Notes: generated from the sequence alone by a model not told the origin. A stretch of DNA of 64,000 bases from Candidatus Woesearchaeota archaeon (GCA_016181305.1 JACOZN010000010.1:149426-213425); one strand, 5' to 3'; shown: positions 1-64,000, counted from the first letter of the stretch. Numbers and translations are program-made.

Positions 1-600
1 TGTGTCTGTTATGTCACCTATTATCCTGATATTCTCAAAGCTGTACTCGTTCGTAGTCCAGAATCTTGCCCCTACAGACGAAACGCTGAACTCGAGAGAA
101 TTCTGCTTCATGAGCAGCTTCTTGTCCAGCTTGACAGGCTCGACAATCTCGGATGCAATCTCATTCTCAAAAACAATCACATTGTTGAGCTTTATTTCAA
201 GAACACCTTTCCTCTTCTTGGCTGCGAAAGACAAAACAACATTGTCTGTATTGTCAATGTCCTCGATAACAAAGTCTATATTCCTTGTTTTTTTGTCAAA
301 CCACCCGTTCCTTACTATAAAAGGGTTTATCTTTTCTAAATCCTTTGCGTTGGTTGTCTCAACCAAGAATATGTTGGGGATTTTTTTCTCGCTCTCCATG
401 CTCCTTGACGTGCTCAATGCCCCTGGGCTTGCCTGCAGCAGGATGTTCGGGCTTTCCCCTAGCGCGGGCTCCGGCTGCTTCTTTTCAATCAGCTTTTCCC
501 TCTCTCCTGAAGGCAGAAATACGATGTAAAGAATTATAAGGCCTGCTATTATTGCAACTAAAACAGCGGCGTTCATGCCGCCTTGGGCTTTATTTTGCAT
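1..600 (-). CDS. Class III (type IV pilin-like) signal peptide protein, truncated by window edge
   Basis: Not in ORF track (no stop in window). Manual translation from ATG 600: MQNKAQ-GGMNAAVLVAIIAGLIILYIVFLPSGEREKL..., open to base 1; AGGTG SD upstream. Confidence 0.8.
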   Translation of the reverse strand, partial: MQNKAQGGMNAAVLVAIIAGLIILYIVFLPSGEREKLIEKKQPEPALGESPNILLQASPGALSTSRSMESEKKIPNIFLVETTNAKDLEKINPFIVRNGWFDKKTRNIDFVIEDIDNTDNVVLSFAAKKRKGVLEIKLNNVIVFENEIASEIVEPVKLDKKLLMKQNSLEFSVSSVGARFWTTNEYSFENIRIIGDITDT

Positions 601-685
601 CACAACACCTTTTTTCACTCAATCAATAACTACTCCAAAGAAATTAACATAAACATATTTAAATCTTTTTATTTTAGTATATAAG

Positions 686-1753
686 ATGAAACTGCTGCAT
701 TCCAACCTGAAAAAAGGCGAGGTTAAGGTCCTCACCCAGAATCTGGATGACTTATGGTACCTGAGCACGATAGTCGAGCCGAAAGACATCGTGCAGGGAA
801 AGACCTTAAGGAAGATAAAGGCTGCCTCAGGCGATGAAAAGTCAAAAGAGGCTGCAAAGAAGCCTGTTTTCATAAAGCTCACGGTTGAGAAGGCGGAATT
901 CAGCAAATATGCGAGCGTGCTTAGAATTTCAGGTATTATTAAGGAAGCTCCTGAAGAAGTGCCTTTGGGCAGCTACCATACATTCAACGTTGATGAAAAC
1001 ACCGCAATAACCATTACCAAGGAGAACTGGCTTAAGTACCATCTTGACAGGCTGAAAGAGGCGTGCCAGGAGAAAAAAAGCGCTTTGCTTATATGCGTGC
1101 ATGACAGGGAAGAGGCATATTTCGCATTATTCAAAAAATATGGTTATGAGGTTTTAGCGCATATACATGGGGATGTGCAGAAAAAGAGGGAGGAAAGCAC
1201 AAAGAAAGAAAATTTTTATTTAACGATAATAGCTAAATTAAAAGAATATGCCGAAAGATACAAAATCAGGCAGATTATCTTGGCAAGCCCTGCTTTCTGG
1301 AAAGAAGACCTGATGAAAGAAATTAATGACGACGAGCTTAAGCAAAAGATTGTTCCTGCCGCATGCTCTTCGGCAACAAAGAACGGGATAGACGAGGTCA
1401 TAAAAAGGCCGGAAGTGAGGGAAGCGCTGAAGCAGGAAAGGACTGCAAAGGAAATCAACAAGGTTGAGGAATTGTTTGCGGAGATTGCGAAAAGCAATCT
1501 TGCTGCGTATGGGATTGAAGAGACTGAAAACGCCTCCTCGATAGGCGCTGTAAAAGAGCTTTTGATAACAGATTCACTGATACAAAAATCAAGGATGGAA
1601 AGCTTTTATGGCAGGATAGAAAATATGATGAAGGCCGTCGACAAGGCAAAAGGCGAGATAGAGATTATAAGCTCCGAGCACGAGGCGGGAAAAAAGCTTG
1701 ACGGGCTGGGAGGGATAGCTGCTATTTTGAGGTTCAAGCTGAACTATGGGTAA
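686..1753 (+). CDS. pelA: Pelota/Dom34 ribosome rescue factor
   Basis: eRF1-like family; N-terminal DDLWYL..I..GD-type motif, [22 protein letters not shown] end. Confidence 0.95.
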
Positions 1754-1797
1754 AATTTAAAAAGAATTTATGTTATATCCCAAAAAAAGAGGCGCAT

Positions 1798-3750
1798 ATG
1801 GCAGACTATATAGACTCGATTCTGAAAGAAAACAGGGTGTTTTATCCAAGCGACGAGTTCAGCAGGAAATCTTACATTAAAAACATGGCTCAGTACTCAA
1901 AGCTCTATAAAAAATCAATCGAAAACCCGGAAGCTTTCTGGGCAGGGATTGCCTCCCATATTGAGTGGTTTAAGAAATGGGACATTGTGCTGAGAAACGA
2001 CATGGGCTTTTTCAAGTGGTTTGAGGGCGGCTACCTGAATGCATGCTATAACTGCCTTGACAGGATTGTCAAATCAGGCAGAAAGGACAAGATCGCCTAT
2101 ATATGGGAGCCTGAGAAAGGGGAAAGCAAAACATATACTTACGGGCATTTGTTAAAGGAAGTTTGCAGGCTTGCAAATGTCCTTAAGAATATGGGTGTTC
2201 AAAGGGGGCATGTTGTCGAGATATACCTTCCAATGATTCCGGAACTGCCGATTGCAATGCTTGCATGCGCGAGGATTGGGGCAATACACTCTGTCGTGTT
2301 TGCGGGGTTCAGCTCTGACGCGCTTAAGGACAGGATTCAGGATTCAAAAGCTGAGCTGCTGATTACAGCAGACGGAAGCTTCAGGAATGATAAGGTTTAT
2401 CCGCTTAAGGACAATGCAGATGCGGCACTGAAGGACTGCCCGACAATCAATAAAGTTATTGTTGTAAAGAGGGCTGGCAATAAAATCAGAATGGCTGGCG
2501 GAAGGGACTTCTGGTGGCACGAATTGGTTAATGAAAAGGGCATTGCAGATTTTTGCGAGCCTGAAAGCCTGCATGCAGAGGAGTCATTGTTCATTCTTTA
2601 TACAAGCGGCACAACAGGCAAGCCAAAAGGGATTTTGCATACGCAGGCCGGCTATCTGGTGTTTGTGTACCAGACTTTCAAATGGATTTTTGACATAAAA
2701 GACAACGATATTTATTTTTGCACGGCAGACATCGGATGGATTACCGGGCACAGCTACATTGTTTACGGGCCTTTGGCAAACGGAGCCACCATCATTATGT
2801 ATGAGGGCTCGCCGACATTTCCAGAGCCTGACAGGTTCTGGCGCATTGTGGAGAAGCACAAAGCCACCATATTTTATACTGCACCGACTGCGATAAGGGC
2901 ATTGGCAAAAGAGGGTGACGAGTGGCCAGGCAAATGCAACCTAAGCAGCTTAAGACTGCTCGGCACTGTAGGAGAGCCAATAAACCCCGAGGCATGGCTT
3001 TGGTATCACAGATTGATTGGCAAAAGCAAATGCCCAATAGTAGACACTTGGTGGCAGACAGAAACAGGGGGGGTATTGATAACGCCATTGCCAGGCGCCA
3101 CTCCGTTAAAGCCAGGCTCTGCCACAAAGCCGTTTTTTGGCATAGTGGCTGATGTGCTGAGGGAAGACGGAAGCAAAGCCAATGTCAATGAAGGCGGCTA
3201 CCTTGTCATAAGAAACCCATGGCCCGGGATGCTGAGAACAGTATGGAACAATCCTGACAGGTACAGGCATACATATTTTGAAAAGTTCGGGGTTTATCTT
3301 ACCGGCGACACCGCAAAAATAGACGAAGACGGCTATTTCTGGATTATGGGGAGGGTTGATGATGTTATAAAGGTTGCAGGGCACAGGATCGGGAGCGCAG
3401 AGGTTGAAAGCTCCTTGGTAAGCCACAAGGATGTTGCAGAAGCTGCTGTCGTGCCTTTTCCGCACGATATAAAAGGGCAGGCTATCTATGCATTTGTTGT
3501 GCTGAAGAAAGGCGTCAAAAAAAATGATGCACTGAAAGAGGAGCTGAAGCAGCACGTTGCGCAGCATATTGGGCCGATTGCAAAGCCCGACAGGATACAA
3601 TTTGCTGATGATTTGCCAAAGACGAGAAGCGGGAAGATAATGAGGCGCATTCTGAAGTCTATTGCAGAGGGAAGCACTGACTACGGCAACATAATGACTC
3701 TGGCTGAGCCGAGCGTTGTTGAAATTCTGGCAAAGAACAGGGTAGGTTAG
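1798..3750 (+). CDS. acs: Acetyl-CoA synthetase (AMP-forming)
   Basis: [21 protein letters not shown] and [11 protein letters not shown] motifs; 650 aa. Confidence 0.95.
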
Positions 3751-3761
3751 CTATTCGGTTC

Positions 3762-3776
3762 CGCAACATTTAAATA
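3762..3776 (+). promoter_or_regulatory. BRE/TATA promoter (P1 upstream of trmB)
   Basis: CGCAACATTTAAATA, same pattern as the promoter at 10863-10877. Confidence 0.6.
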
Positions 3777-3800
3777 GGAGTTATGTATATATTGTCTTAA

Positions 3801-3858
3801 CTAACCAGTTATAATAATAATTTGTCATTTTATGATGAAATTATCACTAACTGGTTAG
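3801..3858. repeat. 11-bp inverted repeat / imperfect long hairpin upstream of trmB
   Basis: CTAACCAGTTA (3801-3811) is the exact reverse complement of TAACTGGTTAG (3848-3858); inner TAATTT/AAATTA also pair. Confidence 0.75.
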
Positions 3859-3925
3859 AAATAACAACATTTTAATAGTAGTGCTTTTTATCCCCTAAGC
3901 AATAATAAAAGGGGGGTGTGTTTAA

Positions 3926-4744
3926 ATGATAGTTAAAGAAGAATTTTTGAGCAAACTGAGAAGGTTTTTCAACCTGAATCTGTATGAAGTTAAGATTTGG
4001 ACAGCCCTGCTCAGCAGGGGAGTCTCAACTGCAGGCGAGCTTTCCGACATCGCCAACGTGCCAAGAAGCAGAAGCTACGACGTTCTTGAGTCCTTGGAGA
4101 AAAAAGGGTTTGTAATAATGAAGCTTGGCAAGCCTATAAAATATATTGCTGTGCCTCCAAAGGAGGTTGTTGAGAGGGTAAAGAAGAACGTCACAGAGTA
4201 CGCAAAGGAAGAGATAAAGAAATTAAGCGATTTGAAAAACACAGACATTGTGGACGAGCTTAGCACTTTGCACACGCAAGGCGTTGAATTGGTCGAACCT
4301 GCTGACTTATCCGGATCCCTAAGGGGAAGGCACAACCTGTACAACCACCTTGAACTTACAATCAGGAATGCAGAGGAATCTGTCACATTGATGACAACAG
4401 CCCAGGGATTCCTGAGGAAGGTTGAGGGGTTCAAGCCGACTTTCGAAAAGCTCAAGAAGAGGGGCGTCAAAATAAGAATTGCAGCTCCAATAACAAAAGA
4501 CTCGATGCCTGCTTTAAAGGAGCTCCAGGGAGTTGCAGAAGTAAGGCACACTGACAGCAAGGCGAGGTTCTGCATTGTGGACGGCAAGGAAATTGTTTTT
4601 ATGGTTCTTGACGATACTGAAGTGCACCCGACCTATGACGTTGGAATTTGGGTGAATACGCCATTCTTTGCAGGCGCTCTTGAGAACCTGTTCGAGCTTG
4701 CATGGAAAGGCATGAAGCCTGCAGCAGAGGCTGTGAAGAGGTAA
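3926..4744 (+). CDS. TrmB-family regulator/chromatin protein (copy 1)
   Basis: wHTH LNLYEVKIW.ALL...STAGELSDIANVPRSRSYDVLESLEKKGF plus PLD-like C-terminal domain (RFCIVDGKE). Confidence 0.9.
   Translation: MIVKEEFLSKLRRFFNLNLYEVKIWTALLSRGVSTAGELSDIANVPRSRSYDVLESLEKKGFVIMKLGKPIKYIAVPPKEVVERVKKNVTEYAKEEIKKLSDLKNTDIVDELSTLHTQGVELVEPADLSGSLRGRHNLYNHLELTIRNAEESVTLMTTAQGFLRKVEGFKPTFEKLKKRGVKIRIAAPITKDSMPALKELQGVAEVRHTDSKARFCIVDGKEIVFMVLDDTEVHPTYDVGIWVNTPFFAGALENLFELAWKGMKPAAEAVKR
3986..4092. repeat. 107-bp near-identical segment shared in inverted orientation with 39673-39779
   Basis: Manual alignment: 101/107 identical, including a 45-bp exact match (4048-4092 vs 39673-39717). Confidence 0.85.
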
Positions 4745-4817
4745 TTTCTTTTTTTATTCTCTTATTATTCATTTTTAATACAAAAATATAAAAAACAGCA
4801 CTAATTCTACGTAGCTT

Positions 4818-5075
4818 ATGGACAGGCTGGGGCAATGCAGAAAAAGGATTGATGCTATTGACAAGAACATTGCAAAGTTATTGTTAAAGAGGTTTGAGTT
4901 AGTGAATCAGATTGGCAGCTACAAAAAGAGGAATAAGGTTAAAGTTGATGACAAAAAGAGGGAAGCGCAGGTCATAAGCAATATCAAAAAAATTTCCAAT
5001 GAACATAAAAAATTTATTATGAGTATTTTCAAAAATATCATAAATTATTCAAAAAAGCTGCAAAAAAATGGCTAG
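4818..5075 (+). CDS. aroQ: Chorismate mutase (AroQ class, stand-alone)
   Basis: R.RIDAID..I..LL.KR....QIG.YK...V.D.KRE pattern; 85 aa. Confidence 0.85.
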   Translation: MDRLGQCRKRIDAIDKNIAKLLLKRFELVNQIGSYKKRNKVKVDDKKREAQVISNIKKISNEHKKFIMSIFKNIINYSKKLQKNG

Positions 5076-5913
5076 AAAAAATCTTATTCTTGAGCTGAAG
5101 CAGAAGGCAAAAGATTTCAGGAAAGGGGTAATTGAGGTTGTCTACAAAGCCCAGTCCGGGCATCCCGGCGGCTCGCTGAGCGAGATTGACATGCTTGTGG
5201 CTTTGTATTTCTACAAGCTGAGGGTTGATGCAAAAAACCCAAAATGGGACAACAGGGACAGGTTTGTATTAAGCAAGGGGCATGCAAGCCCCGGCATTTA
5301 TGTTGTTCTTGCAGACAGGGGGTTTTTCCCGAAGTCAGAGCTTGATGGCTTCAGAAAAATCAACAGGATGCTGCAGGGGCATCCGGAGCTAAGCACGCCG
5401 GGCATTGATTTTGCCGGCGGCTCGCTGGGGCAGGGAATATGCTTTGCGCACGGCATTGCATTGGCGTGCAGGCTTGACAAAAAAGACTGCAAAGTTTACT
5501 GCATGATAGGCGACGGGGAAGCGCAGGAAGGGGCTGTCTGGGAGGCATCCATGGCGGCTGCATTCCACAAGCTGGACAATTTAATTGTCATTCTGGACAA
5601 AAACCAGGTTCAGGAAACCGGAAGGACGAAGGACATCATGGACTTGGGCAATGTGGCTTTGAAGTGGAAGGCTTTTGGGTGGAATACCATTGAAATCAAC
5701 GGGCATGACATGGGGCAGATTGTCAAAGCCCTTGACAAGGCTTCAAAAATGAGGAACAAAAAGCCGACGATAATCATTTCAGACACAATCAAGGGGAAAG
5801 GGGTTTCTTTTATGGAACTAAACTATAGATTCCATGGAAAAGCCCCTAATGACGAGGAATACAAAAGGGCAATTGAAGAGATTGAGAAGATTGATATTAA
5901 AAAGTTTAAATAA
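5068..5913 (+). CDS. tktA: Transketolase, N-terminal (TPP-binding) subunit
   Basis: SGHPGGSLS, RDRFVLSKGHA, LQGHP and GDGE..EG.VWEA TPP motif. Confidence 0.95.
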   Translation: MARKNLILELKQKAKDFRKGVIEVVYKAQSGHPGGSLSEIDMLVALYFYKLRVDAKNPKWDNRDRFVLSKGHASPGIYVVLADRGFFPKSELDGFRKINRMLQGHPELSTPGIDFAGGSLGQGICFAHGIALACRLDKKDCKVYCMIGDGEAQEGAVWEASMAAAFHKLDNLIVILDKNQVQETGRTKDIMDLGNVALKWKAFGWNTIEINGHDMGQIVKALDKASKMRNKKPTIIISDTIKGKGVSFMELNYRFHGKAPNDEEYKRAIEEIEKIDIKKFK

Positions 5914-5914
5914 A

Positions 5915-6850
5915 ATGGAAAAGGCTGCAACACGGGAAGGCTATGGAAAGGCTCTGCTTGAATTGGGCAGGATAAACAAGGATGTTGTTGTAGTTGACGC
6001 TGACCTGGGAGACAGCACAAAGGCGGAGCATTTCGGGAAGCAGTTCCCTGAAAGGTTCTTCACGACGGGCATTGCAGAGCAGAACATGATTGGGACTGCT
6101 GCAGGGCTTTCTGTTTCAGGCAAGATTCCTTATGCAAGCACCTTTGCGGTTTTCAGCGAAAGGGCTTTTGAATTCACAAGAAACATAGTGTCAAGGAACA
6201 AGCTGAATGTGAAGCTTACAGGCTCTCATGCCGGAATTGCAACAGGCGAGGACGGCAAGTCAGCGCAGGCAATTGAGGACGTTGCTGCTTATCGCGCATT
6301 GCCAAATATGGTTGTGCTGCAGCCTGCTGATGCCGCAGAAGCCGAGAAGATGGTTTTTGCGCTTGCTGAATATAAAGGACCTTCGTACATGAGAGTCCAC
6401 AGGATTGCCATGCCGATAATACATGGCAGCAATTACAAATTCGAAATTGGGAGAGGGGAGATTTTAAGGCAGGGCAAGGATGCTGTTATTTTTGCTTCCG
6501 GCACAATGGTTCACGAAGCCCTGAAAGCTGCTACAATTCTTGAAAATGAGAAAATAAATGTTTATGTTGCCAATATATCGACTATAAAGCCAATTGACGA
6601 GAAATTAGTTATTGAATTGGCTAAAAAAACAAATTGCGTTATAACGGCAGAGGACCATAATGTGATTGGCGGATTGGGTTCGGCTGTTGCAGAGGTTTTG
6701 GGCGAGAACTATCCCTGCCTGATGAAAAGAATTGGCGTCAAGGATGCCTATGCGGAATCCGGCAAGCCTGATGAACTGTACAGGAAATACGGGCTGGATG
6801 CTGAGTCGATTGCTGAAGAGGTTATGAAGATTATCAGTAAGAAAAAATAA
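5915..6850 (+). CDS. tktB: Transketolase, C-terminal subunit
   Basis: ADL..ST, GIAEQNMIG, GEDG.S.Q..ED, EDH...GGLGSAV; start moved to ATG 5915 just after the upstream stop. Confidence 0.95.
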   Translation: MEKAATREGYGKALLELGRINKDVVVVDADLGDSTKAEHFGKQFPERFFTTGIAEQNMIGTAAGLSVSGKIPYASTFAVFSERAFEFTRNIVSRNKLNVKLTGSHAGIATGEDGKSAQAIEDVAAYRALPNMVVLQPADAAEAEKMVFALAEYKGPSYMRVHRIAMPIIHGSNYKFEIGRGEILRQGKDAVIFASGTMVHEALKAATILENEKINVYVANISTIKPIDEKLVIELAKKTNCVITAEDHNVIGGLGSAVAEVLGENYPCLMKRIGVKDAYAESGKPDELYRKYGLDAESIAEEVMKIISKKK

Positions 6851-6994
6851 ATTAATTCAATTAAAAAAATTTACATTAAAAATAAAATCAAAAACGAGAG
6901 CGACTTTTGGCTGTATAGCGTGATAAAAGTGAACCGCTTTTGATGTCATATTTTAAGAAAAGGTTAAAAATAGCAACATATTAGTTGATGTAAA

Positions 6995-7645
6995 ATGCAA
7001 CTGTTCATTGATTCAGCCGAAATCTCAGAAATAAAAAAAGCAGCTGAGACCTCGTTATGCGATGGAGTTACTACAAACCCAACTTTGGCGGCAAAAGCTG
7101 GCAGGGATTATAATGATATCTTAAAAGAAATCTGCTCAATCATAAAAGGGCCTGTAAGCGCAGAGACTGTTTCTCCCGATGCAGACGGCATGGTAAAAGA
7201 AGGCATTGCTTTTTCCAAAATAGCTAAAAACATTGTTGTCAAAGTCCCCATGACAGTTGAAGGCATGAAGGCGTGCCAGCAATTGACAAAAAAAGGCATC
7301 AGAGTTAATGTAACTCTAGTGTTTTCAGCAAATCAGGCCTTATTGGCAGCAAAATCAGGCGCTTTTCTGGTAAGCCCTTTTGTGGGAAGACTGGATGACA
7401 TTGGGAAAGTTGGAATGGATGTTGTCAGAGATATAAAGCAAGTCTATGACAATTACAAGCTCACAACGCAGATTTTAGTTGCTTCCGTCAGAAACCCAAT
7501 TCATATTTTAGAGGCTGCCAAAATCGGAGCGGATATTGCAACAGTTCCTTATTCTGTGTTTGAGCAGCTGTTCAAGCATTCCCTGACTGATGCGGGAATA
7601 AAGAAATTCTTGGAAGACTGGGAAAAAGTGCCGAAGAAGAAGTGA
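6995..7645 (+). CDS. tal: Transaldolase (short FSA/TalC type)
   Basis: [13 protein letters not shown] Schiff-base Lys, [18 protein letters not shown]. Confidence 0.93.
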
Positions 7646-7651
7646 AAAAAA

Positions 7652-8563
7652 TTGAAAGCATTTTTAGCAAATCAATGGTATAAATTCAAAAGATGGTTTT
7701 ATTCAAGGGAAAACTATGAAAAGCATTTTAATCTACATAGATTCTTTATGAATTTACTTTATTTTATAATTTCTGTAATTGTAGTAGCAATACTCTATAA
7801 AAATGTGGATTTCTTCAATCAATATACTTTGATATTCTTCAGGATTGGATCGTTATTGCTTTTGATAGGTACTTATTTTATTGTTAGTTACTTATATAAT
7901 ATAATAAAACAAATTCAAAGTAAGCATTATAATTTACCAAATGGTTATAAAGCTATAATTGCGATACTTCTCATATTTTTACTAATCTTTATTTACAATC
8001 ATTCAAACTTATTTACAAGTACTGTAAAAAGGACTACAGATAAAATATCTTTATCTAACTTCAATCCGATTGCTTCATCAAAGTTAATTGGTTCAAGTAA
8101 TATTGTCTCTCCAGATGCTATAAGTTCTAAATTAGATTTTAGAAGATTTACAAGTTTTTTACCTCAACCATGGGGGTTCTTGTTATTTTGGGGTATTATT
8201 ATAGCAATAGCTTTAACATTTTTAAGTAAATTCGTATTTCATGGAGAATTACCTATTTGGTTGGTTTGGATATTATTTATTATTGGCATAATTATGATTT
8301 TTCAATACAAAATCCCATATAATACTGTAAAGGTAAGTGGATTTAATATGAAATGTAATGAAAATAATAAAATAATTGTTGAAAATAGTGCTTTAGGATT
8401 TGGTGAAATGGTTGTGGGGATGGAGTTATCAATATCTTGCCTAGAATATAAATCGTCTCAATGCAGACCCACATGTATAAACAAACAACCGATGTGTCAA
8501 TGCGAAGCAAATTTAATTGATTTAATATTTCATCAAAAAGGAGATTGGTTTTTAGGAGGTTGA
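7652..8563 (+). CDS. Hypothetical multi-pass membrane protein, AT-rich, Cys-rich C-terminus
   Basis: 303-aa ORF (TTG start) with about 5 hydrophobic segments; visibly lower GC than flanks. Confidence 0.7.
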   Translation: MKAFLANQWYKFKRWFYSRENYEKHFNLHRFFMNLLYFIISVIVVAILYKNVDFFNQYTLIFFRIGSLLLLIGTYFIVSYLYNIIKQIQSKHYNLPNGYKAIIAILLIFLLIFIYNHSNLFTSTVKRTTDKISLSNFNPIASSKLIGSSNIVSPDAISSKLDFRRFTSFLPQPWGFLLFWGIIIAIALTFLSKFVFHGELPIWLVWILFIIGIIMIFQYKIPYNTVKVSGFNMKCNENNKIIVENSALGFGEMVVGMELSISCLEYKSSQCRPTCINKQPMCQCEANLIDLIFHQKGDWFLGG

Positions 8564-8564
8564 A

Positions 8565-8768
8565 GTGCAACAACCAAGAAGCTTTGTAGATTTTAATATG
8601 AAAAATTGGAGAAATTTTGGTATTTATATTATGCTACTAGGACTAGTTATTATGTTTTTAAGTGACCAATGGAAAATTGGTAGAGGATTTTTTCTTATTG
8701 GAGCAATATTCACCGCTATTTTTCAAGGACCTAAAATATTTAAAATTCTTAAAAAGAAAAATTGGTAG
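8565..8768 (+). CDS. Small two-TM hypothetical protein
   Basis: GGAGG SD before GTG 8565; two hydrophobic helices; AT-rich. Confidence 0.55.
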   Translation: MQQPRSFVDFNMKNWRNFGIYIMLLGLVIMFLSDQWKIGRGFFLIGAIFTAIFQGPKIFKILKKKNW

Positions 8769-8825
8769 GTTATAATAAATTCTCTAACCAAAGCCTTTTT
8801 ATACCATTTTCTTTATCTTTGCCTT

Positions 8826-9962
8826 ATGGTACAACAGTACAACGTCAAAGACGCTAAAAGCCATGTGTCGGCTCATGAAAGGAAGGTGAAGGAGCTAGAG
8901 GAAGAGCTGTCAACCACAAAATACAACAAGAAGACGCAGGGGCATATCGGGTTAGTAAAGGCGAAGTTAGCAAAGATAAAAGAGGAGTACCAGAGAAAAG
9001 CTGCTGCAAAAGGCGGCGGAACTGGATTTTCTGTCAAGAGAAGCGGGGATGCGACTGCAATAATGGTTGGGTTTCCAAGCGTAGGCAAATCAACCTTGCT
9101 GAATGCAATAACAAATGCAAACTCTCCAGTTGGCGCTTATGCTTTCACAACATTAACCTGCATTCCGGGACTGATGGACTACAATCATGCAAAAATACAG
9201 GTGCTGGACGTTCCTGGAATTGTTGAAGGCGCTGCAACAGGCAGGGGCAGGGGAAGGGAAGTTCTTGCATGCGCGCAGAGCGCAGACCTGGTTATAATCC
9301 TTCTTGATATTTTCAATCCAGAGCATCTGGAAGTTGTCAGGAATGAAATCTACGAGACCGGCTTGAGAATGAACCAAAAGCCTCCTCAAGTCAGGATTTC
9401 AAAAAAAATGAGAGGAGGAATTGACATTGGATTGACTGTAAAACTGACAAAGATAAGCCCGGAAACCATAAAAACAATACTGAAGGAGTTCAGGCTGGAG
9501 AATTCAAGCATTGTCATAAGGGAGGACATAACAGACGACCAGCTGATTGATGTAATTGAAGGCAATAAAAAATATGTTCCTGCCATAACAGTCCTGAACA
9601 AGATAGACATGGTTGATGAAGAAGAGCTGGAAAGAGTAAAGGCAATTGTAAAGCCGGACATCTGCATTTCCGCAGAGCTGAAGGCTGGCACAGAGGAATT
9701 AAAGGACTTGATTTTCAAAAAGCTTGAATTCATAAGGGTTTACTGCAAGGAGGCAGGCAAGAAAGCTGACATGGGAGTGCCTTTGATAATGAGGAAAGGC
9801 AACACATTAAGGGATGTCTGCACCAAGCTCCACAAGGATTTTGTAAGCAAGTTCAGGTTTGCAAGGGTTTGGGGAAAAGGTATGAAATTCCCGGGACAGG
9901 TTATCAGAAAGCTTGAGCATGTTGTGCAGGATAATGACATCGTTGAGGTGCATGTGAGTTGA
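8826..9962 (+). CDS. DRG/Rbg1-family Obg GTPase with TGS domain
   Basis: YNKKTQGHIG.VKAKLA, GFPSVGKST, YAFTTLT, DVPG, NKID. Confidence 0.93.
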   Translation: MVQQYNVKDAKSHVSAHERKVKELEEELSTTKYNKKTQGHIGLVKAKLAKIKEEYQRKAAAKGGGTGFSVKRSGDATAIMVGFPSVGKSTLLNAITNANSPVGAYAFTTLTCIPGLMDYNHAKIQVLDVPGIVEGAATGRGRGREVLACAQSADLVIILLDIFNPEHLEVVRNEIYETGLRMNQKPPQVRISKKMRGGIDIGLTVKLTKISPETIKTILKEFRLENSSIVIREDITDDQLIDVIEGNKKYVPAITVLNKIDMVDEEELERVKAIVKPDICISAELKAGTEELKDLIFKKLEFIRVYCKEAGKKADMGVPLIMRKGNTLRDVCTKLHKDFVSKFRFARVWGKGMKFPGQVIRKLEHVVQDNDIVEVHVS

Positions 9963-9997
9963 GTTAGTCATTAATCTTACAAAAATTAGCAGTCAAA

Positions 9998-10837
9998 ATG
10001 GTTAAAGTTGGGGTATTGGGGCATACGGGAAGATTAGGAAAACCTTTAGTTGAAATTCTTAAACATCATCCTTATGCAGAAATAGTTTATACTCATAGTA
10101 CAAGTGAGCCCAGTAAAATAACTTTATCAGAATCCAAAGCTGAATTACTTTTCTCAGCTTTAGGGGAAGGAGCCAGTAAAGAATATGAACATGAATGGCG
10201 GGATATCAGGGTAATAGACCTTAGTATTGATCATAGATATCATCCAGAATGGACCTATGGTTTGCCTGAATTAAACAGGGGACAGATTAAAGGTGCGCAA
10301 TATGTTGCAAATCCTGGATGCTATGCAACTTCTATAATCTTAGGATTAGCCCCTATTAAGCACAAAGTTAGTGAAGTGAGTATACAAGCCAATAGCGGCA
10401 TTTCAGGAGCAGGTTTAGAAAAACAAGAAGAAGATAACTTCGGACCTTATAAAGAAGGACAATCTCATGAACAAATTCCAGAAATAGAAAGAAGTTTAGG
10501 GCTCCATGGTATTACACTATTTCCGCAAAGACTGGACAACACGGATAGGGGCATTATCTCAACAATTTTTGCAAAAATTGAAGGCTCTGAAGATTTGTTA
10601 GAAATTTACCGGCAATTTTATGCATCAGAATCTTTTGTTAGAGTGCAAAATCAGGATTACAAAATTGAAGTCAAAAAAGTAAATAGAACTAATTTCTGTG
10701 ACATTAAAACTTATAGATTTGGAGAGAGAATAACTGTTGTTTCCACATTAGACAACTTAATCAAAGGAGGTTCAGGACAGGCTGTGCAGAATTTTAACTT
10801 GATGTATGGTTTTGATGAGACTCTTGGACTAGTTTGA
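9998..10837 (+). CDS. argC: ArgC/LysY-like N-acyl-glutamyl/aminoadipyl phosphate reductase (short form)
   Basis: YGLPELNR, VANPGCYATS catalytic Cys, SGISGAG, LDNLIKGGSGQAVQNFNLMYG. Confidence 0.85.
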   Translation: MVKVGVLGHTGRLGKPLVEILKHHPYAEIVYTHSTSEPSKITLSESKAELLFSALGEGASKEYEHEWRDIRVIDLSIDHRYHPEWTYGLPELNRGQIKGAQYVANPGCYATSIILGLAPIKHKVSEVSIQANSGISGAGLEKQEEDNFGPYKEGQSHEQIPEIERSLGLHGITLFPQRLDNTDRGIISTIFAKIEGSEDLLEIYRQFYASESFVRVQNQDYKIEVKKVNRTNFCDIKTYRFGERITVVSTLDNLIKGGSGQAVQNFNLMYGFDETLGLV

Positions 10838-10862
10838 TGCTATAACAAAAATAATTTTTCCC

Positions 10863-10877
10863 CGCAACCTTTAAATA
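10863..10877 (+). promoter_or_regulatory. BRE/TATA promoter of the aro operon
   Basis: CGCAACC-TTTAAATA (TATA 10870-10877); expected TSS about 10900-10903. Confidence 0.75.
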
Positions 10878-10905
10878 CCCCTCCATCTTACCCAACTCCC
10901 TGAAA

Positions 10906-11004
10906 ATGATAAGAAAAGCTGAAAATTTGATGGCGAGGATTGGATTTGCTTTCTACAGGCTTTTTTCCAGCTTCAGGTATTTCTTTTTTTATTTTAAGCA
11001 CTGA
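10906..11004 (+). CDS. Candidate Phe/Tyr-rich leader peptide (32 aa)
   Basis: MIRKAENLMARIGFAFYRLFSSFRYFFFYFKH*; 8 Phe + 3 Tyr in residues 14-30; ATG near predicted TSS; ends 70 nt before aroF. Confidence 0.7.
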   Translation: MIRKAENLMARIGFAFYRLFSSFRYFFFYFKH

Positions 11005-11033
11005 TTGGCTTCTTTATCAACAGAACGCTAATC
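11003..11033 (+). promoter_or_regulatory. Hairpin overlapping the leader stop codon
   Basis: GATTGGC-TTCT / loop TTATCAAC / AGAA-C-GCTAATC: 11 bp with one G-U pair and one bulge. Confidence 0.5.
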
Positions 11034-11074
11034 CCATTGTCTAAACATGATAAAAAACTAAACAAGGTGAGAAA

Positions 11075-12088
11075 ATGATTGTAGTGATGAAAAAGAATGC
11101 AACCGAAAACCAGGTGCAAAGAGTGGTTGAGAAGATACAGGAAAGCGGCTTGAAAGCGCACCTGTCGAAAGGAGATATAGTGACAATAATAGGGATTATA
11201 GGCGATGAAAGGAAAGTCCCGGAGTCGCAGATAAGGGCGATAGAGGGTGTGGAGAAGATTATGCCTGTGCTCGCCCCCTACAAGCTTGCAAGCAGGGACT
11301 TCAAGCCCGATAACACAATAATAAGCGTTGACGGGGTCAAAATCGGCGGCAATGAGGTTGTTGTGATGGCAGGCCCCTGCTCTGTTGAAAGCAGGGAGCA
11401 GATTATAGAAACTGCTAAAGCCATAAAAAAATCAGGGGCAAAAGTATTAAGAGGCGGCGCATTCAAGCCAAGAACATCGCCTTATTCCTTCCAGGGCTTG
11501 GGAGAGGAAGGGTTAAAATTGCTGAAGCATGCAAAGGAGGAAACAGGCATGCCGATAGTAACAGAGGTAATGGACACCAGAAACGTGCCTTTGGTGTGCA
11601 AGTATGCTGACATCCTGCAGCTTGGCGCAAGAAACATGCAGAATTATGACTTATTAAAGGAAGTCGGAAGGTGCAAGCGCCCTGTTTTATTAAAAAGAGG
11701 GCTTTCAGCTACAATAACAGAATGGCTCATGAGCGCAGAATACATAATGTCAGAGGGCAACCATAACATAATTTTGTGCGAGCGTGGCATAAGGACATTT
11801 GAAACTCTTACAAGAAACACTCTGGACCTGAATGCAGTGCCTGCTGTAAAGGAGCTAACACATTTGCCGGTTATAGTCGACCCAAGCCATGGGACTGGAA
11901 AGTATACTTTGGTCAGCCCGATGGCTAAAGCTGCAGTTGCCGCAGGAGCAGACGGGCTATTAATTGAAGTCCATACAAATCCTGAAAAATCAGTCAGCGA
12001 TGCCGACCAAACCATAAGCACAAAAAGATTTGAGAATCTCATGAGAGAGCTAAAGCTTATAGCAAGCGCAATAGGAAGAAAGGTGTAA
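11075..12088 (+). CDS. aroF: DAHP synthase, type I-beta with N-terminal regulatory domain
   Basis: AGPCSVES, RGGAFKPRTSPYSFQG, IGAR-like LGARNMQN, CERGIRTF, DPSHGTG, EVH; GGTGA SD. Confidence 0.96.
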   Translation: MIVVMKKNATENQVQRVVEKIQESGLKAHLSKGDIVTIIGIIGDERKVPESQIRAIEGVEKIMPVLAPYKLASRDFKPDNTIISVDGVKIGGNEVVVMAGPCSVESREQIIETAKAIKKSGAKVLRGGAFKPRTSPYSFQGLGEEGLKLLKHAKEETGMPIVTEVMDTRNVPLVCKYADILQLGARNMQNYDLLKEVGRCKRPVLLKRGLSATITEWLMSAEYIMSEGNHNIILCERGIRTFETLTRNTLDLNAVPAVKELTHLPVIVDPSHGTGKYTLVSPMAKAAVAAGADGLLIEVHTNPEKSVSDADQTISTKRFENLMRELKLIASAIGRKV

Positions 12089-12089
12089 G

Positions 12090-13178
12090 ATGGAAGTTGT
12101 AAAAGTTGATTTGAGGGAAGAGATAGACAACTCTTATGATATCACCATCGGCAGGGGCTTATTGGAAGGCCTTGCCATGGAACTAAAAAAAAATCCCGCA
12201 AATAAGTTTGTGATAATAACGGACTCCAATATTGCAGGAACCTATGGCAAAAGGCTCCTTAACGATTTGAAGAAGAGGAATATTGGCGCACATTTGATAA
12301 ATTTTCCCGCAGGAGAGAAAAGCAAGACAAGAAAAACAAAAGAAAAGATAGAAAATGAAATGCTTAAGCTTGCTTTAGGAAGGGATGCCTGCATCATTTC
12401 TCTTGGAGGCGGTGTTGCAGGGGATATTGCCGGGTTTGCAGCGGCAACCTACATGAGGGGAATTCCGTACATTCAGGTGCCTACAACCTTGCTTGCAATG
12501 GTTGACAGCTCCATAGGGGGAAAAGTTGCCGTTGATACTATGCATGCAAAAAACGCAATAGGCTCATTCTACCAGCCAAAAAAAGTTGTCGTTGACCTGA
12601 ATTTCCTTAAAACACTGCCAAAAAAAGAGTTGGTGAACGGGCTGGCAGAGCTGATAAAGCATGCCCTGATAAAAGACAGGGGTTTTTTCCATTTTATAGA
12701 AAAAAACATCGGCGGGATTCTGGCCTGTGATGCGGACATTTTGAAGACTGCGATAAAAAGGAGCTGCGAGATTAAAGCGGATATTGTGATGCAGGATGAA
12801 AAGGAAAAAGGAATTAGAAGAATCCTCAACTACGGGCATACAATCGGGCACGCTATTGAATCCTCATTGGGCTACAAAATAAGCCACGGCAATGCTATTG
12901 CCATTGGAATGGGCTATGCTGCAAAGCTTTCCGCCAAGCTTGGTTTTCTGCATGAAGGCTCTGTTATAAGGCAGAATAACCTGCTGGAATACATAGGACT
13001 GCCGCATAAGTTAAGCCATCACAAGCTAAAGCCCAGGAAGATACTTGAGCATATACAATACGATAAAAAAATAACGAACGGCAGAATAAATTTTGTATTG
13101 CTGAATTCCATAGGAGATGCATTTGTCTCTGATGATGTCGCGATAGAAGACATTAAAAATATTCTTGAAGAACGATAA
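12090..13178 (+). CDS. aroB: 3-dehydroquinate synthase
   Basis: GE.SK, GGGVAGDIAGFAAATYMRG, PTTLLAMVDSSIGGK, LNYGHTIGHAIE. Confidence 0.96.
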   Translation: MEVVKVDLREEIDNSYDITIGRGLLEGLAMELKKNPANKFVIITDSNIAGTYGKRLLNDLKKRNIGAHLINFPAGEKSKTRKTKEKIENEMLKLALGRDACIISLGGGVAGDIAGFAAATYMRGIPYIQVPTTLLAMVDSSIGGKVAVDTMHAKNAIGSFYQPKKVVVDLNFLKTLPKKELVNGLAELIKHALIKDRGFFHFIEKNIGGILACDADILKTAIKRSCEIKADIVMQDEKEKGIRRILNYGHTIGHAIESSLGYKISHGNAIAIGMGYAAKLSAKLGFLHEGSVIRQNNLLEYIGLPHKLSHHKLKPRKILEHIQYDKKITNGRINFVLLNSIGDAFVSDDVAIEDIKNILEER

Positions 13179-13179
13179 A

Positions 13180-14643
13180 ATGCTGGCAGCTGTAATAACA
13201 GAACTCAAAGACATTCCAAAAGCAAAAGATGCCGATTTGATAGAGCTGAGGCTGGATTATATAAAAGGATTGAATAATACAAAGCTAAAAAGCTTGATAG
13301 AAAACTGCAAGAAACCTGTAATTGTGACGAATAGGAAAAAGGGCGAAGGCGGCCTCTTTAATGGAAGCGAGGCAAAAAGAATTGAAATATTAAAAAATGC
13401 TATTAAATTTGGTGCAGGCTATGCTGATATTGAATATTCTTCAGGTAAAGAATCTATAAGAAATTTAATCCAAAATAAAAGGAAAACAAAGATAATTGTC
13501 TCTTACCATAATTTTAAAGAAACGCCGGCAAATATCAAAAAGATCTACGGCAATATCAAGAAATTAAATCCTGACTTGATCAAAATAGCCACTAATGCGC
13601 GCTCTGTCACTGACAACTTCAGGGTATTCGGCTTAATCGGGAAAGCGAATAAAGAGAAAAGGAAAATAATTGCTTTCTGCATGGGAGGCTATGGAAAATT
13701 CAGCAGAATCTTAAGCATAATTCTCGGCTCGCAGGTAACTTATGCGTCAACCGGCAAAGGAAAAGAATCCGCAGGCGGGCAATTAACAATGAATGAGATG
13801 GTTGAGCATTATAGAATTAAAAAAATAAATAAAAACACTAAAATTGTCGGCTTGATAGGAAATCCCGTTGAACATTCCTGGTCGCATATAATGCATAATG
13901 CCGCTTTTGATAGATTAGACATTAATGCAGTTTATCTGAAATTTCAGGCAGATAAGCTGAAAGAGTTTATTGAACACATGAAAAATCTGGATATAATCGG
14001 CTTTAGCGTCACAATCCCGCATAAAGTTGAAGTTATGAGATATCTTGATGAGATAGACAAACAAGCGAAGGGGATTAGCGCAGTCAATACTATTGTTGTG
14101 AAAAACGGCAGATTAATTGGGTACAATACAGACTGCCCGGGAGCCATAAAATCATTGAAGCGAATAACAGAATTAAAAGGAAAGAATGCTGTTGTCTTAG
14201 GTGCAGGCGGGGCAGCAAGGGCAATAATTTATGGTTTGATGGAGAATAAATCAAATGTTAAGATATTGAACAGGACTGCTGAAAAAGCAAAATTATTAGC
14301 TGATTATTTCAAGTGCGATTATGGCTCTTTAGATGATATTAAAAAAACTGATTATGATATTCTAATTAATACCACCCCTGCCGGAATGCACCCGCACATA
14401 GGCGGCTCCCCTGTTCCGCCCGACTGCATCAAAAACGGCGCTGTTGTTTTTGACATGGTTTTTAACCCTTACAAGACAAAATTGCTTGTTGAAGCTGAAA
14501 AGAGGAATTGCAGAATAATTGCCGGGTTTGAGATGCTGATTCACGGGGCTCTGCTGCAATTCAAGCTATGGACCGGAAAAGAAGCCCCAGAGCGATTAAT
14601 GCGGCTAAAAGTTATGGAGTTTTTAAAAAATGCTGGCCATTAA
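13180..14643 (+). CDS. aroDE: Fused type I dehydroquinate dehydratase / shikimate dehydrogenase
   Basis: ELRLD, SYHNF..TP, DLIKIA, then HSWSH.MHN, SVTIPHK, AVNTI, GYNTD, GAGGAARA; start moved to ATG 13180. Confidence 0.93.
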   Translation: MLAAVITELKDIPKAKDADLIELRLDYIKGLNNTKLKSLIENCKKPVIVTNRKKGEGGLFNGSEAKRIEILKNAIKFGAGYADIEYSSGKESIRNLIQNKRKTKIIVSYHNFKETPANIKKIYGNIKKLNPDLIKIATNARSVTDNFRVFGLIGKANKEKRKIIAFCMGGYGKFSRILSIILGSQVTYASTGKGKESAGGQLTMNEMVEHYRIKKINKNTKIVGLIGNPVEHSWSHIMHNAAFDRLDINAVYLKFQADKLKEFIEHMKNLDIIGFSVTIPHKVEVMRYLDEIDKQAKGISAVNTIVVKNGRLIGYNTDCPGAIKSLKRITELKGKNAVVLGAGGAARAIIYGLMENKSNVKILNRTAEKAKLLADYFKCDYGSLDDIKKTDYDILINTTPAGMHPHIGGSPVPPDCIKNGAVVFDMVFNPYKTKLLVEAEKRNCRIIAGFEMLIHGALLQFKLWTGKEAPERLMRLKVMEFLKNAGH

Positions 14644-15886
14644 AACAAAAAAATATGTCAAAGCTGTGATTGAAGCGCCGCCATCAAAAAGCTATACCCA
14701 GAGGGCTTTGGTGATTGCAGCTCTTGCCAACGGCAAATCAGTTATAAAAAACCCGTTATTCAGCGACGACACCTGCCATATGATTTCTGCGTTGAAAGCG
14801 TTTGGGGCAAGGATAGAGAGAAAAGGCAGCAGCCTTGCTGTTTACGGAACAAACGGAAAGCTCAAGCAGCCAAAAGGCAGGATTTTTGCAGGGAATGCAG
14901 GCACGACAATGCGGTTCATAACAGCTTTTGCCTCCCTTGCTGACGGGGCTTCTGTAATAACAGGAGACAAGAGGATGCAGCAACGTCCAATAAACGACCT
15001 GCTTGATGCACTGCGGCAATTAGGGGTGAAAAGCGAAAGCAGCAGCGGATGCCCGCCTGTAAAGATTTACGGGGGAAATTTTATCGGCGGAACTGCGAAA
15101 TTAAAAGGCAGCATAAGCAGCCAGTATTTATCATCCATTCTTATGGTTGCGCCATACGCCGAAAAGGATGTAAAAATAAGCATTACGGGGAACCTGGCAT
15201 CAAAGCCGTATGTTGACATAACCATAGATGTCATGAAGAATTTTGGAGTTGACATAAAAAATGTAAAATATGAAAAATTTATAATAAAAAACACCAAAAA
15301 ATACAAATCTGGGGATTATGCTGTTGAGGGCGACGCCTCGAGCGCGAGCTACTTCTTTGCAGCAGCTGCCGTGACAAAAGGAAGAATAATGGTAAAGAAT
15401 ATAAACCCCAAATCAAAACAGGGAGATATAAAGTTTGTTGACATACTAAAAAGAATGGGGTGTGGCGTAAGGAATGGAAACAGCTTTATCGAGGTGCAGG
15501 GTGGCAGCCTCAAAGGCGTTGATGTTGACATGAACGAGATGCCTGATATCGTGCCTACACTTGCTGTGACGGGCCTTTTTGCAGATTCGGCAACCACAAT
15601 AAGAAATGTGCCCAACCTGCGGCTGAAGGAGACTGACAGGCTTAGGGCCCTGGCGTTTGAACTTAGAAAGACAGGCGCCAATGTGGAAGAAATGCAGGAC
15701 GGATTGCGTATAAAAAGAAGAAGGCTGCAAAAAGCGATAATTGAAACTTATAATGACCACAGGATGGCAATGAGCTTTGCCGTAGCGGGCTTGGTTATCA
15801 ATGGGATAAGGATAAAAAACCCAGGCTGCGTTGCAAAATCATTTCCTGATTTTTGGGAAAAATTCAACGAGATGTATAAAAGATGA
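14630..15886 (+). CDS. aroA: EPSP synthase
   Basis: PPSKS, GNAGTTMRF, SSQYLS, KETDRL, DHRMAM. Confidence 0.96.
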   Translation: MLAIKTKKYVKAVIEAPPSKSYTQRALVIAALANGKSVIKNPLFSDDTCHMISALKAFGARIERKGSSLAVYGTNGKLKQPKGRIFAGNAGTTMRFITAFASLADGASVITGDKRMQQRPINDLLDALRQLGVKSESSSGCPPVKIYGGNFIGGTAKLKGSISSQYLSSILMVAPYAEKDVKISITGNLASKPYVDITIDVMKNFGVDIKNVKYEKFIIKNTKKYKSGDYAVEGDASSASYFFAAAAVTKGRIMVKNINPKSKQGDIKFVDILKRMGCGVRNGNSFIEVQGGSLKGVDVDMNEMPDIVPTLAVTGLFADSATTIRNVPNLRLKETDRLRALAFELRKTGANVEEMQDGLRIKRRRLQKAIIETYNDHRMAMSFAVAGLVINGIRIKNPGCVAKSFPDFWEKFNEMYKR

Positions 15887-16392
15887 ATATAGCGCTTATA
15901 GGCTTCAGGGGAACTGGCAAAACAACCTTATGCAGGCTGCTTGCCAACAGGCTCGACAGGAAGCTCATATCAACAGACGAGGAAATAGAGAAGAGAACAA
16001 AAATGAGCATAGCCAAGTTTGTGAAAAAATACGGCTGGGAGAGGTTCAGGGAAATCGAGGCCGATGTTATAGAAAGCATCAGCGACTTTGATGACTGTGT
16101 GTTTGACACGGGCGGAGGCATTATAATGAGGAATGAGAATATTATCAACCTGAAAAAAAACACTTTGATTGTGCTGCTGACTGCTGATATAAAGACAATA
16201 ACAAGCAGGCTCAAAAACAATAAAAGGCCTGCACTGACGAAAAGCAATTACCTTGACGAGATAAAGGATGTACTGAAGGAGCGCGAGGAAAGGTACAAAA
16301 CAGCAGCGGATTATGCCATTGACACGTCAAGGCTGGCTCCTGAAGAGGCATGCGATTTGATTATGCACTATGTGCAGATGGAGATGCAATAA
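15883..16392 (+). CDS. aroK: Shikimate kinase, bacterial P-loop type
   Basis: GFRGTGKTT Walker A, DEEIE, FRE.E, TGGG, RP.L; not the archaeal GHMP type. Confidence 0.92.
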   Translation: MNIALIGFRGTGKTTLCRLLANRLDRKLISTDEEIEKRTKMSIAKFVKKYGWERFREIEADVIESISDFDDCVFDTGGGIIMRNENIINLKKNTLIVLLTADIKTITSRLKNNKRPALTKSNYLDEIKDVLKEREERYKTAADYAIDTSRLAPEEACDLIMHYVQMEMQ

Positions 16393-16394
16393 AA

Positions 16395-17477
16395 ATGTCC
16401 AATTCTTTCGGAACACTGTTCAGGATAACAACATGGGGCGAGAGCCACGGAAAGGCGATCGGGGTTGTAGTAGACGGATGCCCTGCCGGGCTTGAGCTGG
16501 GCGGAGAAGATGTGCAGAGAGAGCTTGATAAAAGGGCGCCGGGGCAGAGCGAGGTAACGAGCCCGAGAAAAGAGGCTGACAAAGCTGAGATTCTTTCAGG
16601 AGTATTTGAAGGCAAGACCACAGGAACCCCCATATCAATGGTTATCTGCAACAAAGATGCAGATTCCTCAAAATATGAAAAAATAAAGCACTTGCTGAGG
16701 CCGGGGCATGCAGACTTCACTTACCAGGTTAAATACGGCTTTAGGGATTACAGGGGCGGGGGAAGAAGCTCTGCGAGGGAAACAGCTGCAAGGGTCGCTG
16801 CCGGCGCGATTGCAAAAAAACTGCTTGCAAAGCATGGGATAACCATCATCGCTTATGTCAGGGAAATTGCAGGCATAAAGGCTACTAAAATAGACTTTAA
16901 GGAGGTTTACAAAAATGATGTTAGGTGCCCTGACAGGAATGCAGCAAAAAAGATGGAGCATGCTATCCTTAAGGCTAAAAACAGCGGAGATTCTGTCGGA
17001 GGCATCTGCGAAATTATAGCGTTAAATGCGCCTGCAGGCTTGGGCAAGCCCATCTACAACAAGCTGGAGTCCGACTTGGGTTCTGCAATACTGGGCATTA
17101 ATGCTGTGAAAGGCGTCGAGTTTGGCGCCGGATTTGAACTTGCAAAGATGAAAGGCAGCCGATCAAATGACGAGTTCATTGTAAAAAACAATAAGATCAC
17201 CACTAAAACCAACAATCACGGAGGCATTCTTGGCGGGATTTCCACAGGCATGCCTATTGTAATAAGGGCAGTTGTAAAGCCTGCATCCAGCATATTAAAG
17301 AAGCAGCATACAATCAACTACAAAACTATGAAGCAGGAGACAATCTCGGTGGAAGGCAGGCACGACCCCGCAACTATTGTGAGGTTTCCGCCTATAGCAG
17401 AAGCAATGGCTGCAATTGTGCTGGCAGACCACATGCTGATGGCGGGAAAGATAAATCCTGACAAGCTTATAAAGTGA
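16395..17477 (+). CDS. aroC: Chorismate synthase
   Basis: TWGESHG, RPGHAD, GGGRSSARETAARVAAG, GRHDP; start moved to ATG 16395. Confidence 0.96.
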   Translation: MSNSFGTLFRITTWGESHGKAIGVVVDGCPAGLELGGEDVQRELDKRAPGQSEVTSPRKEADKAEILSGVFEGKTTGTPISMVICNKDADSSKYEKIKHLLRPGHADFTYQVKYGFRDYRGGGRSSARETAARVAAGAIAKKLLAKHGITIIAYVREIAGIKATKIDFKEVYKNDVRCPDRNAAKKMEHAILKAKNSGDSVGGICEIIALNAPAGLGKPIYNKLESDLGSAILGINAVKGVEFGAGFELAKMKGSRSNDEFIVKNNKITTKTNNHGGILGGISTGMPIVIRAVVKPASSILKKQHTINYKTMKQETISVEGRHDPATIVRFPPIAEAMAAIVLADHMLMAGKINPDKLIK

Positions 17478-18313
17478 TTTCTATGGTTACGGTAGGCATA
17501 ATCGGCGGCACCGGGCAGATGGGGCAGTTTTTCAGGAGATTTTTTGAGAAGAACAAATGCAGGGTTTTGATTGCCTCGAGAAAAACAAAATTAAAGCCGG
17601 AAGACTGCGCAAGGCAAAGCGATGTTGTTTTGGTTTCTGTGCCGATGGATGTGACTGTGGGAGTAATCAAAAAAATAGCCAGTTGCATCAGCAAGAATTC
17701 CCTGCTGATTGATACAACCTCCATTAAAAACGAGCCTGTCAAAGCCATGCTTAAGCATGCAAAATGCGAAGTTATAGGGATGCACCCTGTTTTTGGGCCG
17801 AATGTAAATTCATTGAGGAGCCAGACTGTTGTTTTGTGCCCGGCAAGAACAAAAAAATGGCTGCAGTGGCTGAAAGGCATTTTCGAGAGAAATGGCGCAA
17901 GGGTGAAATTATCAACTCCTGAAAAGCATGACGAGATGATGTCTGTAATACAGGGCTTAAATCACTTCAGCACCTTAAGCGTTGCCCATGCCATGAAGAT
18001 GCTTGGCATAAGCGTGAAAGAAAGCCTGGAATACACAAGCCCGGTTTACAGGCTTAGGATGGCTATGGTCGGCAGGATATTAAAACAGGACCCAAACCTG
18101 TACGCAAGCATAGAGATGATGAATCCAAAAAACAAAGATGTGCTAAAAGCTTATGCAGAATCCTCAAAAAAGCTCAGGAGTATAATTGAAACAAAAGACA
18201 CAAAGGCATTTTTGGAGTATTTTAACGAGTGCTCTAAGTTTTTTGGCGGCTTTAAAGAAGAGGCTGAGGAATTAAGCGATTACCTGATAGGGCAGATGGT
18301 GAAAAGGAAATGA
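17474..18313 (+). CDS. tyrA: Prephenate dehydrogenase
   Basis: GGTGQMG Rossmann, D.TSIK, GMHPVFGP, EKHDEMM..IQGL.H; may start at ATG 17483. Confidence 0.92.
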   Translation: MISMVTVGIIGGTGQMGQFFRRFFEKNKCRVLIASRKTKLKPEDCARQSDVVLVSVPMDVTVGVIKKIASCISKNSLLIDTTSIKNEPVKAMLKHAKCEVIGMHPVFGPNVNSLRSQTVVLCPARTKKWLQWLKGIFERNGARVKLSTPEKHDEMMSVIQGLNHFSTLSVAHAMKMLGISVKESLEYTSPVYRLRMAMVGRILKQDPNLYASIEMMNPKNKDVLKAYAESSKKLRSIIETKDTKAFLEYFNECSKFFGGFKEEAEELSDYLIGQMVKRK

Positions 18314-19119
18314 AAATAGCAACCCTTGGCCCGGAAGGCACTTTCAGCCACGAGGCTGCCATGAAGTATGATAGGAAGGCATCAATAATTTTTACAGATA
18401 CAATAAGGGACGTGTTTGAAGCAGTTTCAAAAAATAAGGCTGACTGCGGAATTGCACCAATTGAAAACTCCATTGCAGGAACCGTTGGGCAAACTCTGGA
18501 TTACCTAATGGAGTTCGGGCTTAAAACAAAGGCAGAGGAAATACTTCCGATAAGGCATAACCTTGCGGGGTTCGGAAAAATTAACGGAATAAAAATAGTT
18601 TACCTGCATCCGCAGACTTATGAGCAGTGCGAGATTTTTATCAAAAGAAACCTTCCCAAGGCTGAAGTACTGCAGACGTCAAGCAACGGGAAATCAGCTG
18701 AAATGCTCGCCAAATCAAAATCAAAGGAAGATGCTGCCATAATACCCAAAATTGCTGCTGATATATACGGGCTTAAGATTCTGAAAAAGGATGTGCAGGA
18801 TGCAAAGTTCAACGTTACAAGGTTCTTTGTGATTGCAAAGAGCGACAGCAAAAAAACCGGCTATGACAGGACTAGCATAGCACTATATCCCCAGGTTGAC
18901 AGGCCCGGACTGCTTTACGAGATGCTTGGCGAGTTTGCAAAAAGAAAGATTAACCTGACAAAAATTGAGTCAAGGCCTTCGAAAGGCAAGCTCGGCGACT
19001 ATATCTTTTACATAGACTTTGAAGGGCATAAATCAGAAAAGCACATAGGAGAAGCCCTGAAACAGCTTGAGAAATCCGCGTTTGTAGCAGTGCTTGGCAG
19101 CTACCAGAGAAAGTATTAA
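18310..19119 (+). CDS. pheA: Prephenate dehydratase with ACT domain
   Basis: LGPEGTFS, PIENS..G, TRF, DRPGLL, LTKIESRP. Confidence 0.95.
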   Translation: MKIATLGPEGTFSHEAAMKYDRKASIIFTDTIRDVFEAVSKNKADCGIAPIENSIAGTVGQTLDYLMEFGLKTKAEEILPIRHNLAGFGKINGIKIVYLHPQTYEQCEIFIKRNLPKAEVLQTSSNGKSAEMLAKSKSKEDAAIIPKIAADIYGLKILKKDVQDAKFNVTRFFVIAKSDSKKTGYDRTSIALYPQVDRPGLLYEMLGEFAKRKINLTKIESRPSKGKLGDYIFYIDFEGHKSEKHIGEALKQLEKSAFVAVLGSYQRKY

Positions 19120-19134
19120 AATAACTTCGATAAA

Positions 19135-20022
19135 ATGCCGAAAAATGAATTAGATGAATTATCTGAGGAAGAAAAGAAGCTGGAAGCCTATTGGAACGAG
19201 GTTCTTATCAATTTAAAAGATCGAAATGGCAGAATAGATCTTGGTTATATATGGACTGATGAAGTAAAAAAAGGTTTTGAAGGAATCAAAAAAGAATTAG
19301 GGAAGATTACTTTTATTCTTGGAAAATTGCATGTACATTACAAAACAGATAAAAAAAAGTATAATAAAGAAATTAATGATATTAGAAATTTGCTTCGGTA
19401 TATTAGCAAAATAAAACCTACAGCTGAATGGGTTAAACAAGTTCTTATTGATTTGCAACAAATCGTATCGGATGTTGAAAGTGAAAAATTAGGAAAGATA
19501 GCTTTAAATATTTCTTATAAATTAGGACGAGAACTGATAAGAAATTTTTTCCCAGACATACCTTCGCATCGTATTTTTGTACATATATTTTTTGTGGAAG
19601 AGTCAAAAGAAATTCCAGGTTGGTTTACTCAAAAAGATCCTCTGGGGTATACAGTTACTGGACCTATGCCAATGTCTCTGATTAAACTAAATAACTATGA
19701 ATCTATCTTAAAAGGCTTACTTGGACATGAATTTTCTCATATTGTGTTGGGGCATAATGACGGACTTAGGAATAGAGTATATGGATTTTTTTCTAAAAGA
19801 TTTAGGCTATTTGGTAGTAGAATTACAGGAGCAACTATAGGAGCAATGGAAAAAGCAGCTGATAAAGAAACAATAAGAAGAGGTCTTGGGAAAGAGTTAT
19901 ACCAAAGTACTGCATATTTCGAAAGTTTAGCAAAACAATACGGAAAAGAAAAAGAGAGGTATCAAAGTGGTCGCGTAGGCTATACTAGCGAACAAATAAA
20001 AGCATTAATTAATGAAAAATAA
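19135..20022 (+). CDS. AT-rich hypothetical protein with HExxH zinc-metallopeptidase-like motif
   Basis: GLLGHEFSHIVLGH; no signal peptide; low GC. Confidence 0.65.
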   Translation: MPKNELDELSEEEKKLEAYWNEVLINLKDRNGRIDLGYIWTDEVKKGFEGIKKELGKITFILGKLHVHYKTDKKKYNKEINDIRNLLRYISKIKPTAEWVKQVLIDLQQIVSDVESEKLGKIALNISYKLGRELIRNFFPDIPSHRIFVHIFFVEESKEIPGWFTQKDPLGYTVTGPMPMSLIKLNNYESILKGLLGHEFSHIVLGHNDGLRNRVYGFFSKRFRLFGSRITGATIGAMEKAADKETIRRGLGKELYQSTAYFESLAKQYGKEKERYQSGRVGYTSEQIKALINEK

Positions 20023-20033
20023 TTGTATATAAA

Positions 20034-21554
20034 ATGGACATCAAGAAACTGGCAGAAAGCCTGAATCCAGCCGAGAGAAAAGTTGTGAAGATTCTTGATA
20101 ATTTCAGCTCTTTCCATGATATTGTGAAAGCTACAGGGCTTAAGGATGTCGAGGTTGCAAGGGCATTGCAGTGGCTCCAGAACAAGGGCGTCATAAGGCT
20201 AAAGGAAGAGCAGAAAGAGCTTGTTTCTCTTGATGAAAACGGCGGGAAATACCTGAAACATGGGTTGCCTGAAAAAAGGTTTTTGGAACTGCTGGAAAGG
20301 CCGGCTGGCATAGGCGAATTAAGGAAAAAAACCGGGCTAAGCGACGAGGAAATTTCAATATCGCTTGGAGTCTTAAAATCAAAGGCCGCTATTGAGATAC
20401 AAAAGGGCAAGAATATTATTGTGTCGATAACAGACAACGGAAGGCATCTGCTGAAGAAAGGCTTTATTGAAGAGCAATTTCTCAAAGAGAATTTTCCAAG
20501 AGATGCAGCATCCCTTAATGAAGAGGAAAGATTCGTGCTCGGGAATCTAAGAAAAAGAAAAAGGATAGTAAAGGTTGAGCTGACAAAGATTGTAGATGCA
20601 GGGCTTACTGAGATAGGCAAGAGATTATTAAAAGAAAAGCTTGAAGAAGGCTTAATAGAAAAAATAACTCCGTCTTTAATAAAAACAGGCGCCTGGAAAA
20701 ACAAAAAATTCAGAAGGTTTGATGTAAAGGTCAATGTCCCTTCAATTTTTGCAGGGAGAAAGCAGCACTACAGGAGATTTCTCGAAGAGGTTAGGCAGAA
20801 ATTTGTTGCCCTTGGATTCAAGGAAATGACCGGGCCTGTTGTTGAAAGCGATTTCTGGGATATGGATGCACTGTACATGCCGCAGTTCCATTCGGCAAGG
20901 GACATCCACCAGGGCTATTACATAAAAGAGCCGAAATACGCCAAGGATTTGCCTGAGAATGCTGTTAAGAATGTAAAAGCTGCTCATGAAAACGGCTTTG
21001 GGACCGGAAGCAGGGGCTGGCGATATGATTTTGACGTGAAAAAAACCCGCAGGCACATCCTAAGGACTCATGACACATCAATATCAGCAAGAACTCTGGC
21101 TTCAAGGGAGCTAAAAATTCCAGGCAAATATTTCCAGGTTGCAAGATGCTTCAGGTATGATGTGATTGACGCAACACACCTGCCTGACTTCAACCAGGTG
21201 GGGGGATTTGTGATAGAGGATGGCATGAATTTCGGGCACTTAAAGGCCCTGCTGAAGCTCTTTGCAAAGGAGTTTGCAGAAACAGAGGAAGTAAGGGTAA
21301 AGCCGAGCTATTTTCCGTTTACGGAGCCGAGCGCTGAGCTGCAGGCAAAGCACCCCGAGATGGGGTGGATAGAGCTTGCAGGAGCAGGCATTTTCCGTCC
21401 GGAATTGGTCAAGCCATTGGTTGGAAAAGAAGTGCCTGTTATTGCGTGGGGAGTGGGGCTTGACAGGCTGGCAATGTTCAAGCTCGGAATAAAAGACATA
21501 AGACAATTATTTTCACATGACCTGGAGTTTTTAAGAAATGCAAAAGTAGTCTGA
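20034..21554 (+). CDS. pheS: Phenylalanyl-tRNA synthetase alpha subunit (archaeal long form)
   Basis: D.LY.PQFHSARD, LRTHDTS, FRYD.IDATHL..F.Q, YFPFTEPS, GLDRLAM. Confidence 0.96.
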   Translation: MDIKKLAESLNPAERKVVKILDNFSSFHDIVKATGLKDVEVARALQWLQNKGVIRLKEEQKELVSLDENGGKYLKHGLPEKRFLELLERPAGIGELRKKTGLSDEEISISLGVLKSKAAIEIQKGKNIIVSITDNGRHLLKKGFIEEQFLKENFPRDAASLNEEERFVLGNLRKRKRIVKVELTKIVDAGLTEIGKRLLKEKLEEGLIEKITPSLIKTGAWKNKKFRRFDVKVNVPSIFAGRKQHYRRFLEEVRQKFVALGFKEMTGPVVESDFWDMDALYMPQFHSARDIHQGYYIKEPKYAKDLPENAVKNVKAAHENGFGTGSRGWRYDFDVKKTRRHILRTHDTSISARTLASRELKIPGKYFQVARCFRYDVIDATHLPDFNQVGGFVIEDGMNFGHLKALLKLFAKEFAETEEVRVKPSYFPFTEPSAELQAKHPEMGWIELAGAGIFRPELVKPLVGKEVPVIAWGVGLDRLAMFKLGIKDIRQLFSHDLEFLRNAKVV

Positions 21555-21566
21555 ATAACAGATAAA

Positions 21567-23222
21567 ATGCCGACTATAACCTTTTCACTGAAAGATTTGC
21601 AGCGTTTGGCAGGCAAAAAACTGGAGATTGGGGAAGTCACAGAGCTTGCGCATTACGGAAAGGGCGATGTTGACAGCTATGACAAGGAAACTGATGAAGT
21701 GAAAATTGATTTTGGAGACACTAACCTGCCTTATTTGTGGAGCGCAGAGGGATTTGCACGATTGATAAAGGGAATACTCGGAATGCAAAAGGGTGTTCCT
21801 GAAATAAAGCTGCAAAAAGGCGACTATCGGGTCATTGTTGACAAGTCTGTTGCAGAAATACGGCCTTTCATTGCCTGCTTTGCGGCAAAGGGCAGGAAGA
21901 TTGACGACTATCTGCTTAAGCAGCTTGTGCAGCTGCAGGAGAAGTTCTGCGAAACTTACGGAAGAAGAAGGCAGAAGGTTTCAATCGGACTGTATTCCTA
22001 CAAAAGGCTCGCTTTTCCTGTGTATTACAAGGCTATTTCTCCTTCAATCGAGTTTGTGCCTTTGGAGTTCAAGGCAAAAATGAGCCTGAAAGAGATACTT
22101 GCAGAGCACCCAAAGGGAAAAGAGTACGCATGGATTCTTGAGGGATTTGACAAATATCCTGTGCTTATTGACAACAAAAACGAGATGATGAGCTTTATAC
22201 CGATAATCAACTCAAATTTTACAGGAAAGCTTGAAATTGGGGACGAGAACCTGTTTTTTGAGGCCACCGGAACGGATGAGGAAGCTGTTAACCTGGCTGC
22301 AAACATTTTTGCCTATGCCCTGTCTGACAGGGAATTTAACATTTATTCCGCAGAGGTAAAATATCCCGGCAGAAAGGCTGTTGCCCCATGCCTGAAAATC
22401 GAGAGCATTCACATAAAGAATGAGCAGATAAAATGGTTATTTGGATTGGAACTTAAAGAGAATGAAGTAAAGCATCTTCTTGAAAAGGCGCAGTATAATT
22501 ATAGCGATTATAAAGTTGAGATTCCGCCTTACAGGCAGGACATAATGCACCCTTTTGATGTTATAGAGGATATCGGGATTATGTATGGGTATGATAATGT
22601 AAAAGAGCTTCCATTAACTACCTATACAACAGGCTCTGCGTTGAAGGGTAAAGAGTTTATTGACAAAGTAAGGGAAATTATAGTCGGCTTGGGCTACCAG
22701 GAAATTATGAGTGCAGTGCTGACTAATAAGGATTTTCTGTATAAAAAAATGAATATCGGGGATTTTGGGACTATTGAAATTGAGGACTGCATGTCGGAGA
22801 ACTACTCTGCTGTGAGGAGCTGGATTCTTCCAAATTTGATGGAGGTTTTCTCAAAGAACAAGCATGTAGAGTTTCCGCAGAAAATCTTTGAGGAAGGCAT
22901 TGTCAATGTGAGAAAAAGCGGGGAAATTGCTGATTTTAACAGGATTGCGATTGCGAGCTCCCATGAGAATTCAAACTACACGGAAATGAGGCAGGTGCTT
23001 GATTACATAATGAAATGCTTTGGGCTCAAGTGCGACATTGAGGAGGCAGAGCACGGCTCTTTCATTGAGGGAAGATGCGGAAGGGCAATTGTCCATGGAA
23101 AGAAAATTGCTTATCTGGGGGAAATAAACCTGCAAGTTCTGGAAAACTGGAATTTGGATATGCCGGTTGCTGCTATGGAACTGAATTTGAGCGAAATGTT
23201 TGAGATAATTAAAAATAAATAA
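21567..23222 (+). CDS. pheT: Phenylalanyl-tRNA synthetase beta subunit (archaeal)
   Basis: MPTI start, QLQEK....GR.R.KVSIG, PIINS, PPYR.DIMH..DVIEDI, GRCG. Confidence 0.95.
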   Translation: MPTITFSLKDLQRLAGKKLEIGEVTELAHYGKGDVDSYDKETDEVKIDFGDTNLPYLWSAEGFARLIKGILGMQKGVPEIKLQKGDYRVIVDKSVAEIRPFIACFAAKGRKIDDYLLKQLVQLQEKFCETYGRRRQKVSIGLYSYKRLAFPVYYKAISPSIEFVPLEFKAKMSLKEILAEHPKGKEYAWILEGFDKYPVLIDNKNEMMSFIPIINSNFTGKLEIGDENLFFEATGTDEEAVNLAANIFAYALSDREFNIYSAEVKYPGRKAVAPCLKIESIHIKNEQIKWLFGLELKENEVKHLLEKAQYNYSDYKVEIPPYRQDIMHPFDVIEDIGIMYGYDNVKELPLTTYTTGSALKGKEFIDKVREIIVGLGYQEIMSAVLTNKDFLYKKMNIGDFGTIEIEDCMSENYSAVRSWILPNLMEVFSKNKHVEFPQKIFEEGIVNVRKSGEIADFNRIAIASSHENSNYTEMRQVLDYIMKCFGLKCDIEEAEHGSFIEGRCGRAIVHGKKIAYLGEINLQVLENWNLDMPVAAMELNLSEMFEIIKNK

Positions 23223-23224
23223 AA

Positions 23225-23719
23225 TCACTCCTTTTTCTTAGTAGTCTTTTTCGGAGCAGTTTTTTTCTCTTTTGGTTTATCTTCTTTATGCCCGTGTTCG
23301 TGCTTTTCTTCCTTTGCTTCAGCCAATCCTGCCTTATCCTCCAAAGTAGTCTCTTTAATCCCTTGGGCTTCTTCCTTTTTCTTTGGCTTGAATATGTCCC
23401 TTAATTTTCTCTTTTCTTCCTTCAGTTTCCTTAATTGCTCCGGGGTTTTTCTTTTTGCCTTTGGCTTCTGTGTTTTTGGCTTTGTCTGCCTGGCTTTTAT
23501 CCCCAATTCTTCCAAAGCCTTTGCAACAGCCTCATGAGAAGCATTCTTTTCTATCTTTATAACCTGATTTAAAGGCTCTATATGAAGGATGTTTGCTTTT
23601 CTTCTTCTTGTTTCTCCGTCTACAAGCACAAATTTATCATCCAGAATGTCTATAATGACTCCTTTTTTGCCAGCGTCCCTGCCGGCAACCTTAACCACAA
23701 CCCTTCCAATCTCAATCAT
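23225..23719 (-). CDS. rpl14e: 50S ribosomal protein eL14 with charged C-terminal tail
   Basis: IEIGRVVVKVAGRDAGKKGVIIDILD; ATG 23719 with GGAGG SD. Confidence 0.93.
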   Translation of the reverse strand: MIEIGRVVVKVAGRDAGKKGVIIDILDDKFVLVDGETRRRKANILHIEPLNQVIKIEKNASHEAVAKALEELGIKARQTKPKTQKPKAKRKTPEQLRKLKEEKRKLRDIFKPKKKEEAQGIKETTLEDKAGLAEAKEEKHEHGHKEDKPKEKKTAPKKTTKKKE

Positions 23720-23729
23720 TTTTTCCTCC

Positions 23730-23771
23730 AATCACATTAAACAAGCAGTGTCGCCATCTGCCCATGTGATT
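23730..23771 (-). promoter_or_regulatory. Structured 5' leader of rpl14e
   Basis: mRNA AATCACAT-GG-GCAG-ATGGCGACA-CTGC-TTGTTTA-ATGTGATT directly before the GGAGG SD; ATATAAAA TATA-like box upstream. Confidence 0.5.
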
Positions 23772-23823
23772 TCTTTGCTGTTTTATATGTTTGATTATGA
23801 AATTTTTTAATTTATTGGATAGT

Positions 23824-24090
23824 TTATTGCCTGTATTTGTCAATTATATTTCTTCGCATGCATCTGCTGCAAAGAACCCCTCCAAACGGCCTTTCCGGCC
23901 TTTTTTTTGTCTTTGCCATGCTCCGCATCTTATAGGGCAGCTCTCTCGGAACCCCCTTAAGCACAGCTCCGCAATTACCGCATCTTGCCTGCTTGTGCTT
24001 CTTTCTCTTGTAATGTATGCTTGTTCTTCCACCCGGCACTCTCCTGAATACTTTTCTCAGGCTTCTGCTTCTTAATCTTGGCGCTGGCAT
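23824..24090 (-). CDS. rpl34e: 50S ribosomal protein eL34
   Basis: MPAPRLRSRS..R.PGG, CGNCG, RPERPFGGVLCSRC; start moved to 24090. Confidence 0.95.
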   Translation of the reverse strand: MPAPRLRSRSLRKVFRRVPGGRTSIHYKRKKHKQARCGNCGAVLKGVPRELPYKMRSMAKTKKRPERPFGGVLCSRCMRRNIIDKYRQ

Positions 24091-24168
24091 ACTATTCGGA
24101 AAAATATGTCGATTTATAAAGGTTAGCATAATGTTTAAATAGGAATGGCACAAAACAAATCCCATAAT

Positions 24169-24663
24169 ATGCGTAAGATTTTGAGCTCGAAAAAAGGGGT
24201 GTCCCCGTTAATAGCAACGATTCTTCTGATAGCCTTTGCTGTGGCGCTTGGCTCTGTAGTCATGAACTGGGGATTAAACCTTGACTTGGGGAAGTCTGCC
24301 GACAAGTGCAGGAATATAGAGATAAAGCTGAGGGAGGTTGATTCGGCTGAGGCATGCTTCGGCGGATTTGGGCAGAACGGCTACATAAATTTTGTAATAG
24401 ACAATACAGGAGCTGACGACATAAGCGGATTGGCCATATGGATTGTGGGCGACAAGGGCACGAGGCTTTTTGAACTGGACAGCATTCTGATAAAAAAAGA
24501 CTCTTTGTACGACAAAAAGGACAAGGAAGTGAGCTATGACTTCACAGCTTACGGCAACATAAAGCAGGTGCAGTTCATACCAAAAGCCAAGGCTGAGCAG
24601 ACAACTGAAATATGCCCTAAAAACGCCGTGAAGACGGAGAAGATTGCGGCATGCAGTCAGTAA
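24169..24663 (+). CDS. Archaeal type IV pilin/archaellin-like protein
   Basis: KKG-VSPLIATILLIAFAVALG class III signal; antisense to the surrounding operon. Confidence 0.85.
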   Translation: MRKILSSKKGVSPLIATILLIAFAVALGSVVMNWGLNLDLGKSADKCRNIEIKLREVDSAEACFGGFGQNGYINFVIDNTGADDISGLAIWIVGDKGTRLFELDSILIKKDSLYDKKDKEVSYDFTAYGNIKQVQFIPKAKAEQTTEICPKNAVKTEKIAACSQ

Positions 24664-25406
24664 ACCTTCATAAATTTTCTCAGCAGTGTTGTGAATAGTA
24701 TAGATGACCAGATATAAGTTCCAAGCCAGCCCAGCCAGTCCTTGTAGCCGATTGGAATAATAATCAATTTTTTATAGTTTATCGCTATTGACTTTATGCT
24801 GCCTTCTGTTTTTTTTAACGGGTTGATATATTTTTTGCCATTGGTTATCAGCACGCTTGTCTGCTGCTTCTCTCCATTGAGGGCAATTTCAAGCATGTGC
24901 TCACCTTCCCCGCCCTTTAATTTCCATGCCGCCCGGCTATCCTCAATTTTCTGGGATTTGGCGCCTACAGTCTCCAGCCCGTCCTGAACAATAATCTCTG
25001 CATTCCCATTTATGTTTTTTTCAAAAAAAGCCGTTACAGAGAACTCCTGGCCGGGCTTGATGCTTTCATATGCAAAATGGGAGCTGGCCCATGCAAATAT
25101 GAATATTATGGGGATTAATGTTATCAATGTAGGCTTCAGGGAGTGTGTAAGGTACTGCATATTGACTTCCATTGCCTTTTTCTGGGCTTCCATTGCCTTC
25201 GCAGGCTCATGCTTTAATTCCTTTACGCGCTTTTGGTGCTCCTTCATGTCGTCTTTCAGCCTTTTCATCAAGCTTTGATTAGTGGTGTATTTCGTGATTA
25301 GAATTACTATTAAAGAGACTATAAACGCCAGTATTATGACTGCAAACGCCATAGGCAACTTAAGCAATGGCGCAAATATGATGTTCAAAAAATCAAAATA
25401 TGCCAT
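24657..25406 (-). CDS. DUF106 / EMC3-TMCO1 (Oxa1 superfamily) membrane protein
   Basis: Follows secY; TM-coiled coil-LKP.LIT.IP-TM; C-terminal W...YI..S..F...LRK. Confidence 0.88.
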   Translation of the reverse strand: MAYFDFLNIIFAPLLKLPMAFAVIILAFIVSLIVILITKYTTNQSLMKRLKDDMKEHQKRVKELKHEPAKAMEAQKKAMEVNMQYLTHSLKPTLITLIPIIFIFAWASSHFAYESIKPGQEFSVTAFFEKNINGNAEIIVQDGLETVGAKSQKIEDSRAAWKLKGGEGEHMLEIALNGEKQQTSVLITNGKKYINPLKKTEGSIKSIAINYKKLIIIPIGYKDWLGWLGTYIWSSILFTTLLRKFMKVY

Positions 25407-25411
25407 TTGTG

Positions 25412-26812
25412 TCAGCCTCCCATGAACTTTCTCATCACGGGGTTCATGTCCATCATGTGCTGCCTTGCAATATCCTCATACAGCCTGTAGATTATCATGA
25501 CTGCGAGCAGGATGCCGGTTCCCCTGCTCAACGCTCCTGTCAGATCGGCAAGTGCGGCTAAAAATCCGACTGTTATGCCGCCCATTATCGTGAGAGGCCA
25601 TATGTACCTGCTGAGCAGCTTCTCAAGCACCCTTTCATCCTTCCTGAATCCGGGAATCTGCAGTCCGCTTGATATCATCTGCTTCGCCTGGCTTTTTGCA
25701 TCCATTCCTGCAGTCTGCACCCAGAATATGCTGAATACAACGCTTCCAAGAATAAAAAACAGCAGGTAGAATGATGCCTGCAAATAAGAGGCAGCGCCTA
25801 TAAACAAAGTGTGCTGCTGTATTATGCTTCTTACTATGTCGGGGCCCTGAATCCAGTAAACAAAACCTGATATAGGGTTTCCCTGAGAGCCGAAAGTCCC
25901 GAGCAAAGGGTAGCCGATGTTCTGCAAGAGGCTGCCCCACAGCTGGAAATTTGCAATGAGCGCAGCAACAAGAATGACGGGGATGTTTGATGTGTAAATG
26001 AATGATAAAGGCCATCTTATGCCATGCCCCCTTATCATGCCGAAAGACAATGGAATCTCCACCTTCATCGCTTGGGCATAGACTGCAATCACAAAAACAA
26101 GGATTGTTGCGAGCACAGCTGATATCGCGAGCACAGCACCCGTAACATCGCCGCTTACAAGGCTGACAAAAAAAGCGGGAATAGCACCTGGGGGAGTTGT
26201 TGCGCCTTTAGGCACAATCCAGTTAAACGCCTGCAGGAATATGCTCTTGCTCACGCCCGCAGCTATGAACAGGCTGATTCCAGAGCCAAATCCCCACTTG
26301 CTTACAACCTCATCCAGGAACAGTATCAGCAGGCCGCCGAGGAAAAGCTGGAAAACTAGTATAATCTGTATCTGCAGGTACAATGGTGTCCCGCGGAACT
26401 GCTCGGCTGGCGCAAGGCCGCCGAGGAAAACATAAATTGCGCTTTCAAAAAGTATGAAGAACAGCGACATGAATTTTTGGGTGCCCTGGAAGCTTTTCTT
26501 TCCCTCGGGAGTTGACAAGTCAAATTTCCAGATCCCTGAGCCGTTAAGCAGCTGCAAGACTATGGAAGCAGTGACTATGGGGCCTATCCCGAGCGATATT
26601 ATCGAGCCGAATTCCGCTCCAAAAATGATTGACAAAGTCTCAAATTTCTGCAGGGCGTTTATGCCCATGCCGAACAGCGGCATCAGCCCCAGGACAAAAA
26701 AAACAACAAGAGTGATGCCTGTCCATTTCATCTTCTCCCGGAAAGAAAGCATCTTCTGTGTGGGACCTTCAACCTCGGGAAGATTTGATATAATAGTTTG
26801 CCAGAGAGACAT
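25412..26812 (-). CDS. secY: Preprotein translocase SecY
   Basis: LGIGPIVTAS, WGFGSGISLFI, YTSNIP, QIPGFRKD.R, GTGILL. Confidence 0.97.
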   Translation of the reverse strand: MSLWQTIISNLPEVEGPTQKMLSFREKMKWTGITLVVFFVLGLMPLFGMGINALQKFETLSIIFGAEFGSIISLGIGPIVTASIVLQLLNGSGIWKFDLSTPEGKKSFQGTQKFMSLFFILFESAIYVFLGGLAPAEQFRGTPLYLQIQIILVFQLFLGGLLILFLDEVVSKWGFGSGISLFIAAGVSKSIFLQAFNWIVPKGATTPPGAIPAFFVSLVSGDVTGAVLAISAVLATILVFVIAVYAQAMKVEIPLSFGMIRGHGIRWPLSFIYTSNIPVILVAALIANFQLWGSLLQNIGYPLLGTFGSQGNPISGFVYWIQGPDIVRSIIQQHTLFIGAASYLQASFYLLFFILGSVVFSIFWVQTAGMDAKSQAKQMISSGLQIPGFRKDERVLEKLLSRYIWPLTIMGGITVGFLAALADLTGALSRGTGILLAVMIIYRLYEDIARQHMMDMNPVMRKFMGG

Positions 26813-26851
26813 TTTTGAGCAGAATATTGGAAAATCAAGATGTTTTTAAAG

Positions 26852-27325
26852 TTATTGTAATGGTTCTTTAGGTTTGCCTTCAACCATCCCTGCAACGTCG
26901 CCGCCAGCTTCCCTTACCTTCTCTATCGCTGATTTTGAAGCATATGGCGTTTTTATCCTTAATTTCATGGAAACTTTCCCGTCTCCGAGCAATTTGTTGA
27001 AGCCGAGTTTTTCCAATTCGACAGAATAGAATCCATCCTCCTTTTTTATTAAGTTGTTTGAAATAAATTGATTGATGTGCTGTTCTATATAACTTACATT
27101 GACAGCATTTATCCTGGCTTTAGGCGTCTTGCTTACAAACCCGAACTTTCCGAAATACCTTTCATTCTTCCATATGCTTGGCTTTTTTGAGTCAGCCCTC
27201 TTGCCGGAGCCAGCCATTCCTGCACCGCCTTGGTGGCCCTTTCCCCGATGCTTTTTCTTGGCGCCCCAGCCATGAGTCATGCTGCCGCGCTGCCTTGTAT
27301 TTTTCTTTCTCCTGTTGACCGTCAT
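26852..27325 (-). CDS. rpl15: 50S ribosomal protein uL15
   Basis: RGS.THG.G..KKHRG.G..GG.G.AG; KLLG.G. Confidence 0.96.
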   Translation of the reverse strand: MTVNRRKKNTRQRGSMTHGWGAKKKHRGKGHQGGAGMAGSGKRADSKKPSIWKNERYFGKFGFVSKTPKARINAVNVSYIEQHINQFISNNLIKKEDGFYSVELEKLGFNKLLGDGKVSMKLRIKTPYASKSAIEKVREAGGDVAGMVEGKPKEPLQ

Positions 27326-27326
27326 T

Positions 27327-27779
27327 TTAAACCATCCTCTTTATCAAATCTTTTATTGCCGCTCCCCTGTAGCCGAGAGCCCCTCCATCTTTAAAAGAAT
27401 GCTTGACGCCTTTTCTTCCAAATCCTTTTCTAGGCGGATTCAGGCGAAAATACCTCTTTATTTTTTTGTTATTAACCACAATAAAATCATTGTATTTTAT
27501 CTTATTTTTTGAGTCCGCCTCAAGTCCGTTGAACTGCTCCGCCCTCTTCTCGACAAGCATCTTGAAAGTCTCGTCGTCAATTTCCCCCCATGTGATGTAG
27601 TCCTTTGCCTTTTTCAGCATACCGGTGTAAATTGGATTATTTGGAAGCACTATGCAGAAATTGTTCTTGTACAGCCTCAGCATTTTCATGGTGTCCTGTA
27701 TTTTTGAGTTGACCATTGTTATCCCCCTTACCCTTATAGCAGCCAGCTGCTTTGGCCTAATCTCTGGTTTTTTTTCCAT
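27327..27779 (-). CDS. rpl30: 50S ribosomal protein uL30
   Basis: AAIRVRG, KDYITWGE, RLNPPRKG, GALGYRG. Confidence 0.95.
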   Translation of the reverse strand: MEKKPEIRPKQLAAIRVRGITMVNSKIQDTMKMLRLYKNNFCIVLPNNPIYTGMLKKAKDYITWGEIDDETFKMLVEKRAEQFNGLEADSKNKIKYNDFIVVNNKKIKRYFRLNPPRKGFGRKGVKHSFKDGGALGYRGAAIKDLIKRMV

Positions 27780-27780
27780 T

Positions 27781-28650
27781 TTACACCACTGCTTTCGACG
27801 AGCCCTCCACTATATTTGATGCTCCTGTATTTTTCTGGCTGATTTTAAAACTCATGAGTTTTTGCAATGCGTCAAAGCATGCATAAAGAAGGTTAAGCTT
27901 GCTTCTGGTTTGCCCCTCTGTCCTTGACCATATGTCTTTTATGCCGGCAAGCTTCAATACCTTTTGGCATTCCTTCTCGACTATCAGCCCTGTGCCTTTC
28001 GGAGCAGGTATAAGTGTCATAATAACCGAGCCGCATTTTCCGCTCACCTTAAACGGAATTGTGTGGGGGTCGCCGCAGCCGCAGCGCCAATTGCCGCAGC
28101 CTCTTCTTATTTTTATAATGTTGAGCTTGGCATGCCTTAATGCCTTTTCCCTTGCAGGAACAGTCTCTTTTGACTTGCCGTAGCCGACACCCACATAGCC
28201 GTCTTCATTGCCTGTTACAGCAAATGTCGCAAACTTCGGCTTGTTGCCTTCCTGCGTCTTTTTCTGGGTTTGCTTGAATATCCTTTTCTGCCCGCCGCCG
28301 AACTTTCCTTTTGACTGCCCCACCATCAGCAGGTCTGTTGACAGGTTCGGCAGCAAAGCATCAACCACTTCTGGCTCCAGTATCTTTATCCTGCTGTCCA
28401 GCACATAATCAATGCCGGTCACCTCCCCGTTTTTAACCTTTAAGCCCAAAGATGTCCTTGGCTTCCATGACTCTTTTTCAAATGCCCCCTTTTTTTTGAC
28501 TTCTTCGACTATGACCTCCTCTATCTCCTTCACTTCGCCAAGCTCTGTTGCAAGCCCCTCCTTCGGCTTTTCAACCAAAGCTTCCTCTTCCTGCAATTCC
28601 TCTATTTTCGGCTCTTCGGCCTTTTTTTCTTCTGTTTTCTTCTTAGCCAT
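27781..28650 (-). CDS. rps5: 30S ribosomal protein uS5
   Basis: W.PRT.LG, G..DGYVGVG, RRGCG.W.C, PAPKGTGL; acidic N-extension. Confidence 0.96.
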   Translation of the reverse strand: MAKKKTEEKKAEEPKIEELQEEEALVEKPKEGLATELGEVKEIEEVIVEEVKKKGAFEKESWKPRTSLGLKVKNGEVTGIDYVLDSRIKILEPEVVDALLPNLSTDLLMVGQSKGKFGGGQKRIFKQTQKKTQEGNKPKFATFAVTGNEDGYVGVGYGKSKETVPAREKALRHAKLNIIKIRRGCGNWRCGCGDPHTIPFKVSGKCGSVIMTLIPAPKGTGLIVEKECQKVLKLAGIKDIWSRTEGQTRSKLNLLYACFDALQKLMSFKISQKNTGASNIVEGSSKAVV

Positions 28651-29221
28651 GCATCTTACCTTTCACAGAGTTAAAGTTAGTTGTTACGTCTTCAGGATTC
28701 AGTCCCTTTTTTATGTAGGCTGAAAACTGCTTTTTGTATCTTTGCGCGTCATTCTTAAGCGCCTGCGCATATTTTGCTATGTGGTCTCCCGATATCCTTT
28801 CTTTCCGTGGAAGCATCTCCTTGTCAAACGGTATTTTAAGCCCTGCATCAACCGCCCCTGCAAGCACAGCATACAGGCCTGAACCTTTTGACGAATTACT
28901 AAAGCCGATGTCAAGTATAGGCTCTTTAATTCCTTTCTCAAGGGCCTTTTTCCCTGCCAAGAATCCTGTCAGGTACGCGCTTGGCAGGTTACCCCCGCCA
29001 TAGCTCCAGCCAAGCTTGGCAAGCGTGTTTGAGCTTACCGCCAGCAAGATCCTGTCGCCTTTTGGACTGTACTCCACAACAGCAGCATGAAAATTTTTAA
29101 GTGATTTCCTCACTACAAATCTGAGTCTATTGGATACCAGCAGCTTGAGCCTTTTCCTGTAGTTTGTTCTTCCCTGCCTTTTCCTTCTGAAAGGCATTGT
29201 ATATGTTTTGCCAGCAATCAT
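28643..29221 (-). CDS. rpl18: 50S ribosomal protein uL18
   Basis: RRKR.G.TNYRKRLKLL, NLPSAYLTG, GAVDAGL. Confidence 0.96.
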   Translation of the reverse strand: MIAGKTYTMPFRRKRQGRTNYRKRLKLLVSNRLRFVVRKSLKNFHAAVVEYSPKGDRILLAVSSNTLAKLGWSYGGGNLPSAYLTGFLAGKKALEKGIKEPILDIGFSNSSKGSGLYAVLAGAVDAGLKIPFDKEMLPRKERISGDHIAKYAQALKNDAQRYKKQFSAYIKKGLNPEDVTTNFNSVKGKMHG

Positions 29222-29664
29222 TTTTTTGATATTCCCTTTTCATTCACGTAAAGCTTTAGATGCCTTAGGTTCCTGAAAAATCCTCCTTTGCTTTTCATGT
29301 AAAGCTCATGATATACGGATGTCGTTATAGCCCCTTTGCCCCTCAGTGATTTGATAAAAACCCTTTGCAGCCTTATCCTGTTTATCCAGTCCCTTTTGGG
29401 CTCCAGCCTTGCTGTTTTTTTCCCTTTTCTTGAACCGTGCCCTTTTTGCCTTCCTTTGCTTTTTTGCATTTTTCTACGCCGGGCCCAGAATTTTGACGTG
29501 TTCAAGACCATTTTTTTGGTGATAGCCCCGTTGTTTATCAGGGTTAGCACGTCTTTTTTTGTTATGGCTTCTTTTATATCGTCGAGCCTGCCTGCATCAA
29601 AACTTACCCTGTTTTGCCCGCATTTTAAAATCTGGGCCGCCAGCCTTCTTTGTACTCTCAGCAT
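29218..29664 (-). CDS. rpl19e: 50S ribosomal protein eL19
   Basis: QRRLAA.ILKCG..RV, KG...G.GSRKG, WI.RIR.QR, LY...KGG.F. Confidence 0.96.
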   Translation of the reverse strand: MLRVQRRLAAQILKCGQNRVSFDAGRLDDIKEAITKKDVLTLINNGAITKKMVLNTSKFWARRRKMQKSKGRQKGHGSRKGKKTARLEPKRDWINRIRLQRVFIKSLRGKGAITTSVYHELYMKSKGGFFRNLRHLKLYVNEKGISKK

Positions 29665-29665
29665 T

Positions 29666-30250
29666 TTAAACCTTTTTTGTCAGCACTTTGTCTTTTTCCT
29701 TTTTTTCGGATTCTTTTTTGCCCTCTTCCGTTAATTTTTGTCCTGTGCTTTTTTCCTGATTTTCTTTTGATTCTTTTTCCGCTTCGTGCCCCTTGGGCCC
29801 CTCCTTCTTCGCTTCCTTGGATGCTTTCTTTTTTGATTCAATCGTGTCTTCTATTTTTTTGATATGCTCGTCAATATTTAAATTCAAGACAGCGATGTTC
29901 AGCTCCTTTGCCTTTTTCAGGATTACGAGCCTTTTTCTCATGCCGATTTTTCCAGATATTATTATGCCCTCGCTTTCCTTTCTTATTTTTCCGACCCCAT
30001 CAGGCGAAAATACACTTATCATTTTTAATCCGGAATTGTGGAGCCCTTTTACGGCTTTTGGCGATTTGTAGCCGGGAGACGGCATCTTCCTTCTGCCCTT
30101 GAAGCGGTGCCTTATCTTTGAGTGTATGCCTTTTGGCTTCCTCCACTTTAGCTTTCTGCCAAGCCTCTTTCTTCTTTGATAGTCTTGTCTAATAAAGTCT
30201 GGTTTTTTTTCCTTTACGCTCTTCCTGATTTCCAAAAGCTTATCAATCAT
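29666..30250 (-). CDS. rpl32e: 50S ribosomal protein eL32
   Basis: KP.F.RQD, WRKPKGIHSK.R, GY.SP..V.GLH.SG. Confidence 0.96.
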   Translation of the reverse strand: MIDKLLEIRKSVKEKKPDFIRQDYQRRKRLGRKLKWRKPKGIHSKIRHRFKGRRKMPSPGYKSPKAVKGLHNSGLKMISVFSPDGVGKIRKESEGIIISGKIGMRKRLVILKKAKELNIAVLNLNIDEHIKKIEDTIESKKKASKEAKKEGPKGHEAEKESKENQEKSTGQKLTEEGKKESEKKEKDKVLTKKV

Positions 30251-30813
30251 TTCATCTCTTTTCCGTCTTTGTTGATTATATATATTCCGTCTTGGAAAAT
30301 TCTTGTGTCGTAGCCTGGCCTTCTTGCCAATTGCTCTATATCGGCGCTTGCCTGCCCTGCAGTTTCCTTGCTCGCGCTGGTTATATAAATCAAATCCCCT
30401 TCAATTTTGACATTTGCTCCCTCCCTTAGCTGCAAAACCCTCGGCACCTTCTCCCCAAGGAGGTTTTTAACAACAAGCTTGCCGCCTGCTACGCTTACAT
30501 TCATGGGAAAATGCCCCGAGCATATTTTCAGCACATAAGTGTGGTTTTGCGTGCTGCCTCTTGCCATGTTTTTGATGTGCGCAACCATCGAGCCCATCAT
30601 TTTCTTGTCTGTTTTTGTCCCTCCACTTGATTCAAGGATTATTTTTTTGTCTTCTATTTTTACTGAGATATTGTGCTGCTTCAGCACTCTGGCAGACTCC
30701 CCTTTTGGGCCAGCCACTTTAAGGAAACCAGCATTAATGGTGGCATTTACGCCGCTAGGCAGACCTACTTCCCTTGTTATTTTCTTTTTTCCTATGCCTT
30801 TGATTTTTACCAT
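30247..30813 (-). CDS. rpl6: 50S ribosomal protein uL6
   Basis: V.GPKG, HFP, N.LGEK.PR, AGQ.SA.IEQ, D.RIFQDGIYI; start moved to 30813. Confidence 0.95.
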   Translation of the reverse strand: MVKIKGIGKKKITREVGLPSGVNATINAGFLKVAGPKGESARVLKQHNISVKIEDKKIILESSGGTKTDKKMMGSMVAHIKNMARGSTQNHTYVLKICSGHFPMNVSVAGGKLVVKNLLGEKVPRVLQLREGANVKIEGDLIYITSASKETAGQASADIEQLARRPGYDTRIFQDGIYIINKDGKEMK

Positions 30814-30814
30814 T

Positions 30815-31204
30815 TTAATAACAATAAGCCAGCAGCCTTCCTCCTGTTTTTTTTGATTTGGCGTCATAATGCGAGATAATGCCTCTTGGGGTTGATACAA
30901 ACAATATTCCTATGTCCTTTGCAGGAAGGTATCTCCTTTCAAACTTCTCAAAGCCGTTGCCTTTTACGCTGTATCTGGGCTTGATTACGCCGCATTTGTT
31001 TATGCCTCCGATGAGGTTGAGCCTGAGATAATTGCCCCTGCCGTCTTCAACTTCCTTGAAATCCCCGACATAGCCGTTCTCTTGCATTATCTTCAGTATA
31101 TCCTTTATCAGCTTTGAGACTGGCTTTATGAGGCATTCCTGTTTCCCTATAGCCTCGTTATTAAGCATCAATGACATCATATTTGCTAATGGATCGTTAA
31201 GCAT
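30815..31204 (-). CDS. rps8: 30S ribosomal protein uS8
   Basis: DPLAN, L.G.INKCGVIKPR, STPRG, GGRLLAYCY. Confidence 0.96.
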   Translation of the reverse strand: MLNDPLANMMSLMLNNEAIGKQECLIKPVSKLIKDILKIMQENGYVGDFKEVEDGRGNYLRLNLIGGINKCGVIKPRYSVKGNGFEKFERRYLPAKDIGILFVSTPRGIISHYDAKSKKTGGRLLAYCY

Positions 31205-31215
31205 TTTTAAGCACC

Positions 31216-31446
31216 TTAATTATATTTTTTAAATCCCAGGTTTGTGGCTATCTCCCTGAAGCAGGTTCTGCAAAGGCTTAATCCGTACTTGCTTATGTGG
31301 GCTCCGGGCCTTCCGCAGCGCCTGCATTTTTTTATTGACCTGCCGTACTTTCTCTGCTTCGGGGCATTATGCCTCATGTATTTCTGCAGCTTTGCAGGCT
31401 TTGCCTTCAGCTGCTTGAGCATCTTCCTATAATCACTATAGGTCAT
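31216..31446 (-). CDS. rps14: 30S ribosomal protein uS14 (Zn type)
   Basis: CRRCG...I.KYGL.LCR.CFRE.A..LGFKKY. Confidence 0.96.
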
Positions 31447-31959
31447 TTACTCAACCTCCACTTTCAGGTCGAAGTTTTTTGACATAAACTCCACTGCTTC
31501 CTGCCTTGAAACCCTGTGCCTTGCCGGTATCTTTCTCGCAAGCAGCCTTCTCCGCTTTATCCTGTAGCCGGGCCTTTCAAGGGTAACACACACTTCAAGC
31601 CCCATAATTCCTATCTTTGGGTCATATTTCACGCCGGGAATGTCTATGTACTCGTGAATGCCGAATGCCACGTTTCCGTTGCTGTCAAACTGGTTTTCCC
31701 TGAGCTTGTTGTCAACAGCTTCGAGCAGCTTCTGGAGCAGTTTGACTGCCCTGTCTTTTCTCAAAGTAAGCTTGCACCCTATCGGCAGTCCCGGCCTGAG
31801 CCCCCATTCCTGAATTCTCTTGCTTGTCACTGTCTTTATAGGAGTTGCATTTGCAATTGCATTGAGGAGGATTATTCCCTTCTCTAGCTTTGACTGGTCT
31901 TTCCCCGCCCCGATGTTTAGTGTTACCTTCTCCACCCTTATTCCTTTCATTGAATTCAT
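31447..31959 (-). CDS. rpl5: 50S ribosomal protein uL5
   Basis: EKVTLNIG.G, IGCK.TLR, GN..FGI.E.IDIPG.KYDP.IG. Confidence 0.97.
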   Translation of the reverse strand: MNSMKGIRVEKVTLNIGAGKDQSKLEKGIILLNAIANATPIKTVTSKRIQEWGLRPGLPIGCKLTLRKDRAVKLLQKLLEAVDNKLRENQFDSNGNVAFGIHEYIDIPGVKYDPKIGIMGLEVCVTLERPGYRIKRRRLLARKIPARHRVSRQEAVEFMSKNFDLKVEVE

Positions 31960-32651
31960 ATTGAACCCAGTGTGATTAAAGGCTTGCTGTCACCTATCAC
32001 AAAAGCATATTTCTTTGACGTCTCCACAAGAACACCTTTTTCGTCCTTGTAGACTATCTTGCTCCCAACTATGTTTTCAACACTTCCAAGCTCGCCTATG
32101 TGCTTTCCTCCTGTAAGGATTATGACTGAATTTTTGCCCAGCTTAAGGTGCTTGCTGATTTTCTGGTCAGGCAAAGACATCATCAGCGTGTCTCCGACAG
32201 AATATGCCTTGTCGCTTGCAATAATGTTCTTGCCGTCGTAAAGGTTCAGCTGCAGCCTGCCTTTTACGGCTGTTTTTCCTGTGATTTTGCAAGGCTTCGT
32301 CAAAGCCTCGTCCTTGCTTATCTTCGCAAGCGCTATTTTGCCTTTTTTGCCAAGAACCACCCTGAAATGCTCTTTCGTGCCGGAAAACTCAACAGCATCA
32401 AAAATACCCACAGGAAACCCGAGGTCTTTTCTTGGCTTGCCGTCAATCTTTATTTCACCGGAATTCAGTATTTTCTTGGCCTCTCTTGTTGTGCCGGCAT
32501 ATCCCATCACTTCCTTTAGCATTACGCTTAGCGGGATTCCTGATCCCAGATTGTGGGGGCCTGGCGCCTGTTTTGCAATAAATTTCCGGCCCTTTCTCTT
32601 TATCTGCCATGTTTTTGGCGCTGCAAACCTTTTAATGTGGTTTTTTCCCAT
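31956..32651 (-). CDS. rps4e: 30S ribosomal protein eS4
   Basis: H.KR.AAP..W, PGPH, KIDGK.R.D..FPVG. Confidence 0.96.
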   Translation of the reverse strand: MGKNHIKRFAAPKTWQIKRKGRKFIAKQAPGPHNLGSGIPLSVMLKEVMGYAGTTREAKKILNSGEIKIDGKPRKDLGFPVGIFDAVEFSGTKEHFRVVLGKKGKIALAKISKDEALTKPCKITGKTAVKGRLQLNLYDGKNIIASDKAYSVGDTLMMSLPDQKISKHLKLGKNSVIILTGGKHIGELGSVENIVGSKIVYKDEKGVLVETSKKYAFVIGDSKPLITLGSI

Positions 32652-32652
32652 T

Positions 32653-33030
32653 TTACTTTCTCTCCAGTATTTCCTGCCTTTGTTTGTCGTCTAAATTCAG
32701 CTCTGTTATCATCAGGTTCGAGGGGTTGAATAACACAAGCCTCTTGGTGCCGTCTTTTTTTGTTACCTCAATGCCGCTCACAAAAACAGCCGTGTCTTTT
32801 GTGCTTATGGAATCAACCTTGCCTTCCTGCTTTTTGAAATTCCCCCTCATTATCTTCACTTTGTCGCCTTTGCGCAGGCTCACGCTTCTCATACTATACT
32901 TCTTTCTCAGGTCTTTTGACAGGTGAGAATGCACCAGCTTTTGCTTTATGTGGAGGGGTGCATTTAACCTGTACTTCCTTTGCTTTCTCGGTTTCCCGCT
33001 GCTTTTCCACGCGCCTGAAAATTTTTTCAT
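32653..33030 (-). CDS. rpl24: 50S ribosomal protein uL24
   Basis: S.KPRKQRK...APLH, RS..LRKGDKVKIMRG, PSNL.I; start moved to 33030. Confidence 0.95.
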   Translation of the reverse strand: MKKFSGAWKSSGKPRKQRKYRLNAPLHIKQKLVHSHLSKDLRKKYSMRSVSLRKGDKVKIMRGNFKKQEGKVDSISTKDTAVFVSGIEVTKKDGTKRLVLFNPSNLMITELNLDDKQRQEILERK

Positions 33031-33034
33031 TTTG

Positions 33035-33436
33035 TCAAACAACTGTGCTCGCGATTTTTGCAATTCCGGGCCACCTCTCGCATGCCTCCTTCGCAATTGC
33101 TCCCTTGAATATAGTGCCTTTTGGGTTGCCTTTCTCGTCTTTAAGGACAACTGCTGAGTTATCCTCAAACTTTATCCTTGTGCCGTCAGCCCTCCTGTAC
33201 TCCTTCCTTTGCCTGACAATTATTGCATACACAACCTGCTTTCTCATGTCCGGACGCCCCCTCACTACTGATGCCATGACAAGATCGCCTACGCCACATG
33301 AGGAAATCCTCCCCTTTGTTGTTTTCAGGCCTACAACTGTGAAAACCCTTATTACTTTGGCTCCTGAATTGTCGCATGTTTCAATCCTGCATCCCACCGG
33401 AAGGGGCCTTCCGATGCGGGCTTTCAACGGCTGCAT
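33035..33436 (-). CDS. rpl14: 50S ribosomal protein uL14
   Basis: DNSGAK, GVGD, VRQRKEYRR.DG.RIKFEDN, PKGT. Confidence 0.97.
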   Translation of the reverse strand: MQPLKARIGRPLPVGCRIETCDNSGAKVIRVFTVVGLKTTKGRISSCGVGDLVMASVVRGRPDMRKQVVYAIIVRQRKEYRRADGTRIKFEDNSAVVLKDEKGNPKGTIFKGAIAKEACERWPGIAKIASTVV

Positions 33437-33862
33437 TTAAACTGCCTCCTGGGTTTCTGATTCCTGCTTCTTTGCCTCAATTTTTGAGGCCTCTCTCGCT
33501 TCCATTTTTCCCTTGAACCCCTTCTCGACGCCAAGTTTCCTTATTATGACAAAGTTTTTTGTCTTGCTCAGCGGCCTGCACTCAACCACACCCACCAAGT
33601 CACCTTCCTTTGCATTGATGCAGTCCGGGTTGTGCACATTCATTTTTGTCCTTCTTTTCTCGTATCTCTCGTATTTTCTCAAAAAATGAAGCCTCTCAAA
33701 CTCTATAACGGCTGTTCTTCTCATTCTTCCCGATATGACTATTCCTGTGAAATGCCTGCCGCGCACGCTTAGCCTGCCATGGTATGGGCATTTGGCGTCG
33801 CTGCATTTGTTTTTTGGAGCTTCTGCAGCCATGCCTATTCCCCCTGATTCCTGTGTTTTCAT
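33437..33862 (-). CDS. rps17: 30S ribosomal protein uS17
   Basis: C.D..CP.HG.LSVRG, KYERYEKRR, ECRPLSKTK; may start at 33832. Confidence 0.95.
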   Translation of the reverse strand: MKTQESGGIGMAAEAPKNKCSDAKCPYHGRLSVRGRHFTGIVISGRMRRTAVIEFERLHFLRKYERYEKRRTKMNVHNPDCINAKEGDLVGVVECRPLSKTKNFVIIRKLGVEKGFKGKMEAREASKIEAKKQESETQEAV

Positions 33863-33909
33863 TTTATTGTTTTATTTACTGCAAACTGTGTTTTAACTGT
33901 CTTTTTCTT

Positions 33910-34218
33910 TTACCTTATCTCTACGCTGCTTGGTGCAAAGCCGTGCTCAATAAGTATTTTTTTTACTTTTATCTTGTGCTCTCCCTGCAATTCTATCTTG
34001 CCGTCCTTTATTGTGCCTCCGCACGCGAGCTCTGACTTCAGCTTTTTTGCCAACTCCTTCAGGTCTATTTCCTTTTCGTCTATGCCCTCAACAATCGTGT
34101 AGTTCTTGTTGAATTTCTTCTTCTCTATATAGACCAAAATTTTTTGGCTCTCCTTTGCTATTGTCTCGCATACGCAAAGCTCTTTCACCAAACCGCACAC
34201 TGGACATATTTCACTCAT
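33910..34218 (-). CDS. sui1: Translation initiation factor aIF1/SUI1
   Basis: C..CGL..ELCVCE, LK..LACGGT, IELQG.H. Confidence 0.96.
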
Positions 34219-34429
34219 TCCTTTTTGCGCCCTCCCTGCTTAAAGCCTTCTCCCTTCTTATTGTCATTATTTTTGCGATTGTTTTTTTGGATTCCCTTAC
34301 CTTGCCGGGGCTCTTCGGAACTGTGCCTATTGCAATCTGCGAGTTTGCCTTCATAAGCTCCTTCCTCAGCTCTGCCAGCTTGCCATCCATCTCCGCATCG
34401 CTCATGAGCCTAAGTTCCTTTGCTTTCAT
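34211..34429 (-). CDS. rpl29: 50S ribosomal protein uL29
   Basis: MKAKELR.MS..E...KL.ELRKEL, ..K.IA.I.T. Confidence 0.93.
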
Positions 34430-35135
34430 CTTTTCCTTCTTTCCCTGTTTCTTTTTTGCGCCTTTTTCTCTTTGTTTCTTTTTTCGGCTGCTCTTCCTTT
34501 TTTTCCCCTGCCTCTTTTACTTCCTCTACCTTGATTTCCATTTCGTCTTTGAGCTCTATGTCATCAGGCAGTTTTATGTCGGGGGGCATTATGCTCACCT
34601 TGACGCCGATTATTCCTGTCTTGAGCTTTGCCTGCGTGTTTGACTTCCTGACGCTGTTTGCTATGTCACCGCATTTTTTCAGGTATCCTGAATAAAATCG
34701 CCAGGATTTTGCCCTGGCACTCGGGACCTTGCCGCTAACGACGATTTCTATGCCAAGCGCGCCTGCCTTCATTACTTCCATCATTATCTTGTGGCCTATT
34801 GCCTTGAATTTCTCAGAGCCGAATCTCTCAAGCGCATCAACTATTTTTTCCCCGACTATTTTCGCGTCAAGGCTTGGAATTTCAACCTCGCTTATCTCTA
34901 TCTGCGGGTTCTCGAGCGTGAATCTTTTCTTCAGGGTTTTTGTAAGCTGTTTTATGTTCTGCCCCTTCCTTCCGACGATAAGCCCGGGCCTTGATGTAAA
35001 AATTATGATTTTCTCCCCAAGCGGGGTTTTTACCATTTTTGTATGGCTGTGCCCGACATTCTGCAGGTTCTGGGTTATATATTCCTCTATCTGGAACTCC
35101 TTGATTTTTTGCGCGACAAATTTTCTTTCTATCAA
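34410..35135 (-). CDS. rps3: 30S ribosomal protein uS3 (TTG start)
   Basis: TPLG..I.I...RPG.IVGRKG, G..G.EI..SGK, G.LKKCG; start codon TTG with GGGGGTGA SD. Confidence 0.96.
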   Translation of the reverse strand: MIERKFVAQKIKEFQIEEYITQNLQNVGHSHTKMVKTPLGEKIIIFTSRPGLIVGRKGQNIKQLTKTLKKRFTLENPQIEISEVEIPSLDAKIVGEKIVDALERFGSEKFKAIGHKIMMEVMKAGALGIEIVVSGKVPSARAKSWRFYSGYLKKCGDIANSVRKSNTQAKLKTGIIGVKVSIMPPDIKLPDDIELKDEMEIKVEEVKEAGEKKEEQPKKETKRKRRKKETGKEGKDESKGT

Positions 35136-35158
35136 AATTTCACCCCCGTGAAATTTTG
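35133..35158 (-). promoter_or_regulatory. Perfect 11-bp hairpin containing the SD and start codon of rps3
   Basis: mRNA CAAAATTTCAC-GGGG-GTGAAATTTTG; the final TTG is the start codon. Confidence 0.7.
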
Positions 35159-35190
35159 GGAGTTACAAAAATTTTTAATTTTTGATACTA

Positions 35191-35667
35191 TCATTTTTTT
35201 GTTGAATTTGCTTTTTCAGTCTGCTTTTCTTTTTGCTTGGACTCCTGCAAGACAATCTCTATGTTTGTTCTTTTCATCTTTGTCCTCTGTTTCCTCCCAA
35301 AATGCCATGACTTCCCTGCCTTGTGCGCTGAAATGTGGGTTATCACAAGGTTTGATGTATTCATCCCCTTGAATTGCGCATTTGCCTCTGCACCCTCTAT
35401 CAGCTTGATGAACTCTATCGAGGTGTTTTTTGGGTGCCTTCCGGGGCCTATTTTTCTCTTGTGCCCCAGGTCGGAGTTATATCTTCTCATAGGAACAGCT
35501 GTTTTCTTGTCAACAACGCTTTGCAGCAGTTTCTTTGCTGCACCGGTTTCCCTGTCTTTGATAAACTGGCATATCTCGACACTTTGCTTAAATGATACAG
35601 GCAGGGCAACTCCCAATGCCCTTGCCATGTGCTCCTTATCATATTTTTGGTATGTGTATCCTTTCAT
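35191..35667 (-). CDS. rpl22: 50S ribosomal protein uL22
   Basis: S.K.SVEIC, VP.RRY, GHKR..GPGR.P, ANA..KG. Confidence 0.96.
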   Translation of the reverse strand: MKGYTYQKYDKEHMARALGVALPVSFKQSVEICQFIKDRETGAAKKLLQSVVDKKTAVPMRRYNSDLGHKRKIGPGRHPKNTSIEFIKLIEGAEANAQFKGMNTSNLVITHISAHKAGKSWHFGRKQRTKMKRTNIEIVLQESKQKEKQTEKANSTKK

Positions 35668-35668
35668 T

Positions 35669-36052
35669 TTACTTCACCGACAGGCTTGCGCTGGATTTTG
35701 TGGCCCCTATTCCGGGCGCGCTGTGCGCGACTCTTTTTCTTGTCAGGGCAAACTCGCCGAGGCAGTGCCCTATCATGTCAGGCTCAACTGACACAGGCAC
35801 GAATTCCCTGCCCTGGTGCACCTTTATGATTTTTCCTATCATCTCGGGCAGTATTACCATATCCCTGCAATGCGTCTCTATATTTTTCTCGTTAGCCCTT
35901 AGTTTCTTCAGCAGGATTTTCTGCTGCTCGGTGAACCCCCTCTTTAACACCCTTCTCTGCCTTGCAGTAAAAATCTGCGCGAGCTCGTTGATGCTCAGTT
36001 TTTTGAGCTCTTCCGGAGTTTTTCCCTTGAAAGTGAATTCTTTTTTTGCCAT
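35669..36052 (-). CDS. rps19: 30S ribosomal protein uS19
   Basis: F.F.GK..EEL, TH.RDM.ILPEM.G, IGH.LGEF..TR..V.H..PG.GAT.SS. Confidence 0.97.
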   Translation of the reverse strand: MAKKEFTFKGKTPEELKKLSINELAQIFTARQRRVLKRGFTEQQKILLKKLRANEKNIETHCRDMVILPEMIGKIIKVHQGREFVPVSVEPDMIGHCLGEFALTRKRVAHSAPGIGATKSSASLSVK

Positions 36053-36053
36053 T

Positions 36054-36773
36054 TTATCTCTTATGCCTGCCTGTTCTCTTTGGGGCTATTTTGCCCACTT
36101 TTCTTCCCGGCGGTGAATTTCTTGCAGATTGTGTTGGAATACCTTTTGCGTGCGAGCTTGAGCCTCCAAATGGGTGATCCACTGAATTCATTGATGTTCC
36201 GCTCACTATAGGCCACATTTTGTTTCTTGCAGTCATTGCATAATATCTTGTTCCCGCCTTCAAAAAGGGCTTCTCTGTCCTGCCCGAGCCTGCAACAACA
36301 CCTATAACTGCCTTGCATTCGGGCATGAATGTCCTTCTCTTGCTTGATGGCAGCTCAACGACAACACCTTCATCCATTTTTGTGATTATCTTGGCAAAAG
36401 CCCCCCCTGCCCTTACAAACTTGCCGCCGTCGCCGGGGTTTGACTCGATGTTATAGATTGATGTCCCTTCCGGAATGCTTTTCAACGGAAGTATGTTTCC
36501 TGATTTTATCTCCACATCCTTTCCAATCTCAATTTTATCCCCCACTTTGATGCCTTCCGGGGCCTGAAGCAGGCTTGTCTCGCCGTTGCTGTACTTAAGC
36601 TCCATCAAGGGCGCGCTGTGCCCGCTGCTGTGCACTATATCACCTACGCTGGCGCTGATTACCTTGCCTTCCTCATATCCTGTAAAGTCCGCTTTTCCCC
36701 TGTATCTGAAACTCGGAGCCCTGTACCTTGGGCTTCCTTTCCCCCTCTTCTGCTGGATTAAGCTCTTTCCCAT
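36054..36773 (-). CDS. rpl2: 50S ribosomal protein uL2
   Basis: MGK.LIQQ.RG.G, PGDGGKFVR, MN.VDHPFGG, PPGRKVG.IA.KRTG. Confidence 0.97.
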   Translation of the reverse strand: MGKSLIQQKRGKGSPRYRAPSFRYRGKADFTGYEEGKVISASVGDIVHSSGHSAPLMELKYSNGETSLLQAPEGIKVGDKIEIGKDVEIKSGNILPLKSIPEGTSIYNIESNPGDGGKFVRAGGAFAKIITKMDEGVVVELPSSKRRTFMPECKAVIGVVAGSGRTEKPFLKAGTRYYAMTARNKMWPIVSGTSMNSVDHPFGGSSSHAKGIPTQSARNSPPGRKVGKIAPKRTGRHKR

Positions 36774-36786
36774 TTTGCACCATCCA

Positions 36787-37047
36787 TTATATCAATCCCA
36801 TCTGGGTTGCGATGTCTATTGCCGGGTTTTTCGCGGAAAATTTCACATATGCCCTTTTCTCCCCGTCTGCATTAACAAAAGTGTTGACGCTTTCAACCCT
36901 TACCTTGAACATTTCCTGCAGCGCACCCTTTATCTCTCTCTTTGTCGCCTTGTTGCTGACAACAAATATCAGCTTGTTTTCCGATTCCATGAGCCTTATC
37001 GATTTTTCAGTCGACAAAGGGTATTTTATTATGTCGTATGGCTGCAT
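36787..37047 (-). CDS. rpl23: 50S ribosomal protein uL23
   Basis: IIKYP..TEK, N.L.FVV...ATK.EIK, KRAYVK; start moved to 37047. Confidence 0.95.
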   Translation of the reverse strand: MQPYDIIKYPLSTEKSIRLMESENKLIFVVSNKATKREIKGALQEMFKVRVESVNTFVNADGEKRAYVKFSAKNPAIDIATQMGLI

Positions 37048-37049
37048 TT

Positions 37050-37856
37050 TTACCTGAATAAATTCTTGTTTTTCATTATGCTTACTGCCTGGCTCGTCCA
37101 TAAAGTCAGCCTTCCCGGCTTCGCGCCCGGCGCAAGCAGCTCCGCGTTCAGGCTTTCAACTTCCACAACGTCGATGCCAGGTATGTTTGCTGCTGCCTGG
37201 CTCAGGCTGCATTTTTTTGAAACAACAATCAGCGGGCCTTTCTTCCTCCTGTATTTTCTTCCGCGAGACTTTCCTTTTCCAGCCCTTACTTTCTTTTCTC
37301 CGGCACGGGATAATTCACTACCCAAGCCAAGCACCCTCAAAGCTGCAATAATTCTTGCTGTCTTGTCCAGCAGTTCAAACTTTTCGTCCAGCACGAACGG
37401 ATAATTGACTGGCACAGAGTGCCCGTGGCCTGCTACGATGTCTTTTGATATTGTAGCTGCAATAGCGCTCCTTAGCGCCTTCAGCCTTTCTTTCTCGTTT
37501 ATTTTTTTCCACCATATCCTTTCGGTCTTCGGGGGGTGGGCCCGCCTGCCTCCGACAGTGCCAGGCGCAAACGCGCCTACCCAGTTCATTCTCGTGCCTC
37601 TTCTTGAAAGTATTTTTCTCGGAACCCTTGAAATGCCAAACCCGTATGAGCCCCTGTAGTCCCTTCTTCTCCTCGACAATTTTGCTGACGCCCTTTTTCC
37701 CGCCTCGCTGCTTGAGGAATATGCCTGCCTTTTGTGGCTTTGCATTGCAAGCACAGCCCTTTGTATCAGGTCCTGCCTGAACTCCTCGGAAAACTGCCAC
37801 GGCAATTCAATCTCCCCAGTCTTGTTTTTTGATGCATCCAGTATGCTGAGCTTCAT
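37050..37856 (-). CDS. rpl4: 50S ribosomal protein uL4
   Basis: R.DLI.RAV, G.SRVPR, GGRRAHPP, RAGKGK.RGR, LAPG..PGRLT.W. Confidence 0.97.
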   Translation of the reverse strand: MKLSILDASKNKTGEIELPWQFSEEFRQDLIQRAVLAMQSHKRQAYSSSSEAGKRASAKLSRRRRDYRGSYGFGISRVPRKILSRRGTRMNWVGAFAPGTVGGRRAHPPKTERIWWKKINEKERLKALRSAIAATISKDIVAGHGHSVPVNYPFVLDEKFELLDKTARIIAALRVLGLGSELSRAGEKKVRAGKGKSRGRKYRRKKGPLIVVSKKCSLSQAAANIPGIDVVEVESLNAELLAPGAKPGRLTLWTSQAVSIMKNKNLFR

Positions 37857-37857
37857 T

Positions 37858-38832
37858 TTACCTTCCCTGCTTTGACTCTGTGCTTATGTATGATATCTGC
37901 GGCGCTTCCTGCGGAATTTTTTTGTTTTGCCTTATGGGGAAAGTAATCCTTATGAACCTTTTTTCCGCGCCGCCGACAGAGCCCTTAATGAGAATATAAT
38001 TTCCCCTAACAAGCCCGTAGTTTACAAAACCACCTTTAACATTTATCTCGTCAGATTTTATGCCCATCTTGAGTATCCACTTATTGTATTCTGTTCTCAG
38101 GTGATAACCCATTTTGCCCGCATGTGCGGTTCTCCACATTATATGCCCCTGCGCCCTCCATGCACCCAAAGTTGCGGGATTCCTCCTGCTTTTTTCGGAT
38201 TTGTGCTGCCTGAGCTGAACCCCAAACCTCCTGACAGGCCCCTGGAATCCCTTGCCTTTTGTCACAGAATGAATGTCAACAGACTGCCCTTCCGCAAAAA
38301 CCTCGCCTATGCCTATTTCCTTTCCGAGCTTTTCCTTTGCATAGGCAGCCTGCTGCTCCCTGCTGCCGCCGATTGCCACTTCAAAGATTTCCGGTATTTT
38401 TTTCCCTATGCCTGTAAGCTTCGGCTGCGTATGGCAGAGCATCCTTACAAAATCAAAGTCGCTTGCTTCCCTGCCTTTCTTTTTGTGCACAACTATTTTT
38501 CTCTCCAGTTCTTTTTCAAAAGAACCAGCAAACAACTCAGAAACAAGCGTTGCGCCGTTTTGTGTGTTTTTGTAAAATCTTATAGAAGCAGTTTTGATCG
38601 GGGGGCACTCGACAACAGTCACCGGGCAGAAAATATCTGCACCTTTTGTCATGGAATTCGGCGCGTTGTCGCTGATAAGCAGGTGTGTCATGCCTGCCTT
38701 GTATCCCGCGAACCCGAGCAGCTTTTGCTCGCTGCTTTTTGGCCATGTCCTTATCCTTGCGTGGCTATGCCTGGCTCTGACCCTGGGCCAAAACTGCATG
38801 CTTCCTGCTCTCGGTTTTCTTGTTCTTGGCAT
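37858..38832 (-). CDS. rpl3: 50S ribosomal protein uL3
   Basis: PR.GS..F.PR.R, F.GYKAGMTH, TKGKGFQGPV.RFG, G.MG.H.RTE.NK; start moved to 38832. Confidence 0.97.
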   Translation of the reverse strand: MPRTRKPRAGSMQFWPRVRARHSHARIRTWPKSSEQKLLGFAGYKAGMTHLLISDNAPNSMTKGADIFCPVTVVECPPIKTASIRFYKNTQNGATLVSELFAGSFEKELERKIVVHKKKGREASDFDFVRMLCHTQPKLTGIGKKIPEIFEVAIGGSREQQAAYAKEKLGKEIGIGEVFAEGQSVDIHSVTKGKGFQGPVRRFGVQLRQHKSEKSRRNPATLGAWRAQGHIMWRTAHAGKMGYHLRTEYNKWILKMGIKSDEINVKGGFVNYGLVRGNYILIKGSVGGAEKRFIRITFPIRQNKKIPQEAPQISYISTESKQGR

Positions 38833-39018
38833 TTTACCAAAGACTAGTATACCTATTGTCCTTTGATGCAAAATAAACCTTTTATTGACGGCCTTTGGTA
38901 GAAAACAGTCTGTAAAACTGTACTGAAAAGGCAATCTTTTCAGGCTTGTTTATGCTATGTGCCTGGGTTATCAGGCACACATTAAAGGGTTTTTCAGGAA
39001 TAGTGGGAGATTTATAAA
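38833..39018 (-). promoter_or_regulatory. Promoter and structured 5' leader of the rpl3 operon
   Basis: TTTATAAA 39011-39018; 8-bp stems at 38958-38979 and 38923-38943; TACCAAAG/CTTTGGTA helix (38835-38842 with 38893-38900) next to the start codon. Confidence 0.6.
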
Positions 39019-39065
39019 GGTTTTGGAATAATCAGCTTATTAAAGAGAAAAAGGATGTGGTAATT

Positions 39066-39833
39066 TTATTTTGAATAAGCCCTTTCAATGTCTTTTGCCA
39101 GCGCAGAACCAACCCAGACACCTACATCATATGCAGGATGAACTTCGCTGTCGTCAAGCAGCATGAATATTATCTCACTGCCGTCGACGATGCAGAACCT
39201 CGCCTTGTTGCCTGTGTTGATTACCTCGGCAAACTGGCTTATCTCTGCTGCTTTTTTTCTTGTTGACTGGCTGGGCTGCGTAAAAATCCTTATTTTTACA
39301 TTTTTATTTCCCAAGCTTTCCAGAATTGACCTGAAATTTTCAACAAAGGCTGTGAATTCTGTGCTGGTGGCTGATATTAATATGCTCTTCTTTGCTTTCT
39401 CCAGCATCTGCCTTGTGTGGTTGTGTATATTATACCTTCCTATGAGCGCTCCGCTTGTATCTGAAGAAGATAAGTATGATTTACCTTTTGTGTGCAGGCT
39501 GTTAAGCTCGCCGATAATCCTCGATTTTTTAATATTATCTATTTTTCCTGTCTCTCCGGCAGCGTTGCCCATGGTTTTTGATTTGATTGATTCTATTGCG
39601 GCTTGTGGTGGTGCGGCAACATACTTTAGTGGTTTTCCCCCCCTGGCAGCAACAAACCCCTTCTTTTCCAGAGACTCAAGAACGTCGTAGCTTCTGCTTC
39701 TTGGCACGTTGGCGATGCTGGAAAGCTCGCCTGCAGTTGAAATTTCCCTGCTGAGCAGGGCTGCCCAAATCTTAACTTCGTAGCTGTTCAGGCCCAGGTT
39801 TCTCAGTTGTTTTTCCGCTTTTAAGCTTAACAT
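39066..39833 (-). CDS. TrmB-family protein (copy 2)
   Basis: Same wHTH and C-terminal motifs as 3926-4744; start moved to ATG 39833, with a TATA-like box at about 39856-39863. Confidence 0.88.
   Translation of the reverse strand: MLSLKAEKQLRNLGLNSYEVKIWAALLSREISTAGELSSIANVPRSRSYDVLESLEKKGFVAARGGKPLKYVAAPPQAAIESIKSKTMGNAAGETGKIDNIKKSRIIGELNSLHTKGKSYLSSSDTSGALIGRYNIHNHTRQMLEKAKKSILISATSTEFTAFVENFRSILESLGNKNVKIRIFTQPSQSTRKKAAEISQFAEVINTGNKARFCIVDGSEIIFMLLDDSEVHPAYDVGVWVGSALAKDIERAYSK
39673..39779. repeat. Inverted partner of 3986-4092
   Basis: 101/107 identity by manual alignment. Confidence 0.85.
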
Positions 39834-39901
39834 TTTGTTTGGTATTATTATACACTTTAAAAACCTTTTTGTTTTTATCATTAGTTAGTAATAAATATAC
39901 A

Positions 39902-40101
39902 CCCCCACCCCTACACTTCTTATGGAAGTTATTTATTATTTTATCTTGTTTTTGTGTTTGTTTTGTTGTTTTCTATTTTTATTTTCTATATAGAAAAATA
40001 AAGAGTAAGTAATTTGAAAAAACACAAACACGTTTCCATACGAAATGATGGGGTAGCACTAATAAAGAAAATGTTTAAATACCTCCATTTCGTTTGGAAA
40101 A
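39902..40101. other. oriC: Candidate replication origin (oriC): three ORB-like boxes and an AT-rich DUE
   Basis: CTTCCATAAGAAGTGTAGGGGTGGGGG (-, 39902-39928); GTTTCCATACGAAATGATGGGGT (+, 40032-40054); TTTTCCAAACGAAATGGAGGT (-, 40081-40101); AT-rich 39930-40030; directly upstream of cdc6. Confidence 0.8.
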
Positions 40102-40103
40102 TA

Positions 40104-41309
40104 ATGGTTGAAAGGGGGTTGGACGGGTTCTTTGAGGTGTTTCTAAGGAAAAAAAGCGCCTTTTTTGACAAAAAAGCGCTACAATCATCTTATATTCCCG
40201 AAACAATCCCACACAGGGAAGAACAAATAAAACAAATAGCTAATATCCTCGCCCCATCTTTAAAAGGTGACAAAACATCCAACATACTCCTCTATGGAAA
40301 AACCGGCACAGGAAAGACGCTAACAATAAAATACACAACAAAAAAACTGATGGAGGTTGCCGAAAGGGAGAATATACCCTTAAAAATATTATATATTAAC
40401 TGCAAGCTGAAGAGGAGCACGGACACAGAATACAGGCTCATTGCCCAGCTTGCCAGGGAGCTTGGCAAAGCAATACCGCCAACAGGGTTGCCGACAGAGG
40501 AGGTTTACAGGGCATTTTTCAAAGCGCTCGGCAGGCAAAAACAAAACCATATAATAATACTTGATGAAATAGACCAGCTCGTGAGCAAGGCAGGGGACAA
40601 CGCCCTTTACAATCTCACAAGAATAAATGAAGACACAGAATCTCAAATATCCTTAGTAGGAATATCCAACGACATCATGTTTGTTGACAACCTTGATCCC
40701 AGAGTCAGGTCATCCCTTTCTGAAGAGGAAATTGTTTTCCCGCCGTACAATGCAGTACAGATACAGGCAATTCTCCGCCAGAGGGCTGAGCAGGCATTCA
40801 ACAAAGATGTTTTGGGCAACGGGGTTGTAGAGAAATGTGCGGCATACGCCGCAAGGGACCACGGAGATGCGAGGCGCGCCCTTGAGCTTCTAAGGGTTGC
40901 AGGAGAGATTGCCGGCAGGAAAAGCGCGGATAAAATAACAACAGAATTTGTGGACGAAGCGGAGCAAAAAATTGACAGGGACAGAATAATAGACGCTGTT
41001 GTGACGCAGCCAAAGCAGTACCATCTGGTGCTTTATTCAATAATCTCCCTCAGGCCCGGCAGGAAGGGAAATATATTCACCGGCGAGGTTTACGAGCTGT
41101 ACAAGTCGCTGTGCGGCAAGACTGGCACAAGTGTGCTGACACAGCGCAGGATTTCGGACATAATATCAGAGTTCGATATGATAGGTATAGTGAACGCAAA
41201 GGTGATATCAAAAGGAAGATACGGAAGGACAAGGGAAATATCACTTGAAATCCCAGAAGAGATACTCCCAAGGGTCAAAGCCATCCTTGAAGACACGATA
41301 AGGGTTTAA
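40104..41309 (+). CDS. cdc6: Orc1/Cdc6 replication initiator
   Basis: Y.P..IPHREEQI, GKTGTGKT, YINC, ILDEID, GDARRAL.LL, GR.GRT; start moved to ATG 40104. Confidence 0.96.
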   Translation: MVERGLDGFFEVFLRKKSAFFDKKALQSSYIPETIPHREEQIKQIANILAPSLKGDKTSNILLYGKTGTGKTLTIKYTTKKLMEVAERENIPLKILYINCKLKRSTDTEYRLIAQLARELGKAIPPTGLPTEEVYRAFFKALGRQKQNHIIILDEIDQLVSKAGDNALYNLTRINEDTESQISLVGISNDIMFVDNLDPRVRSSLSEEEIVFPPYNAVQIQAILRQRAEQAFNKDVLGNGVVEKCAAYAARDHGDARRALELLRVAGEIAGRKSADKITTEFVDEAEQKIDRDRIIDAVVTQPKQYHLVLYSIISLRPGRKGNIFTGEVYELYKSLCGKTGTSVLTQRRISDIISEFDMIGIVNAKVISKGRYGRTREISLEIPEEILPRVKAILEDTIRV

Positions 41310-41310
41310 G

Positions 41311-42801
41311 ATGCATGACGAGCCTCTCCAAAAAAAACGCGAAATAATCGGGATGTTCTTAAAGAGGGGAATGCTCGTGAGCCAGGAGATGCTTGACACA
41401 ATCAACGATGAAGAGCACATTTCCAGGATATTCAATGCGCTGAAGTCAAAACAAGCCGGCGAAGCGGCAGTCATAGACCTGGATTTGAAAAGGCTTGTGG
41501 ACGAGGCAAAAACACAGAAAAGCGCCGCAGAAACCCCGCAGCACAGCATAAAAGTTGTCCAGTCATACACTGAAGAGCCGAAGAAAAGGGAGCCCCAGGA
41601 TTTTGTTGACTATTTCAACAACAGGTACAAGGCAATAGAAAAAATACTGAAGCAGCGGCAGGAGCTTAAAGGCACGGTTTCCATCAACAAGATAGCGGGC
41701 AGGAAGGAAAAGGACAGCGCCGCAATCATTGGAATGGTAAGCGACAAGCAGGTTACAAAAAACGGCAACCTCCTGTTTTTGCTGGAAGACCCGACAGGCC
41801 GGAAAAAAGTTCTGGTGAACAAAAACAAGCCGGCGCTGTTTAACGAGGCGAAGGATATTGTCCTGGACGAGGTTATAGGTGTTGTAGGAGTAAGCGTTGA
41901 CACAATAATCTTTGCAAACAACATTATCTGGCCCGACATCCCGGCTGCAAAAGACATCAAAAAAGCAGAGCAGGAATCCTATGCGCTTTTTCTTTCAGAT
42001 TTGCATGTAGGCTCGGCAAAGTTTCTTCCAGATGATTTTGAGAAATTCCTCAAGTGGATAAACGGGAACATGGGAAACGAGCAGCAAAGGCACATAGCAA
42101 AAAACGTGAAATATATCTTCATTGCAGGGGACTTAGTTGACGGGTGCGGCATCTACCCCGAGCAGGACAAGGAGCTCATAACAAAAGACATCTACCAGCA
42201 ATACAGGGAATGTGCAGAGCTGCTCAAGCAAATACCGAGCCATATACCTTTGATAATATGCCCGGGCAACCATGACGCATTGCGGATATCCGAGCCCCAG
42301 CCTGCGCTGTCAAAAGAATTTGCAAGGCCAATGCATGAGCTCAACAATGCCATAATGGTCTCAAACCCATCTTTGATAAACATAAACTCTTACGAGAATT
42401 TCAATGGCTTTGATGTAATGATGTACCATGGGTATTCATTTGACTATTTTGTCGCTGAAGTGGACTCCCTGCGCAATCAGGGAGGATATGACAGGGCAGA
42501 CCTGATAATGAAATTCCTGCTGAAGAGAAGGCATCTTGCGCCGACGCACCTCTCGACATTGTATGCCCCCGACACAAAAAAAGACCCGTTAGTCATTGAG
42601 AGGGTACCGGATTTCTTTCTCAGCGGGCACATACACAAGACAGCAACAGCCAGCTACAGGAACACAACCCTGATCTGCGGAAGCTGCTGGCAGGGCAAGA
42701 CAATCTTCCAGGAAAGGGTTGGGCATAACCCTGAGCCGAGCAGGGTTCCGATTGTGAACCTGCAGACGCGGGACATAAAAATACTGAAATTCGGGCAGTA
42801 A
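41311..42801 (+). CDS. polD1: DNA polymerase D small (exonuclease) subunit DP1
   Basis: OB fold, SDLHVGS, AGDLVDG.GIYP.Q, PGNHDA, HG, GH.H. Confidence 0.96.
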   Translation: MHDEPLQKKREIIGMFLKRGMLVSQEMLDTINDEEHISRIFNALKSKQAGEAAVIDLDLKRLVDEAKTQKSAAETPQHSIKVVQSYTEEPKKREPQDFVDYFNNRYKAIEKILKQRQELKGTVSINKIAGRKEKDSAAIIGMVSDKQVTKNGNLLFLLEDPTGRKKVLVNKNKPALFNEAKDIVLDEVIGVVGVSVDTIIFANNIIWPDIPAAKDIKKAEQESYALFLSDLHVGSAKFLPDDFEKFLKWINGNMGNEQQRHIAKNVKYIFIAGDLVDGCGIYPEQDKELITKDIYQQYRECAELLKQIPSHIPLIICPGNHDALRISEPQPALSKEFARPMHELNNAIMVSNPSLININSYENFNGFDVMMYHGYSFDYFVAEVDSLRNQGGYDRADLIMKFLLKRRHLAPTHLSTLYAPDTKKDPLVIERVPDFFLSGHIHKTATASYRNTTLICGSCWQGKTIFQERVGHNPEPSRVPIVNLQTRDIKILKFGQ

Positions 42802-42802
42802 A

Positions 42803-45800
42803 ATGGCAAGCGAAGAAGAGTGCAAAAAGGAACTGGCAAAAAACATAGATTCTGCATATAAAGCCGCAAATCTTGCAAGGGCAAAAGGCTACGACCCTGA
42901 AACCACAGTCAACATACCCCTTGCAAAAAACATGGCAGAAAGGGTTGAGGGGCTGGTTAGCGTTGCAGTGCCCCAAATCATGAACTGCGGCATACCGAAA
43001 AGAATCAAAGAGCTTGAATCATCCTACGGAAAACTGGACTGGAGAGTCGCTATGACAATCGCGCTGGAAACAGCGCAGCAAAAATTCTGCAGGCTTGAGA
43101 CGCAAAAAGAGGCGATAGAGGCAGGCATAAGAATCGGGCTGGCTTACCTGACTCTTGGTGTTGTTGCGTCGCCGCTTGAGGGATTTGTAGGACTGAAAAT
43201 AAGAAAAAGGAAAGACGGCGGGGAGTATTTTGCTTTGATGTACTCCGGGCCGATAAGAAGCGCAGGCGGCACAGCAGGGGCGCTAAGCGTCGTCATTGCA
43301 GATTACATAAGAAAGCAAACAGGATACAGCACTTATGATCCCTCGGAAAAGGAAGTCAGGAGAATGGTGTCTGAGCTTTATGATTACCATGAAAGGGTCA
43401 CCAATCTGCAGTACCTGCCAAGCGAAAAGGAAATAAGGTTTCTTGTCAGCAACCTGCCTGTCCAGATAGACGGTGATGCGTCAGAAGACATAGAAGTCTC
43501 GAATTACAAGGACATCGACAGGATTGAGACAAACAGGATAAGGAGCGGGCCGTGCCTTGTTTTGGGGGAGTGCGTTGCGCAAAAAGCAGTCAAGGTATGG
43601 AGCCAGCTCAAGAAATGGAGCAGTGAATTCGGGCTCGGGCACTGGGAATTTCTCCAGGAATTTGTGCACCTGCAGAAGGAGATGAAGACAAAGGAAAAGC
43701 CAGCAAAAAAAGGAATTACCCCCGTCTATACATACATACAGGACCTTGTCGCAGGCAGGCCTGTGCTGACACATCCTCTTGCTTTTGGAGGTTTTAGATT
43801 AAGGTACGGAAGATGCAGGACCTCAGGATACTCAGCATCAGCAATCCATCCTGCGACAATGACAATCCTGAACAAGTACATTGCAATAGGCACCCAGCTC
43901 AAGGTTGAGAGGCCGGGCAAGGCTACGGCAGTTACAGCATGTGATTTTATAGAAGGGCCAATAATCAAGCTGAATGACGGCAGCGTGCTCAGAATTGATA
44001 CAGAGCAAAAGGCAAAGCAGTTTGTGAATTCTGTCAAAGAGATACTTTTTCTCGGAGACATCATGTTCAATTACGGTGATTTTTTCAACAGGGCGCACCA
44101 GCTTGCGCCTGCAGGCTATTGCGAGGAGTGGTGGTCGCTTGAGGCTGAAAAGGCTGTTGTGAACCTGTTCGGCTCTTTGGATTATTACAGGGCTTCGCAG
44201 CTTTCAGGGATAGCTCAGGAGCATATTGAACAGGTCATTGGAGATTATTTTTCTGTGAAGCCCGATGCAAAAACCGCAATTGCAATAAGCAAAGCATTTT
44301 CAATCCCGCTGCATCCCATGTTCACGTACCATTGGAGGGCTGTTTCAAGGGAGGAATTCCTCGAAATGCTGAAATGGCTCTTGTCTGCAAAGGCAGAGTT
44401 TGACGGGAGCGGCATAATCAAGCTTATACTGCCAAAAAATGAAGCCGGCAAGAGGGTGTTGGAGCTTGTTGGAATTCCACACCTTTATGTGAACAACGAA
44501 CTTACAATCATAGAAAAAGACGACGCAGCAGTACTGCAGGCTGTGCTGAAGCTTAGTGAAAAGAATTTTTATGAGCAGTACAAAAACACCCAGATAGAGG
44601 ATGTTCTCGACCTTATAAACAGTTTATCAGAGATAAAGCTGAGGGACAAGTCAGGCACATTCATAGGGGCCAGGATGGGCAGGCCTGAAAAGGCAAAGGT
44701 CAGGAAGCTTGACGGCGACCCCCACACATTGTTTCCTGTAGGCAAGGAAGGCGGCAAGATGCGCTCGTTCCAGAGCGCAATGGAGCACGGCTTTGTTGAC
44801 TCTGATTTTCCTGTATATTTCTGCAAAAACTGCAGCAGGGAAACTATTTTCAGCGTGTGCGGGCAATGCGACTCAAAGACAGCAGGATATTGCGGCGTTT
44901 GCGGCAAGCTTAAAGATGATTGCAATCATACAGGCACGATACAGCACAAGCAGCAGAGAATAGACATCAGGCATTATTTTGGAGAGGTGCTCAGGAAGCT
45001 CGGCATGCAGCAGTACCCAGACCTGATAAAAGGGGTGAGGGGCACCTCAAGCAAAAACCACATTCCTGAACATTTCGCAAAGGGCATTCTAAGGGCCAAG
45101 CACGACATTTCCGTAAACAAGGACGGCACAACAAGATATGACATGACCCAGCTGCCGATAACGCATTTCAAGCCGGGCGAAATAGGGACATCTGTAGAGG
45201 AGCTGAAGGAGCTTGGCTATGGGAAGGACGTGAACGGGATTGAACTGGCAAATGCGGAGCAGGTGCTTGAATTAAAGTTTCAGGACATCATACTGCCGAA
45301 ATGCGAGGATGCCCCTGAGCTTGGCGCAGACAAGATTCTGTACAAAGTAAGCCTGTTTATAGACGAGCTTTTAACTTCATTGTACGGCCAGGAAAAATTT
45401 TACAGGCTTAAATCTGAAAAAGACCTGACAGGGCAGCTTGTCGTGGCCTTGGCGCCGCATACATCGGCAGGCATTGTAGGAAGAATAATAGGGTTTTCAA
45501 GGACGCAGGGGTTTTACGCGCACCCATTGTTCCATGCAGCCACAAGAAGAGATTGTGACGGGGATGAGGCGTCTGTAACACTTTTGATGGATGCCCTGCT
45601 GAATTTCTCAAGGGAATTTCTTCCTGACTCAAGAGGCTCCACACAGGACGCTCCATTAGTCCTGACTTCAATACTCGTTCCGACAGAGGTTGACGACATG
45701 GCGTTTGACATGGATGTTGCAAAGAGGTACCCGGTTGAGTTTTACGAGGCAGCCCAAAACTATGAAATGCCGTGGAATGTGAAGGTGGACAGGCTTGCAG

Positions 45801-46300
45801 GGCTGCTGCATTCCGAAAAAACAGGAGGCATATTTTATACCCATCCTGTGTCAAGCATCAACATGGGCGTCAGGTGCTCATCCTATAAAACGATCCCCTC
45901 AATGGAGGACAAGCTGAAAGGGCAGATGGAACTGGCTGACAAGATAAGGGCTGTTGATGCAGCTGATGTAGCAAGATTAGTGATAGAGAAGCATTTGCTA
46001 AGGGACATCAAGGGAAACCTAAGGAAGTTCTCGCAGCAGCAGTTCAGGTGCAGCAAGTGCACTGAAAAATACAGAAGGCCGCCTTTGACCGGAAAATGCC
46101 TTGCGTGCGGAGGAAGGCTCATATTCACAGTCACGGAAGGCGCCATAGTCAAGTACTTAGAGCCGGCAATCTCTTTGTCTGAAAAATACAACCTGCCTCC
46201 TTACCTGAAACAAGTTTTATTATTGACAAAAGACAGGGTTGAAGGAGTTTTCGGAAGGGAAAAAGACAAGCAGGAAGGCCTAGGGAGATGGTTTGGGTAA
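42803..46300 (+). CDS. polC: DNA polymerase D large subunit DP2, no intein
   Basis: GPIRSAGGT, GGFRLRYGR, GTFIGARMGRPEK, HAATRRDCDGDE, C-terminal CxxC..CxxC; 1165 aa. Confidence 0.97.
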   Translation: MASEEECKKELAKNIDSAYKAANLARAKGYDPETTVNIPLAKNMAERVEGLVSVAVPQIMNCGIPKRIKELESSYGKLDWRVAMTIALETAQQKFCRLETQKEAIEAGIRIGLAYLTLGVVASPLEGFVGLKIRKRKDGGEYFALMYSGPIRSAGGTAGALSVVIADYIRKQTGYSTYDPSEKEVRRMVSELYDYHERVTNLQYLPSEKEIRFLVSNLPVQIDGDASEDIEVSNYKDIDRIETNRIRSGPCLVLGECVAQKAVKVWSQLKKWSSEFGLGHWEFLQEFVHLQKEMKTKEKPAKKGITPVYTYIQDLVAGRPVLTHPLAFGGFRLRYGRCRTSGYSASAIHPATMTILNKYIAIGTQLKVERPGKATAVTACDFIEGPIIKLNDGSVLRIDTEQKAKQFVNSVKEILFLGDIMFNYGDFFNRAHQLAPAGYCEEWWSLEAEKAVVNLFGSLDYYRASQLSGIAQEHIEQVIGDYFSVKPDAKTAIAISKAFSIPLHPMFTYHWRAVSREEFLEMLKWLLSAKAEFDGSGIIKLILPKNEAGKRVLELVGIPHLYVNNELTIIEKDDAAVLQAVLKLSEKNFYEQYKNTQIEDVLDLINSLSEIKLRDKSGTFIGARMGRPEKAKVRKLDGDPHTLFPVGKEGGKMRSFQSAMEHGFVDSDFPVYFCKNCSRETIFSVCGQCDSKTAGYCGVCGKLKDDCNHTGTIQHKQQRIDIRHYFGEVLRKLGMQQYPDLIKGVRGTSSKNHIPEHFAKGILRAKHDISVNKDGTTRYDMTQLPITHFKPGEIGTSVEELKELGYGKDVNGIELANAEQVLELKFQDIILPKCEDAPELGADKILYKVSLFIDELLTSLYGQEKFYRLKSEKDLTGQLVVALAPHTSAGIVGRIIGFSRTQGFYAHPLFHAATRRDCDGDEASVTLLMDALLNFSREFLPDSRGSTQDAPLVLTSILVPTEVDDMAFDMDVAKRYPVEFYEAAQNYEMPWNVKVDRLAGLLHSEKTGGIFYTHPVSSINMGVRCSSYKTIPSMEDKLKGQMELADKIRAVDAADVARLVIEKHLLRDIKGNLRKFSQQQFRCSKCTEKYRRPPLTGKCLACGGRLIFTVTEGAIVKYLEPAISLSEKYNLPPYLKQVLLLTKDRVEGVFGREKDKQEGLGRWFG

Positions 46301-46305
46301 GTTAA

Positions 46306-46878
46306 TTAATCATTTTGAATTCTAAGCCAATCCTTAATTAGTATCTTAAATCTCAATATCTCATCGTCGCTTAAATCGCAACTATGGGCAATTACATTTC
46401 TAATTTTATTTAATGGAGACAAAACTTCTTGTACAGATTTTTGACTTCTGAGTATGTTTGAGAAATCTGACCAATTTGCAGAGAAGATATCTATTAATTC
46501 ACCAAAGTTAGTGTAATCTAAAGGATCTTCTGATCTTATTGTCATAGCACTCTCACGTTCTTTTTTTTGTATATCAGATACATTATTTTTAATACTTGAA
46601 GGAATTTTAGTGTCCCACCAATTCTCACCATATTTTTCTGCAAGAATATCTCTGATTAATTTTCTGACACTATTCTCTAAACTAAAATACAGAACGTAAA
46701 AATCAGCCATTTTTTTCGCTTTTTTTAGTATGTCATATTCAAAAAGCTCTGTGTCAACCAACTCACCCTTTTTTAGAGTTTTGATGTGTCCCATATCTAT
46801 TCCATCTCTTTCTAATTTCTCCAATTCTTTTTCAAGGAGAAGATTTTTCATACCAAATAACATTAGCTTTTCTTCCAT
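46306..46878 (-). CDS. Swt1-like HEPN domain protein (putative RNase)
   Basis: Y...EN.VR..I...L....G.NWW, Y..F.EL..I...NW..F, RNVIAH (R-x4-H); AT-rich. Confidence 0.75.
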   Translation of the reverse strand: MEEKLMLFGMKNLLLEKELEKLERDGIDMGHIKTLKKGELVDTELFEYDILKKAKKMADFYVLYFSLENSVRKLIRDILAEKYGENWWDTKIPSSIKNNVSDIQKKERESAMTIRSEDPLDYTNFGELIDIFSANWSDFSNILRSQKSVQEVLSPLNKIRNVIAHSCDLSDDEILRFKILIKDWLRIQND

Positions 46879-46891
46879 TGTTATGTTCTCC

Positions 46892-47503
46892 TTATTTGAG
46901 AAGGTTTTCTTTTAGAGCTTTGAAGATTGAATTAAATACTTCTACATCATTGGTTGCAGGCAAATTAAGATTTATAGTGTACGATATTCCTAGTTTGGTT
47001 GGCATTGTTATTTGTGGTGCTTCTCCTGTAACTGTAGTTTCTGTTTGTTCTTCATTTGAAGTAGATTGAATTTCTCCATCAAAATCTGCCAACTTACATA
47101 ATTCTAAAAAAGTGGCAGCAACTTTTGGAATTGTTTTATCTTCTTTTGAAGCACCCAGAACAGAACAGAGCTTTGAGATAATCTCATCTTTTTTTAGTTT
47201 ATGAGCATATGTATGTGCAGTGTAAAGTTTGTGATATGCACTCTTAATCTGTTGCGCCATAATTGCTTTGGATTTGGAATCATCTCTGTATTCGGAATAA
47301 GCTTTTGTTGGAACATTAGCTTGGTCAATAAATACAATTCTTTTTAAGAACGGAATCATAGGGCGATAGCTACTTGATTTTAAACTCAACACAGTAGATA
47401 AAAAATCCTGTGTAAATTTTGGTGGGACGCTTGCTTCTTTTATTTTTGAAAACAATTCTTTTAATTGCCCATAGGCATCTACATAAGGTGGATACTCAAC
47501 CAT
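46892..47503 (-). CDS. DUF5343-like protein
   Basis: PY......L.....KI..A..P.KFT.DFL...L...S...R..IP.LK...FID pattern, recalled for DUF5343; start 47503 with GGGGGT SD; AT-rich. Confidence 0.7.
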   Translation of the reverse strand: MVEYPPYVDAYGQLKELFSKIKEASVPPKFTQDFLSTVLSLKSSSYRPMIPFLKRIVFIDQANVPTKAYSEYRDDSKSKAIMAQQIKSAYHKLYTAHTYAHKLKKDEIISKLCSVLGASKEDKTIPKVAATFLELCKLADFDGEIQSTSNEEQTETTVTGEAPQITMPTKLGISYTINLNLPATNDVEVFNSIFKALKENLLK

Positions 47504-47659
47504 TTTACTTACCCCCATCTATTATATTGGATAGTTAGTTGGATATATATTTAAATTTATTGGATATTTGCTTTTAGGACTGGCTTTTTGTAATCGGTGG
47601 CACCCAAAACTGATTGCATTTAACAACCATTAAACTCGTTTTAATAGAAAACTCAAATA

Positions 47660-48073
47660 TCAAATCTTCGCCTTAACTATATTCTTCGCACCGCACGCAG
47701 TACACTTCATGTAAGTAAGCTCGCCTTCCCTTACGATTGCAGTGTCGGGCTTGCCGCACTCGAAGCAAAGGACAAACTCATTTGCGTACTGCCTTATCTT
47801 GTCGTTAATCCTTGAGGCAGGCACTTTTGTGCCCAGAATCAATGCGCCTGACTTCTTTATCTCGCCTGGGGTTGCAAGCTCCTTAAGGACATACTTGAGG
47901 AGATGGCTCACGTCCCTTCTCAGTGAAGATGCTATCTGGAGGAAATTTGTGATTATAGTGCGGTTGCCCTGTATGTGCCCCAGCGCTTTCGGTATTTCAA
48001 ACCTTTCCTTGATGAATACAACCTCGGGAAGGCTTTTTCTCACGTCCTCAAGCATGTCCTTGTAATCTTCCAT
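47660..48073 (-). CDS. eif2b: Translation initiation factor 2 beta subunit
   Basis: ERFEIP, T.I.NF..I...L.R, KELATPG, CFECGKPDT..C.ACGA; start moved to 48073. Confidence 0.95.
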   Translation of the reverse strand: MEDYKDMLEDVRKSLPEVVFIKERFEIPKALGHIQGNRTIITNFLQIASSLRRDVSHLLKYVLKELATPGEIKKSGALILGTKVPASRINDKIRQYANEFVLCFECGKPDTAIVREGELTYMKCTACGAKNIVKAKI

Positions 48074-48212
48074 ATAACAAAGGTAAACAACTTGGTTTAT
48101 AAATTTAATCAAAAGAAACTTTCCGCAAATCATCAAAAATCTGCTATTTTCGGGGTTTACAAAAAATAATTTTTCCGCAAACTATATAAACAAAATGCAT
48201 AAGTAAAAATCC

Positions 48213-49064
48213 ATGGTAGTCGAGTCTTTGCTTGTGCCGTTCAAGGCTGAAAAGAGCCCGTGGAAAATGTTTTTTCTGGGATTTTTGTACACTTCAATAG
48301 GGATATTCCTTGCCCTGTGGATTTTCAAAGACCAGGCAAGCCTAATCATGGTTTTCATGATAACAATGGCTGCGCTGCCTGTGTTCTACAACACGATGAA
48401 GCTCGAGGAAAGCAAGGACATGCTCATAGGCAAGGAGTCTGCGCTTTTAAGGGAGCACAACAAGGCAATCACATTTTTCATGTACATGTTCATAGGGATA
48501 ACTGTCGCGTGCGCATTGTGGTATGTCATACTTCCTGTGCCGACAATAAACAGCCTTTTTGACAAGCAAGTAGGCACAATACAGGCAATCAACAACAATG
48601 TGTCTGGAAATGCCATCCACAGCCTTAATACCTTCTGGAAAATATTCTTCAACAACTTCAAGGTGCTTGCATTTTCCATATTGTTTGCATTTGTCTACGG
48701 CGCAGGCGCGATATTCATACTCGCGTGGAATGCGACTGTCATAGGCGCTGCAATAGGGAACTTCATCAGGGTGAACATAAGCAGCTATACAAGCTCATTT
48801 GGGCTGCTAGAGGCAGGCAACTACTTCCATGTCGTTTCACTGGGACTGCTCAAGTACTCGATTCACGGAATCCCGGAAATTGCAGCGTACTTCTATGGCG
48901 GGCTGGCAGGGGGAATTCTCTCCGTTGCCCTTATAAGAAAGCATTTCAAGTCGGAGAAATTCCAGAACATAATGATAGACTTCTCAGAACTTGTCATGAT
49001 ATCAGTAGGATTTCTGGTTGCAGCGGCGTTTCTGGAAGTTTATGTTACCCCTGTGCTATTCTAG
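48213..49064 (+). CDS. Stage II sporulation protein M-like (DUF95) membrane protein
   Basis: IFFNNFKV, G.G.IFIL.WNA..IG, HGIPEI.AY, AA..EV..TP. Confidence 0.8.
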   Translation: MVVESLLVPFKAEKSPWKMFFLGFLYTSIGIFLALWIFKDQASLIMVFMITMAALPVFYNTMKLEESKDMLIGKESALLREHNKAITFFMYMFIGITVACALWYVILPVPTINSLFDKQVGTIQAINNNVSGNAIHSLNTFWKIFFNNFKVLAFSILFAFVYGAGAIFILAWNATVIGAAIGNFIRVNISSYTSSFGLLEAGNYFHVVSLGLLKYSIHGIPEIAAYFYGGLAGGILSVALIRKHFKSEKFQNIMIDFSELVMISVGFLVAAAFLEVYVTPVLF

Positions 49065-49670
49065 GACTTTCAGCCTGCCGGGCTTTATCTCGAATATGTC
49101 GCCGCTCTCAAGCAATTTGTTTATGATGAATTCAGCGCTTTTGTCTTTTGAGCTTTTGATGACATCATCAACAGAAACGCCGTCCCCATTGTCAAGGCTC
49201 TTTATCAATGAATAAACCTCGTCATTTGCAGGAGCCTCTTCAGCATCGTGAGCCACGGCTTTTGCATTTTCGCCAGCAACATGCATATCTTTCAGCTCGA
49301 GCTTCCTCACATTCATCCATGCAGCATCAATCTTCCTGATAATCTCGGGCATGACATATTTCTCATCGCTGAAGCTCCTTATCTTGCCTATCACCAATAC
49401 AAAGTCGCCAACATCCGCCTTTGAGAAAACGCCAATATTTTCAAAAGCCCTCAGTGCTATTTTTCCTGTGCCGTCGTCTATGACAGCGCCTGCATAGGCG
49501 CCCCCGGACTTGTGGACAACAGCCCCGAGCATGCTGACTCTTGACACATTCAAGCCGCCCACTTTGATAAACCCCGCGGAAGAATCGTCCCTTGCGAAAT
49601 CCGCCTGAAGTATATCAGAAATCCTAACTTTACGGGCAACTAGTCTTTTCTGGAATTGGAAATCTGGCAT
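49056..49670 (-). CDS. RPA2/RPA32-like OB-fold plus C-terminal winged-helix protein
   Basis: A.KVRI.DI, VSRV..LG.VV, IDDGTG.I..R.F, C-terminal L...G.IFE.KPG; 1 nt after the mcm stop. Confidence 0.75.
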   Translation of the reverse strand: MPDFQFQKRLVARKVRISDILQADFARDDSSAGFIKVGGLNVSRVSMLGAVVHKSGGAYAGAVIDDGTGKIALRAFENIGVFSKADVGDFVLVIGKIRSFSDEKYVMPEIIRKIDAAWMNVRKLELKDMHVAGENAKAVAHDAEEAPANDEVYSLIKSLDNGDGVSVDDVIKSSKDKSAEFIINKLLESGDIFEIKPGRLKVLE

Positions 49671-49671
49671 T

Positions 49672-51699
49672 TTAAATTCTTGACAGGAACCCCCTTCTCG
49701 GCTCAAACACGTCACCAGACCTCTTTAACCTCTCCAAAGCTTCCTCAACCTTGTCCTCATCAAGCCCCCTGTTTTTGGCTTCTGCAACAACGTCATCTAT
49801 CGGAATCGCCTTTCCAAGCTTTGCCTCAAGCTCCCCGATAATGTCCTTCAGAACCATTATGTGGCTTCTCTGGGTTGCCGCTATGCCTGTGGCAATCCTG
49901 TCTATGTCTATCTTGCCTGTCTCCTTGTCAAAGCCAACCTGCATCAGGCAATAGTCAAGCAGCTCAATGGCTTTTTTTGCATCCTTTCTTGTCACCCTGT
50001 CATCAAGACGAGACCTTGCAGATGCCTCGCTCAGCCTTACAAGAGCCTCGAGCTGCCTTGCTGAAATCGGGATGGCCTTTATTCCGGCTTCGCTGCCGCC
50101 GCTTTTCCTCATTTTCAGGTAAAAATCCTTTATTTCCTCGAGCGCTCCGTCAGTCAGCTTTGGGTTCACCCTTTGCCTTGCATAAGCGATGTATTTCTTC
50201 AGGATCTCTGTAGGTATTTCAGGCTCCTGCATATCAGGAGTCTGATGCAGTGTAAGAATGTGCTTCGCCATCTTCTCGTCTCTGGTTTCTTCTGGCAGGT
50301 CTTTTATTGGAAAGATCAAGTCAAACCTGTTGATAAGCGTGGGGGGCAGGTCTATCTGCTCTGCTATTATACCATAAGGGTCAAACCTTCCGAATTTTGG
50401 ATTAGCGGCGGCAAGCACAGTTGTCCTTGCAATCAAAGTCGCCTGTATATTGGCTTTTGATATGCTGACAGTCTGGTTTTCAAGGGCCTCGTGCATTGCA
50501 GCCCTGTCTTCAGAGCCCATCTTGTCAAGCTCATCAACGCAAACAAGCCCGTCGCTGCTCAGCACCATTGCTCCTGCTTCCAAGGCCCAGCCGCTCAAAA
50601 ACTCGTCCCTTACAACAGCGGCTGTTATGCCGGCCCCGCTGATGCCCTTTCCGCTCACATAGCGCCCTTTTGGGGCAATCTGGGTTATTCTTTTAAGCAG
50701 TGCAGATTTGCCTGATCCAGGATCGCCAACCAGCAAAATATGCATATCACCCCTGCTCACAATTTTATCCATACGCACTTTTCTCACGCCGCCCATCAGT
50801 TGGAGCAGCAAGGCTTCTTTTATCTTCTCGTAGCCATAAATAGACGGGGCAATAGAGTCTACAAGCTTTTCGTAGCCTTTCGGGTCGTTGGCAATCTCCA
50901 GAATTTCTTTTTCCTCTTCCTCGGTTATCTCAACCTCGTAAAATGTACCCTCGACAGGCTTTATGTGATTGGCATCGACTATGAGGTCCAGCTTTGTGGA
51001 CTTTGCGCCGCTTCTGGATATTATAGGGACTTCTTTTACTATCCCGACAACCTCAACCTTGCTTCCAGGGGAAGTTCTTTTTTCGCTTAAAGGGCTCACC
51101 AAGTCATCTGTAAGAAGAACATTGATGCGCTTTGGCTGCTCCCCTCCCTCGAGGTTTTCATGGGCTTCTTCAACTACAATCCCCTGAGCATCCACCAGCT
51201 CTTTGTCAAGCATGACAAACTTGCCTTTCCTGCCGCAGCCGCATCTTGTAGGTTCTCTAAAAGTGCCTTCGAGCTGCAGCACGTTCATTATGTTGCCGCA
51301 TACAGGGCACTCAAACCTTGCTGATGTGACCTGGGGCCTGACATCGGATTTTCGCCTTATGACGCCCTCGATAAAAAAAAGCCGGTTAATATGCTTGCTT
51401 CTGATGTCCCTTATCATTATATTCTGGCTTTTGGGCAGGTTGTGAAACCTTATCTTGAAATTTGACAAGCCATCAACATCAAACTGCTCTATGGCCTTTT
51501 CAATGGCCTTTATTGTTTCTTCGGGAGCGTCAAGAAGCTCTGTTGCCAAGTCAGGATCATACTTCGAAAGCTCCGAGAAGTCAATAAGCAGGGACTTGCT
51601 GCCCTTTCTTGCATTTTCCAGCAGAGAGTTATAGTAATTGCTGTCAATAAAGTCCTGAAACCTCTTTATCTGCTCAACAACATTTATTTCCATGACCAT
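49672..51699 (-). CDS. mcm: MCM replicative helicase, no intein
   Basis: CPVCG..CGCG Zn finger, GDPGSGKS, VDELDKM, LAAANP..GRF, RQLEALVRL.EA.AR. Confidence 0.97.
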   Translation of the reverse strand: MVMEINVVEQIKRFQDFIDSNYYNSLLENARKGSKSLLIDFSELSKYDPDLATELLDAPEETIKAIEKAIEQFDVDGLSNFKIRFHNLPKSQNIMIRDIRSKHINRLFFIEGVIRRKSDVRPQVTSARFECPVCGNIMNVLQLEGTFREPTRCGCGRKGKFVMLDKELVDAQGIVVEEAHENLEGGEQPKRINVLLTDDLVSPLSEKRTSPGSKVEVVGIVKEVPIISRSGAKSTKLDLIVDANHIKPVEGTFYEVEITEEEEKEILEIANDPKGYEKLVDSIAPSIYGYEKIKEALLLQLMGGVRKVRMDKIVSRGDMHILLVGDPGSGKSALLKRITQIAPKGRYVSGKGISGAGITAAVVRDEFLSGWALEAGAMVLSSDGLVCVDELDKMGSEDRAAMHEALENQTVSISKANIQATLIARTTVLAAANPKFGRFDPYGIIAEQIDLPPTLINRFDLIFPIKDLPEETRDEKMAKHILTLHQTPDMQEPEIPTEILKKYIAYARQRVNPKLTDGALEEIKDFYLKMRKSGGSEAGIKAIPISARQLEALVRLSEASARSRLDDRVTRKDAKKAIELLDYCLMQVGFDKETGKIDIDRIATGIAATQRSHIMVLKDIIGELEAKLGKAIPIDDVVAEAKNRGLDEDKVEEALERLKRSGDVFEPRRGFLSRI

Positions 51700-51809
51700 C
51701 CTCTTGTTTTTCAGCTTTAAATATTTTAGGCACAAATGTCCAGTGGTATAACGGCGCAAGCATGCGCATCATTTTGCCAAAATAAGCAAAAAAAATAAAA
51801 ATCAAGAGC

Positions 51810-52364
51810 CTAAGCCTTAACCTTTTTTAAGTTCTCAACCAGCTTGTCCAGGGCAGCATGGACTTCCTTCTCGCTTTTTGTGCCCGTGCAGACGACTTTG
51901 CCGTTGCTGAAAAGCAAAAAAGTCGCCTTGGCTGCCGCCAGCTTGTAAACCAGTCCCGGAAACTGCTCAGGCTCGTATTCTGTGTTCTCAAGCTTCATAG
52001 CCAGTGTGTTCAAGTTCAGGTCCATGCCGACTGAGCCGGAAGCGACTATGTTCTGTATTTTTATCTCAGGCTTGACTGTTATCTTGACATTGATCTTTTC
52101 AAGGCTCTTGATGATTTTCTTTATAGACTCCTCCACCTTGTCCATTGAGCGTGCGCCTGTGCACACAACCTTGCCTGAGCTGAAGATTAAAGCAGATGTT
52201 TTAGGCTCCTTTATCCTTATAACAAGCCCCGGAAACTGCTCAGGGTTGTATTCTGTATTGCTAAGGGTTGCTGCCATCTTTTCAAGCGGAATATCATGCT
52301 TTAAAGACGTGCTGACGACAATATTAACTACTTTTATATCTCTCTTGGTTTCTTTCTTAGCCAT
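51810..52364 (-). CDS. tbp: TATA-binding protein
   Basis: Two repeats NIV.S...EY.PEQFPGL....LIF.SGK.VCTG. Confidence 0.98.
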   Translation of the reverse strand: MAKKETKRDIKVVNIVVSTSLKHDIPLEKMAATLSNTEYNPEQFPGLVIRIKEPKTSALIFSSGKVVCTGARSMDKVEESIKKIIKSLEKINVKITVKPEIKIQNIVASGSVGMDLNLNTLAMKLENTEYEPEQFPGLVYKLAAAKATFLLFSNGKVVCTGTKSEKEVHAALDKLVENLKKVKA

Positions 52365-52466
52365 TTTAGATTCCTCCGCGTAATTAGTTTTATTCCAGCT
52401 GAGTAAGCCCTAAAACACCCCCGATAATAATTTAGAGCCTTTGTTAAGCTGATTTTATACGTTTTA

Positions 52467-52500
52467 TTTATAAACTTTATAAAGCATGTTTATTTATAAA
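52467..52500. promoter_or_regulatory. Three clustered TTTATAAA boxes upstream of tbp
   Basis: TTTATAAA at 52467-52474, 52476-52483 and 52493-52500. Confidence 0.6.
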
Positions 52501-52586
52501 TACTTTTATTCTTAAGAACATATGGCTCCTTGATTTCCGATGGAAACGGCAATAACTTTAAATAAAAACTTAGGATAGCGGCATAC

Positions 52587-53177
52587 ATGTTCAGTGATAT
52601 AGTTATGCCAAAAAATAATGAAGAGGAATTTATTGAAATAGCCTCAAAACTTGGCATAAAAAAACTTTACTTTCTTTATGAACCCGAGGACCGCAACAAA
52701 CCGGATTTAACCAACAATAAACATAATATTGAGATAAGAATGGGATTTATCGTCACGCAAAAAAACATCAGCATGGCAGCCCAGCACTCAGTGCTTCTTG
52801 CGGCAAAAAGCTCGGACAGCGACAGGATGCTCATCGAGGGCAAAAAAATAAAGATTATCTACGGGCTTGAGGAATTGCACAAAAAAGACAGGCTGCACCA
52901 GAGGGCTTCGGGGCTGAACCATATAATATGTGAATTGGCAAGGAAAAATAACGTCGCTGTCGGATTCTCCTACGGCTCACTGTTCAGCAAAAATCCAGAA
53001 ACAGCAGCTTTGATAATGGGAAGGATGATGCAGAACATCGCATTGTGCCGGAAATACGGCGTAAAAACAATCACGGCGTCTTTCTCGCAGAACCCTTATT
53101 GCCTCAGGGCGCGCCATGACATTGCAAGGCTGTTTGCAATGATGGGAATGGACGAAAAGAATATGGCAGAGCCATAG
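52587..53177 (+). CDS. rnp3: RNase P protein component Rpp30-like
   Basis: D.LHQR.SGLNHI.C.LA..NNVA.GF, ..N..L.RKY, S.A..P..LR; TTTAAATA promoter upstream. Confidence 0.8.
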   Translation: MFSDIVMPKNNEEEFIEIASKLGIKKLYFLYEPEDRNKPDLTNNKHNIEIRMGFIVTQKNISMAAQHSVLLAAKSSDSDRMLIEGKKIKIIYGLEELHKKDRLHQRASGLNHIICELARKNNVAVGFSYGSLFSKNPETAALIMGRMMQNIALCRKYGVKTITASFSQNPYCLRARHDIARLFAMMGMDEKNMAEP

Positions 53178-53179
53178 AC

Positions 53180-54214
53180 TCAGCCTCCAGCCAGTTTCCT
53201 TCTCCCTTTTAGATGGACGGCAGCCGCGCCTGTCAAATAAGACAATGCAAAAACAAAAACAAATGCAACCGCCATCAAAACAGGGCTTTTTGAGAACTGG
53301 GACTGGATAAGCCTTATAATATGGTATCCTACTGCAATGTGAACAACATAAATCCAGAGAATACCCCTGCTGAACACATTAAAAATGCCGAACTTCCGCG
53401 TCTTTATGGATTTAATCCTCTCGCCATAAGCTAAAAGCAAATTGAAAACACCTATATTTGCCAGCAATGTCAGCGTCGGCGCCTGGAATATGCCTGGCCC
53501 CCATATGTTTCTTATGTCGTCGACAAAAAACAATTTTCCCCTGAGGAGGGCCAAAGCAACAGCCGCAATGCCGCAGGCCTGCAGAGCAATGCGCATACTC
53601 TTTCCATTCCCATATTTAAGATGGCAGTGGGCTATGAGGAAGCCGTAAGCCACAAAGGAAAACCACGGGAAGAATGGCCAGAAAAAATTCCCCTCATTGT
53701 TGCCTATCAAAATAGCAACAAAATAATTTAACTTCCACTTGTCCAAGCCTATTCTTAGCAGAGGCGCAGAGAAAAGAGCCAGTGCCCCGGCAATCCACAC
53801 AAAAGCCACAGGGAGAAACCTTGCCATCAATGCCGTCAGAATCAGGCTTACGCCGACAAATTGAAGCACATCCCAGTCCAAAAGCTCGGTTCCCCCCCAC
53901 GCCAGCAAATTAATGGCATATCCTATAATAATCAGGAAAAAAGACCTTTTTATTATTTTTAACAATGCAATACCATCATTAAAATTATTCTTCAAAAAAT
54001 ACCTCAATGACGCCCCTGCGGTTATAGGTATTATGATTACAAAAAGCCCTATGAGCTTCAGAAAAGGGAGGAAAAAGAAGAACATGCCGTCAACCTTGTC
54101 AGAGCCGTAGTCAAAAGGAATGTACCACCACATGACAACATGAAGCACAATCATCAAAAGAACCCCAAAAGCCTTTACAATGTCAAGTGCCTGCCATCTG
54201 GAAACGCTAGGCAT
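53180..54214 (-). CDS. DUF1624 / HGSNAT-like membrane acyltransferase
   Basis: R..ALD..K.F..LLMI..H, GA, LQF.G.S, FPW....G, Y.VH; about 10 TM; start moved to 54214. Confidence 0.75.
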   Translation of the reverse strand: MPSVSRWQALDIVKAFGVLLMIVLHVVMWWYIPFDYGSDKVDGMFFFFLPFLKLIGLFVIIIPITAGASLRYFLKNNFNDGIALLKIIKRSFFLIIIGYAINLLAWGGTELLDWDVLQFVGVSLILTALMARFLPVAFVWIAGALALFSAPLLRIGLDKWKLNYFVAILIGNNEGNFFWPFFPWFSFVAYGFLIAHCHLKYGNGKSMRIALQACGIAAVALALLRGKLFFVDDIRNIWGPGIFQAPTLTLLANIGVFNLLLAYGERIKSIKTRKFGIFNVFSRGILWIYVVHIAVGYHIIRLIQSQFSKSPVLMAVAFVFVFALSYLTGAAAVHLKGRRKLAGG

Positions 54215-54215
54215 T

Positions 54216-55814
54216 TTACCATTCCCTGTCGGCAGCGCCTCTGAAATAAAAATTGTTCTGCATGTAAACATGCACTATCGGGTTCTCATCAGTTGAAATC
54301 TGGATTGTGTTGTTGTTGAAATAATTCTGCAGGAATTTCGGGAACCTGAAAAGGAACTCGTTGTCAGGAGCCGAATACCACTCTCCCTCAGCGTTTTTGC
54401 TTCTTGCAATCCTGGGATCGAGGGTTTTCCCCGAGATGATGTAGCCTATCGAGCCTGATGCAGAGCCCGGGAAAAGATAAGGGTAAGTCTGGGGCATTGA
54501 AGCCTTCATTGTCTTGTAAATTGAAGTGAACCCCTCAAGAAAATAATAGGGAGAATCTGCCTGCGTAACAACAAAACCGTCCTTTCTGAGCACCCTCCTG
54601 ACTTCGTCATAGAATTCTTTTGTGTATAGTGGCACTACCTCCAGCTTCTTCGGGTCCGGAAGGTCTATGATGATTATGTCATAAGAATTATCTTTGCTTT
54701 GCTTGAGGTACTTCCTGCCGTCCATGATTATCCTGTTGACCTTCTTGTCGTCAAGCGACCCCCTATGCACATTTTTGAGGTATTTTTTTGAGACCTCTAT
54801 AACCCGCTCGTCAAGCTCTACATGGTCTATCCTGTCAAAGCCGAGCCTGAGCAGCTGGTGCAAAGCGCCTCCGTCGCCTCCCCCGATGACCAGGGCGCTT
54901 TTCGGATTAGGATGGGCGGCGACTGCAGGCAGCACAAGATACTCGTGGTATTTTATAGACTCCTTGTCAGAAATCTGTATCTTCCCGTCAAGAAGCAGCT
55001 GGTTGCCGTAGTAAGGGGAGCTTAAGATTATGATGTGCTGGAACGGGGTTATCTCAGAATAAATAGTCTTGGTGTAATACACTTCCGAGAACAACGAGCC
55101 TGTTGAGTAGAAAGAGTCCAGAAATTCAAGCCTGGACTTGTCCAGCAGCGGCTTTGAGCCTAGCAGTAAAAACAATCCTGCTGCAAAAACAACAGCCGCT
55201 GAAGCCAAAAAAACCAAGTTTTTTTTCCTGCCGATTCTCGTTGCCAGAATGGCTGTCAATAAATTAAGAAATCCCCCGAAGTACATTGCGCCGTGGAACC
55301 CGAGCACCGGTATAAAAAATATCCCTGAAAACAATGCCCCAATAACGCCTCCAAGCGTATCGGCAAAATACACAAACCCTGTAGAGCTTCTGCCGCCCAT
55401 CTTCTCCAGTATCCTCACAGCTATGGGGATTTCCATGCCCATCAAGATTGTCGGCACCAGCAAAGCGGCTATTATAACCCAGAAAATCAAATTTGCGGGA
55501 ATGCCGGCAGACGCAAGCTTTGTCAGTATCCCGAGGAAAAAAAACCCGAACATGGCAATCAAAACCTCGATGCACATAAGAATCCTGACAAGAGGGAGCT
55601 CTTTCTCCACCAGGCTGCCGCCGATAAGCGCCCCAACAGCCAGCCCGAGCAAAAATGACGCCAGCACTATGGCAGCAGATATCTCTGTGGAGCCCACTAT
55701 TGTTATAACAACAGACAGCAGCACAACCTCGTAAAGGAGGCTTGCAAGCCCTGTGGAGAACATTGTAAGAAAAACAATAAAATGGTTATTTGAGAAATAC
55801 CAGGAAGTTCTCAT
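54216..55814 (-). CDS. speE: Membrane-domain-fused spermidine synthase-like aminopropyltransferase
   Basis: N-terminal TM bundle (SG.ASL.YEV, GME.P, D..G...G), then TPFQ.I, LDG..Q, YHE.LV, GGGDGG, VELD..V, DGR.YL, DIII.DLPDP. Confidence 0.88.
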   Translation of the reverse strand: MRTSWYFSNNHFIVFLTMFSTGLASLLYEVVLLSVVITIVGSTEISAAIVLASFLLGLAVGALIGGSLVEKELPLVRILMCIEVLIAMFGFFFLGILTKLASAGIPANLIFWVIIAALLVPTILMGMEIPIAVRILEKMGGRSSTGFVYFADTLGGVIGALFSGIFFIPVLGFHGAMYFGGFLNLLTAILATRIGRKKNLVFLASAAVVFAAGLFLLLGSKPLLDKSRLEFLDSFYSTGSLFSEVYYTKTIYSEITPFQHIIILSSPYYGNQLLLDGKIQISDKESIKYHEYLVLPAVAAHPNPKSALVIGGGDGGALHQLLRLGFDRIDHVELDERVIEVSKKYLKNVHRGSLDDKKVNRIIMDGRKYLKQSKDNSYDIIIIDLPDPKKLEVVPLYTKEFYDEVRRVLRKDGFVVTQADSPYYFLEGFTSIYKTMKASMPQTYPYLFPGSASGSIGYIISGKTLDPRIARSKNAEGEWYSAPDNEFLFRFPKFLQNYFNNNTIQISTDENPIVHVYMQNNFYFRGAADREW

Positions 55815-56149
55815 CGGTACTCAACCCTTTTGACGCCCTTTACCTCGCCATTGAACTCGTCTGATATTGATTTTATGCATTTTTTTTCATCAAGGCCTTT
55901 GTTGCATGTAAACAAGTCAAAGAAAACTCTGCACTCCTCGGGCCATGTGTGCACGACAAAATGCGACTGCGACAGGATAAAGCAATAGGTAATGCCGGCG
56001 GGGCTGGGAAATGTGTAGAGACCCTCCCCCACGACGTTAAGCCCGACAGACTTGCAAACGCCCAATACAGCTTTTTTAATCAAGCCTGCAGATTTAAGGA
56101 GCCCCTCCTCTTTTGTATCCACATAGCCAAAAAGATAGGTGCCCTCCAT
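55811..56149 (-). CDS. speD: Pyruvoyl-dependent S-adenosylmethionine decarboxylase family proenzyme
   Basis: F...GIT...LSQSHF.VHTWPE...DLFTC; QSH in place of ESH. Confidence 0.82.
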   Translation of the reverse strand: MEGTYLFGYVDTKEEGLLKSAGLIKKAVLGVCKSVGLNVVGEGLYTFPSPAGITYCFILSQSHFVVHTWPEECRVFFDLFTCNKGLDEKKCIKSISDEFNGEVKGVKRVEYR

Positions 56150-56257
56150 ATTAGATGTAAACTATAGCTAGGTTTTAAATTTTGCCATCCATGCATTGGA
56201 AACTTTTAAATATTCAAGCTTCAATAATCCAAATAAATATTAAAAAGAGGGAGTTAG

Positions 56258-58696
56258 ATGCCTAAACTTATTAAATTACTGCGGATTTCATTGGCATTTA
56301 TGATATTTCTCTCGTTGTTACTCCAGGTTTATGCAGAATCAACTCCACCACCGCCCCCGCCTCCATGCACTATACAAAGCGCAGGCTGTTATAAGAGAGG
56401 GGATGTCAAAGCAGACTTTGGCGAGCTATCACCATCAGATTTTAACTATTTCCTTCCTGAAAACAAGTGCAAAAGAGAAGGCAGCTGCGATTGCAGGGGC
56501 GTCCCCGACAACATAGCAGTTGAAAATGATCCTGACGGCTCAGGTGGAGCTTGCACGTGCATTGCAGGAACAGACTGGAATGCAAAGGCAAGATGCTGCG
56601 GAGATGATGAAGATGACTGCGGCAAAATAAGCTCAGGCATTCTCTGCAATATAAATGCAAATGCGGAATCCTCGCAATGGATATCCTCCGAGCCAAGCTT
56701 GGGCGATATAAGGTATGTGGGGTGCACCAAGGCAGAGTACTTGTCTGACGGGAATACATGGACCAAATGCGACGGGACTTTCTGGAGAAAAGCAGTCGGC
56801 GGGAATGAATACATCTGCATTGGGAAGGGGAGAGAATCAATAGTGGAGTGCTATGGCGACGGCTCCCCAAAATCAAGGGTGGACGGCAAAAGGCTTTCAA
56901 CCGGGCAGTCTGTGAGCCCTGAAGATTTTCCAAACGAGCCTACTGCCAGGGAAGAGTGTGATACAATAACAAAAATATGCGGGAAAATTGACAATTGCGA
57001 CGGGGAATCATTTGCCCAAGAAGATTGCATATTAAGCAATGCACAGACGCCGTCTGGAGGCCCGGTATTTAACTGCAAAAAAACAGTATGCAAAATTGTT
57101 ACAGTTCCAACCCCGCCAATAGCAGACACGAAAACTTATTACTGCAGAAAAGACAAGAAGCTTGTCACGGATTTGGATGTTCCCAACCCAAAAATAAATG
57201 ACAAAACTCTTATAGCAAACAGCAAGGCAACCTGCGAAAAGGCAGAGCTGAGATGGACAGGCACAAAATGCTGCAGCGAAGACGACGATGAAAACGAGTT
57301 CTATAACGACCCAAATGAAGACGGAGGCTGCTGGGACAAGAATGCCGTGATAAGTGTAAACTTTGTCGAGGGCACTGGCGATTCTGTGGTTAATTATAAG
57401 GGAGAGTTCCATGGGTGCGCAATCGAGGAGTCAAACTTCAACAAGGATAATGACAAGCTTTTGGAAATCGTAGACACGCATACAGGGGGGTCATTGGTAA
57501 CGGACAATGAATATTGCACTACTGACACTGACAACAAAAATTATTGCTCTTACACCGAGAAATGGCTGCCGACAGAAGGCGCTGACAGGACGCATTTGAG
57601 CTTCGCGCCTGTTCAAAATCCCAAGCAAAAAGGAGAATGCTGCGCAAAAGACGAGTGCTGGGACGGCGAAAAATGCACTGCAAACCAAAAGGACAATCCA
57701 TTGTCACAGCCGATAAACGGCTCAAGATGCATTGAAGGGGAATGGACGCAGTCTGGTTTAAAACCCACGCCTGACGGGGAAACAGCAGGGTACTGCCCTA
57801 AGGCTACACAATGCCTTGCGAAGCCTTCCGGACAAACCAGCTGCATAGAACCAAGCGAATACACAGAAGACAATTATTGCGAGAGCGGCGAGTGGTCCAC
57901 AAGGACAAAACTGATTGGATTAAAGCTGCTTGAGATGAAAAGCGGGGACTATACGCTGCTGTGCGATTCAAGGGAAAACGCGCTTAACAACCTGCAGTAC
58001 CTGACAAGCTCAAATGACGCCATAGCCAACGTGCTTAACAACCTGCAGACAAACAATTTCTGCGTCCTGAAAACAGGCAGCAAAATCATAACAGCAGCGT
58101 CAATAAACAAAAACATAGAGGAAGCACCGAGCAGCAGCCTGAACATATTCGGGGTTACAAGCTGCAACAATGCGCTCATAGACGATGGGCAGTACCATTC
58201 ATGCGACGGCACAAACAAGGTATGGTACAACAAAAGGCTGAAAAGCCTCATCTACAGCTCAACTGCAATAACAGTGCCACTGGGGCAGGCGCCCTTTGAG
58301 GAGGCGATATTCGGCCCCATAAACAGCATCATAAAATCCATACAAGACTTAATAGGCAAGGGGCCGTCAGGCGACGAGTCTTATGTAAACGCCTTCAAGA
58401 GGTTTGACAAGCTGTACATGTCACAGCAGGGAACCCAGTCCATAAAGGGCTCGATAGAGGGCAAGCTTAAATTCCCGTTTTTCAAGAACTCAGTCATAGA
58501 ATACAAGAATATTGATGCCGATATCTGCAGATTTGTAGGTCAGTACACGCAAGCCAAAGCAAAGGATGATTCATCAGGAATATCATGCAGAAAAGACGGC
58601 TCCAATTATTACATTCTTGCCCAGGGCAGCCAATCAACAAGCATTAACCCGGAAGCAATATGGCTGGATTTGACGTCAAAGCTCAGATTAAAATGA
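56258..58696 (+). CDS. Secreted Cys-rich surface protein (812 aa)
   Basis: Sec-type signal peptide, poly-Pro, repeated W...CC.DD motifs, many Cys; GGAG SD. Confidence 0.8.
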   Translation: MPKLIKLLRISLAFMIFLSLLLQVYAESTPPPPPPPCTIQSAGCYKRGDVKADFGELSPSDFNYFLPENKCKREGSCDCRGVPDNIAVENDPDGSGGACTCIAGTDWNAKARCCGDDEDDCGKISSGILCNINANAESSQWISSEPSLGDIRYVGCTKAEYLSDGNTWTKCDGTFWRKAVGGNEYICIGKGRESIVECYGDGSPKSRVDGKRLSTGQSVSPEDFPNEPTAREECDTITKICGKIDNCDGESFAQEDCILSNAQTPSGGPVFNCKKTVCKIVTVPTPPIADTKTYYCRKDKKLVTDLDVPNPKINDKTLIANSKATCEKAELRWTGTKCCSEDDDENEFYNDPNEDGGCWDKNAVISVNFVEGTGDSVVNYKGEFHGCAIEESNFNKDNDKLLEIVDTHTGGSLVTDNEYCTTDTDNKNYCSYTEKWLPTEGADRTHLSFAPVQNPKQKGECCAKDECWDGEKCTANQKDNPLSQPINGSRCIEGEWTQSGLKPTPDGETAGYCPKATQCLAKPSGQTSCIEPSEYTEDNYCESGEWSTRTKLIGLKLLEMKSGDYTLLCDSRENALNNLQYLTSSNDAIANVLNNLQTNNFCVLKTGSKIITAASINKNIEEAPSSSLNIFGVTSCNNALIDDGQYHSCDGTNKVWYNKRLKSLIYSSTAITVPLGQAPFEEAIFGPINSIIKSIQDLIGKGPSGDESYVNAFKRFDKLYMSQQGTQSIKGSIEGKLKFPFFKNSVIEYKNIDADICRFVGQYTQAKAKDDSSGISCRKDGSNYYILAQGSQSTSINPEAIWLDLTSKLRLK

Positions 58697-59898
58697 AAAA
58701 GTCAAAGTCGCAGATTACAATGCTCATGATAGTCGGCTTGGTGCTTTTCATCATTGTAAGCCTTGTCCTCTACCTTGCCAAGTCTTCAGTCAAGAAACAA
58801 AGCCAGCAGGCGACAAAAAAATCGCACGAGACGGCGATAGAGCTGCAGCCAATCAGGGAATTTGTGGATAAATGCCTTGACAGGACTGCAAAAGACGCTG
58901 TTGTGCTGCTGGGCAGGCAAGGCGGCTACATATATTCAAGCCAGGGCGGCACTTTGATTGACTATGCAAAAACTCACGAGGGGCTGTTTTTTATCAGGCA
59001 TGAAAATCTTAACGTGGCTTACAACATAATGCCTCCAAAATTCCCTGCACCCCCTTACGCCTCTGACGCTCCTGAATACCCGTGGAAGGCATTCCCTTAC
59101 GAGACAGAAACATCAAATGCGGAAATTTACAGGGGATTTTTCGGCACGAGCAGCCTGCCGCCGCTCAACTCATCAGAAGGGCCGAACTCAATGCAGGTGC
59201 AGATAGAGTCTTTCATCAACCGCAACATGGCAAAATGCCTGGATTTCGGCATTTTCAGGGAGCAGGGCATGGAAATTGAGCCAAAAGAGGCAAACACATC
59301 AGTTATAATAGGGGTTGGAGGGGTCAGCGTAAAGGCAAAGATGCCTATAACCATAAGCAATCCGTCATCAAATGAATTCCTTGAGATTAGCGATTTCTCA
59401 GCCACCCTTGACATAAGGCTTAGGGAGCTTCACCTTTTCGTCAGTGATTTAATCAGCGAGGACATAAAAAATATCAAATTCGACATTGGAAATGCCAACA
59501 ACAGCCAAAATTCCTTCAGGGTGAAAACTGCCAGAGGTGTATTTTCCAATGATGATATGGTAACAGTTACAGACGAAAAATCGCTCGTTTACGGGAACCT
59601 TTACGAATACAAATTTTCAAGAAGAAACAGGGCGCCTGCGCTTCATTACATAAGGCCGCATTCCTTCACTTTTCCGCAGGGCTACCAAATAAATGAAACT
59701 GATTTGCTGCAGAACAAGCAGCTTAAAGCGTACGATCCTGACGAGGACAACTATACGTTCACAATATACGACAGCGAGTTGGGAAAGGGCGCTGCTGAGT
59801 TTCCAGAGACACTTGACTCACCGCAAATGAAATTCAGGGTGGAGGTCAGCGACGGCAAGCTCAGGGACTACCAGATATTGACAGTCAACAGGGAATAA
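58693..59898 (+). CDS. Class III signal peptide (pilin-like) protein with C-terminal cadherin/Ig-like segment
   Basis: MKKSKSQ-ITMLMIVGLVLFIIVSLVLYL; ATGA overlap with upstream gene; NRAP..A.DPDED..F...VSDG end. Confidence 0.78.
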   Translation: MKKSKSQITMLMIVGLVLFIIVSLVLYLAKSSVKKQSQQATKKSHETAIELQPIREFVDKCLDRTAKDAVVLLGRQGGYIYSSQGGTLIDYAKTHEGLFFIRHENLNVAYNIMPPKFPAPPYASDAPEYPWKAFPYETETSNAEIYRGFFGTSSLPPLNSSEGPNSMQVQIESFINRNMAKCLDFGIFREQGMEIEPKEANTSVIIGVGGVSVKAKMPITISNPSSNEFLEISDFSATLDIRLRELHLFVSDLISEDIKNIKFDIGNANNSQNSFRVKTARGVFSNDDMVTVTDEKSLVYGNLYEYKFSRRNRAPALHYIRPHSFTFPQGYQINETDLLQNKQLKAYDPDEDNYTFTIYDSELGKGAAEFPETLDSPQMKFRVEVSDGKLRDYQILTVNRE

Positions 59899-59902
59899 TA
59901 GT

Positions 59903-62900
59903 ATGAAAAAAGAGGCAATTATCTTGATTTTGGTATTGGGGATATTATTCTCTATAAATACATCTGCTGACGACGGATGCTGCATAAACCCAACGAGCTC
60001 TTTGGCATGCTCAACAGAAGCATTTTCATCAAGGGATGTTAACTGCTGCCCTCCCCAGGCAAGCTCTCCCCAGTATTACAAGTCAGCCCAGAACCCAAAC
60101 AATCCGGCAGATTATGCCGACTGCGCAGCAAATTTCTTTTTCAACAACACGGACTGCGGGCTTGTTGACGCGTGCAAATCCACTGGATGCTGCTGCTCCC
60201 AGTTCAGCTGGAAAATTACATCTGAACCGGAATGCAAAGGCACCGGGCAGACATTCCACAAGGGCGAAACTGACTGCAACCAGATATGCGCAATCCCGCA
60301 GTGCAGCGACGGCATAGACAATGACAACAATGATTGCACAGATTATAGCGGCGGAGATACAGGCTGCTTCGGGGCTGAGGACACGCTTGAGGACGGCGGC
60401 ACATGCTCCGGGCAGGTTACAGGCTGCAACAACCCAAATTATGCGCCGAAGCTTACAAACCTTGAAATAACCCCTGTAAAAGGCGAGAGAAAATTCCTGC
60501 TGAAATGGCAGGATGAGTGCAGCGAGAATTCCGCATTTTACGAAGTTTCAAGGTGCACAGGCGCAGGCTGCACTAATTTTGCGCTGGTGGCTGCCACAAA
60601 TACAAACTCATTTGAGGATGTGTCAGGAGATTTGCTGTTTGACACAACCTACACATACCATGTTAAGGCAAGGTACAATCTGCAGACAGCCACCCCTTCA
60701 ATAACACAAAAAGCAAATCTCGGCAACATAGAGTGCTGGAGCCAATTCTCTTCAGACAATTTCTGCATTCACGAGCCGTACTACACAAAATACCAGAATT
60801 ACCTTGTGCTTAATTTTCCTGATTCGTTCAAAAATTTTGCAGAGGGAGTAAAGAGCAGGTTTGAAACCAGGTTCAACAAGGCGTATTCATGCGACTCATT
60901 CAACAAGCTTACAGAGCCAAAAATCTCATGCCCCTCCCCCAACCAAATCTGCATCATCAGCAACAATGCGGCTTCATGCCTTCCAAAGTCCAGCTGCAAG
61001 CCAGCCACCAGCAACCCGTTTGGGATGTTCTACACGCTGGAATCCTGCGAAAGCAACAATTACTGCTTTTATGACAGGTCGCATTCAACCGTGGATTCGT
61101 GCTTTGGCTGCGAGCCGTCAATGTCATGCTATGACTACAGGACAGAAGGGGCGTGCGATAGGGATAACTGCAATGTTGGCAGCTGCAGGTGGAAAAACCT
61201 GGAAAGCCAGATAGGAATCGGGGTGTGTGTAAGCACTGTCCAGCAGAACTGCCAGTGGTGCGAGAGCAGGGGCACAAAAGCGCTTGAAAACCTGAGGGCG
61301 TTCAACGAGATTTTCGACTTCTGCACGCAGGAAAAATCCGATGCGCTGTCAGAGGGCGCATTCAGGTGCTATTTCAGCAAAGCCCGCTCCAAAAGCTGCG
61401 ACAGCATCGTGTGCACTGATTACGAAACAAGCCAGTGCGGCACTGCAACACACGATATAAACAACATAATAACAAACACCATACAGGACGAGTGCAGCCT
61501 GAAAGTATGCCAAAATTTCAACGGCAGATGCGCCAAGAACTCAGATGGCGACAACAAGGCTGACTGCACAACTGCAATATGCGAAAATGACTACTTTGCC
61601 CCGAACACCACATTGCTGTCTGTAATAAAAAAAGGCGTTACTGAAAACCTGATAGTGCAGATATACGATAAGTCAGGTGTAAACAGCTCCCCGGTATTGA
61701 AGACGTCAAAGGATTATTCCACTTTCCTGTGCATTGAGCCGTGCGGCTCGCAAGGGCACCCGTATGAAACTTCCACAACAAGCAGGATGATAGTCATAAG
61801 CAACCTTAACGCCTATGACAGCGACACGAAAAGCAAACTGCTGGCATTCAGGGAAGGCACAAACACGGTGAGGTATTATTCCCAGGATCCCTCAAGAAAC
61901 ATAGGGGAAGTTAAAGAAATAAGCATAGAGGTTTACGGAAATACCACAGGGCCAAGGGTGTTTGCAGTCAATGTCAGCGACGGCGCAAAAGTGCTTGACA
62001 GGATTTATACAAGCAACCAGAAGCCCACCATAGAAGCCCAGTTTTACGAGCCTGCAACAGTCACATTTGCCAGACTGGTGGGCAGGAATACCTCCAGAAC
62101 AGCAGTTTCCTTCCAGCCCAAAACAGAGCTCAGCGACAAAGCAATTTTCCAGGTTGTAAATACACTGCCAAATGGGGAATATATATTTGAATTAAACGCC
62201 AAGAACGAGAAGAACATCCCAATGGACCCGCCGTTGGCGCAGATTATTGTAATTGACAACGCAAAGCCCACGCTTGCCATAGAGCCTGCAAACGGAACTG
62301 TAGTCAACAAGTCATCAGTGCCTGTCAGGCTGGCATTCGACAAGGAGATGGATAAAAACTCCCTGTCAGTAAAATTGAATTCTGAGGAGATAAAAGACAA
62401 GTTTGCCACAACAAACAACAAGGTGTTTGACGCGGCTATAAATATGCAGGACGGCAGCAAGAGGCTAGATGTTGAGGCAAAAGACTATTCCAAGAATTTT
62501 GTGCAAAAGAACGTGCAATTTGCTGTAGACGCAAACCCAACCTTAATAAGCCTGTCAAAGCCCAAGTTCGGCATATCGCCAAAGTACACATTTGACATTG
62601 CCGCCGAGACAGACAATGATGCAGAGTGCAGGTATTCTCTGGACACACTTTACGAATACAGTCTCATGGAAAAATTCGCAGTGTCAGGAGGCATATCCCA
62701 CAGTACTTCAAACTTCAACAAGATAGCCAGCGGCGACACTGGAGTGCATAAGCTGCATGTCAAGTGCAAAGACAGGAGAGGAGAGGCATTAAAATCCTTT
62801 GACATAAGTGTTGACCCGTCGCCGCCTGTGATTAAAAGCGCTTTTGCATATCCAAATCCTGTGATTGAGGAGCCGCCACTTACTGCACTGACTGTAGAAT

Positions 62901-64000
62901 CAGACGAGCCTGTTATATGCAAATTCAGCAGCCAGGCAAAGCAGTTCGATGCCATGGAAGGCAAGTTCGAGGGCTTTGACAACAATACATTTAAGGTGAT
63001 AAACAAGCAGCAGGTTGCATTGGGGGGGGAAGGAACCCGCATATATTATACAGCATGCAAAAACAAGGCTGACCTCCAGTCAGCAACAGGCAACATATCG
63101 GTAGCTGTCAATTTCACAATCGCCATGGACATAACATCACATACCCCTGAGTTCTTCAACTCGACAAATGCGGTGCTGGCTGTCGAGACAAACAAGAATG
63201 CGCAGTGCCAATTTTCAGAGACAGATACAACAGCAAGAAGCGGCGAGCTGTTTGGGCCGCAGGGCTATGCGCATACAAAAAATGTAATTTCAACACATGG
63301 CAGACACACATTTTATGTTGTATGCAAGGACACAAAAGGTTACTCCGACGTAAAAACAATCAGCTTTGTTGTGGACTTGACAAAGCCATTGATGCTTTTC
63401 GTCAATGACTCCTATGATGGCAAGGAAAAGACATGCCTGACAGACAGGCTCAGGGTCAAATGGCTTGGCAAAGATGATGATTCCGGAATAAGAGAGTATG
63501 TATATTCCATAATTAAAAAAGCGAATAACCAGCAAATTATGAGCATGGCAAGAAGCTTTATCGGAGGCGAATGGCTGTGGGTAGAGAACCTGAGCCTGGA
63601 GGACAATACAAACTACTATTTCAGGGCAATCGCAAAAAACCATGTCGGTTTGGAAAGTGACTTCAAGGAAAGCAACGGCATAACAACAGACACATTGTCC
63701 TGCAGGCCCAAGCCGGTCTGCAACGATGGCATGATAAACCAGCCAGGCGAGGAATGCGACTTGGGGGCATTCGGCTCCATAAACCGCTGCACACAATATA
63801 CAAACTTCATAGGCGGCACTTTGAAGTGTGCATCAGACTGCAGGCTTGATCCGTCGGAGTGCGTAAAAGCGCCTTCATGCGGCAACAGCGCAATTGACAC
63901 TGGAGAAGCCTGCGACGGCACAAGCTTCGGCAGGATAAAAACATGCTCAGACTACAGCCCCTCGCTTACAGGAGGAAACCTCAAATGCACTTCATGCCAG
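59903..64000 (+). CDS. Giant secreted multi-domain surface protein, truncated by window edge (>1366 aa)
   Basis: Not in ORF track. Manual translation from ATG 59903 (MKKEAIILILVLGILFSINTSADDGCC...) is open to base 64000; CSDGIDND, FN3/Ig-like repeats, C.(D/N)G.I..GE.CD repeats. Confidence 0.85.
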   Translation, partial: MKKEAIILILVLGILFSINTSADDGCCINPTSSLACSTEAFSSRDVNCCPPQASSPQYYKSAQNPNNPADYADCAANFFFNNTDCGLVDACKSTGCCCSQFSWKITSEPECKGTGQTFHKGETDCNQICAIPQCSDGIDNDNNDCTDYSGGDTGCFGAEDTLEDGGTCSGQVTGCNNPNYAPKLTNLEITPVKGERKFLLKWQDECSENSAFYEVSRCTGAGCTNFALVAATNTNSFEDVSGDLLFDTTYTYHVKARYNLQTATPSITQKANLGNIECWSQFSSDNFCIHEPYYTKYQNYLVLNFPDSFKNFAEGVKSRFETRFNKAYSCDSFNKLTEPKISCPSPNQICIISNNAASCLPKSSCKPATSNPFGMFYTLESCESNNYCFYDRSHSTVDSCFGCEPSMSCYDYRTEGACDRDNCNVGSCRWKNLESQIGIGVCVSTVQQNCQWCESRGTKALENLRAFNEIFDFCTQEKSDALSEGAFRCYFSKARSKSCDSIVCTDYETSQCGTATHDINNIITNTIQDECSLKVCQNFNGRCAKNSDGDNKADCTTAICENDYFAPNTTLLSVIKKGVTENLIVQIYDKSGVNSSPVLKTSKDYSTFLCIEPCGSQGHPYETSTTSRMIVISNLNAYDSDTKSKLLAFREGTNTVRYYSQDPSRNIGEVKEISIEVYGNTTGPRVFAVNVSDGAKVLDRIYTSNQKPTIEAQFYEPATVTFARLVGRNTSRTAVSFQPKTELSDKAIFQVVNTLPNGEYIFELNAKNEKNIPMDPPLAQIIVIDNAKPTLAIEPANGTVVNKSSVPVRLAFDKEMDKNSLSVKLNSEEIKDKFATTNNKVFDAAINMQDGSKRLDVEAKDYSKNFVQKNVQFAVDANPTLISLSKPKFGISPKYTFDIAAETDNDAECRYSLDTLYEYSLMEKFAVSGGISHSTSNFNKIASGDTGVHKLHVKCKDRRGEALKSFDISVDPSPPVIKSAFAYPNPVIEEPPLTALTVESDEPVICKFSSQAKQFDAMEGKFEGFDNNTFKVINKQQVALGGEGTRIYYTACKNKADLQSATGNISVAVNFTIAMDITSHTPEFFNSTNAVLAVETNKNAQCQFSETDTTARSGELFGPQGYAHTKNVISTHGRHTFYVVCKDTKGYSDVKTISFVVDLTKPLMLFVNDSYDGKEKTCLTDRLRVKWLGKDDDSGIREYVYSIIKKANNQQIMSMARSFIGGEWLWVENLSLEDNTNYYFRAIAKNHVGLESDFKESNGITTDTLSCRPKPVCNDGMINQPGEECDLGAFGSINRCTQYTNFIGGTLKCASDCRLDPSECVKAPSCGNSAIDTGEACDGTSFGRIKTCSDYSPSLTGGNLKCTSCQ

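Follow-up and report, generated by a model that had tools for sequence, protein, structure and literature searches.

Leader-peptide attenuation is a textbook mechanism of bacterial gene regulation, and the tnaC leader of Escherichia coli senses free tryptophan through its nascent peptide and blocks Rho. In the enterobacterial pheL-pheA and pheM-pheST systems, a short ORF with a run of Phe codons lies upstream of Phe genes, its translation is Shine-Dalgarno-dependent, and a terminator hairpin with U-tract competes with an antiterminator (pheL, PMC3082878). Mixed aromatic codons (F-Y-F) directly precede the DAHP synthase gene in the aroF leader of Corynebacterium glutamicum (PMC4046766). Mycobacterial polycysteine sORFs are leaderless first cistrons with the regulatory codons at the 3' end; there the codon tract pairs with the Shine-Dalgarno sequence in front of the following gene and control is translational (bioRxiv 10.1101/834739).

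A first-pass annotation of the DNA analysed here knew of no described Phe/Tyr leader attenuator in DPANN archaea, and full-text literature searches indeed returned no paper on leader-peptide attenuation in archaea. An archaeal study names promoter recruitment as the only known target of archaeal transcriptional regulation (PMC8448881).

Here we report on the aro operon of a groundwater archaeon of the Candidatus Woesearchaeota (DPANN; order Woesearchaeales), in front of which lies a leader ORF with Phe and Tyr codons. The analysed stretch of 64,000 nucleotides is called the window. Comparison across lineages showed a conserved ORF with biased codon use, whose stop codon is overlapped by a hairpin. 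The ribosome-mediated Phe/Tyr attenuator of the first-pass annotation fared differently in its two parts: regulation by the leader peptide is well supported by comparison, but the specific mechanism, which made the T-run of the Phe codons the terminator, is unsupported.

Results

Organization of the aro locus and its promoter

The organism was recognized as archaeal because the window encodes TBP, and its closest named relatives are groundwater MAGs designated "Candidatus Woesearchaeota archaeon". The features of the locus are compiled in Table 1. The promoter elements, the ATG, the reading frame and the stop codon placed here at first pass were all recovered in the sequence.

Table 1 Features of the leader region and the aro operon in the window
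Feature	Position	Strand	Basis or remark
Promoter: BRE-like CGCAACC directly 5' of the TATA box TTTAAATA (10870-10877)	10863-10877	+	Alignment: kept in congeners
Leader ORF P0001, 32 codons, ATG 10906, TGA 11002-11004, no Shine-Dalgarno	10906-11004	+	ORF scan, conservation
Terminal aromatic run YFFFYF, proposed stalling site	10978-10995	+	Contains T7 tract 10984-10990
Hairpin P1, proposed OFF element; 5' arm 11003-11013, 3' arm 11022-11033	11003-11033	+	Folding, alignment
CATTG just 3' of the hairpin (11035-11039) and small second stem with ACATGAT	11035-11051	+	Alignment, other genera
Shine-Dalgarno GGTGAG of aroF, as for an operon-internal cistron	11066-11071	+	Sequence, alignment
Operon aroF-aroB-aroD-aroE (fusion)-aroA-aroK-aroC-tyrA-pheA	11075-19119	+	Pfam scans
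Unknown ORF, then pheS-pheT, same strand after the operon	19135-23222	+	Pfam scans

The motif TTTAWATA has a single match between 10801 and 11100; it lies upstream of the leader ORF, and the stretch from there to aroF holds no other. Genome-wide, the distance from the motif to the start codon peaks sharply at exactly 30 nt (53 genes, with 96 in the range 29-32 nt), and a Shine-Dalgarno-like motif was found for just 144 of 834 long ORFs; leaderless mRNAs appear to be the rule for most first cistrons of this genome. The leader ORF had been called probably leaderless. It lacks a Shine-Dalgarno sequence and begins close to the transcription start predicted near 10900, but the spacing between TATA box and ATG is 36 nt against the genome peak of 30 nt (29-33 nt in many related leaders), and therefore a 5' untranslated region of about 6 nt is predicted rather than a strictly leaderless start.

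The first gene of the operon, aroF, encodes a DAHP synthase I with FXD domain and the last, pheA, a protein with PDT and ACT domains. The Pfam scans thus bore out an operon ending in tyrA-pheA; the proposed match of a Trp-free leader to an operon without trp genes fits as well, trpA having not been found in the window genome, an assembly of 78% completeness. Upstream are genes for a TrmB-type regulator, a split transketolase, a transaldolase, an unknown ORF, a DRG-type GTPase and an argC-like dehydrogenase. The last of these, an argC-like semialdehyde dehydrogenase gene at 9998-10837, separates the DRG GTPase gene from the leader promoter in the window genome, and in most congeners the GTPase gene directly adjoins the leader.

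The nearest aroF outside the lineage is bacterial, with about 60% identity (Omnitrophota, Anaerolineales, Elusimicrobia), which makes a bacterial origin of the operon probable. In these three groups, the aroF loci nearest to the archaeal one mostly lack such a leader ORF; transfer of the leader together with the operon is neither shown nor excluded by the comparison.

Composition of the leader peptide

A recount confirmed that Phe and Tyr make up 11 of the 17 residues at positions 14-30 and that the peptide lacks Trp; the aromatic codons occupy positions 14, 16, 17, 20, 23 and 25-30. Genome-wide, Phe and Tyr together account for 8.7% of codons. Among the 13,201 short ORFs (10-50 codons) of the 1.07-Mb genome, the leader alone has F, Y or W at eight of its last ten residues, and at least six of ten are reached by 26. 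The aromatic run is far beyond chance. Scanning the genome for runs of single amino acids yielded no further product-matched leaders, most biosynthetic operons being absent there.

Conservation within the genus

Orthologs of aroF were found in 25 of 43 congeneric genomes. The leader of the window belongs to a group of 16 distinct congeneric sequences, termed type 1, in which frame and stop are kept and the start codon is ATG or GTG. Upstream regions of related genomes had been proposed as the place to look for a small ORF whose F/Y enrichment persists through synonymous changes, and this is what they contained: across codons 9-32 a minimum of 12, 15 and 32 substitutions is required at first, second and third codon positions, and synonymous changes affect the codons for Arg, Lys, Leu, Ser, Gly, Ala, Phe and Tyr. 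Most replacements at aromatic sites are between Phe and Tyr, which interchange at positions 14, 23, 28, 29 and 32.

Two other reading frames were considered and rejected. An antisense ORF at 10888-11001 lies in codon register with the leader, so that the variation falls on its own first positions. A +1 frameshift track leaving from the T run would follow a window ORF (10940-11044) that is open through the hairpin but is not conserved; in most congeners the +1 frame ends at a TAG within the hairpin's 5' arm, and the remaining frame meets a stop immediately.

Seven other congeners have, in the same position, an unrelated leader of 20-24 codons, termed type 2, which ends in FYFWQ or a variant of it; in five of the seven the trp operon lies immediately upstream of this leader. 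Two type-1 loci (L006 and L012, in genomes G005 and G023) carry a gene of about 145-160 amino acids between the leader with its hairpin and aroF, and the leader would therefore control whichever gene comes first in the operon.

Locus L048 (genome G058, contig 42, oriented) has an intact type-1 promoter and leader at 1470-1565, 3' of the DRG GTPase gene, but a convergent gene of 218 amino acids interrupts the type-1 hairpin behind the 5' arm. Past this gene come the trp operon, a leader of type 2 and an aroF that belongs, with 82% identity, to the type-1 lineage. The arrangement has the appearance of a cassette of regulator, trp operon and leader inserted between leader and aroF.

Conservation across the order

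In other genera of the same order, 54 regions upstream of aroF were searched under a fixed criterion, an ATG-started ORF of 12-60 codons with F, Y or W at no fewer than six of the last ten residues. The sense strand carried such an ORF in 24 of the 54 loci, the antisense strand in no locus, and the scores were bimodal (0-4 versus 6-8). The unpublished genomes G174, G250 and G415 contribute to none of the results. In these leaders the N-terminal halves are unrelated and the C-terminal aromatic run is common to them. Measured in 27 leaders, the distance from the last aromatic codon to the stop is 0-2 codons, and in 17 of them this codon is itself the last sense codon. Outside the order, the same leader class was not found in six loci, several of them with uncertain aroF starts. 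A metagenome search with a degenerate DNA pattern for F..[FY].YFFFYF was abandoned because the pattern was too T-rich; among the matches listed, all but L147 and L181 were attributed to chance matches in T-rich DNA of no relation to the leader.

Tryptophan codons give a further comparison. A trpA gene was found in the genome of origin for 13 of 15 Trp-containing leaders and for 8 of 21 Trp-free leaders (Fisher p = 0.006, for lineages that are related to one another), which is suggestive of Trp in the leader tracking the trp gene content.

These data bear on whether the ORF has a sensing role at all. It could instead encode a functional aromatic-rich micropeptide, as the conservation of the type-1 peptide over its full length within the genus would allow, or be the untranslated by-product of a T-rich regulatory region. 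Between genera, however, only the C-terminal aromatic run is shared; the unrelated N-termini indicate that codons were selected, not a micropeptide. The place of the ORF is always 5' of aro genes, and Trp in it goes with the trp genes present in the genome. The third-position variation in the plus frame excludes an antisense ORF and a constraint purely at the nucleotide level, and the absence of antisense candidates from the 54 loci points the same way. The patterns are those expected of regulatory codons and argue against a functional micropeptide. We consider a product or by-product without sensing role highly unlikely, and a role of the leader peptide as sensor likely.

The trp loci of the lineage have short ORFs of their own. 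In L043-L048, of which L044-L048 are the trp loci of congeners G041, G051, G018, G021 and G058, trpE is preceded by a TATA box and a short ORF of 9 to about 30 codons that appears to be leaderless; at its end stand a single Trp codon, a further codon and the stop. A T-rich stretch lies directly 3' of this ORF in L045-L048, and in L046-L048 the ATG of trpE follows about 20 nt past the ORF with no obvious Shine-Dalgarno sequence. This ORF is a candidate Trp-sensing leader of different design. All six loci share a palindrome, AAAGAC..GTCTTT, in a conserved divergent promoter region beside the start of an opposite-strand gene of 218 amino acids, which may be a trp regulator.

The hairpin at the stop codon

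The hairpin reported at first pass to overlap the stop codon proved to be a general feature. In the window it begins at the G of the TGA, and all 27 leaders examined have a hairpin that begins -9 to +2 nt relative to the last nucleotide of the stop codon, with stem sequences that are wholly different between genera. Leader hairpins are more stable than those at the ends of 300 ordinary genes of the genome (median -9.8 versus -3.8 kcal/mol; Mann-Whitney p = 3e-8). Against dinucleotide shuffles, z is below -2 in 9 of 20 lineage representatives and -2.0 in the window. The proposal to fold the leaders for covariation had a divided outcome: the type-1 stem is paired in 98.9% of cells and contains one compensatory change from G-C to A-U, which is linked to a TGA-to-TAA change of the stop, but covariation within the genus is not significant (53 of 500 shuffles reach the score), there being too little variation.

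The motif CATYG follows 0-5 nt past the hairpin in at least nine leaders of different genera and types (L250, L258, L266, L270, L288, L298, L301 and others) and is not enriched at ordinary gene ends of the genome. In line with the first-pass annotation, a terminator scan of the window found no bacterial-type hairpin-plus-U terminator and no other terminator-like site, and the hairpin has no U-tract behind it. A terminator-like hairpin followed by T6-T8 is present in a minority of relatives (L010, L034, L270, L277, L300). Ordinary gene ends of the genome carry T-runs without a preceding hairpin; the hairpin or CATYG as general terminator of this genome was accordingly discarded.

No antiterminator was found. 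RNAalifold yielded only the hairpin and a helix between A-rich and U-rich segments within the ORF, which do not compete. This intra-ORF helix is compatible with the sequences, but it was rejected for want of covariation support and of useful competition with the hairpin. The element GGATTGG, previously suggested to compete for the 3' arm of the hairpin, is present at 10937-10943. Its role as a competitor was not sustained: the helix is sequence-compatible but has one pair broken in 5 of 13 sequences, its covariation is not significant and it does not compete usefully with the hairpin. By eye, two leaders from other genera have no counterpart to it, and the ORFs of L258 and L288, likewise from other genera, contain no complement of the 5' arm. 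Rfam gave no match at gathering score in the window; between 10800 and 11150 no leader family matched even at E up to 10, the only hit being a chance match to ylbH on the opposite strand.

The T-run of the Phe codons

The first-pass annotation had placed the signal in the aromatic run itself, whose T7 tract would serve as a termination or FttA-entry signal and be masked by a stalled ribosome, sensor and terminator being one sequence. The triplets TTC-TTT-TTT are indeed free of synonymous variation in 14 of the 16 type-1 leaders. Aromatic runs are inherently U-rich, and Phe and Tyr codons end in T slightly more often in the leaders (69% and 76%) than in the genome (61% and 51%). FttA (TIGR03675), moreover, scores above cut-off in 29 of the 43 congeners, with about 900 bits in 24, and a cryo-EM review (PMC13681488) describes it as favouring U-rich RNA, a preference that counts in favour of the tract as terminator. 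The tract is missing, however, from two type-1 leaders (L012 and L034), and none of the type-2 leaders has it, their T runs reaching 3-5 at most; the genome holds 181 runs of T7 or longer inside genes, not depleted relative to composition. Expressome geometry further suggests that, with the polymerase on the tract, a coupled ribosome would still be well upstream and could not mask it. A terminator in the T-run would also leave the universally conserved hairpin unaccounted for. We therefore judge it unlikely.

The region between the leader and the next gene

Between the leader stop and the next gene, which is not always aroF, lie 66-360 nt. This bears on an alternative in which control is translational: the U-rich aromatic run or the hairpin region would pair with the purine-rich ribosome-binding site of aroF, and a stalled ribosome would free that site. 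Of 10 full-length minimum-energy folds, three (L005, L009, L013) have the U run paired with the GGTGA/A-rich stretch ahead of aroF, and the leaderless polycysteine ORFs of mycobacteria are a precedent for such control (bioRxiv 10.1101/834739). Against it, the pairing is weak (A-U and G-U) and inconsistent, the U run pairing in other folds with the A-rich 5' end of the ORF. By eye, the aromatic runs of L258, L272 and L288 contain no CCUCC complement to their GGAGG-type sites. Together with the variable distance and identity of the next gene, this makes translational attenuation rather unlikely.

A factor acting at the end of the ORF is the last alternative. As in tnaC, a ribosome arrested there, perhaps aided by the nascent peptide, would block an FttA-like factor that acts beside the stop, at the hairpin and CATYG. 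In all leaders the proposed stall site lies right against the stop, CATYG is conserved 3' of the hairpin across genera, and both the full-length conservation of the type-1 peptide within the genus and the occurrence of FttA in the lineage agree with this possibility. The unrelated N-termini of different genera argue against a specific arrest peptide, however, and we know of no FttA recognition motif of the hairpin-plus-CATYG kind. No ortholog of FttA (aCPSF1) was found in the window genome at its 78% completeness, which also counts against the factor, though this is probably an assembly gap. Exclusion of a factor is, on this evidence, improbable.

Discussion

On balance we favour, by a modest degree of confidence, the reading that the ORF at 10906-11004 is a cis-acting leader which gauges charged tRNA-Phe and tRNA-Tyr for the aro-tyrA-pheA operon and attenuates its expression through the hairpin. 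Transcription would begin a few bases before the ATG, and ribosomes would load without a Shine-Dalgarno sequence. With plentiful Phe and Tyr the ribosome would cross the aromatic codons, terminate at the TGA and depart; the hairpin would then form, and most transcripts would end short of aroF or be shut off there in some other way. Under scarcity of Phe or Tyr, the ribosome would stall on the last aromatic codons, its mRNA channel would cover the 5' arm and the hairpin would be blocked. RNA polymerase would then continue into aroF, whose Shine-Dalgarno sequence would recruit ribosomes. Such an attenuator would have two parts only, the ribosome itself being the anti-hairpin element and an antiterminator unnecessary.

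Stalling and occlusion of the hairpin are, in our estimate, fairly probable. Beyond a late sense codon in its A site, a ribosome encloses about a dozen more nucleotides on the downstream side, and a stalled ribosome would therefore cover the 5' arm. In the window, two non-aromatic codons (Lys and His) separate the aromatic run from the stop, so that only a stall on the last Phe codon would reach the hairpin. A ribosome at the stop codon covers the 5' arm as well, and the switch must therefore rest on dwell time.

The output is the weakest step, and termination of transcription is proposed here tentatively. It is favoured because ORF, hairpin and CATYG form a conserved unit whatever the distance or identity of the next gene, and because some relatives have the terminator-like tails described above. 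Archaeal polymerases terminate at oligo-T, with or without FttA, and to our knowledge archaeal RNA polymerase neither needs hairpins nor responds to them.

Extended to the Woesearchaeales, the comparison leaves room for a form of ribosome-mediated attenuation that may operate with a near-leaderless ORF, closing with a run of codons for the end products, and a stop-overlapping hairpin, with no antiterminator and no obligatory U-tract. If this were true, archaeal RNA polymerase, alone or with FttA, would take a nascent hairpin as a stop signal, and the coupling of transcription and translation would serve gene-specific regulation in archaea. Together with the candidate leaders of the trp operons of congeners, it would amount to a general amino-acid sensing strategy of the lineage.

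A candidate attenuator with an archaeal promoter and no bacterial terminator/antiterminator pair, conserved across an order of uncultivated DPANN archaea, is of interest in two further respects. If it works, its roughly 170 nt would be a compact and portable test system for the coupling of archaeal ribosomes and RNA polymerase, for the effect of a nascent hairpin on archaeal termination, and for FttA-type termination against translation. Furthermore, organisms often called amino-acid auxotrophs would appear to place an acquired shikimate pathway of bacterial type under the control of its end products.

Comparison with known systems

Among bacterial aroF loci, the leaders L119 (Desulfurellales), L079 and L096 (Clostridia/Bacillota) resemble the archaeal one in being F/Y/W-rich ORFs but, unlike the window, have canonical hairpin-T7 terminators 25-60 nt past the stop. 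The C. glutamicum aroF leader shares the mixed aromatic codons and the position directly upstream of the DAHP synthase gene. With the mycobacterial polycysteine sORFs the present leader has in common the position as first cistron, with a start predicted to be nearly leaderless, the regulatory codons at the 3' end and the operon downstream as the presumed target, whereas pairing of the codon tract with the next Shine-Dalgarno region is seen here in 3 of 10 folds. As in tnaC and Rho-dependent attenuation of E. coli, the regulatory ribosome would stand at the end of the leader ORF and shield the RNA next to the stop; in contrast to tnaC, the codon runs point to the sensing of tRNA.

Close counterparts are pheL and pheM. 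Here, pheA lies within the operon and pheS-pheT behind it, and the presumed stalling logic is alike. The archaeal leader differs from them in its TATA promoter, the missing Shine-Dalgarno sequence, a codon run that abuts the stop and a hairpin that overlaps it. With the trpL/pheL/hisL class as a whole it shares a same-strand ORF in the 5' leader of the cognate operon, a promoter upstream of it, an excess of codons for the end products, and conservation of frame and regulatory codons while other positions drift. The hairpin-U terminator and the mutually exclusive antiterminator of that class are both lacking in the window. Since these are two of its defining structural features, we regard the archaeal leader not as a member of the class but as a variant set apart from it.
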